From assembly GCA_040437565.1 (NCBI GenBank), contig JBDOQK010000055.1, positions 186,001 to 235,772 on the forward strand: a stretch of 49,772 nt of DNA. Direction: 5' to 3'. Origin of the DNA: Albugo candida. Lineage: Eukaryota. Numbering within the stretch: position 1 is the first letter of the stretch; every line of letters starts with the position of its first letter. Below, in pieces: positions 1 to 49,772 of this stretch. A model generated the notes under the pieces. It worked only from the letters and a program-made list of their open reading frames with translations, did no database searches and was not told where the DNA came from. The position numbers and the translations under genes were made by a program.

Positions 1-430
1 AAGTTCAGCTCCTTTTCGATACCCATCTTATTTTACAAGCACTGCCAGGATATGTCGAGCTACGAACTCTTTTTTATCGCAATGTGGTTATAACATTGAG
101 CACCACAAGCTCTTTAAATCTTCAGATAATTTGATTAATAAGCGCACATGATTACCACGTACTTTTCATGCGCGTTACTTTCGAATCACAAGTAACAACT
201 GTGGCGCGTAATGCGAAATAAATAGCGAGCAAGTGCCGTGGGAAACTTATAGAGGAGAAAGCCAAGCATTATATGCGACTACTGCACGAGATGCATAACG
301 GTTTCGGTGCAGTCGTTGAACGTAGACCGCAAAAATCTCTTCCAGTCTTACTGCCAGGAACAAGCGCTTCCTAAAACTACCGATCTGCGTTGTCGAATTA
401 GCTTGCCTATAGTCACATTTTAATTAGAGG

Positions 431-1368
431 CTACTGAATTGACGACGTGACGAATCATGATTTTGTAAGAATTGCTACACAGTTCACAATCTTTTCAATG
501 CGATCATGTACTTCTTTTGTCACGAGTTCACTTATAAATCGTCTTGACTACTTTGCTGAGACCCTTCTCCGTTGCACGTGGTGGAATCCCTAATATAAGG
601 TCACTCACCTATTTATAATTCGGAGAGCATTCATTATCCCTCATGCGAATTGCTACTGCTCTGACGCTGCCCGGTCTGATGTTATCGAGTCCTTATTCAG
701 ACCAGGTAAAACATCTGCTAGAAAACTCAAAGTACAATTTTTATGAGAGGATGGTAATATCCTTCTGTCCGTGTCTTGGAGAAGATGTCCAAGCTACATT
801 ACCGCTGTGTCTACCAGTTACCACTAAGGATGCAGGCAAAAAAGAGGTGNNNNNNNNNNNNNNNNNNNNNNNNNNNNNNNNNNNNNNNNNNNNNNNNNNN
901 NNNNNNNNNNNNNNNNNNNNNNNNNNNNNNNNNNNNNNNNNNNNNNNNNCTACTGAATTGACGACGTGACGAATCATGATTTTGTAAGAATTGCTACACA
1001 GTTCACAATCTTTTCAATGCGATCATGTACTTCTTTTGTCACGAGTTCACTTATAAATCGTCTTGACTACTTTGCTGAGACCCTTCTCCGTTGCACGTGG
1101 TGGAATCCCTAATATAAGGTCACTCACCTATTTATAATTCGGAGAGCATTCATTATCCCTCATGCGAATTGCTACTGCTCTGACGCTGCCCGGTCTGATG
1201 TTATCGAGTCCTTATTCAGACCAGGTAAAACATCTGCTAGAAAACTCAAAGTACAATTTTTATGAGAGGATGGTAATATCCTTCTGTCCGTGTCTTGGAG
1301 AAGATGTCCAAGCTACATTACCGCTGTGTCTACCAGTTACCACTAAGGATGCAGGCAAAAAAGAGGTG
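431..1368. repeat. Gap-flanking direct duplication (431-849 = 950-1368); assembly overlap artefact
   Basis: Apparently identical sequence on both sides of the 100-N gap at 850-949. Confidence 0.9.
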
Positions 1369-2619
1369 TTTGCCTTTTCTCCAGCGGACAATAAAAAGTG
1401 GCGACATTATGACTGGGATCAGGTGATTTCCGTCTATGCATTCTGCTGAGGGAAATGCAGACTTTCAATTGTGTATGCAGGTAACCACAATCGCCTGGAA
1501 GGAAGACAAAGAACTTTTGTGCCATGCGCATAAGAAAGGAGTCAAAATTGTTGTTCATTCAGATTTTGAACACTTTGACGACATTTGCATCGAAGGCGCG
1601 CGACGAAAGTGGATTATGGTACGACTCCATTCATGATCGAAAATTGATTGCTAAAGATAGAAGTGGTAGAAAGCATATAAGAAGATTGTGACCAATTACG
1701 CAGACGGCTTGAACTTTGATATCGAGAAACCGAGTTTTGGCAAACAATCTCATTGTTATGCCTTACTGTTGCAAGAACTCCGCGCTGTCTTACAAACGAA
1801 AGAGTTTACAAAACATGCACAAGTAAGGAGCGGTTGTCTCTCCTGTTAGTAGAAAGCTAACAATTGCCGTATAGATCAGCGTCGATGTTCCATGGTCCCC
1901 ACACGGAATCGACGATCGCTACTACGAGTGGAACGCACTGGCTGATGCAGCAGATTTTCTCTTTGTGATGTCGGTAAGGCCTTGACAAGGAGACAATACG
2001 TTTTCTCATATTCGCATCCTTGCAACATATAGTACGATATGCGAAGCCAGATATATTACCAGTGTATTGCTGGCGCTAATTCACCGTTGGCATTGGTCAA
2101 GAAAGGCTTGGAAGAATATCTGGTGGGGTACAATATCGCACCGGAGAAACTTGTACTTGGATTACCATGGTATGCTTATGATTACAAGTGTCAAAAATAC
2201 TCGAGCGCATTAGACATTTGTCAACTAAAGCACGTAAGTCGAAAACTCGATGATGGTTCTAGAAACCCGGACTATTGGGTATTTGTCAGATTGGATTTGT
2301 CGGCGCACCATGCAGTGACGCAGCAGGAAGGCAAGTGGACTACGGAGATATCAAGGCTCGTGCAGCTGCTAATCCAGCGCTCTATACCAGCCATTGGGAT
2401 GGCTTGTCTGATACACCTTATTACACATATTCAGCTTTGGAAAATCCGGACGAAAAGGGCCAAATATGGTTTGAGGACGCTCGTAGTTTAAGTCGAAAGT
2501 ACGCGCTAGTGCGGGAATTGGGCTTAAGAGGTGGAGGAATGTGGCACGCAGATACTCTAGCGTACGGAAAAGATGCAGAATCAGAAAACATTTGGAATTC
2601 TTTCAAAGCAATGAACTAG
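1162..2619 (+). CDS. CTBS: Di-N-acetylchitobiase (GH18 family), multi-exon
   Basis: Spliced translation gives CPC..LC.P, EVFAF..W.HYDWDQVTTIA, LLCHAHKKG, catalytic DGLNFDIE, DVPWSPHGID, FLFVMSYDMRSQI, ANSP, KLVLGLPWYAYDY.C, PCSDAAGRQ and GMWHAD, collinear with animal CTBS. GT-AG introns near 1423-1480, 1619-1669, 1823-1873, 1974-2031 and 2234-2289. Start codon and first exon are uncertain. Confidence 0.9.
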
Positions 2620-2629
2620 AGTGGTTCTG

Positions 2630-5300
2630 AGAGGCACTTGGGTGCTATTCTTTCTACGAATTGTGTTGTCAAGATAATATAGCGTAAAGATAAATAGTGG
2701 CATTAGCAATTTCGCAATCAGACCACTTGATGTATGTATGTAAAATTGATGATTGTGGTCTTGTGCCAACATTTGTCTACTTTTCATCGCGTTTGATGCT
2801 GAGATTGTCGCCATATTACTTTATTACATTATAACGGCCGCCACACTACCTGTGTAGAAGCGGATGGATCAATATTTCTCTTGATGGTCCGACATGCGCA
2901 CTGAAAGCCAATATTTTATCGACGGTGGAATGCATTCTTGACTCTTTCGTTGCCGCCTTAATAACCTGCATCATGGTCGCGTATTGGACTATACGTGTGA
3001 CATCAAACACATTTGCCTGCAATAAATGCACAACGGGCTACCGCAGGGCATCAGCACACTGAAGATTTCAGCCTGGCGCATTCAGAATTGACTTCTAGCC
3101 AGCTGAATTGATGAAGCTTGCGGTTAGCCTCCTAATAGCTTCCCCACTCTGCTCAAGATACTGAGAGATCAAAGCCAGTATGATAGATCTTTACTGCTCC
3201 TACTTCCTTTGGAATGGTTCCCAATAAAGTATGAACATACATACTTCTATTCGTTCCTAAGTGGACAGTTGAGGCCGATGGAATTATCCTGCAAACTCAT
3301 TATCATGGATCGCGAAAGTTGAAATCAATGCTGACCGAAAGCGTTATAGCATGGAATTGTCACTTATAAGGATTTGAAAAAAGCGTTCCCGACAAATAAG
3401 ATCCATCGAAAAGGAGCGAGTATACCAAAAGGTATAGAACGACGCAAGCAATTTGGCGCGTAATCGATGTTACAAAAACTCTTTTCTCATCTTGCTGATG
3501 CAGCCAACAGCATATCCTCTCACAATAAGCCGATAACATGCGTGCAGAGAAATTCCTGACATTGCAATTGATGCTAGAATGAGTACGATCAAGTAGGATG
3601 TAGGCTAAATTCAGAAGTGAATATAAAAGCCTTTTATCTGCTACTCCGCGAAAATTTGCAGCCACTACTACATGTTTGCCATACTCAGTAGCTGCCGAGA
3701 TTCACTACATTGAAGCTACAAGAAGCGATTCACGTCACCCTTCAGTGAAGCGGCATGTGGAAGAGGGTCGAATAAACTTAGAGAATGAGAAAGAAGTGAA
3801 TATAGCGTGGAACGCATCGTCCTTAGGAACGAAGAGAAGTGGAATATGGTAATACAGGTGGTTGCCAATTATATTGGTGTATCTTTGCGGATTCTAGTCA
3901 AATGGACATAGCGTTCGTGACTCTAAGATCAGTGATGGGAAAGTGGATGTTGCGCAGCTTGAATATGCTTTTCCGAATGAGTTTATAATAGTGGAAAGTA
4001 TAAGCGAACGTTATTATTGCGCACTGCTAATTGCGGGTGATATCGCGATACTTCCTCGCACAGCGATTCAGGGATTGGGACAGAAGTACTTACATAATTG
4101 TAGCACAGCGCGTTGTACATGTTATAATACGGCCACCGCACTCGCGTGAACGCAACACGGTCGAATAAACGTCAGAACACGGCGTCAGCGTTAGCAGAAG
4201 GAATGTTGACAGAACAAAGAAAATTTCAAAAGAGTAGTCTCACGCTTATGTGATGATCTGATTTTTGAAATTCACGTATCTTAAACGAGCGATGCGTTGT
4301 ACTGACTCACATGAGAAGGTTCGAGAATCACTGGCAGTTGACTCGTTGAGAGGCATTTTCACGGAGCGGATAGTTTTACTTTAGTCTACAGGCGCTACAG
4401 CTTAATCGCCTTAGCATTGCAAGCTCCCATTACCTTTTGAAACCTTTCAAGCGCTATCTCAACCATCCCAATCCTCACCACCTAGAGAATGTTATTCTTT
4501 ATGTGTATAATGTTTCTAATATTCCTTTGGTAGCAGCCAGGTTACTAAAACGCCTCCAGAAAGTCAAAGTCTGATTACGCTTTCTTTATACAGATAAATG
4601 TCGTCGAGCTAGAGCCAAACGCCGCGACAATAGCTGGAATTAATGGATCCTGATACAGGAATGTCTCTTCTTATCGAAATAACCAGTATGCTCTACAGGT
4701 GCATAGCTTCGGCCTTCCTTTCCCGATCAAGCAAAGGGAAATGCATTTCCTTCGCCTAATCATTGCATGCAAGAATACATTATTCCCTCATCGCAATCTG
4801 TAGAATAACACACGAATTGATGCATGGCGATATTTGACCAGGTGAGTTTAGACACTTGACGAGTGCTCTCAATCAAGCTTAAGCCTGTCCTGGAATACCA
4901 CAACTCTTTGTATATGTTGGCATCGACCGCAATAAAGTACTCATCCATTTGACCTTCAAAATATCTTATTTTGATTCATCTCCCTTTAGACAACCTCATC
5001 TAGCCGTATTTATTACCGCAAAGATAGCTCTGCGGCTTCTGCTCCAACCTGCAATTGTGTAGCCTCACCAATCGATCGATCATGTCACTTTGCAAAAAGA
5101 TCCAGCGTCCCTATTATTTACTTTTTTAGCTCATGCATTGCTTGATCCTTCTTCTGTATAATAAAGGGAATCACGGTCTTTTTTAGGCACAGAATATAAC
5201 GATAGCGAGCGAGCTTCCAGCGGTCGCCTCATGGTATATGACGTCTGGTATTCTTTATCCTGAAATTTTAAGCCTTGACACGACCTTCCATTAAAAGCTT
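2630..5300 (-). pseudogene. Possible decayed multi-exon gene, product unidentified
   Basis: Chain of minus-strand protein-like ORF pieces (2846-3031, 3360-3665, 4760-4948) separated by in-frame stops; no family recognised. Confidence 0.3.
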
Positions 5301-5932
5301 TCATCCAGCATTTCCTGCACTTCTAGAAGTATTCATTTTTTGAAATGCATTCTCGGAAAAACTTTCCTGTACCGCGAGCGGCGCACAGCAAACTACTGAA
5401 AGCTTAGGCTTTCTGAAATGTTTGAAATTTGAATACGGCTCCGACTTACTTGGGTGCTGATACGAGTCAACCTATACAGCTACTATTTCTTGCTGAAATT
5501 ACTATACAAGCGTAACTCTCCGGAAAAACCATACCCTGCTTGCTGGCGCTTTTAAGCGTCAACCGAAGAGAACACTAACTCAACCGATGGTGCCATCATA
5601 CTCAACTGCCCCAGCACACTAGTCGACTCATGGATCAAGCCAGCCCAATAGCAGTTTTTCAATGAACAACATCTCTTCCTTGGACTTATCAGCTTGTGAA
5701 AGTCAACCAATATCCCCCGAGCGACCACCCGCAAATGTCCGATGCAATCTTGATGCTGAACTGTGGAATAAATGCTGCATTTAGTTCCAGCCAATCGCCT
5801 GTGTCGATCTTAGTGAATAATATTAGATGCGTGCCTTATGATCAGTCTCGACCAATTGTGCACTATGTATATTGTATAGTGAAACCACCAGCAGCATCTC
5901 ATCGCTGACTGGCCTATGTCGATCTGGACTCG

Positions 5933-7435
5933 GTGATTTGCACCCAATCATCATTTCCCATTTCTCAGGCACCAAAATACACCAAAATGGATCGTGTACC
6001 GTGGACTGCCGCGATGTTTTGCTACATTCAAATCGCTATTTTACTGACTATTGGACATATACGAGACTTCTTTGGACGTTTATCTGGTTCTTCTCGTTAT
6101 AAGAGCGCTGTCACTAAGCCTGGTTTTGCGAAATTACTGTTAGCCTGGGAGAATTTTTATACGAATCGCATCTATCATCGCGGTCAAGATGTCTTTAATC
6201 GACCAGTTGCGAATGCGCCCGGAGCGTATATTGACGTCATCGAGCGCTATTCAAACGACGGCAACCGAACGCTACAAAATAAAGCCGGATGTGTGAAAAA
6301 ATGCGTCAATTTGGGTTCGTACAATTATCTCGGATTCGCCGATGACTGGATGAGTACCTGCAGTAAAGATGTCTTCCAAACAGTCCAGCGCTTTGGATTA
6401 GCGTCTTTATCATCGGCTATGGAATTTGGTACAACTACAATTCATCGTGAGCTTGAAGAGGAATTTGCAAAGTTTATTGGTAAACCTGCAGCACTTGTGT
6501 ATAACATGGGATTTGCCACGAACGCTACCACCATTCCCGCGTTGATGAGTAAAGGGAGCTTGATCGTCAGTGACAGCTTGAATCACAGCTCAATAGTCAA
6601 TGGAGCAAGAGCCTCGGGGGCACACGTGGTGGTATTCCGTCATAACGATGCCAAACATCTTGAGCATACACTACGCATGAAAATTGCCCAAGGACAACCA
6701 CGCACACATCGAGCCTGGAAGAAAATCATGGTCATGGTCGAAGGTATTTATTCTATGGAAGGTGAAATTGTACATCTACGCGATATCGTTGATGTTGTCA
6801 AGAAGTACAAAGCGTACATATACGTCGATGAAGCTCATAGTATCGGGGCTCTTGGGCGTACTGGACGAGGGATCTGTGAATACGCTGGAGTAGACCCCAA
6901 TGAGATTGATATATTAATGGGGACCTTCACCAAAAGCTTTGGTGGAATGGGAGGATACATCGCCGCATCCGAAGAGATTATTTCGTACATTCGCACTGCA
7001 AGCGCTGGATCTGTGTATGCCGCGAGTCTATCACCTGTGGTCGCACAGCAGGTTCTGACATCGCTGAAAATCATTATGGGTACTGATGGAAGCGATTACG
7101 GAAGAAAGAAACTCGATGCTCTCCGTGAAAACAGCAATTATTTCCGCCAACAGCTCATGAACATGGGTGTGGTCACTTTGGGAAATTTCGATTCTCCAGT
7201 GATTCCAGTAATGCTGTTCTGTTTATCAAAAATTCCAGAATTCTCACGCCAATGCTTGGAACGTAATTTGGCTGTTGTTACAGTGGGTTTCCCAGCGACA
7301 CCACTTTTACTGTCCCGAGTTCGCTTTTGCATTTCGGCAGCTCATACCAAAGAAGATCTTGACAAAGCTCTGAAACAAATTGAAGAAGTCAGCAGTAACT
7401 GCAATATCCGATACTTGAAGAGCTGCATGGGCTAA
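5933..7435 (+). CDS. LCB2: Serine palmitoyltransferase catalytic subunit (LCB2/SPTLC2)
   Basis: 500-aa uninterrupted ORF with NLGSYNYLGFA, SDSLNHSSI, VEGIYSMEG, DEAHSIGALG and the PLP-lysine motif GTFTKSFG. First in-frame ATG is at 5987; the true start is uncertain. Confidence 0.95.
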   Translation: MICTQSSFPISQAPKYTKMDRVPWTAAMFCYIQIAILLTIGHIRDFFGRLSGSSRYKSAVTKPGFAKLLLAWENFYTNRIYHRGQDVFNRPVANAPGAYIDVIERYSNDGNRTLQNKAGCVKKCVNLGSYNYLGFADDWMSTCSKDVFQTVQRFGLASLSSAMEFGTTTIHRELEEEFAKFIGKPAALVYNMGFATNATTIPALMSKGSLIVSDSLNHSSIVNGARASGAHVVVFRHNDAKHLEHTLRMKIAQGQPRTHRAWKKIMVMVEGIYSMEGEIVHLRDIVDVVKKYKAYIYVDEAHSIGALGRTGRGICEYAGVDPNEIDILMGTFTKSFGGMGGYIAASEEIISYIRTASAGSVYAASLSPVVAQQVLTSLKIIMGTDGSDYGRKKLDALRENSNYFRQQLMNMGVVTLGNFDSPVIPVMLFCLSKIPEFSRQCLERNLAVVTVGFPATPLLLSRVRFCISAAHTKEDLDKALKQIEEVSSNCNIRYLKSCMG

Positions 7436-7717
7436 GTTACTACTGCTATAAGCCAGAACTTCAAAAAAGAGGCACTTTCATTTGTATCGCAGGAACTTTC
7501 GAATTGACTCCTGCTTTTTCTCCGTGTCCTTGAAATACCAATGTAATGACTTCATTGTCTTGCTTTCTTGATCCTTTTGTTATGCTTTCATTTCTGCAGC
7601 GCGCTAAAAGAGCCATCCAAGAACCTTTATCTTTCGATACACTATGGTATTTTATCGTTGCAGCAGTTGCTCAACTGGACGTAAAAGCACTTCAACTTCA
7701 GCTTGTCGATTGCTGCA

Positions 7718-10700
7718 ATGGCGGAAGAAGAGGATATGATCATTCTGTCGTTTTTTTTTCAAAATAAAAAGGTAGGATGGGCAATTTACGATGTTACAAC
7801 GACACATTTGAAGATCCTCGAAACACACTGCGCTTCCGTCGACGCAATGAAAGAGCTCATTGAACGAGTTATCAACCAATTCGGCATATCTTTACTACTG
7901 ATTTCATCGCGAATCGAGACTTCAGTTGGGATAATATCGTGGCTACAGCAATATAACGATCAAAACCAAACTCAGATTCAGTCGCGTATCGTAAAGGTAA
8001 GAGTAACCTATCCACCCGGTACACGATGATGACATTTGGCTTACAGCATTCAGGTAACGTGACGAGGTTTAAAACCCATAAATTAGAGAATAAATTTCAA
8101 ATTCCATTGAAGATTTCGATTTTGAGAAAGCTTGTCGACAATTAAAAAAAGTGCGCATATCATCGACCAGGTACGTGACTAAAATTGTAGCAGTCAGAAG
8201 CTCATTGAACCTGCAAGTCTGGAGGAGCATGATGCTTCTGCGTACTTTGATTACGAGCATAGTTATTTAATTCGCGCAACAGGAGGTTGTACACTCTTCA
8301 GCGAGAACATAAGAAATTGGCTGAATTACTTTCCTCACAAATATTACAGCGTTGCTTTTTAATTTGTCAACTGAAAAGGTACGCAATCAATCACATCAGG
8401 TATGAATATAACATGTATCTGAGATTGGACAACAACTGGATGAAGTGCATACATTGAAGCTGAGTGCAATCACGAGAATATCTATGAAAGGAATGATGTA
8501 CATCGATGCGAGGACGCTANNNNNNNNNNNNNNNNNNNNNNNNNNNNNNNNNNNNNNNNNNNNNNNNNNNNNNNNNNNNNNNNNNNNNNNNNNNNNNNNN
8601 NNNNNNNNNNNNNNNNNNNATTGAACCTGCAAGTCTGGAGGAGCATGATGCTTCTGCGTACTTTGATTACGAGCATAGTTATTTAATTCGCGCAACAGGA
8701 GGTTGTACACTCTTCAGCGAGAACATAAGAAATTGGCTGAATTACTTTCCTCACAAATATTACAGCGTTGCTTTTTAATTTGTCAACTGAAAAGGTACGC
8801 AATCAATCACATCAGGTATGAATATAACATGTATCTGAGATTGGACAACAACTGGATGAAGTGCATACATTGAAGCTGAGTGCAATCACGAGAATATCTA
8901 TGAAAGGAATGATGTACATCGATGCGAGGACGCTAACATCACTGCAAATATTATGCAACGTACAATTTGTTCAAGTCTCATCGTTCATCCCCTCTCACAT
9001 GTCACGTTCTTAGGAGCAACATCCGTCGTTGGCTAAGGTTTCAGCGTTTCTATATTTCATCAATCCATCCATATCTATTCATATTTTATTTTTAGGGAAT
9101 AGGAAGATCGAAGTCGGGGCTTACGTACAAACCGCATAATTAATTTACCATATTACAAAAACCATCGTAGCTCAGTTTCTCGTCTGGCTGATAGATTATA
9201 TGGCTTGCTCAATCGAACTATCACGTCAAGAGGGTCTAAAATGCTGAGAAGCTGGATGTTGGCTCCTTTAACGGACCCAAATGAAATCAATCATCGTCTA
9301 GATACAGTGCAATTTTTTTCGGATCAGTCCAATGAAGCAACCAGAGCAAACTTGGTAAGAGAGTACCTCTTTAGGACAGCAGACAAGCGGCTGATCCAAA
9401 TCACCACAAGGTCGATCAGCTGAAGCGATTTCGCGATATTAGCGCTATCTTTCTCAAAATACGTCAACGCTCGGCTTCAGCACGAGATTGGTGCAATCTG
9501 TATCGATCGATCATATCATTTATGTCTTCAAGGTGATTCAATTCGTCGCTTGTGGGGTAAAAATGTCTCATTTGCTCGGCTATGATGCAGATCATATATC
9601 CAGGAAATCGTGCAGTCGTGGGATTCATCAACTATTTTGCTTTTTCAGCAATTTTCAGATGAAACCGGTGGATCCCAAATCAGTAATCTATTGGGTAACA
9701 TCATTGATGTGGAGGAATCGTCAGCATCCGATAGCATCGTCATCCACGAAGGAGTATCAGAGCAATTGGACGATGCACGTAATCAATACAACCATTTAGA
9801 CAATGTATTTGCATACTTTGATATCCATATCAAATGAACGGTTGTGATCTGCAGGTGTTGTCAGAAGTAGCGTATCAGATCTGTGAAAGAAGTCCAAGTT
9901 TGAGAGGGATAACAGTGCAATACATTCCTCAAGTTGGCTACGTGATCTGCTGCGACTCTCCAACAGTACTGCCCGACTTTGTATTCCAGTTCCAAGAAGA
10001 TGACAACACCTTCTACTATAAAGTCGTGCACACGTCTGCTAATAAATACATGCCATAAGGCACTCATGATGTATCTTCGTAGGATGAGTGCTGCCGAGAT
10101 CTGGATGAAAGTATTGGGGATATTTTTGGTAAATATGAATGGCTTTGTCAATTATGTCGACAATTCACGTTGCACAATTAGGTCACATTCAAGATATGCA
10201 ACGAGGTTTGCACCTATTCCAATCAATTCATGAAGCATGTATCTTCAATAGGCAATTTGCCCGTTTTAGCTCTGCTTGAACAGCTTACAATCACACTCAT
10301 CCCTCACGAATGCAGTATACACAGTACGAAGATACAGATCATTGGAATTCATCACTCTAACATTGATGCAGAGATGTGCGAATTGATGGGATTTTTGGAT
10401 GTTTACATGGCACTCGCCGAGTGCGCGAGAAACTCCAGCTTTATTCGGTCTTGCAAAACAAGCCACTTCTTCATCTTTTCAATGCGTACTGAGAGAGAAA
10501 CTGATAGACCGAGAGTACATGAAGAAATCTCGATAAGCGTTAAGCAGGCCCGACATCCTCTACAGGAACTAGTAGTTGAGCAATTTATTCCCAATGACAT
10601 CACCTTGGTGGATGGAAGAAAAACGATGCTCGTCAACATCATTACTGGACATAACGGTTCAGGTAGAAAAAATCATTTCTGCATGACCCGGTAGCGATTA

Positions 10701-11836
10701 CCACAAGTGAGCGTACGCAGGAAAGTCTGTTTATTTGAAGACGATTGGTCTTATTCAGTATATGGTCCAAATTGGATCATTTGTACCGGCAAAAGAAGGT
10801 ATTCAAATGCGACACAAAGTATAAGTGATATGAAATTGTTTTGTATGTACAGCAAGTGTGGGCGTTGTCTCGGGCATATTTACAAGAATACAGAGGTGAG
10901 ACGTCGTACTCCTATGAACTCACTGTAATAAAGGTTGCAATCAGTCTGGAGACAGCAAATTTGTCGCAAAGTTCCTTCACAATCGATTGTAGCCAGGTGC
11001 GGCTCTTATACATTGTCACAATTGCGGATAGCAAAGCTTATTTTCTATTAAGCTGGCTCGTATGTTGCATCAGTGTGATCGGCAATCCTTGCTCCTAGTC
11101 GATGAGTTCGGTAAAGGTAAGAAGTCAATTTTTCCCGTCTTCATTACCTGATGTGCTATGCGTGATATGTGCAATTTAGGAACGTCAGAACTGGACGGTT
11201 TATCACTTCTGGTTATGAAAAGCACTGTTCAGATCGTTTCAATTTGCTAAAACGGCATCTTAGAGTTCTACAATAAATCACTTAACATCGAGAGTATCTA
11301 AAGACGGGGGCCCTCGCGTCTTGATCACGACCCATCAGCTGGTATTTACAGCGTTAAATCTTCCAGTATTTATGATCTACTTAATATCTCATCAGCAGAA
11401 AATCATGGCCCAGAAGCTTGTATCTTATGGGAATGAAGATGGATTCAGTCAAGAAACCAAAGAAAGCGCTCCAATGTTCACATTACTGACATCAGATGAC
11501 CGGACAAACGCACCACTATACACATTACAGTTGGGAATTGCCGAGGGAAGCAATGCTATTGGTTGCGCAACTAACTCTGGTATGATGAGTTCGTCGCAGA
11601 GTCTGTGTCATGTCTGATGAAACGTAGGGATTACTGATGAAATTATCTCAAGAGCACGAGAAATCTTAGAGTTGATGCGCCAGGAAGCCCATATCCCGCC
11701 GCAGTCTGTTTCTGTGACACGTTACATGCAATTCTGTCAGCAGTTATCATCAACCTTCCACTCGGTTTCCAATTGGATCGAAGCATCCGACGAAGAGGTC
11801 GATAAGCTTATCCTCACTGCTCGACTTATCGATTGA
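7718..11836 (+). CDS. MSH5: MutS homolog 5, meiotic crossover protein; highly intron-rich and spanning a gap duplication
   Basis: Exons encode HPSLAK/GIGRSKSGL/LYGLLNRT, LRSWMLAPLTD, YIPQVGY, ARHPLQELVVEQFIPND, Walker A IITGHNGSGKSVYLK, IGSFVPA, SQSSFTIDCSQ, LLLVDEFGKGT, ITTH and PLY.L..GI. These match MSH5-type motifs and no mismatch-binding domain I is evident. Stop TGA at 11834-11836. Confidence 0.9.
8204..8935. repeat. Gap-flanking duplication (8204-8519 = 8620-8935); assembly artefact inside MSH5
   Basis: Apparently identical sequence on both sides of gap 8520-8619. Confidence 0.9.
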
Positions 11837-13627
11837 TTCAAAGCGCATTGGCTCCGGATCAAACGCATTCATTTACAGAATAGGCTTAACATGTCTGGTT
11901 AATCCGTAATACATTTACTGCTAAAGTGTTATGGCCAACGGCAAAGCTACAACGCTTCAAAATCGATACAACGGAGCCTCATCTTGCGTAAGAGCATTAT
12001 GATGGTCAGCTGCCTCATGAAATCTTCGATTGAAAGTGTGCCGATATCCATTGTCGCAGCTGTATGGAACGCGCCGAGAAGTCAGATTTTCGAAGCCAAA
12101 ATTCTCCTGCAGGATCGCACTATCGCTTATTACCACTTGAAGTTGTCCTTATCACTAGAAATAAGGACAGAAAAGAAGGTGGTAACCAACAAGCCTTGAA
12201 GAAACAAGTATCATGGTTTATCCGGACCTTTCTGCAAGCTTAGGATCCAGGATTCTTTGGTCACAGTGAAGCTTATGCACGATATCAAGTCACGTGATAA
12301 AAATCATTAAGAATTCTAATCAATATACTCGATAGCTCGGTGAGAAGATTCTTTGTGAGTTATCCGTCTGCAAAATGACGAAGGCACGCTTTCTCAATTC
12401 TAAAATCTAATTGGACATTGAGTAATGAAAATCGCGTCAAGATATCTTATGTACTGAATTCTATCAGGCATGGTCATTATGGTCATTATGGTCATCATGC
12501 CCATTCGGATCATAATGACGACTGAAAAACAACAATCGAAATTTATTGCTAATGAACCTAGACAAGGGACACTGTTATCCTTGCTTTGTGAAAGCCCTAT
12601 GCAGCTTTTTACTCCTGCGGAAAAGCGTAATCTATTGCCGTGATACAACAGCAGCTTCGGCAGATAATTGGGATATGACTGCCGAAATCACCTATTGACT
12701 AAGCAAGGGGTGATAGTTGGCCTGTGCTTCGAACTAAAGAATTTTGATATAGACGTTCAACTATGATGCGCTTGGTTCATGAGATATGTAGTGTGCGTTG
12801 AATACGACATTATCAATTACACAAGGCAAATCCGACTTTTTGAAACTTTAAGGAATTTATGAGTGAATTTGCTAGACAAAGATTACCTCCACTAGACCTT
12901 GTGTTTATAGAATGCATCGGTATGTTCGCATCTAATTCTAGTTCATTATATGCGCCTGCAAGTGATAAAATCCGTGGCGCGCGGATATATCATGTCCTGT
13001 AGTACATAACGTTCAAGAGAGCTAAACACCAGTTACTCATTTGTAGCCCTGAAACGCCAGAATCTGTATAATAAATTGATCAACTAATTTTCCTTACTTT
13101 TGCGACGCACACTCATAGACACATGTCTCCGCTCAGAAGCATACAGGAATTGTGCGGAATTAGGAGCTTTCAGAGAAAAAGATAAGAAATTAGCTGGGAA
13201 TGCGCAAAGTATGATTCTGAATATACAAATCCCTTTTGGCATCCCCATTCATACCAGTAATACGAAGTAGAATGTGCTCTCATAGAGTATTTTATGGCAG
13301 ACCAAGTGAAGTGCGACCTCGACATCTAAAGGGAATCCTTGCACGTCATGGACAATGGTCTTGCACATAAAGAAGCACGAGTGTCGACATTTCCTTCAGG
13401 CATAAACTCCTTAAATTACACGTGCGGATTAGCGTGCATATATCGTTAGCGATCAAAAAAATAGCTTGCATGTCGACTGACATTTCTGGCGATCATCGTG
13501 ATCGGGGTCTTAAAAGGCGTCATGACTGAAAAAAGAGAAGTCCTCATTGACCTTTTTTCTCAGGGAAGTGTTTAGGACCTGCGAAGCATAAGGAGAGACT
13601 GCTGTGCGTATTATTTTGTGGCGAAAT

Positions 13628-15163
13628 TAATGAATCATCAAGCATACAATGTCAACGTACATAATTGGCGTCATGTTAAGCCCCCCATACCATCCCAGAA
13701 GCTTTCTTCCCAGCCACATACAATCTTACTACCAACCATCCTGCTGCTTTCACAACAAATAGGATTCCTTTCATTCTGCCAGACCATGATCCAAGCAGCA
13801 TGCCCCGAATCCCAAAAAGCAATTCCCGATGAAAGCTATGAAGGATACTTTTGAGACGAAGAAAGCGGGAAATACTTTAATTTCAAGTATCGGCAATAGG
13901 AGCGATATAGAGGCAGATTTAGAAGTTGAATTCGAGCATTTTGATGAAGGTTAATCAGCAACCATTATTATGAGGATTGACCCGAGCGGCCTTCTCGGTA
14001 CCTTGGAAAATCCGACAGTACAAGCGCCGCAAACGTGCAACGCAGTAAAATTCGACTGCTGGTTCAGCAAAGCTAGAGATATACTTCAAGGCGAAGCCCA
14101 CACATCGTCAGCCTATAGATTCGGAAAGCGAAGACTCGGTAGATAATAGAACTCTTGCTTATCCCAACAATCTTATAATTGTGCTTGTGAAACTGGGCAA
14201 CGAAATGAACCAGAGGAGAAAATTATGCGGCTGCGTCTTGCCTCAGCTGCAGGATACTTCAGGCTTATAGTCAGTGGCAGTCAGGTATAGTGGATTTATG
14301 TTGTACATTCGCCAGCGCACTTTTATTTATTCATCAACATTCTATNNNNNNNNNNNNNNNNNNNNNNNNNNNNNNNNNNNNNNNNNNNNNNNNNNNNNNN
14401 NNNNNNNNNNNNNNNNNNNNNNNNNNNNNNNNNNNNNNNNNNNNNTAATGAATCATCAAGCATACAATGTCAACGTACATAATTGGCGTCATGTTAAGCC
14501 CCCCATACCATCCCAGAAGCTTTCTTCCCAGCCACATACAATCTTACTACCAACCATCCTGCTGCTTTCACAACAAATAGGATTCCTTTCATTCTGCCAG
14601 ACCATGATCCAAGCAGCATGCCCCGAATCCCAAAAAGCAATTCCCGATGAAAGCTATGAAGGATACTTTTGAGACGAAGAAAGCGGGAAATACTTTAATT
14701 TCAAGTATCGGCAATAGGAGCGATATAGAGGCAGATTTAGAAGTTGAATTCGAGCATTTTGATGAAGGTTAATCAGCAACCATTATTATGAGGATTGACC
14801 CGAGCGGCCTTCTCGGTACCTTGGAAAATCCGACAGTACAAGCGCCGCAAACGTGCAACGCAGTAAAATTCGACTGCTGGTTCAGCAAAGCTAGAGATAT
14901 ACTTCAAGGCGAAGCCCACACATCGTCAGCCTATAGATTCGGAAAGCGAAGACTCGGTAGATAATAGAACTCTTGCTTATCCCAACAATCTTATAATTGT
15001 GCTTGTGAAACTGGGCAACGAAATGAACCAGAGGAGAAAATTATGCGGCTGCGTCTTGCCTCAGCTGCAGGATACTTCAGGCTTATAGTCAGTGGCAGTC
15101 AGGTATAGTGGATTTATGTTGTACATTCGCCAGCGCACTTTTATTTATTCATCAACATTCTAT
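13628..15163. repeat. Gap-flanking duplication (13628-14345 = 14446-15163); assembly artefact
   Basis: Apparently identical 718 bp on both sides of gap 14346-14445. Confidence 0.9.
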
Positions 15164-16700
15164 AGTGATTGCAAAATAGAGAATTGCTGCCTCGCAAATA
15201 ATTGCGGCGGCGAATGGAAAAAGGCGCTGGTTGCGGAAATGCTTCTGGCTGGGGACGTATATGTCTTGAAACTGGTTTTACTCCCGAGAGCAAGCAGTAA
15301 AGCATATGAAACAATCTGCTTACTCGAGGATGAAGACGTCATTGCAGATGTGTGGCTTTACCTTCGAAATAATATATCCTGCGTTGTGCCAACGGATTAT
15401 ACCAATCATGTCAGCGAGCAAATACTTCCAAAGATTGATTCCGCCACATCTATCCACCTCAGCACTGCGACCCGCTGGTTGTAGTTACTTGCTACTCTAT
15501 TCAAAGGGGGGGGAGAGATATGTACGTTGATGGACATGAACGAGAAGATGCCCTGGCATATCGTACTTAGTTGTCTCAGTCCCCTTCTCATTTCTGGAAC
15601 AAATGAGAAATGAGACATTCATGCCAAAGTTTGTTGGGCCTGAAATGGAATTGGAGATTTGGCTTGCCGTAGATTCCATCATCCTAGTGACGCATGATGA
15701 CAGCACGATTACCGCCGATGATGACCAGAACAAGCTATGGATTTCTGATGACCAACAGCCACTGCGGAAGAAGGGGCCGGAAGATCGATACATGTCGGCG
15801 ATTCCTTGACTGATTTGGCAAGTCTATTGTTTTAAAGTTCTCGCTCGCTACTTTGATCAAGAGTTAGATTTATCTGTCTTATTTAAGGGGATCGACTGGC
15901 TTTGAGCAAAGAGAAGCAGCTTCAACACAGCGATCTTTCGGAAGAGACCTGCATAATCATATGTCCCGGCAAGAACCATGATGGTTGGCCGACTGCGGAA
16001 ATGGTCACAAGCAAGGCCGAGATGCTGTAATTCCCATTTTCGTGTGCATTTCCCCAATATAGAAGCTCTCTTCGCTTTCGAAAATGCGACTAGCCACGAT
16101 ACATTTGCTGAAGATGCTCTCGTATCTCGACGGATGTATCTTGGACCGGGAGGAGAGCAACCGGTAAGGCTCAATTGAGTTTTTTTGCAGATGATACAGC
16201 GCGATCCATGCCATTCCCCATAGATTACCTCTGGCCTGACAAACAAAAGGCATAAAGATCGTCCTGCTGGAACGCAACCTTTGGACGCCTGACAATCGCC
16301 TGAATTGCCCAGGAAAATGTGGTGATACAGGTAGTTGCTGCGACCAAAGTGTTACTCAGAACCAATCAGACTTTGCCGTTCTAAAAGGTTTGAAGAGACA
16401 ATCATAGTGGTGTGCCATTTCATCATATTTTACCCCAAATTTCATTGCAGATTAAATTTCATAGAAAACTTTGGGGTGGAAGAAGAATGATACGCAAGGA
16501 AAATTGCGAGTAGACATGAATAGGGATGGTTGCGACAGTTCCGAAATCACTTGCCTCAGTTTCTCTCGCAACAATCAGTCGCCATGCTAAAGTGCTCCCG
16601 ATATATCGATGTGTATCGGAAGGATCTAACCGGAAAAGCCGCGGAATATGCTGTAAGAAAATATTGATCACATCGAGGAGTTTCAGACTCATTTCTCACA
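13628..16700 (+). mobile_element. Degenerate IS630/Tc1/mariner-superfamily DNA transposon (transposase pseudogene); boundaries approximate
   Basis: Frameshifted motifs in order: TATRWL (HTH), MYVDGHERED (~15520), ILVTHDDST (D1), PLRKKGP, ALFAFENATSH (D2 position), DALVSRRMYLGPGGEQP, KGIKIVLLERNLW, and YPKFHCRLNFIENF (~16430, resembling the DDE_3 motif LNPIE). Confidence 0.8.
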
Positions 16701-19377
16701 GACAGCTATATCTTACAGTAGCCAGTTCTAAGTTTGATATCTATAATCAGATATTACTCTTGCTCTCTTGTTCAAAAATAGATACTCAAGTGCCCACTGA
16801 TGGCGGCCAAATTTTACGCATTGATGGGAAAATATTAGTAGATTCAAAAAAAAAACAATGCAACTTTTAGAGCGTTATAATTAAACCAAATATCATCCAA
16901 TTTTTAATCTAAGCCTTTTGTTTTGAAGCTCTAGACAACATTTATCAGATAAAATCTCTTTTTTTTGTTGTGCGACGATTTTGATTGCTGAGTAGTAAAT
17001 ATAGTAACACCCGCTGCAGGTACAAGTTATGGGTGGTGCGCACTGTAGGCATGGCATGTAAATGTAGTATTCAAGATCATAACATTCATTTCAGCACAAA
17101 TTTTCAGGAAACCTTACTGTATAGGGATTATATAAGATTTATATTTCAGCCTTAGCTTGCTAGGAACAACGGCAATGGCAAGCTCAAGGTATCCCGTATT
17201 CTAGTCTTTGGTATGGAGCAACGATCATATTAGCAGTGATTGTGCTATAATGTTGACACCTGTACACAAGCAAAAAAATGGCAACTGCTACAGCGCAGTT
17301 ATAAAAAAGAAGGCTACAGATTTGACAGAATTTCTCATTCAACTCCTGGAACTGTAAAAATCACCCATCAATTATGCGAGCCGACCCCCTGTCGATGGCG
17401 AAATATATTCGATCGCGTCTAGTAAAGCTCATTCTGACGTCATTTTAGTGGTAGGGGCTTTTACTGGGACACTATGGAAACACATGTATCAGGCGCATTT
17501 TGGCCAGCATATCACAAAAGGCCTTCAAATTGAAGAAATATGTAAAGGTTTTGACTGCGGTCACCGATTCTATAAGATCAGAAATAATACTATACGACTT
17601 ACCAGGTGTCAGCGCAAAGTTCGGCACCTGAATATCCCATCCCGCAAATTTTGCAAACCTTTTCGATTCCCACTTTTCCAATTTCCTCTAACTCAACACA
17701 TGGTTTTTGCAAAAGCTTTTTCTGCGGGACTTTTCATATCAAACATTCAGAACGCGAATAAAGGAATTGGTGATACAGGGGAAAATTATGAGTTTGAGAG
17801 CCAAAGTTTAATGATTTGCTGGTATTTCTGCCGCAAAACGTTTGTTTACACTTGCAACTTGAAATTTTCTAAACACAGCTCGATGGTGTGAAGGCTTTTT
17901 GCTCAATATAGTATCGGAACGTTGTTCTAATTACATGTTGCATTCCTATACAACCAGGAACTAAAGCACCGTCCATACAGATTCATGGGGAATGAATATT
18001 TAGATGCTAGAGAACCTCCAAGTTCCAGGGCCATTTTGGTGTGTCCGTGAGTAGCATCATGGTTGCTTTCCGAGTGTCACAATTATAGTGCCCCTTAAGC
18101 AAAACTTCACTGTTAGCAAGCATACCATTCTCTTTGTCGACTCAAAAGTTTTTAACAGTCCTTCACTACTTGTGCTTGCATGTTGCACCTGCTTTTTCGT
18201 CACCGAAATTCGCATCCATATTAAACGCTTCATATCGGGATGGAGAAAAAAGGCAGTCAGCTTATTTGAAATTTTGGCCTTCGTTCACCCGTTCATCGAT
18301 GTATATAGCATCACACCGCGTTGAGACAACGCGAACTTCTAAAAAGAGAAGGTTTTGTTTCGAGAACGTCGAACGATAGATTTTCCTGTAAGTATCAGAG
18401 CACATGTTTCTACTACATTTCTCTTCTATCGTAAGAAATGGTATCCTCAATGGGATTCCACATGATTTGAATTCATCCAGAAATATACAAATTGCAAAGC
18501 GTGGGTGCCAGACAAAATTCCGGTGTACCTACTTCTGCCTTCTACTCATTATAAAAGCGCTTCTCAAATACATCTGTTTGATCACAAGTTTTCCCCAGTG
18601 AAACTGAGATTTCACGACAGCTGAAACAAGTCTTCTGCTTTTTCCCACGAGAACGAAATTAAAAATAGTAGACGTGTACCTGAATAAAAGTCATGATTCT
18701 TGCACTACATGCTACACATGTCAATAGATCCTCAAATAATGAGTCAAGACGCTACCAATTGCAAGACAAATTCATATGCGGAAGATCTCAGTGCCAAGTA
18801 AGGCAAGTAAAGTGAATCTCACGGATATAATAGGGGACGGAGTCTTTCACGGCTTTGATTGATGCTAGACTGTATGAGTTTATTCCAGGTCGACTAGGAT
18901 CGATTCATTAAGATCAGCAGCTAAGTCATCTGGGGATAAAATCAATCGGTATACAACGCGAGAAAAGTGTAATTTAAAATAAAAGAAGCTACACCTCTTT
19001 CACCCCGATATTTTATCAAGCTCGGATACATGACAGACTAAATACGCCTGCATTTGATTATAGAAGCGAGTACATCATTATCGACAACATTTAAAAGTTG
19101 TAGCTTATCCTTCATCGTGGTTGAAAATGTCATGCTTGAATGCGAAGCCTGATACTGAGATAGTAGTATTAAATCTAACTCTATTTCGAAAAAAAAGATC
19201 TTCACAAATAAGCCCATATCAATAGAGTAGACTTATTGATCCTTCCTCGCCAATTAGTCATTGATCTGCATGAGCGACACGGTTGGGATCCTGCATTTAG
19301 ATTGATATAAGAAATAACATCATTCACTTGGTAGTGACTCTATGCAGCGTTATAGAGATCCCGGCCCTTATATTAGA

Positions 19378-19837
19378 ATGGAACACCCAAGCGGCATCAC
19401 AGCGAGAGTTCTGAAGAGATCGCTACCTGAAAAACCATAGTCAACCAAGAAGCAAAACGAATTCTCAATACGGCCGCTGCCATCTTTACACATTTGCTCG
19501 CGACAACGTACGTATACGCTATCCATATATGCCAGCTAACGAAGTTGAGCTCGTCATTGTACTCATTAGAGCTCATGATGCTTCGGTTGATAAAAAGCGC
19601 TTAACAGTAACCTTAACGGATGTGATCAATGCACTCGAAGAGATTGAATTCGGAAGTTTTGTGAGTTCTGTAGAACAGTGTGTCGAAGGTGAGGATACTG
19701 AAATACTTTATTATCAATCGTCAGATTTGTTTTGACCATGGAGATGTGTTCTAGGGACCAGAGTTATGGCCACCGCAAAGAAAAACGCAAAGAAAGAGTC
19801 AGCGGATAGGATCAAAACGGATACGATAGAGAATTGA
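19378..19837 (+). CDS. POLE3: Histone-fold protein, DNA polymerase epsilon subunit 3 / CHRAC17 / DPB4, copy 1; 1-nt frameshift in an A-run near 19430
   Basis: Spliced and corrected: MEHPSGITARVLKRSLPEK-TIVNQEAKRILNTAAAIFTHLLATTAHDASVDKKRLTVTLTDVINALEEIEFGSFVSSVEQCVEG plus a basic tail (NF-YB-like fold, DPB4 pattern). A small upstream exon at 19270 is possible. Confidence 0.75.
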
Positions 19838-21490
19838 AAGGATAAATTGAATAAAGATTGCGTAACGTGCCATAGCACCATACATGATCGATGGCCTCGC
19901 TAACGACGCTATAAAGGTTTTCATCGAAGAAAACAATCATCGTATGACAGCTACCGAAGCCCTGCGACTGATTTTTGAGACAAATTGACTCGTCAGTTTT
20001 CGATATGGATGACTCGAACGTACCTTGGTATAGCGCGCTAAATTAAGAGACAAGAATCATAGCTGTGGATAAGAAGAGCTTCGTTGTGAGCAAGTGTTTG
20101 TCAACAAAAGAGATACACACGTTTGAAATTGTGTAAACGCGGGGAGCATCGATTGCTTGTTAAGTCTTTCGCGCGACTTACGTCGAGACGCCCCCATATG
20201 AATGGATCATAGATCAAACCACGGCGGCCACATGGAGACCAAAATTAGCTTACGCTATATGGAATACCTTCACCCATGCAAAATATGCAGTGATCGTCTT
20301 TATAAGTTTTTTTTGCGTGAATGATGAATTCACGAACCTTAAATCTTTCTGCATTGTGTATTGTGGCACTCGATTGTCTCTGGATCGAATTCTACGGCCA
20401 GCACCAGACCAGCTTATTGTCTTAATCTGAAGCTATTCAGGATTACTCACTCGAGTTTCGGCAGTTCAGTGCATCAATTTTGCTGAGCGCCAGGATGGAG
20501 AGAAGGATGCGTGCAACAATTATCTATTTTCTGCGAATCCGACGTAAAAATCAACAATTTGACTTCCTTGAAGTCGCTCCGTAACATCAATATACGCCGC
20601 GCAGCCTCTTTCCTGAAATGCGAGGAAATGCGCGCTAATAAGTAGAATTAGAGACCGAACACAATTTTAATAAGCGATGTCTACTTCAGCCATTGCAGTT
20701 GACTGAAGTACACGGTCGTGATATAGCCAGCAAAGGACGACTACTGAAATTCATCCCGATGGAAGCTATTCAAGAAGCATTCTGGACTGAGCTATTTGAT
20801 GAATTCTCAATTGGGATGCAGGAGACTGTCGTATTTGTCCTTTAGCTCTTTAGAGAAGTCTAGAATATATAATTTGAAGCCAAGTCATCGTTAGCAATAA
20901 ACACTTTGCATACCGAGAGAATGCGTGCATTTATACTAATAGGAATCCTTGTGGGAGCTTCTGCAATCCTCATCTCAGGATAGCCAGTCTTTTTAGTGTT
21001 TCCGATGGTTTTAAGACATCGCCGTCATCATTAAGATTTCCATCAGTCTGTATCAATTTATTGCTAAAGGTCGTTTTCCTCTAGTCAACGGCGCACATAT
21101 TACAAATGCTGACAGCGTGTTTGTTGTAGTTGCTTGCGGAAGACGAGCGGCCAACGTTTCAGTAACACCGCCACCATTGAAGTTTCATTTAAGCTCATCA
21201 AAGACTGCGTAACCTCACGAATCAAATTTGGCTGACGTATTTTATAATCGATTTGCAGCAACTCTCGGATATTCAGCTACTTGACTAATAGCACCACAAG
21301 CCCTTGAGTCCTGATGTAACAAACGCCGGTATACCACGAAGGTTTTTGTAGTATCTCGGCACTAAGCTTGTTCAAATAGAGCATTTAAACGACTTATTTC
21401 AAATCGAACAGCAACCCCGGTTGTTGCCAAGGAAGACGCAATGCCTGATGGATACGTCCAAGAAGTAACGTGAGCAGAGAGTATGCACTC

Positions 21491-21917
21491 TCAGAACGAA
21501 AATTTCGGCTTCGCATTCTGATTTCTACACAATCGTACAAAGTGTAAAGTCGTTCCTTCTTTCACACCAAATTTTGTGACAATCTTGTCAGAGCACTTTG
21601 TAAATAATGCTGAAAATTGATCCGATGCATCCAATTGAATTGAATATCTCTTCCATATATATCGCCTATGTGCGCTAAATTGGTTTGCGTCAAAAGATAT
21701 GAATAAGCTTGCTTACCATGAAATGTGACTTTTTCTATCATCTTCCGCATATCTCGACTGAATGAGCTGTCGAAGCTGATAAAAAGAGCATTTTCGTGGT
21801 ACAGCAATATCTATTTACATTTTGTTGGTGGACGCCAAAGCATTCGATCAAAATCTCACCAATAGATGAGCCGTCCAGTCGCTCGATTCGGATGTGTAGA
21901 GCTTTGTGAGGGTGCAT
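21491..21917 (-). CDS. SNRNP25: U11/U12 snRNP 25 kDa protein (ubiquitin-like fold), 3 exons: 21917-21860, 21810-21717, 21665-21491
   Basis: Spliced protein MHPHKALHIRIERLDGSSIDIAVPRKCSFYQLRQLIQSRYAEDDRKSHISWRYIWKRYSIQL...KFGVKEGTTLHFVRL. HISWRYIWKRY matches the SNRNP25 signature HISWSYVWRTY; both GT-AG introns keep the frame. Confidence 0.85.
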
Positions 21918-22082
21918 CAACAAGGCATGTTTCGCCTTGAGACTTTGTAGCTTCAAGGGTCTTACCACATCGCTCAGAGAAGCCTCTGAAGTGAGCTCTT
22001 AGCGTTGAACTTGAATGGGGTGCATGCTTACCTTGACGCAACTGCGATAGCAATTGCTCCATTTTTCGAAATACGGTACTAC

Positions 22083-22711
22083 ATGTACTCAATTCCCTCG
22101 AGCAACTTCAAATCGACCGTGGTCATTGAGGTTGGAAGTCGCTTCATAAAATGTGGATTCTCGCAGGAAAAGGAGCCTCGGTGTATTGTAGAATGGAAGG
22201 TCAGTAGATAACTTTTAGTGCTACGTGCTGCTTGTTTACACTTTTGTTAAGATCGTCGAGTATATAAACAATCCTCAACAAACGAATCGAATACTCAAAT
22301 ACGTGGAGACTTTCCTCAGCAATCTCATTTATGAGTAAGTGTATCGTACAAGGCTTTTCAAGCAATCATACGATACTATGTCTATACAGTCAACTACATA
22401 TTCGACCTATCCATCGACATTTTGTCCTGTGTGAAGATTTGCTCGCACCCCAAATACTTCGTGAAGCCTTAATATTTACTTTATTGAAGTCCTTGCAGGT
22501 AAGTTGACCGACGGCGTGGGTCGAACCACGTTGACTTCCTCATACTAAAGGCTTCCTCAGTCACGTTTGTACCCACACTACTCACATCGCTGTACGCAAC
22601 AAGCTACCACACCGGAATCATCATCGATGTCGGATGGTCCGAGACGCGTCTACTACCTGTATACAAAGGGACTCCATTGCTCCATCTATACACGAGTACG
22701 GCCTCATCCTA
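22083..22711 (+). CDS. ACTR10: Actin-related protein 10/11 (dynactin pointed-end subunit), 5' part, truncated by gap
   Basis: Exons encode VVIEVGSRFIKCGFSQEKEPRCIV, FVLCEDLLAPQILREAL and TGIIIDVGWSETRLLPVYKGTP, typical of Arp10/11. Confidence 0.8.
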
Positions 22712-22811
22712 NNNNNNNNNNNNNNNNNNNNNNNNNNNNNNNNNNNNNNNNNNNNNNNNNNNNNNNNNNNNNNNNNNNNNNNNNNNNNNNNNNNNNNNNN
22801 NNNNNNNNNNN

Positions 22812-23049
22812 CTTAACAGTAACCTTAACGGATGTGATCAATGCACTCGAAGAGATTGAATTCGGAAGTTTTGTGAGTTCTGTAGAACAGTGTGTCGAAG
22901 GTGAGAATTTTGAAATACTTTATTATCAATCGTCAGATTTGTTTTGAGCATGGAGATGTGTTCTAGGGACCAGAGTTGTGGCCACCGCAAAGAAAAACGC
23001 AAAGAAAGAGTCAGCGGATAGGACCAAACCGGATACGATAGAGGATTGA
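22812..23049 (+). CDS. POLE3: POLE3/DPB4 copy 2, 3' part (5' part hidden in gap)
   Basis: LTVTLTDVINALEEIEFGSFVSSVEQCVE, an intron, then GTRVVATAKKNAKKESADRTKPDTIED*; paralogous to copy 1. Confidence 0.75.
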
Positions 23050-23429
23050 AAGGATAAATTGAATACAAGATTGCGTAGCGTACTATACCACCATACAGGA
23101 TCGATGGCACCGCTAACGACGCTATAACGGTTTTTATCGAAGAAATCAATCATCGTATGACAGCTACCAAAGCCCTGCGACTGATTTTTGACTCAAATGG
23201 ACTCGTCAGATTTTGATTTGGATGATTCGGACGTACCACGGTGAAGCGCGCTAAGTTAAGAGACAAGAATCATAGTTGTGGATAAGAAGAGCTTCGTTGT
23301 GAGCGACTGTTTATCAGTAGGGAATTACATACGTTTGATAATGCGTAAACGCGAGGAGTATCGATTGCTCCTCAAGTCATTCGCATGACTTACGTCGAGA
23401 CACCCCCATATGAGTTGGATCATTGATCA

Positions 23430-25560
23430 ATACCTTGATCCGTACAAATTATGTCTATAGTCACGAATCATACCGTATACGTGTTTTTTTGGTTGAAAGA
23501 TAAATCCGCGAACCTTACTTCTTTCCGCACCGAGTATTGTCGTACTAAACTAACGCGGGATCGAAATCTAAACTCATTCTACAGCATACAATCGCACTCT
23601 CACCGCAATATGGGGATAGACTACTTCGAGTTTCGCTGACAAAACAAAGTATTTTGAACTATATTGAGGCTGATTGAGTACAAATATAAGTATGATCCGT
23701 GACAAGTCATGTATTCGTAAATATAGACATAATTTGAAAAACAAACTTTGCTTCCAAATCCTTGGTCTTTTTTACACGAAAATTTGTGAAGAGCCATGTT
23801 ACGGGGTTGAAGGTATGGAATGCATGATATACAGATACTTTTCGTTTCTCGATTAATGCTTCCATCTGACAAAGTGTTTGCTACGTGGGAAAGAATTCGC
23901 TAATTCTGGAACGAAAGAGCGATGTTGCAGCTACTGTTTGACCCGACTTCGTACCATCCTCGTTGATATTCGTATTCAACAAGTGAGAGTGTTGCTGTTC
24001 CAGTAGCCTTTGCTTGATAGTTTTGCACAGCATACGTACGGAAATCTCAAAAGAGAACTTCTGACAGCTTATACTCTATAAATGGCCTACCTCTGGAATG
24101 ATTGCTGCGAAATGAAAAGTAGACAAGCTGCCAGCGCTGCTGTTTGCGATGTGGTCTTTTAGTTCACGTGCACAAGGTAGCAATATTCGAGATAATATGG
24201 AGTGCATGAGGGTGAATGTGTACAGCATAGATGGAAAGGCTTATCAATTCGCACATTGGTCAGAGATATGCAAGACAGAGTTAAAGAGGAAGTGCGAGAC
24301 ACGAGAATGACGGTTGATGTGCGTTCGATATATATACCTAGAGGGTCAGCGCCTACGGTTCTCTTCATTGGCTCTGTTTCAAGCGCCGCTATTCTGTAAT
24401 TGCAGTAAGAAATCATCCAAAAGGCTGGATGACGCTCTCTCTTATTTAACCTTATATGAGCAGGTACATTCCACTAATCCTCATATCTCCCAATCTGCCA
24501 ACAACTTCTTAATCCATCGTCCGACTTGCCGCTGTCGAAGTGAAGCTTAGAATGCTTTCATTTGATACCAGTACTTACATACGGCCTCATGATGCGGGGC
24601 TGGCCCAAACTGCCGAAAATCAGCATTATTATACGATGGGTTGCTTCTTTGGGCTACATCGACCGTTGCCAACGATTGGTGAAAGGTACGAGGAAATTTA
24701 ATTGACGCTCTTCATAGTGTAGATGTGCTGGACGTGTACAGGCTTGTCGAGAGCTAGAATTAGCGTTAATCGCTTGCACTGGCGCAACTAAGTTTCCCAT
24801 TCGAATATGATATGCATATTATTTCTACTATTGTCGTTCTACATCCTCGGCCCAGAAACAACCGCGATGCCGACGTGAATTACGCACGTGCACATTGCGT
24901 ACAAACTCGCGCGCTGACAACCTCAACACATTTATAATAAAAGATATCATCGAGGTATATTAGTTTTGATTTCATTAACGTAAAGAGCATATTCTTAAAG
25001 ATATATCAGGTTTGTTCGAAAAACCAAAGAAAGAGAACCTTGGAATTGACTTTCCAAGACAGTACACATCCTTAGAGAGTGTGAAGAGAGACATGCATGC
25101 AGCAATAAGGCTTTCTTGCACAAGGATAGGAAAGGCGGTAAGTATCGAGATTAGCCACACGAAATGTGATGAGCATTCAGATGTTACCGGAAATCTAGAT
25201 ACGTTATGAAGCCATTGTAAAAGCGTTGAATGCCAGTTTTGTAAACAAAATGGGTGTAGAATTTGTAACATAGAGCAAAATGCTGCCACNNNNNNNNNNN
25301 NNNNNNNNNNNNNNNNNNNNNNNNNNNNNNNNNNNNNNNNNNNNNNNNNNNNNNNNNNNNNNNNNNNNNNNNNNNNNNNNNNNNNNNNNAGGATAGGAAA
25401 GGCGGTAAGTATCGAGATTAGCCACACGAAATGTGATGAGCATTCAGATGTTACCGGAAATCTAGATACGTTATGAAGCCATTGTAAAAGCGTTGAATGC
25501 CAGTTTTGTAAACAAAATGGGTGTAGAATTTGTAACATAGAGCAAAATGCTGCCACAGTA
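23430..25560 (-). pseudogene. Possible multi-exon or decayed gene of unknown product
   Basis: Minus-strand ORF pieces (24975-25556, 24159-24416) and exon-like segments bounded by AG/GT; no family recognised. Confidence 0.25.
25123..25556. repeat. Gap-flanking duplication (25123-25289 = 25390-25556); assembly artefact
   Basis: Apparently identical sequence on both sides of gap 25290-25389. Confidence 0.9.
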
Positions 25561-25786
25561 CACTTAGATCAAGCACGACAGACTCAGCCTGATCTGGCTA
25601 TACTTTTTTTGTATTTACTACTACTTCTTCCAAGATTACTTATAAACTACCAAAGTCATGTAATCATTTCTTACACACACTTATGTCGAGCGTAGAGAGT
25701 GTAATGCAGCAGCTGGTGGAATCGCCAATATTATGCTGAACCCAGATAGCTGACCTACACTCGCTCTCGTTGAGCTTCCCTAGGAA

Positions 25787-25800
25787 TCACTTTCCAATTC
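25787..25800 (+). promoter_or_regulatory. Oomycete-type INR/FPR core promoter
   Basis: TCACTTTCCAATTC, close to the TCAYTYYNCAWTTT consensus, 23 nt upstream of ATG 25824. Confidence 0.6.
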
Positions 25801-25823
25801 AGCAGCAACTAGCAATTACTCCA

Positions 25824-26405
25824 ATGGTGCATCCCAACTTCCTCGTCACCGTGCTTATCTTCGTCACTGTTATCAACGCAAAAGATGTGTCTCGCTCTCT
25901 ACAGGGTTCCAAGCCGAAAGAGCGTCTGTGTGGTAATGATTACAACGATATACTCCAAGTGGAACCTCTTGAAATTGATAATTGGGGTACTCTTACGTGC
26001 CCTGCGAATTTTCGACGCAATATCCAGGATTCAAACGCTCGCTGTTTTTTGACAGGCTGCGGTAGCACGGTTGAGAAAGATTGTTCAGATACTCTTCAGG
26101 GTCTCCTCAACAGCATTTTGAGTGTTTACTATAATGTCGATGCATCAACTCTGTTACATACTGCATTTCCGCAAGCGGATCCGACTTTCAATTTTGGTAT
26201 AATTGATGGTGATCACACAGAAGCTTTGAACATTGTTGGCAACTATATCTTATCAATCAATGTGAGAACCTCGGTGAACCTCGCGTATGCGGCTCTTTGG
26301 TATCGCTTTTTGAAAGACTTAAATCCGACGAGTAACGAAGACTTTCGTCTGGAGCTTTTGATAATTGCTTTCTTCCTGTTTACGTGCTCTGATCAAAACT
26401 TTTGA
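25824..26405 (+). CDS. Intronless secreted Cys-containing protein (candidate effector), paralog A
   Basis: Signal-peptide-like MVHPNFLVTVLIFVTVINA, an upstream INR/FPR, and similarity to the 37186-37713 protein. Confidence 0.7.
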   Translation: MVHPNFLVTVLIFVTVINAKDVSRSLQGSKPKERLCGNDYNDILQVEPLEIDNWGTLTCPANFRRNIQDSNARCFLTGCGSTVEKDCSDTLQGLLNSILSVYYNVDASTLLHTAFPQADPTFNFGIIDGDHTEALNIVGNYILSINVRTSVNLAYAALWYRFLKDLNPTSNEDFRLELLIIAFFLFTCSDQNF

Positions 26406-26410
26406 TTCTG

Positions 26411-27017
26411 GTCAGGAGAAAAATGTATTCTCTTACTGCGACAACATTGTAATCCGAATACATTATCCTGCTGTTTAATGCGGTTACCCTATCCTTGATC
26501 TTTATTTTTCTGCTCTTGTCGCATTTCTACAAAGTCTTTATTGGAATCGAATTACTTCTTGAATCTCAAGCTTTGTCAAGTGACGTTGCAAGCAAGATGC
26601 AAAATCAAACGCAGTAAAGCACCGACTGGTACATTTCGATCAAATTCTAGCACCAAATCTTCGNNNNNNNNNNNNNNNNNNNNNNNNNNNNNNNNNNNNN
26701 NNNNNNNNNNNNNNNNNNNNNNNNNNNNNNNNNNNNNNNNNNNNNNNNNNNNNNNNNNNNNNNGTCAGGAGAAAAATGTATTCTCTTACTGCGACAACAT
26801 TGTAATCCGAATACATTATCCTGCTGTTTTAATGCGGTTACCCTATCCTTGATCTTTATTTTTCTGCTCTTGTCGCATTTCTACAAAGTCTTTATTGGAA
26901 TCGAATTACTTCTTGAATCTCAAGCTTTGTCAAGTGACGTTGCAAGCAAGATGCAAAATCAAACGCAGTAAAGCACCGACTGGTACATTTCGATCAAATT
27001 CTAGCACCAAATCTTCG
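26411..27017. repeat. Gap-flanking duplication (26411-26663 = 26764-27017) with a 1-nt homopolymer difference
   Basis: Copies differ at TGTTTA vs TGTTTTA; gap 26664-26763. Confidence 0.9.
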
Positions 27018-27073
27018 CTTCTAGTCGAAGAAGAATTATCAGCTAACCGTGGTTGGTATGTAATCCAAAATCC

Positions 27074-29377
27074 TTACTCTAAGAACTTTCTACAGGTCTC
27101 AAGCAGATGATCCTGACGGAGCTCGCCCAAAGGAAGATTGAGTAAATCGAATGCCGCCAAAATACTGATAGCATCACTGTTCGAAACAGACATCGTCGGA
27201 TACCGTTGACTGAAATGTGTCAGGATAACGTGTCTGGCACGAGCATTACGTGCAACTTGTATCGCTTCTGAGAACGTCGAATGAGATTTGTCTTTGGCTT
27301 CCTTTTCCAATGTATCATCGAATGTTGCCTCATGGATAAACAGGTATGCGTCTGTGGCCGCAGAGACAAGATCCACGCTGGGACGACAATCGCCCGAATA
27401 TGCGATTTTGTGAATCTGATTGTTTGCCTCTTTTGAATCAATTGTCAGACTGCCTGCATACTGGAACACCACCGCATACGAGAGATGTGCGTGTTTGACC
27501 GGCACCGTCAGAAAACTCGCCAAACTTAGTTTTTCATAAAGGAATCTCAATGTCTCTCGACGAGTATTGTGATTGGGATCAAAATTCGAGTCGTTTGGAT
27601 TGAACACTCGGTTATCCACAAACCGATAGGAAGATTGGATAGAGCGATCAATCTGACAGTATTCTTCAAGCCAGTAGCGAATTTGTGTGGGTCCAATAAT
27701 CAGAAGAGGTTCATTGTACCCTACATGAGAGCGCTGACACAATATTCTCAATATTCCCAGATGATGATCGGCATGATTATGCGATATCCAGATACATTGG
27801 AGCTGTGATACAACTTGAGCTAACATTGGGTGATTCCCACCAACCGCACGGTATAATTGACCGAGACTACCTTCCCCACAATCTAGTAGTAATCCCCCAC
27901 ATTGCGCGTCAATCCCATGAAGCAAGAGGTAAATTCCACTGACATTACGAAATTTCGATGGAATTGCGCAGCCCGTTCCTAGAAATATAATGCGAGGAAT
28001 ACTGATATCCAGCTTCGGATTTGAGATTCCACTATCAGGTATCTCAGGTTTTTGAATTAGTTGCAAGCAATTCCCACGATGAAAACCTCGTTGGCTGACT
28101 GGCGACAAAGTATATTGAAGTAGACTTTCTCCGAGGATAACCGATCGGAATCTCTGCCAGTTGCTAGCTTGCATCCAAGTGGTCCACTCTTCTCCTGACT
28201 CGATACTCTTTCGTTCATAATCGTTAGATGGTATCAGTAGCGGAAATTCCGCATGCAACTGCGACTGCAATTGAGTGGAGGCTCGGAATACACTCATGTT
28301 AGGACATGCAAAATGATTCAATATCACATGATCGACGTCATCTCCGAACTTTTGCAACCACTTCACGTATCTGGCATCCGAAAGTATATTTTCTTCTGCT
28401 AAATGATAAATCACCCGCACATTTCTTTTCTCTTCCGCCACGACTTTTTCACCATTTTGAAAGATATTCCAGCCTTCCCAAAAAACTAGCTCATCGATAT
28501 AGTCGAAAGTGGGGCACGAAATGAGCAAGCAAACAGCTCCAGGAAGTGATGGAGACACGCAGTCATGGGAATGCACTATCTGTCCGTTCGATAACTCGAC
28601 ACTTTTCCCTTGATGAAGCTGGCCAAACATTTTTCCTTTCGGAACCCCAAGTGCAATTGCTCGATCCACAAGGAATTTCCCACGCTGCGGTGGCGTCTCA
28701 ATTACATAACTAATTGCAACATTCGACGCTTGCTTCATGAATCCTTGCTCTATCTTTTCACTTGGACCTGCATTACTGATCTCACAATGCTTTCTCTTGG
28801 ATTTACAGTGCATGGGTATGGCGTGGATGATAACTTCTCCCTTATACACAATTTGCCTTTTTCCACCTGCTGGCGTACAGGAACCGATTTCAGTGGTTTT
28901 TATCGACATGTTGGGTCTGCAAATTGGAATTCCATCAAAAATGAGGTCCACGCATTGTCGAATGCAAGGCACCTTGATAGGAAATGGCGCGTAGCGTGCA
29001 TATACTTTTGGGTCATCGGCGGTCCGTAAACATGAACTGCTTCTTTCTCACACGTATCTGATATTGTCAATATCATACCTGTATATATGTGTCAGTGTGA
29101 GTCTTTGATACGTCAATATTCACCTGGAAGTCCTCCGACTGACTTTACAGACAGTTGTGTTAGAAAAAGATGACGAAGTTTGCTGAGGCGAATGCGATGC
29201 TCCATGCACAATCGCTGTGTTCCGTCTCCTACATTGAATATAAATCTGTATGAATGTTAAGAAATGTTGCTTAGCGAATGGAAACACTGATTTTCACCTC
29301 TCTTTATCGGTTGATACGACCAGAGTTGGAGACAACTCTATTGACTCGGTGCTTAACACATGAACTTGCACCACCAT
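27074..29377 (-). CDS. ELAC2: tRNase Z long form (ELAC2/TRZ1), tRNA 3'-processing endonuclease
   Basis: Exon 1 MVVQVHVLSTES...; FNVGDGTQRLCMEH, GGLPGMILTI, exosite GKFLVDRAIALGVPKG, FLGTGCAIPSKFRNVSG, LLDCGEGSLGQ, SHNHADHH, YSGDCRP, IHEATF, HST, LTHFSQRYP. Confidence 0.95.
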
Positions 29378-29557
29378 TGCGTTGTGTACCGTAAACGCGG
29401 TACAAGGAGACGCTGGGTATTATTGGCCAATCTGAGCTAAAACTCACGATCTGACCGCTTGCAATAGACTTTGAAGACTTTTCATTGGTGATCGCAATAC
29501 CATAACCATAATGATTGGACGGATTATCAAAAGCATTTTCACTGGAAGCTAATCGAT
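29378..29557. promoter_or_regulatory. 180-bp bidirectional promoter between tRNase Z and GMP synthase
   Basis: Head-to-head ATGs at 29377 (-) and 29558 (+); palindrome ATTGGCCAAT at 29422-29431 gives a CCAAT box on each strand. Confidence 0.55.
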
Positions 29558-31369
29558 ATGAGCCAATTCGTAACGGATCGGTCACAAATTGCGATTCTTG
29601 ATTTTGGATCACAGTATAGCCATTTGATTGCACGTCGCGTACGAGGTTTGGTTTTGCTTGATTTCAGTCTCTGTTACTTGTGATCAAAGTGCATTCATAT
29701 TCATACTTGTGATAGAGCTGCATGTCTTTTGTGAACTGTACTCGTGTTTGGTGGATGCCAAAGAGCTTCGGCAGCATCGATTGAATGGTATCATCCTATC
29801 AGGAGGGCCCAATTCTGTATTTGACCCACTAGCACCTCATCTCAATCAGAGTGTGTGGGATCTCATTGAAGAACTAAAGCTACCGGTTTTAGGTGAGTTG
29901 CTCTCAGTAAAAGTTGCACAGACTCATATTCTTCTTTGATATAAGGAATATGCTATGGGCTGCAAGAATTAGCTTTCAAGCATAAAGGAGTAGTCGCTCC
30001 GTGTGATCATAGAGAGTATGGCAAGGCGATGGTAGAGACAATCTCTGACTCAGACTGTGGTGGTCTTCTCCAAGATCTACCAAATGAGTTTCAGGTTTGG
30101 ATGAGTCACGGTGATAAACTGACAGCTTGTCCGGATGGATTCCATGATATCGCCACTACAAAAAACTCTCCTCATGCGGCGATCTACAACCCAGAAAAAA
30201 AGTTTTACGGAATTCAATTTCATCCCGAGGTTGTTGTCACCTTTCGTACAATGGAATTGATTATTCGTAACAAAAGTCTGTGATCAGGTCACGCATTCAC
30301 CATTAGGGAAAAATCTTTTACGGAATTTCGCTGTCAAAATCTGTCAATCTCCGGTCGACTGGGATATGAGTAATGTTGCCGATCTATTCATTAAGCAGGT
30401 GCAAGAGACTGTCGGTCCATGTGGCCATGTTATCGGCGCTGTCAGTGGAGGTGTGGATTCCTCTGTTGCAGCTGTTCTCTTACAACGAGCTTTGGGCAAT
30501 CGCTTTCATGCTGTTTTAATTGATAATGGCTTACTGCGTGAAAATGAAGCTTTTCATGTCGTCAAGCGACTCAAAGACAAAATGGAGATCAATTTGCACT
30601 GTATTGACGCTTCCGATCGGTTTTTGACCTCTTTGAAAGGTATAACGGATCCAGAACAAAAGCGAAAAACAATTGGAAATTTATTTATTGAGATCTTCCA
30701 AGAGGAAGCTACTCGTTTGGGAAACATTGAGTTTTTATTACAAGGGACGCTGTATCCCGACGTGATTGAAAGCGTTTCGTACAAAGGACCGAGTGCGACT
30801 ATCAAGACACATCATAATGTGGGCGGTCTTCCAGAGAAAATGCATTTGAAACTGATTGAACCCTTACGGGAGCTGTTCAAAGATGAAGTGCGTGAGTTGG
30901 GTGTCGCACTTGGAATCGATCACGATAGCGTGTGGCGCCATCCGTTTCCAGGACCCGGACTTGCCATTCGAATTTTGGGAGAGATTTCAAAGGAAAGTTT
31001 GGATATATTGCGGCAAGCAGATACGATTTTTATCGATGAATTGCGTAAAAGCGGACATTATGAGACTACTGGACAGGTTCGTTTTCTTCTCCTTGTAAAT
31101 TGGGCAATGCACTTATATTTTATTCGCAGGCTTTTTGTGTCTTACTTCCCATCCGATCTGTGGGAGTGATGGGCGATGGCCGTACTTACGAAAAAGTAAT
31201 TGCTCTTCGTGCTGTTAGTACGTCGGATTACATGACTGCGGATTGGTATCCCATGCCATTTGATGTGCTGGGACGTATGTCCAGTCGTATCATCAATGAA
31301 GTGCGCGGGATCAATCGTGTCGTATACGACATATCCTCTAAACCGCCCGCTACAATTGAATGGGAATAG
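29558..31369 (+). CDS. GMPS: GMP synthase (glutamine-hydrolysing), multi-exon
   Basis: [105 protein letters not shown]. Confidence 0.97.
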
Positions 31370-31431
31370 ATTTAGATAAGATGATCGAACTTAAACGTTA
31401 AATCTTTTTATAAACAGCATTATAAAGCATC

Positions 31432-31752
31432 ATGAAATTGAAAGGCGGAGTCACTGCGGAGCATATCCGTCGAATGACGCGACGAGCGACTAATACGGGA
31501 CCTCTCACTGCTCCCGAAGAATTAACGATTTATATGAATGCGCTAATGAGACATGATTTCGATGATGAAGGATGTGAAGAAGAGTGCGATAATTTAGAAC
31601 GAGTGATGATGGAATCAGTAAGTTGTCAGAGTTTTATTTCCTAAGCTGAAAGACTTCGTGTTGTGAAATAGGAAAAGAAGAGTAAACAAGCGCATCGTCC
31701 GACTTTGAATTATCACGTTTTTCAGATGTTCAAAGGGAAAATAAAGCGATAA
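31432..31752 (+). CDS. Small protein resembling mitoribosomal mS37 (MRP10/CHCHD1), 2 exons (31432-31617, 31672-31752)
   Basis: Basic N-terminus, a CHCH-like helical hairpin spacing, and C-terminal TLNYHV resembling the mS37 INYHL motif. Confidence 0.55.
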
Positions 31753-32073
31753 GCAATTGACTCTCAGTTGCATTGGATAGAAATCTTGAGCAAGACAAAG
31801 AGCGTACAGAGCGTTAGCTCACTAGGACAATATAACGTTTCTTGATTTGCTCTATACAATAAGTACGAATCCTTCAGAGAATAGCACTATTGCTTGCACC
31901 TCCTACAAAGTCGAGTTTAGTACACGGGATTTCAGAAGTAAATATGCGGACTGCACATGCTTTTTGATAGGAATAAGTAGAAGAGGACGTTGATATCATA
32001 TTATAGAGGTAGGCTTGAACGATGGATTAAAGTTAAAGCGCCAAGTGCATTTACTCGCGCCAAAAAAGAAGCA

Positions 32074-33006
32074 ATGGTAATGTGCATAAAGTGTTTGTGC
32101 TTGAGACTGACTTGAATGTGAAAATTAGTCTACAACTCCATCTCAAGAGAATGTCATTACGCTTAAAGGTTCTACAGAGCTTGTAGCGGAATTTTTCCAT
32201 TACGGAATCAATAGGTTCCGTCTTGTACTCTATTACGGCTATAACCATTTACGTGTACACATTATAGCATCTTATATCAACGAGGTATCTATCCAGCAGA
32301 AACCTTTAAGCAAGAAGTACAATATGGTCTCAATATGGTCGTCACCGCCGATGAAAAGCTCGATCACTTTTTATCAACATTCTTGCAGCAATTATCTGGT
32401 CCGTTCATCCATTTCCTTGCGCTTGCTTTTCGATCAATTACAAGCCAATTTTTGAAGATTGGGCATCAAAATGTCAAGTACAGAAAGTGGTATTAGTGAT
32501 AACCGGCGTCGAGAGCAAGGAAGTACTGGAACGATGGGTTTTCGATGTTCAGACTCCGCTTCATTTAGAAAGGAATCATTCAGAGTGAGTTCAATCTCAA
32601 ATTTTAGCTGGCTGGCTCATCATCCCTGACATCGTTGCCTAAGATCTAGTCAACAATCGTCACAGAGAAAAGTCAAAGCACGTAAAGCGATTGTATCTGA
32701 AATTCAGGCTGTGATCAGGCAGATAACAGCTAGCGTATCGTTTCTTCCGCTTTTGCATGAGCCAAGCACTTTTGATCTATTAGTCTATACGAACAAAGAT
32801 TCCAATGTCCCAGCGCTTTGGGAAGAATCAGATCCGCGATATGTGAAGAACTCCGCTCAAGTTCGATTGCGGTCTTTTGATACAAATGTAAGTTGTGATA
32901 AGACCTTTTTGTTATATGAACTCTAACTTTCACTTTCTGCTTCTATCAGGTTCATAAAATAGACGCTTTTGTTGCGTACAAGAATCCAGATGAGAATAAT
33001 GCTTGA
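32074..33006 (+). CDS. MAD2: Spindle checkpoint HORMA protein MAD2, multi-exon
   Basis: ITLKGSTELVAEFFHYGINSILYQRGIYPAETF, VLERWVFDV, EIQAVIRQITASVSFLPLL, FDLLVYT, WEESDP, VRLRSFDTNVHKID. The first coding exon appears to be the ATG alone. Confidence 0.95.
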
Positions 33007-33033
33007 ATGAATGAAATGAGTGCTGTCCCCAAA

Positions 33034-33680
33034 TTACTTTGTTTTCTTGATCTCTTTCTTGTCGAACGATTTCAATATTGTGCGAAACGCGGTTTCAAAC
33101 CCTTTTTGATCAAAATATCCTTCATAATCGAAAAAATCGCCAACATACAATTTCTTCTCAGCTTTTCTTTGTCTTTTGTGGTCTTGAATGACCACACTAT
33201 AGTGATCGTCACCCACGCGAAAGCTCGTTTGTACAAAGATTGGTCCCTCTCCATTCTATAAAACATTCTGTCAGCGCGTGCGCGTCAAAATTGCATCAGA
33301 TAGTCACCTTGGTGTAATACTCAAAGAGTTTGTCACCATTCCAATAGCTCATACAAAGTAATACTCCTTGCAAAAAGAAAAAAGTGGCAACGCATCCAAC
33401 CGTAATTATTGCTTCGGTTATGTACTGATAGCCTTTGAAGAAGTGGGCAATCGCAGCAATCGCACAGGAAAGTGTTAATAGAAAAAGTTTGAAATTGTCG
33501 GCTTTGTAATCGATAGTAAATCTGGAATCATCGCCGACAATGTCTTTGACTGTATCGTCCAGCAAATTCTTGACTGCGCATTGGTCGCCGGTCTCGGTAT
33601 GTTCAGGATCTATTCACAGCGATTATCAATGTCGCACGAGAACGATATAAAGCCAACAGCAAACCTTTCTGTTTGCTCAT
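33034..33680 (-). CDS. SPCS2: Signal peptidase complex subunit 2 (SPC25 domain), 3 exons
   Basis: TGDQCAVKNLLDDTV, two hydrophobic segments, and C-terminal VGDFFDYEGYF. Confidence 0.8.
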
Positions 33681-33955
33681 TTCGTTGAAAAGGGGCGAAA
33701 GCAATATGAGGCGATGTATTTAAACCAATGAATACGCACGAGTTTGAGATTTGAATATGACTTCTTCGACGCAAAATCGATATGACAATTGTATCTCTTT
33801 GAAAGAGAATATCAGCCGCTTGGAAAGTAATGGAAAGGAAGTGGTTAGCTCTTTTGAAAAAGAAGATGTATCCCGTACGGTTTGTGTCTATTTGATGTGA
33901 TTTTGCTTTGGTGACGCGAGATAGAACAATAGGCTTTGGACGATCAAATGCGGTG

Positions 33956-34749
33956 ATGAAGAGAAAAGATGTCGGTCCGAGTACAGAGGGCAAAGAAACG
34001 AGGAAGAAAAGGTAGCAATTTATTATTTTAATGCGAAGATACGCTCGAAATGGCTTTTTGGATATACTTTAGACGCGTTCTGGGTGACATCTCCAATCGG
34101 CAACCAAACTCCGCTAATACAGAGAAGACTCGAAAGGAGATAGAAAAACCAAAACGTGTAGATGATATACAATCGATGAAAGAAAAGAAATTCGGGGTAT
34201 CACAGCCAAGCCCAACAGCACTTGATCTCAAGCAATCCAAAGTCACTGATACGGCTCCAAGGAAATCGAATATGGGAAGCATTGTAGAAGAGGTAGTTAG
34301 AATTAGCAACTATGTTCCATTGTATTTAAGTAATCTTCCAGGATGAAGTCGAATTTTCAGCTGGCGGGCTATCTCCACTAGAAGACGTCGATGATGACTT
34401 GAAGCTTCTTGAAGATGAGATTAAAGCTTCTTTAGAAGAATGCAAAGATGAATTTTGGGATTTTGTATCAAAAACAGGCGATGATGGAGAAGCCGCTAAA
34501 GTCATTGATCCTGACTTTGCTAGAGAGGCTGGACAAAGTCCATTACCCGAAATTGACCAAGGTCCCTGCATTCTGATGTCCTGATCTGCATTACCTTTCA
34601 TTGTGTTGGATACTGTAGATGAAATCACCGATGACGATCTCGAAGCACCAGATACTTATGCCGACAACTTTGTCGACGATGTACAAAGTCAGTTTTTCGG
34701 CAGAATACGATGTGACCCAATTGTCGCAAAAATTGTCGACAAACAGTAG
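33956..34749 (+). CDS. D-box-containing protein with a basic N-terminal half and an acidic C-terminal half; securin-like candidate; 4 exons
   Basis: Frame-consistent GT-AG splicing (introns 34012-34072, ~34293-34341, 34562-34618) gives KKRRVLGDISN ... EEDEVEFSAGGLSP ... SPLPEID. The gene is well supported; its function is inferred. Confidence 0.6.
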
Positions 34750-35456
34750 CAGCGACACGATAACTAAAATCGTACCAAATAAATTCTGTGTAGCAAGTGA
34801 CACGGATGCGATAGTATCTAATGACGCAAATTGGCCAACTATCGTGAATAACCTGCTACTAAATATAGGAGCGTCACGCTCAAGTTCCTTACCACCATCG
34901 AAACTATCGACAAGGCTTTGTGATGTGAGCTATATGCAATGCATTCTGTCGCCGTGTACGAAGCCTTTCTGCATTTGCGAGAGCGATCGTGCTGCAATTA
35001 ACGCTCAATCGCATCTGGTTATCATTACGTACTCGTGCATTACGCATTAAGTAAGGAATTTTTTCAACTAGTGATCCCATCGGAGAAAGCGATCATCCGC
35101 TTTATCATCGCGGAACTGAGCTGTGGAATTGAATATCCGAAGCATATCGAAGTATACGTAGTGGTATTTGCCCACATACCTGATACACTCGTAAGTTCTG
35201 GATCATAAGTGTCCATTAGGATCATTATATCTCCCGTTGGGCATGTTAGCCTGATTCTGACTATTCTGAGAGATCCAAGTATAGAGTATTGCCGCTCGTG
35301 CTCAAAAATGCTTCAACATGAGGTGCGTGCAACGCTCCATCTATTTTGGAAAAAGAGGGCGCTCAAGAAAGAACCGGCTTCCATCGCAAGAAAGTAGTGA
35401 GAAAATGGAAGAGCGCCAAACGAGAAGATGTGGGATGTGCAACCATTTGGCTACAA

Positions 35457-36132
35457 TCATAGGACATGTCCGATAAGGAACGCATAATTGTATACATCGT
35501 TATCTTTACTACATAATGCATTTTTGACCAAAGGTTTTTTGCTCAAAAAGACTGGGTTTCTTTCGTTATGATCCCAGGCATGTGTATACCTTGCGTATAG
35601 TATACAGTCCTGGTGTATTTTTGTTACAGTATAAATATCCTGATCTATTTCTGTGTAATCTCTAATTAGAAAAGTGGCATGAGTGTCATGAAAGTTATCA
35701 ACGTCAAGAAAGGCTATTTTGTCATAAAGGTAATCGGATGTGAAACCTATAAATTGGATGGGAGATTTACGTCGAAGCGAAGTGATGCTCTTCAAGAAGG
35801 AAAAGAGTGGCCACTAGGGAAGTATCGATGAGATCCAACACAACACACCTGTGAATTGATGAAACGATACGGTACTTTTCATCAAACAGTCTGNNNNNNN
35901 NNNNNNNNNNNNNNNNNNNNNNNNNNNNNNNNNNNNNNNNNNNNNNNNNNNNNNNNNNNNNNNNNNNNNNNNNNNNNNNNNNNNNNNNNNNNNATGAGAT
36001 CCAACACAACACACCTGTGAATTGATGAAACGATACGGTACTTTTCATCAAACAGTCTGTCTCATCAGACCCCTGACTTTAGGCTCAGCCTAAAGACGCG
36101 AAGAGAACACTGAGAAGCATAAAACCAAACAT
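35457..36132 (-). pseudogene. Pseudogene of a secreted protein
   Basis: ATG 36132 gives MFGFMLLSVLFASLG*A*SQGS, which continues in frame (after collapsing the gap overlap 35828-35893 = 35994-36059, one more stop) into ORF 35457-35795. Confidence 0.45.
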
Positions 36133-37149
36133 TTTTCCGCAAATAATGGAGCGTGTAAAATGTCTGTAGACGTGGCCTTTCACAGAAGTTGATACTTACG
36201 ATTGATTTCGTAGATGACTTGCGAGTAAAAAGGTAAGGCATGTGTCACTGAAAATCGTGTGCGGAGCGAATTAAGCATCCCTTGGGCATGTCTCGCTTGA
36301 TTGCTCTTCCGTGAAACTGATTTGTGCTGAATCACAATTGCGCCCATTACCGAGTCAGCATCTTCTGCCCATTTGCCGAGTCATTTTTATCACCCACTAG
36401 AGTCTTTTAGATTTCTTGACTCATTGCGTGATCCATCGTCCTAGCAGACCGGTTGCTTGTGGCTGATAATCACATGAAAATGTTTGGGTTTTTAAATCGT
36501 TGCGCCGACATGCATCTTGCAGGAGGCTAGTTGTTTGGCTTCCTAAGTAGCTTATTGCGATCAACAGCTCAGCAAGCAGAACCTTTTTATATCTATGAGA
36601 CCACAGAAACTTGCGTGATCTCAATGACAATTATACTGTCCAACGGCATCACATGCTTCCCACCCCACCCTGTGATCTACCATATGAAGCTTATAATGCT
36701 CTTGGGTACAGTATCATGCTCTATAATGTCCCACCGTGCTCTAGAATGTCGCACCGTGCTCTATAGTGCTCATTCACGGTCTATATAGGGCTCGTGTTCT
36801 ATGCGGCAAATACCACGTCCTCATGTTTGCAGGCGCGATCCCCGGTCTATTGCTCGAAGATTATCATCCAGCAACATGGGTATTAATATAATCTAATATC
36901 TGGTAAAGTATTCTCGTAAGAGAACTTTGGAGAACTTTTAGCTCAGAGCATCCCATAATTAGGCGAAGGGAGAAGGAAACATCGCAGAATTGGACGAAGC
37001 CTGAGGACAAAAACGTAAGTGCTTTGCTACTCTATAACAAAAGAAAGGCAGGAAATCTAAGGCGCAAGTAGATGTTAGGTATAGCTGACTTTCTGAATTC
37101 TTTCTGGTTAAATTGTGCAGTGTCAAAGTGAGAGGGCTCTACAAACAGG

Positions 37150-37166
37150 TCATTTGCAAATTTTCC
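37150..37166 (+). promoter_or_regulatory. Oomycete-type INR/FPR core promoter
   Basis: TCATTTGCAAATTTTCC about 20 nt upstream of ATG 37186. Confidence 0.6.
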
Positions 37167-37185
37167 AGCTATTGTAACATCGCAT

Positions 37186-37713
37186 ATGATCTCCTCAGCA
37201 TTTGTTTTCTACACATTTTCACTTTTCGCGTCTTTAAATGCGTGGCAGCGGTCGCAGGAAACTAAAATAGTTCCAACTTTCCGAGACCAGCTAGACAATC
37301 TGGTGTGTGGTGACATCAAAGTAAATGTGTCTTACGGGAAGTCAAAGAAAGAAATATGGGTTGGAATTGGATGCGTGATATATTCCACCGGCCTGCAAGA
37401 TCCCAAATGTGAGATCGCTTTCCTAGCAATCATGCAATCTGTATTAGACAACATCAAGCCCGGCATTGACGTGATGAAACCTGAAATTCATGACGTAGCA
37501 GCGGTACTACACTATTTATTCCCAACCCATGGTTACACTTGGCAAAATATGTATAGTCGTACCTCCAGGGAACAAATCAAGAACCTGATACACTACCGAC
37601 ACTCGTATGATTTTGAATGGGTGGGCTATGTAGATGGCTTGGTCAAAAGTCAGAACTCTAAATTCCTCATGTTGCTGCTTCTTTACTTGGCGTTGCATTG
37701 TCAAGTGGCGTGA
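37186..37713 (+). CDS. Intronless secreted protein (candidate effector), paralog B
   Basis: Signal-peptide-like MISSAFVFYTFSLFASLNA; shares C..(F/L)..(I/L)..S(V/I)L, D....LH..FP....T(W/F) and W...(V/L)..L....N..F...LL motifs with paralog A. Confidence 0.7.
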   Translation: MISSAFVFYTFSLFASLNAWQRSQETKIVPTFRDQLDNLVCGDIKVNVSYGKSKKEIWVGIGCVIYSTGLQDPKCEIAFLAIMQSVLDNIKPGIDVMKPEIHDVAAVLHYLFPTHGYTWQNMYSRTSREQIKNLIHYRHSYDFEWVGYVDGLVKSQNSKFLMLLLLYLALHCQVA

Positions 37714-38369
37714 TCATATTACTTCACGAAGGATGCTTATTCATATTTCGATACGCTCGTTGCGTATCCTGATGCATTAATTGAGAACAGTATCTTTTTG
37801 TCCTGTGCCCAATTCCCTTTGTTAGAATGCGTTGTTGTTAATTGCTTGGTAAAACGAATTCTTCTATTCATCAAGAAAGCATATATTGAGTTGTCAGAAG
37901 CGTTCAGTCTGCTGCTGAATTTGTAGTAATGCCCAGCGCCACGATATCTTATTCAATATTCGTCGCGATACGATGCTTCATTACCAAAGGGGAGCTCATT
38001 TACAGTTGCAAACATGCTTTTCTGTGGATGGGCATCAATGCCATACATCGTTGTGGCTTTACTGGAAGAAGATGAGGCTTCATGCTTGCATCAGAAGGAT
38101 TTTGTATTAGCATTCGATTCGATCAAATTTGTAGATAATGTGTTTACACCAAATATTCGGAGGCGTCATGATCTATACTATAGTATACCATTTTATATAA
38201 TATGATATAAAAAAGAACTTTTAACGTGAATGAAAGAAGTAATTGATCAGCCAGTGGGTATGTGATAGAAGTTCCCTTGATAGAATCCAATGAGTCAGTT
38301 TTCTTCCGATTGAAAATGTTAAGATGAGTTGCAACAAATAATCAAAAGTGAGTGGGACGCAAAACTTAG

Positions 38370-40320
38370 GACATGGTAACTAAATACGGGCGCGGGAAAG
38401 CTATCTTGAAAGAAAATACGCAGCCGAGGATCGCCGAATCATTGTGAAACGGAATCGTTTGACGGCAATCAAAGAAACATTACGACGAAAGGAAAAACAT
38501 TAGGTAAGGGGACTCATTCAGCGAAACAAGCAAAAGAAAATAAACTAGAAATTGAAAGGCTACATGGGTGGTTGAGCCTTGAAAAATAAAATAAGGAGTG
38601 TTTTCCGAAGAAGTGTCTGCCCCAAAGACGAAAGAGAACTTTGAAGCAACAATCAAAGATCCGCGATATCGAAATAAGCAATTGGAAATAGATGAAGCCC
38701 AGCCTATATGGCTTACAAAAAGAAACTACTGCAGGACTTCATTCACACTTCACACCACGACAACGAACATTTCAGAATATCGAGGCTAGAAAGCGAGAAT
38801 GTTATTCTGGTCATTGAAGCACGAAAGTCCTCGAGTGAACTTGCAAGCTCTGGAAGAAAACAAAAAGGAAGCTACAACAAGAATCTGCGCGACTACGAGA
38901 AGAAATGATAGGCTTCCAATGCGAAGGAAGTTTATAGTCATGAAAGTCCTAAACGGATATTAGAAGTCGGAGAAAGTCAGGACTTAATTCTCAGCGTAAA
39001 GAGGATAACTTATACTCAAGAAATCGTTTTCAATTATCGGAGTTATGACAGCAAATTGGAATTTTAGTACGGAGCGAAACAATGATTTTTGCTTCGACTC
39101 AGACTCGTCCATCCATGGTAACGCACGAGAAACCCCTAGTAAATCCTTCATTTCTACCTACGTTGGGAGTAGACAACTCTTTAAAGGTTTTACACAGTAC
39201 ATGGGTGTCATGATTGTACGAGAACCCCTTTTATAGAACTAAAATGGACATCCCGGTTCTGTCAGCAGAGCAATCTGTTCACGCTCACAAAGTCGACGAA
39301 GCAATTCCAGGAATGTTACAAGATCTTGTTTCCTGTATGTCTCATGAAAATGGACTGAGCATCGAGTCGAATTTGAGTTGAAAGAGATCATTTTTCAAAA
39401 TGAAAGAAAATTAAGAATCAAGCGAATCTCTTGCAGTCCCGGTAAGTGGTATACTAAATCCATAGTAAGGATAGCAGCGCTCATTTTGATCGTTCTTATG
39501 CTCGTTCGTAGCTAATCAGCCAAATTAGTTGACTGCTGCTCTTTTAAGCGTACACTTGTCGCAGTTTTTGCATCAATTCGATCGGACGCTGTCCGTTTAA
39601 TTTGTCTGGGCAACTCTATGTATACAAATTAGAAATCAGAGGACGAGACATTTTTGTGATGTCATCAAAAGCTGGAGAAAATTGGCGTAATTCTACTGAC
39701 TGTTGGGCTACTTTTGCTGGATCGGAAGTAACATCTATCTCTTCTGGGATTTTCAGCAGCTGTTGGTATTGCCTCATCAGCGATCCGATGCTTGCTGAAA
39801 GTGCAAATGTATGAAGGATTGCCAGAAGTCGAGTCCGCTGCGAATGGATTTGTGTGTTGACACCTAAAACTAAGACTTCGCGTCCACATGAAACGAATTG
39901 ACAATGCTTATCATTGAAAGATAGCGGCAGTACATAGAAACCTACCTGGTCGATGTCTTCCTCTACAGTAAGCCTCTTACCGGTCATTCAGTAGCTTTTA
40001 ATCAAAAAGTATCATCAACAAGTCAAAAATATATTATCAGCGCGAAAATTTCGCGAGAATAAGGATCAAACCTCATCACACAGAAGCCGAGCTGCGTATG
40101 CTCCTCTTACAGGAATTAAACACGCTCTGTCAGCCGTATGAGAACTCCTTTAAGTTTTTGCATTTCCCTGAGCAACTTTATCGGTATTCAGAGAAGATGA
40201 AGGTCGAAGTCGCTTTAATGATAACCGCTTTTGCTCAATTGCTTAATTCAGCACATTCATGTCTGAATTCCATTTGCGGATGAAGCTCTTGTCTTTTTTC
40301 TAATATCATTCGTCGATATA
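38370..40320. pseudogene. Two convergent decayed coiled-coil-like gene remnants (plus strand ~38370-39000, minus strand ~39480-40320)
   Basis: K/E/Q-rich ORF fragments with in-frame stops and frameshifts; no family recognised. Confidence 0.25.
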
Positions 40321-40576
40321 GGCAAAGTATACGAAGACTTACGAAGACTTAAATCCCCCACGTTTCGCCACGAATAACCATCTTCTAACTAAAGCGACAT
40401 TACATTGGTTTTCTATATGCTGCGCGACGGAATACATTATTTTCACTCAGTGAGACTTTCTCTGAACTCATTTCATCAACGCGCTTCATTCCCAATTGTA
40501 ATGCCCCAGAAAAATGAGAACATTGTGGTTTAAAGGTTCTGAGGCGCTTTCGAATCAGTACAAATCTGAACTTCAG

Positions 40577-41571
40577 TTGAAGATGTCTATATTAGTAGAA
40601 TTAGACTAACTGACTTCTCTAGTTGCCTAGGCTATTTTAAATAACATATTTACACATATAAAAAACGTTTCGTGAAATACTTGTGAGAGATGATAATATG
40701 TCGTCTCGCTGATAATCGCGTATCGCAGCAGCCTCAGCACCCTTAATACGAGACTGTGTCCAGCTTGTAAATGCTGTAAAGTTGTGAAGTTGTAAAATTG
40801 TAAAGTTGTAAAAATGGTCCAAAAGTACCGTGTTGTGCCATTTGGTGCGCGCCACACCACTGTGAGCATAATCAGCCAACTAGGACTGAGATCCGAGTTG
40901 CAATTGCCTTCCCACTCGCCTGTGCCGGACCCGTAGCAATGATCTTCGACTTCTGAAAAATCCACCAAACGATCCTTGCGTTGCGACTTGATCCAGCACC
41001 TTTGCAAGCCGAATGCGTTCCTCTTGGTCGTAACACTGTCTTCGAAAGTACCGAACGTGCGCACTAAACGTGGTGTAGATCACGGAAAGTGCTGGAACTG
41101 TCGGAGTTGCTGATCGCTGATCGAACAAACGACGATTCCGATCTGTTCAGACGAAGTGCAGTGTCACCGCTTGCAATGCAAGCCATAATTCTGATATAAT
41201 CTCTAAATATTCTTTCCAATCCGACCGTACTGTTGGGACAATTGCACATGCAATATGCGTCCAACGTGGTCGAGAGGAGAAAAACTNNNNNNNNNNNNNN
41301 NNNNNNNNNNNNNNNNNNNNNNNNNNNNNNNNNNNNNNNNNNNNNNNNNNNNNNNNNNNNNNNNNNNNNNNNNNNNNNNNNNNNNNATCACCCAATACTG
41401 GGTGACTCATGAGGGTTGCCACGTCACTACAAGTGGACGCTAGCACCCTGGGCTGTGTCGATATGTCGACTTGAATCATTGTTTTGGAGAGGAAAGAGTT
41501 GAAAAAAGTTGTTTGTTCGAGGTGTTTTTACTAAATTAGCGGGTTACTTAGTATCCGGCAAATTGAGAAGT
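40577..41571 (-). mobile_element. L1-like non-LTR retrotransposon; 5' and 3' ends present, body collapsed in gap 41287-41386
   Basis: 16-bp direct repeat CAAATCTGAACTTCAG at 40561-40576 and 41572-41587. ORF start MIQVDIS at 41479. ORF2-like C-terminus ELWLALQAVTLHFV*TDRNRRLF matches the L1/Tx1 W..RN...F motif, with W replaced by TGA. Confidence 0.7.
40765..40813. repeat. Imperfect tandem repeat of an ~8-bp unit (TTGTAAAG) in the LINE 3' UTR
   Basis: ttgtaaatg ctgtaaag ttgtgaag ttgtaaaa ttgtaaag ttgtaaaa. Confidence 0.7.
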
Positions 41572-41854
41572 CAAATCTGAACTTCAGACTTCGAATAAAC
41601 CTATTTCGTAAGGAATCGGGTTTGGTCCAGTTAGTACAGAAATAAAGGTACCATGATTGGCATAGACGACTGAGGAAGCGATTCTTTTATTTGTGACAGA
41701 TTTGCCGCCAAGAAGTCGTAAGAGAAGAGGAGCTGATAGAAATGGATAAAAAATATTAAGATGATCTCAATGCCTAGCATGTGAATGAGCCGAACCTTTT
41801 CTGTGCACGCACGAAGCTGCATGCCGCCAGGAACTTCCACCATTGTTACAGTGT

Positions 41855-42450
41855 TTGTTGTCTGAGATTATATAATCGGTTGGAGGTCTACTCGACAGGA
41901 TTACACTAACTTTGCTCTTGCAGGTGAATCACTTCGAAAGCTCTCAAAGGATATCAAGTGATCAAAACTGAAAACCTTTCAAACAAATGAATTTTAATTC
42001 AATGAAGGAATGGCTATTTCCGCCCATAACGTGGCTTTATGACCAATCAGATTTTGGCGTTATTTCCACCCACGAAGTGGCTTTCTGACCAATCAGATTA
42101 CGNNNNNNNNNNNNNNNNNNNNNNNNNNNNNNNNNNNNNNNNNNNNNNNNNNNNNNNNNNNNNNNNNNNNNNNNNNNNNNNNNNNNNNNNNNNNNNNNNN
42201 NNTTGTTGTCTGAGATTATATAATCGGTTGGAGGTCTACTCGACAGGATTACACTAACTTTGCTCTTGCAGGTGAATCACTTCGAAAGCTCTCAAAGGAT
42301 ATCAAGTGATCAAAACTGAAAACCTTTCAAACAAATGAATTTTAATTCAATGAAGGAATGGCTATTTCCGCCCATAACGTGGCTTTATGACCAATCAGAT
42401 TTTGGCGTTATTTCCACCCACGAAGTGGCTTTCTGACCAATCAGATTACG
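41855..42450. repeat. Gap-flanking duplication (41855-42102 = 42203-42450); assembly artefact
   Basis: Apparently identical sequence on both sides of gap 42103-42202. Confidence 0.9.
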
Positions 42451-44836
42451 GTGTTATTTCAAATCAACTTTTACTAGTTCCACCCACCTACAACCTGTGC
42501 AATATAGGATTGGGCAAACTTAGGGATACTAGAGAGGGGTGAGCGTTCTGACAATGCAAAGGAGAAGGGATTAGTTCAAATTTTAATTGCAAAATTAGTT
42601 TTTTCTTTTAATTTGCTCACCTGCATTAGTCCCCTTAAATCATTGCTGTGTAATGGTGACAGGACAACCGAAGACGGAACAGAACTTGTCATGGAAATTT
42701 GGAATGGCCTTCCATCTTGCCTACAGCATGACAATGGTGTTGATATCTTTGTGGGACATTTTCGGATATCATGCCCCTTCTTGTTACATTTTTTACATTG
42801 CCGCTAAGGCTTTATTGCATGCACAAATGCTGACGATTCGCGCTTTGTTGATGAATTGGGAACCTTATTTTGAGCACCAAGTGAACGTCCTTTCGCCTTC
42901 CCAACAGAAGGTTGAGCAAGGGCAGAAGAATTCCGAATTGCCAAATTCGAAATTTTAGCATGAAGGATTGACTGTTGGAATGGTGAGCAATTTAAATATC
43001 GGCTTTCCACTGATTTCAAGTGGAGGTGAAAGGATGCGATGTTGTTCGACATGATGGTAACTTGAGTGGCCCCTTCCGTTATTGCATTATGATTAATGTC
43101 ACGTAGGTGCCAGTGCTGGTGGATCAATGTTAAGAGTATGGGGCTGTTAAAAAGCTCATGGATTTCATGCACACATGATAAATCTACAGCGCTCCGCAAA
43201 GTATGACTGCACAAATTCTTCAAATTCTCTTCCGGTCTACTAAATTGCTTTTCGATTATTTTCAGGGCAAAAACGGACACGTGTCCAACCAGCTTCTCAT
43301 AACTTACACTACCACGGAATACATGTGGGATGCGGATGCGTTCGCTGGCAATGTTTGCTTGAAGCTCCCGGGCTTGGTGCTCAATGGCTTGCTTCATTCT
43401 TGCCTGAACAAAATCCAGATTTCCAGTAGATGTTTGTAGGAACCGCTTTAAAGCCGAATGAGCCCTTCAACCGCCGACGTCGAAGTATTTTTGACAATGC
43501 ATCACCTTCTCTGTCCAGGCACGCACAAATTTTGCTTTATGTGGAATCCAATTTCTCTAAATAGCTGACAACGTCCAATTTTCCAACATACATAACCTGA
43601 AATACGCGCCATCCTGCATCATAGTTTGCAATTATCTTCAATCTACAACCATTTGTCCAACTTTACAACAGCTCTCCCCATTCCTCGTCCGTGCCAAATT
43701 CTTTCTTGCAATTCGCAAGTACATTTTATTCGATAAGCCACATGCATAGGAAATGTGCGCATTCCCGAAATATCTCTTTAATGGCACCAGCTAGTGCCAA
43801 ATCGTGATTTGCCACTAGAACGTCTGGAGTTCGTAACAACATGTTTTGCAACTGCCCAAGAGCCCAACATAATCTGCCTTCCCCTCTTCTAATAACAATG
43901 CAAATGCCAAGTAAAATGTTGAGTTATTCCCGTCCGTCCAACAATGCTCAGCAGAGGCATCCTGAACCTGTTCGTTTTGTACGTACAATCCAAGAGAAGA
44001 AACCTACTATACTGGCGAGCTAAAAGATGGATCCTGGTTGGGCCATAAACAAATGTGTGACGCGCACATCACCGGTGGTTTTCACATTGTACGCTACGCC
44101 CACGTGCTCGATGCGAGATCATCCACCAAAGCCTAAATCGGGTACCTGCCTGCCAATTCCTTCAGACGAGATTACGGTTTGGAATTGTAGAAGTTTTTAG
44201 CTATAGCCAGTGATTCGGGAAGTACGTGGCCCTTTCTTCTTCAGTCATTCTTCGGCACCCAGGATGCTCAGCCATACTCTCTGAAGGTTCATGATTGTGT
44301 TGGATGTTCCGCATTTTGACCTTACAGCAACCATCTCCACTCTTCTTTTCAAAACTCTCTCAAGGGCACCCCTCCAGTCTGGTTCCTGTCTTTCGTGTCT
44401 TCCCCTCAACATTTACAGCAGAGCGTTTCCTATACCCCCCACCAAGATCACACGCAAGAAAAACTCGCCTGTCTCCATCTGAACGTTTTATCGACACCTC
44501 ATATCCAGACTCACGACACACGTGGCGAACGTATTCAATGAGATCACGCCGAATATCGAACGATTGGTCGCAATTGATGAAAGAGGACATTAATAAAGGT
44601 GGGTGGAAATAGTAAAAAGCTGGATGGAAATAACGCTGTAATCGGATTGGTCAAAAACCCACATCGTGGGTGGAAATAGTAAAAAGTTGATTTGAAATAA
44701 CGCCATATTCTGATTGGTCAAAACGTAACGCCGTGGGTGGAGATAGTAAGAAGTTTGGCGGAAATAATCTGATTGGTCAAAAAGAAACGTGGGGGTGGGT
44801 GGAAATAGCAAAAAGTTGGGTGGAAATAGCGATACC
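42355..44836 (-). mobile_element. Mutator-like (MULE) DNA transposon with repeat-rich TIRs
   Basis: Termini GGAATGGCTATTTCCGCCCA and reverse complement GGTATCGCTATTTCCACCCA; imperfect 9-bp TSD TTCAATGAA / CTTAATGAA; internal transposase remnant. Confidence 0.85.
42804..44590 (-). pseudogene. MULE transposase (FAR1 DNA-binding plus MULE DDE domain), disrupted
   Basis: GYEVSIKRS..LACDLGG.Y..RKTGTRLEGCP, LDCTYKTNRFRMPLL, WIPHKAKFVRAWT, C.C...C.H-like SWIM remnant; many stops and frameshifts. Confidence 0.85.
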
Positions 44837-45126
44837 CTTAATGAAACGCATTCGAGATGTAATTAAGGGATGCAGATCCAAAATCTGAGAGAAACCCCGC
44901 ACTAAATTCTATTATGTCGCGTGTGTCATCGCATTGGCTGAAGTCTAGGTTGTCATATTCATACTTAAAGTATTCTAGTCAAGCACAGTAATCGACAGCA
45001 TTATGTGCATGCGAGATGTTGCCACGCCATATTTCATCGCGTCCTTACGTGCGACAGAGAAAATAAACGCTGCGGTGAGCGCGCTTTTCGTGTTGTCTAT
45101 TGCGGCCCGTTCTTAGTTGCTCTCAT

Positions 45127-45948
45127 ATGCTCTCACATGTTGTCTCGATTTCTGTAACTCTTTGGCCATGCATTCTAATGCTCTATCATACTAATATTGC
45201 TAACTTATGCATATATAAGGACAAAGGGCTCGAGGTACGTCAGAAAAGCGCCCCTATCCTATGTTATCAGCTATCCAGGCGTGCGTCGTAGCCAATTACT
45301 TGTACCAACGTTGAAAGAAAATAAGCCTATTCATGCGCAAGAAGGTGGTAAATAATCGCTTAGGTTTCCGATCCTCTCCATATTTATCGGACTACAACAT
45401 CAAAACGTCAGTGGCTGCTAGCGATACCAGTTCTCAGCAACATCTACAATACTATGGTATTTCTCGGATATGTCCTGTACGAAGTCTCCCTCTCAAGTCT
45501 TCCAATACAGTCGAATCATTAAGGAAATCTTCACCCGTTTGAAAGGCGCTGAACAGAGTGAGGTGTTATGATCTCAAAATAGATGTATCTCACAATAGCT
45601 CTACAAGGATTCATCGAAAGCTACCATATTGATCGCAACTTGACAGTATTGACATCCCTTTATCGCTATAATACTACAATACATATCCCAACATTTTGGT
45701 TTTGCTTTCCAAAACATATATGGCTCTGCAACCAGAAAGGATTTAGAAAATGGGTGAATAAGAATCATCTTTACGATTCTGCTCATTTAGCTATGCACTG
45801 TGGCGCAGCCATAAACGATTCTCTACTTGCGGGTAAACAATCGTATGGGGAAATAGTCTCATGCGAAGGATGCTTGCTCATACATGGGAATGTTTTCTTA
45901 ATCATCTGCAGGTTTCCCCTAAATCATAAATATGGTATGTGTGTCTAG
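45127..45948 (+). pseudogene. Possible decayed secreted/CCG-like effector
   Basis: Hydrophobic start MLSHVVSISVTLWPCIL followed by broken frames; SCEGCLLIHG resembles the Albugo CxxCxxxxxG motif but is one residue short. Confidence 0.2.
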
Positions 45949-47385
45949 TAGCTGTCCATAAGCACGGGTACGAATATTACCCCATTCTACAATTCCCTTA
46001 AAACAGCTCTCATGATTGTCTCAAGTGTTTTGTATGAGATCGAAATCAGTTGAAATCCCCGAACACCTTGATCATTCATCTTTAGAATACGACCTGACAT
46101 TGACCAAGCGATGGTGTAAGGCAGACTATTTTACCATGCACACATTTCCAAGCATGTCCTAATAAAAAATCATATTTCTCACTGTCAATCGACTAGAATA
46201 AGCGTACAAGAAGCGCTTCACCTACCTACACTCTCTGATTACACCGTTTTCAATCCACAGTCTGATATGAGCATACGAGCATCATGCATTACCGTGTGAT
46301 TCAGACACGGCGAGTCGAGGCTCAGCAGACAGGATTTAATGAATAAATCGGTAGAGACAATTGAAGACATTCTTCCGTCAGCGTCATCGACTCGAAGTCA
46401 AGATGATGCTTTACAGCCCTATGCAACTCAATGCAAGCTTAGAAGCTAGTCAATGTTGTAGCAAAGCCTGGTGAGGAGAAAGAAAAACTACAATAGGAGT
46501 GAATTCTCTCAAAAATACTTGTGAAGCAGCTTGCTATCCAATCATCCAAAGAATGAAGCGTGATCAACTTTTCCTCTTCAAGTGATTAGACTATCCTGTA
46601 ATTATTAGCGTACTAAATTGTCAGCAATATACTTTGGCAAAGCAATTATGAGCCATAAACTGTGTTGATCAAATTCTGTGAAAGCTACATTCTAATTGTG
46701 CAAGTCGCTGCATTGGCGGTACACACAATTCGCATCTTCTACAAATATACTAGTACATGTACAACAAGAGGCAAAAAATAAATTCACTCAGCATTATCCT
46801 GGGTAGCGAGCTATGATTAGCTGTGATGGATCCATTCCGCATTATTCCGTCATTATCAAAAACTGATGATTTTGATCATCATGGAAGCAGATACCATTTG
46901 GAAGCTAGTAATCAACTGGCAACCAACAAACGTAATACAAACGAGCCACTTGACTTGTGTTGCTACTATGTAATAGGATGCTTATGTTTACTGTGCTTCA
47001 ATCGCTTTAGTTTGATCCCAGATCAGCTTCATACGAACAGAATCCATCAGCTGGAATCGCGCTGGAACCCTATCTGTAAAGAAACTACGATGTACGCTTA
47101 GAGTTTTATTCAGAGTTGGTCGAATTTTCAAGCTAATTATCTTCATCCTAATGCATAATCAAACATAGGGTGGAGCATGGAAGTTCTAAATCGCAAAATG
47201 AGTACATAAGTTCGCTCTCGACGCTATTCTTTGGCCTCACAGCTTCGTACTGAAGCACTTGATAAAACCTTGGAGCACAGAGTCAACGAGAACGTCACAA
47301 TGACGGAACTTTCCGATGCATCTTGAAAAAGCCGAAAAGACTGAAAGACTGAGGAAATCCATCAGGTTTTGGTACTGTCAGTTTC

Positions 47386-47423
47386 TGTAGCGGAGCAACT
47401 ATAGCTCTTTGCCAGAAGAAGGC
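47386..47423 (-). mobile_element. 38-bp 3' (U5) end of an older, oppositely oriented LTR of the same family
   Basis: Reverse complement of 47781-47818 with 3 mismatches. Confidence 0.8.
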
Positions 47424-47818
47424 TGTAACGGGGTTACACGTCGGTTAGTACCCGTTTTGCAGTGTGGTACACATTTGAGACGCTTTGGGTTATTCGCCCT
47501 GGGAGCTGACACGTGTCAGCCACCGGACATTAGTACCTAGGTTAGGTACGTTTAGCGTAAGGTACTCTTCTAAATAAAAATAAATAAAGAACAGTTCCCC
47601 TTTAGATCAGTTAGAGACACGTGCCTACCTACTCAAGGCGTCTCATATCTTGTGCACTTTGTGCTGTGTTGTCGATTCCCTGAATTGTTAGGTCCCTTGA
47701 ACAAGTACCTTGAGATTTCAGTCTTCTTGACTCGTTGAGTCGAGTTCCTTCAAAGAACTCAACTGCTCGTCGGGCAGATAGCCTTCCTCTGGCAAATAGC
47801 TATAGTAGCTCCGCTACA
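47424..47818 (+). repeat. 5' LTR of a Ty3/Gypsy retrotransposon (395 bp)
   Basis: TGTAACGG...CCGCTACA inverted termini, internal AATAAA, followed 2 nt later by a PBS. Confidence 0.85.
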
Positions 47819-47820
47819 CT

Positions 47821-47832
47821 TGGTAGCACTTG
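47821..47832 (+). promoter_or_regulatory. Primer binding site, probably for initiator tRNA-Met
   Basis: TGGTAGCACTTG; TGGTAGC is complementary to a ...GCUACCA tRNA 3' end (A1-U72 pair typical of tRNA-iMet). Confidence 0.65.
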
Positions 47833-49772
47833 TAGTCAATCTGCACCTGAGTCTGTAAAGAATGTTCCTCTGTGAGGATGGAACAGCCCACTCCCTCTCT
47901 GAGGCCCGAAGGGTTGCGCTTTAGAAGCTGACCACAGCTGTGGGCCTCGAATATGTCGAGTTCCTTGTTTCACAATGCCCGGACGTGTTAAACGCACGTC
48001 TTGAGGGCTTCATGCGGTATGAAACGACCCTATTAGAGCAATTCTAAGACCAAATGGCGTCGGCTATGCCAAAACGTTTTGTGTCTGTACCAGACGAAGA
48101 GGCTAAGCTTCGTCCAGTTAAGTTGGATGCACGACACTACTCCGGGAAAGAGGGGGAAAACCTAGTCCTTTGGATCCGTGAGGTAGAAATGGCCATGAAG
48201 TCTGGCATGATCTTAGTTGAGCATCAGCGTGTCTCGCTGGCAGTCCACAAGATCGATGGAAGAGCTAGATAATGGGCACAGACGTGCGTTACGTCACCGG
48301 ACATGGCGTTACCAACATGGGAGTCGCTAAAGTTGCAGCTTACGCGCGTCTTCGCGCCGCCTAACCAGGTATATCGCGTGCGATCACGCTTCTTGTCTAC
48401 CGTCAGGGTAAGAACGAATTGCCGAACTATGTCCAAGACTTGAGAACACTCAAAGGTGGTATGCAGAGCGACCCTCTTCCTGAGGTGGTCTATGTGACCG
48501 TGGTTATGGAGGGACTTCGCACAGGCGTTGTCAGAATCGAAGTCTTCCGAGTTCACCCTTTAAGCTTTGGTGAAGCGGTTCATATAGCTCAGAATTCTGA
48601 GAAAAACTTTAAGGCGGCTAGACTTGGATGGAAATGGTATAATCCAAGCTCTGCAAGAGTAAGATCTGCAAGAGCAAGCTCTATGAGTATATCGGCTTTT
48701 TGTTAGCCTGAACCTATGGACCTTAGCAACGCTGAAGGTGAAGGTGAAGCCGAGCTTCAAGTTGATCAGCAATACCGTGACATCAGTCGGTGCTATTCGT
48801 GCGGGAGCACCAGCCACCCGCGTCCAAGGTGTCCGTTGCGCAAACAGCGCAAGTCTCATGTGGGTCGAGTACCCGCTACTAACCAGAAACCTGGAATGGC
48901 GCGGGGAAACTTTAAGTCCCAGTAGGCGTGGGGTACCCTACTTGGAAAGAACTAGGTTCTGTGGGGTCTCCAGGAGGTGGAGGTGAGCAGGGCTTAGCCC
49001 CAAAGAGCTCTGTGCCTGCTAGCACGGAGCGTGGATATAAGACAGGCTTGTTAGTCGCAGGGGCGACTGTGAAAGGCTTTGATAAGACATGGTCGATTTT
49101 GATCGACTCCGGAGTGTCATGCAATTAAGCGCGACGTCGTTCCCTGGAAGGGACTCAGCAATAAGCTGAGGCGCATCTTTAAAGCGCATGAGGGGGATTC
49201 GTTCTCTGTTCGCTTAGTGACTGGGACTCGTATCTCCGTGCCTATAATTCCGATGTACTTTGGCGTAAAGTTTTTGGACTTCGACAGCATTGAGGGCTGT
49301 CTTTTCCTAGATCTGGATTCGAGATATGATCTCATTCTAGGTATGGCCTGGATTGAAAGCCATGAGTCATGGGTTGATTGGAGGTCTAAGACCTGAGGCG
49401 CAACGCGCACTGTTCTTAGCGAAGCTTTGGCGAGTCATGAACCAGCCTTTTCTAGGAAACAGAAGCTCTATTGGCGCGAGCCACTGACAGAGGATGTCTG
49501 TGTGCTGAACAATGAAATGCCGGAGTTAATTGACTCTAATGTTGACGACATTAGCCTTGAGGGAAGCTCCTTAATTGCTAATGATACGGCACGTACTCCG
49601 TTGAGTGAAAAGCATTGCGATAATGAGTCACTGAATGCTGATAGCATTGGGAATATAGTTCCGAGACATCCGGAACTGAGCTCTAACGATGTACGTGGCG
49701 TGGCACGTAATATACACAGAGTCGGGTAGGCCGTGATGGCACCACACTTAATGTCGGTAATGACATTGTTGG

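What the first reader, a model, noticed from the sequence alone, without database searches (positions are those of the whole stretch)
33956..34749. Candidate oomycete securin (separase inhibitor): D-box, EVE pseudo-substrate and LPE motifs
Seen: a 4-exon gene of about 200 aa missing from the ORF track as a whole, with a basic low-complexity N-half carrying RVLGDISN, then EEDEVEFSAGGLSP, an acidic C-half and SPLPEID. Known: securins (PTTG1, Pds1, Cut2, plant PATRONUS) are too divergent for ordinary similarity search. They share an N-terminal RxxLxxxxN D-box, and the animal and fungal ones have a (D/E)IE pseudo-cleavage motif lacking the P1 Arg; human securin also has an LPE separase-docking motif. 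Inference: this may be an unrecognised stramenopile securin. I am not aware of one being described but cannot check the literature.
Basis: partly seen in the sequence, partly recalled or inferred. Interest (0 to 1): 0.75.

Follow-up and report, generated by a model that had tools for sequence, protein, structure and literature searches.

The report
Candidate securin of white-rust oomycete
This unannotated gene of the oomycete Albugo candida encodes a largely unfolded protein with a convincing cell-division destruction signal and a look-alike of the site cut by separase, so it is a plausible but unproven securin, the brake on chromosome separation.

Summary
The gene is real but longer than reported: five exons, 255 aa, start at 33757. 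All four introns appear as joints in contigs of two runs from one study, and the product equals an NCBI 'hypothetical protein' of Albugo candida. The extra exon adds a KEN ahead of the D-box. The D-box (RRVLGDISN) has the same LGD form as the genome's two best cyclin-box genes: 3 of 31 pattern hits. EVEFSA mirrors two predicted cut sites in this genome's own Scc1 (DVEIAR, DIEQAR) without the P1 arginine. Co-folding residues 132-185 with pieces of Albugo separase gave only weak support: 0.41 against 0.00 for controls, no interface shown. Against: no ortholog found, so conservation is untested; no Pfam securin match; LPE lies 61 residues after P1, not 11-14; KEN sits in a predicted helix. APC/C substrate about 0.9, securin about 0.6. 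A 2025 preprint already calls securin widespread; its supplement was not visible. The scan noted securin candidates in other genomes before, not this gene.

The parts
33757..33874 (+).
   Evidence: Joint 33874-33933, GT..AG, in X1 and X2; in-frame stop 4 codons upstream; model identical to P0001
33802..33810 (+). KEN (residues 16-18), possible KEN box; lies in a predicted helix
   Evidence: helix 4-40 with pLDDT 81-87 over residues 11-30; chance 0.10
33933..34011 (+).
34073..34292 (+). Coding exon 3; basic, disordered linker
34010..34097 (+). D-box RRVLGDISN (residues 66-74); the R66 codon is split by intron 34012-34072
   Evidence: same LGD form as the two best cyclin-box genes
34342..34561 (+). 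Coding exon 4; acidic, with predicted helix 151-187
34345..34362 (+). EVEFSA (residues 141-146), candidate P6-P1 pseudo-substrate with Ala at P1
   Evidence: compared with own-genome Scc1 sites; inside the piece co-folded with separase
34372..34383 (+). SPLE (residues 150-153), partial look-alike of the NxLx-phi-E docking motif and a minimal CDK site
   Evidence: motif definition from PMC10317155 passages; the resemblance is my inference
34543..34551 (+). LPE (residues 207-209), 61 residues after P1
   Evidence: not part of the co-folded piece
34619..34749 (+). Coding exon 5 with stop codon

Best explanation
The gene encodes the Albugo securin. Shown: a spliced, single-copy, 255-aa protein, basic then acidic, with no predicted globular fold and a cyclin-grade D-box. 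[quoted passage not shown] At anaphase APC/C reads the D-box (perhaps also KEN), ubiquitinates the lysine-rich linker, and destruction of the protein frees separase.
For: Order KEN, D-box, then a Glu patch is the layout reported for securins of five clades (PMC6690013 section 9). D-box form shared only with the two best cyclin-box genes, 3 of 31 pattern hits. EVEFSA matches the [D/E/S]-phi-E-x-x-R consensus minus R (PMC12609080) and parallels the 2 such sites in the genome's Scc1 middle exon, DVEIAR and DIEQAR; it is 1 of 5 [DES]-phi-E triplets in the protein. 138 of 255 residues have pLDDT under 50, pTM 0.21, D-box and most of EVEFSA in low-confidence coil. The genome has a separase with intact His and Cys motifs. 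Co-folding: weak support, median 0.41 (0.41, 0.34, 0.62), best of 3 controls 0.00, contacts agreeing at least 44%, partner pLDDT at least 44; the mark was reached by 51 of 78 solved complexes and 2 of 108 mismatches, but at 0.60 or under by only 5 of the 78 and by all 4 mismatches that passed, of 180.
Against: No ortholog: only the protein itself among 1013 candidates at E<=10, only two fragments of itself among 1.84 billion representatives, none in metagenomes. No Securin (PF04856) match; no PDB match for the whole protein. LPE is 61 residues after P1 against 11-14 in securins (PMC6858450); the residues at that spacing are not LPE. KEN lies in a confidently predicted helix and arises in 10% of shuffles. 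A 37-residue helix (151-187) is predicted right after the pseudo-site. The co-fold used a separase in three pieces without alignments, may reflect memory of solved securin-separase complexes, is uncalibrated for disordered peptides, and none of its controls was chosen as an acidic disordered peptide. Atlas neighbours were an unnamed ascomycete cluster (0.90) and cyclin N-terminal fragments; no securin cluster was listed.
Confidence: 0.6

Rival explanations
1. A lineage-specific APC/C substrate with another job (spindle, kinetochore or replication-licensing regulator) that uses its two helices, 4-40 and 151-187, to oligomerise or bind a partner. EVE and LPE are by-products of an acidic composition.
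For: Only the D-box is far beyond chance. Two confident helices are predicted. No securin similarity is detectable.
Against: No family match for geminin, shugoshin or others in Pfam at E<=10. Weak co-folding pass with separase over three zero controls. EVEFSA parallels the genome's Scc1 sites.
Confidence: 0.22
2. An APC/C pseudo-substrate inhibitor in the manner of Acm1, Mes1 or OSD1 (families recalled), which occupies Cdc20 or Cdh1 through KEN and D-box.
For: Small, disordered, carries KEN and a strong D-box.
Against: No ABBA-pattern match; the C-terminus is not an IR or MR tail (tail rule recalled); KEN is 48 residues from the D-box and in a helix; 17 lysines in residues 19-135 suit a ubiquitinated substrate. 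It leaves the acidic half unexplained.
Confidence: 0.1
3. A remnant or N-terminal piece of a cyclin gene that lost its cyclin box.
For: Atlas feature hits ranked 2 and 3 are cyclin fragments, 0.89 and 0.88; the D-box resembles the cyclins'.
Against: 0 of 21 Cyclin_N matches lie on this contig. The protein search of the genome lists only the gene's own exons and one E=0.38 hit, none at the cyclin loci. The spliced contigs run through a normal stop and end 80-140 bases later.
Confidence: 0.04

Closest known systems
Vertebrate securin (PTTG1; Pfam PF04856; PDB 7NJ1)
   Same: Disordered protein with N-terminal degrons followed by an acidic-hydrophobic-Glu pseudo-site lacking the P1 Arg (human EIEKFFP, PMC6858450); a PL[DE] stretch follows a few residues later.
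   Different: No Pfam or PDB similarity. LPE is 61 residues after P1 instead of 11-14, which is the 50-100 range reported for substrates. A long helix is predicted after the pseudo-site.
Plant PATRONUS/RSS1 securin
   Same: KEN and D-box at the N-terminus, then a Glu-containing patch (PMC6690013).
   Different: The plant patches (E-x-F-L-H-D/N-H; W-A-K/R-D/E/G-G-V/I-E) are absent. The paper's supplement has no mention of Albugo, Phytophthora, Aphanomyces or Saprolegnia.
Mitotic cyclins of the same genome (G000:C8 and C13)
   Same: RxxLGD[IV][ST]N D-box after a basic run.
   Different: No cyclin box and no similarity outside the degron.
Sororin
   Same: Short, disordered, vertebrate form has a KEN box (PMC11148194).
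   Different: [quoted passage not shown]

Membership tests
Securin | N-terminal D-box (RxxLxxxxN) | tested here: met
   RRVLGDISN 66-74; strict form in 0.0002 of shuffles; same form as two cyclins
Securin | KEN box upstream of the D-box | tested here: inconclusive
   KEN at 16-18, but in a predicted helix and 10% by chance
Securin | Largely disordered, no globular domain | tested here: met
   AlphaFold2 single sequence pTM 0.21, 138 of 255 residues under pLDDT 50; Atlas model pTM 0.14. Low confidence without an alignment is partly expected for any orphan; two helices are predicted.
Securin | Pseudo-substrate [D/E/S]-phi-E-x-x-(not R) | tested here: met
   EVEFSA 141-146; parallels Scc1 DVEIAR and DIEQAR; low information alone, 1 of 5 such triplets
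Securin | The pseudo-site Glu is invariant among orthologs | tested here: inconclusive
   No ortholog found
Securin | LPE/VPE 11-14 residues after the pseudo-site (vertebrates, some lower eukaryotes; not universal) | tested here: not met
   Offset is 61 against 11-14
Securin | Match to Pfam Securin PF04856 (known to miss divergent securins) | tested here: not met
   the family also found nothing anywhere in the genome, with no positive control
Securin | Binds separase | tested here: inconclusive
   Weak co-folding support, 0.41 against 0.00, no interface given
Securin | Inhibits separase; non-degradable form blocks anaphase | not testable with these tools
   Needs experiment
Cyclin A/B | Cyclin box | tested here: not met
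Sororin | C-terminal K/R-rich stretch plus Sororin domain | tested here: not met
   Acidic C-half by inspection and no Pfam hit
Shugoshin / geminin | Pfam shugoshin or geminin domains | tested here: not met
   No hit at E<=10; Pfam may miss divergent members
Acm1-like APC/C inhibitor | ABBA motif alongside D-box and KEN (pattern recalled) | tested here: not met
   0 matches to the ABBA pattern

The most novel reading that the evidence does not exclude
This is a true securin not yet identified for any oomycete, and it is built as an uncleavable copy of the substrate: a pseudo-site modelled on the organism's own Scc1 sites, a long helix, and an LPE at substrate-like (61-residue) rather than securin-like spacing. 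It would give the first testable separase inhibitor in stramenopiles.
Probability: 0.3. Interest if true: 0.7.

Novelty: new member of a known kind. Interest (0 to 1): 0.5.

Why it matters
Securin was long found only in animals and fungi (PMC3195147) and was then shown in plants (PMC6690013). A verified oomycete securin would extend experimental proof to another eukaryotic supergroup and test the proposal that securin dates to the last eukaryotic common ancestor (bioRxiv 10.1101/2024.01.07.573240). It would also name an unannotated cell-cycle gene in a crop-pathogen lineage. The gain is moderate because the kind of protein is known and motif-based candidates for other lineages may already be listed in that preprint's supplement.

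Tried and rejected
Ortholog searches all came back empty: exon 3 against longer proteins, 1 hit (self) of 83 candidates; whole protein, self only of 1013; HMMER over 1.84 billion representatives, 2 self fragments; metagenome scan, 0 confirmed of 132 pattern matches. Cluster members are Albugo candida records or unnamed near-identical fragments. Synteny: 30 metagenome MAD2 loci held no SPC25 or candidate homolog (best tblastn E 0.47) and 0 of 30 had a strict D-box; none was shown to be an oomycete, so this says nothing on synteny. Atlas with cyclins skipped gave no usable hit; structure hits had TM at most 0.32. PDB search of exon 4 hit only a designed helical protein at E 0.37-1.1. Genome searches with Securin and Sororin_middle profiles rang nowhere, controls included, so they are uninformative. 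A word search for full-length separases found none among 4195 candidates; no spliced record of the middle of the separase gene was found, so the co-fold lacked one 29-codon exon and the N-terminal two thirds of separase. No run is on record as RNA; expression level and start site cannot be read from contigs. Rejected: the protein as a separase substrate, since its only ExxR (EKTR, 83-86) lacks the acidic-hydrophobic lead-in and reads EKTP in other strains. Rejected: meaning in the nearness of MAD2, for lack of any conservation data. Literature searches that found no paper on an oomycete securin: securin+oomycete (129 papers, 20 listed, none on securin by title; the word start also matches 'securing'), securin+separase+stramenopile (1 paper), +Phytophthora (0), any 3 of 6 terms (446, 30 listed), four-term protist search (0).

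Full report
Gene model. Joining five exons from ATG 33757 gives 255 aa, identical to P0001, which NCBI names a hypothetical protein of Albugo candida. A second A. candida record differs at 2 residues and a third has another C-terminus. The gene is single-copy: the DNA search gave 1 match and the protein search only its own exons plus one E=0.38 hit.

Anatomy. Residues 1-135 carry net charge +11 and 136-255 carry -28. KEN is at 16-18, the D-box RRVLGDISN at 66-74, EVEFSA at 141-146, SPLE at 150-153 and LPE at 207-209. AlphaFold2 on the single sequence gives pTM 0.21, 138 of 255 residues under pLDDT 50, and confident helices around 11-30 and 151-180; the D-box is in low-confidence coil, KEN is inside the first helix. 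Pfam gives only DUF6172 at E 0.1, far under its cut-off.

Which motifs beat chance. In 200,000 shuffles the strict D-box appears at 0.0002 and KEN-then-D-box in the first 100 residues at 0.0002-0.001, whereas [DE][IVL]E appears at 0.64-0.70, [DE][IV]E[FY] at 0.03 and LPE at 0.06-0.07; patterns were picked after seeing the sequence. A genome-wide D-box DNA pattern gave 31 matches against 17 for the reversed control, so most are noise or repeats. Only 3 of the 31 have Gly at position 5: this gene and the open frames of the two best Cyclin_N matches, RTVLGDVTN and RGALGDITN (30 of the 31 were translated, the last was read from the match string). The degron is therefore very likely real.

The securin case. 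Securins of five clades share KEN and D-box at the N-terminus and an invariant Glu in a conserved patch (PMC6690013; I read the first 10,000 characters, section 9, passages and one supplement search). Separase cuts at [D/E/S]-phi-E-x-x-R (PMC12609080, passages), and securin replaces the P1 Arg (PMC10317155, passages). The genome has one Rad21/Scc1 locus; its 282-aa middle frame has 3 ExxR sites, 2 of the full form, DVEIAR and DIEQAR, and a later frame has an LPE. These cut sites are predictions. EVEFSA matches them at P6-P4 and in character at P3-P2, with Ala at P1. The genome has a separase on contig C15 with the catalytic His and Cys motifs aligned to yeast and human chains.

Co-folding. Residues 132-185 were folded with three pieces of Albugo separase (421, 308 and 41 aa), without alignments. 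Verdict: weak support. Median ipSAE 0.41 (0.41, 0.34, 0.62), all 3 controls 0.00, contact agreement at least 44%, partner pLDDT at least 44. The mark was reached by 51 of 78 solved complexes and 2 of 108 mismatched pairs, but at 0.60 or under by only 5 of the 78 and by all 4 mismatches that passed, of 180; disordered peptides are untested, and solved securin-separase complexes exist, so the pass may be from memory. No interface was returned, so the position of EVEFSA was not seen. It raises the odds modestly.

Against. The LPE is 61 residues after P1; securins have it at 11-14 and substrates at 50-100 (PMC6858450, passages). It was outside the co-folded piece. Language-model neighbours were an unnamed ascomycete cluster (0.90, 167 of 256 shared features) and cyclin fragments; shuffled proteins reach 0.9 in 4-10% of cases, and no named non-cyclin cluster scored.

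Rivals. A cyclin fragment is unlikely: 0 of 21 cyclin-box matches lie on this contig. Sororin's C-terminal basic stretch and domain are missing (PMC11148194, passages). An Acm1-type inhibitor lacks support from an ABBA pattern (pattern recalled). An unknown APC/C substrate with another role remains the main rival.

Novelty. A 2011 phylogenomic study found securins only in Metazoa and Fungi (PMC3195147, passages). The searches turned up no paper on an oomycete securin. However, bioRxiv 10.1101/2024.01.07.573240 (abstract and passages) reports securin as ancient and widespread, detected through short motifs; its main text names no stramenopile, and its supplementary tables, which I could not see, may list oomycete candidates. 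Earlier notes of this scan describe securin candidates in a marine protist and an arthropod but none for this gene or its neighbourhood; they are unchecked and are not used as support.

Verdict. A real, unannotated, five-exon gene whose product is very probably an APC/C target (about 0.9) and more likely than not the Albugo securin (about 0.6). It works like a securin by layout; membership is not shown. New member of a known kind; interest 0.5.

Noticed in passing
window 33034-33680 (-): Three-exon, 179-aa SPC25 signal-peptidase subunit gene, head-to-head with the candidate; only 76 bases lie between the two start codons, and one contig runs across both, suggesting a very compact shared promoter.
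   Followed up: partly
window about 32030-33010 (+): Spliced HORMA-domain gene (MAD2 by recalled resemblance), a spindle-checkpoint gene about 0.75 kb from the candidate, tail-to-tail with SPC25. Its last intron (about 32888-32950) is spliced in run X2 but read through in X1.
   Followed up: partly
L004 (G000:C15 about 97800-105000, -): The separase gene is annotated in fragments in public records (438, 569 and 229 aa) although the genome holds the intervening exons; a SAP domain is inserted in its protease region (E 1.3e-6).
   Followed up: partly
L072/L073 (G000:C32 140418-142848, -): Only one Rad21/Rec8-family locus was found by both Pfam domains; no separate Rec8 match was listed, in an incomplete assembly.
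   Followed up: no
window 35894-35994; L004 about 6120-6220: Assembly gaps of N are flanked by duplicated sequence on both sides, a recurring scaffolding artefact that breaks gene models.
   Followed up: no
L043, L047, L053, L056, L061, L062, L064, L066: A dispersed repeat family whose translation contains a D-box-like string accounts for 8 of the 31 pattern hits; it looks like transposase remnants (recalled resemblance).
   Followed up: no
window 37132-37713 (+): A 193-codon open frame with a hydrophobic N-terminal stretch and no Pfam match; possibly a secreted protein.
   Followed up: no
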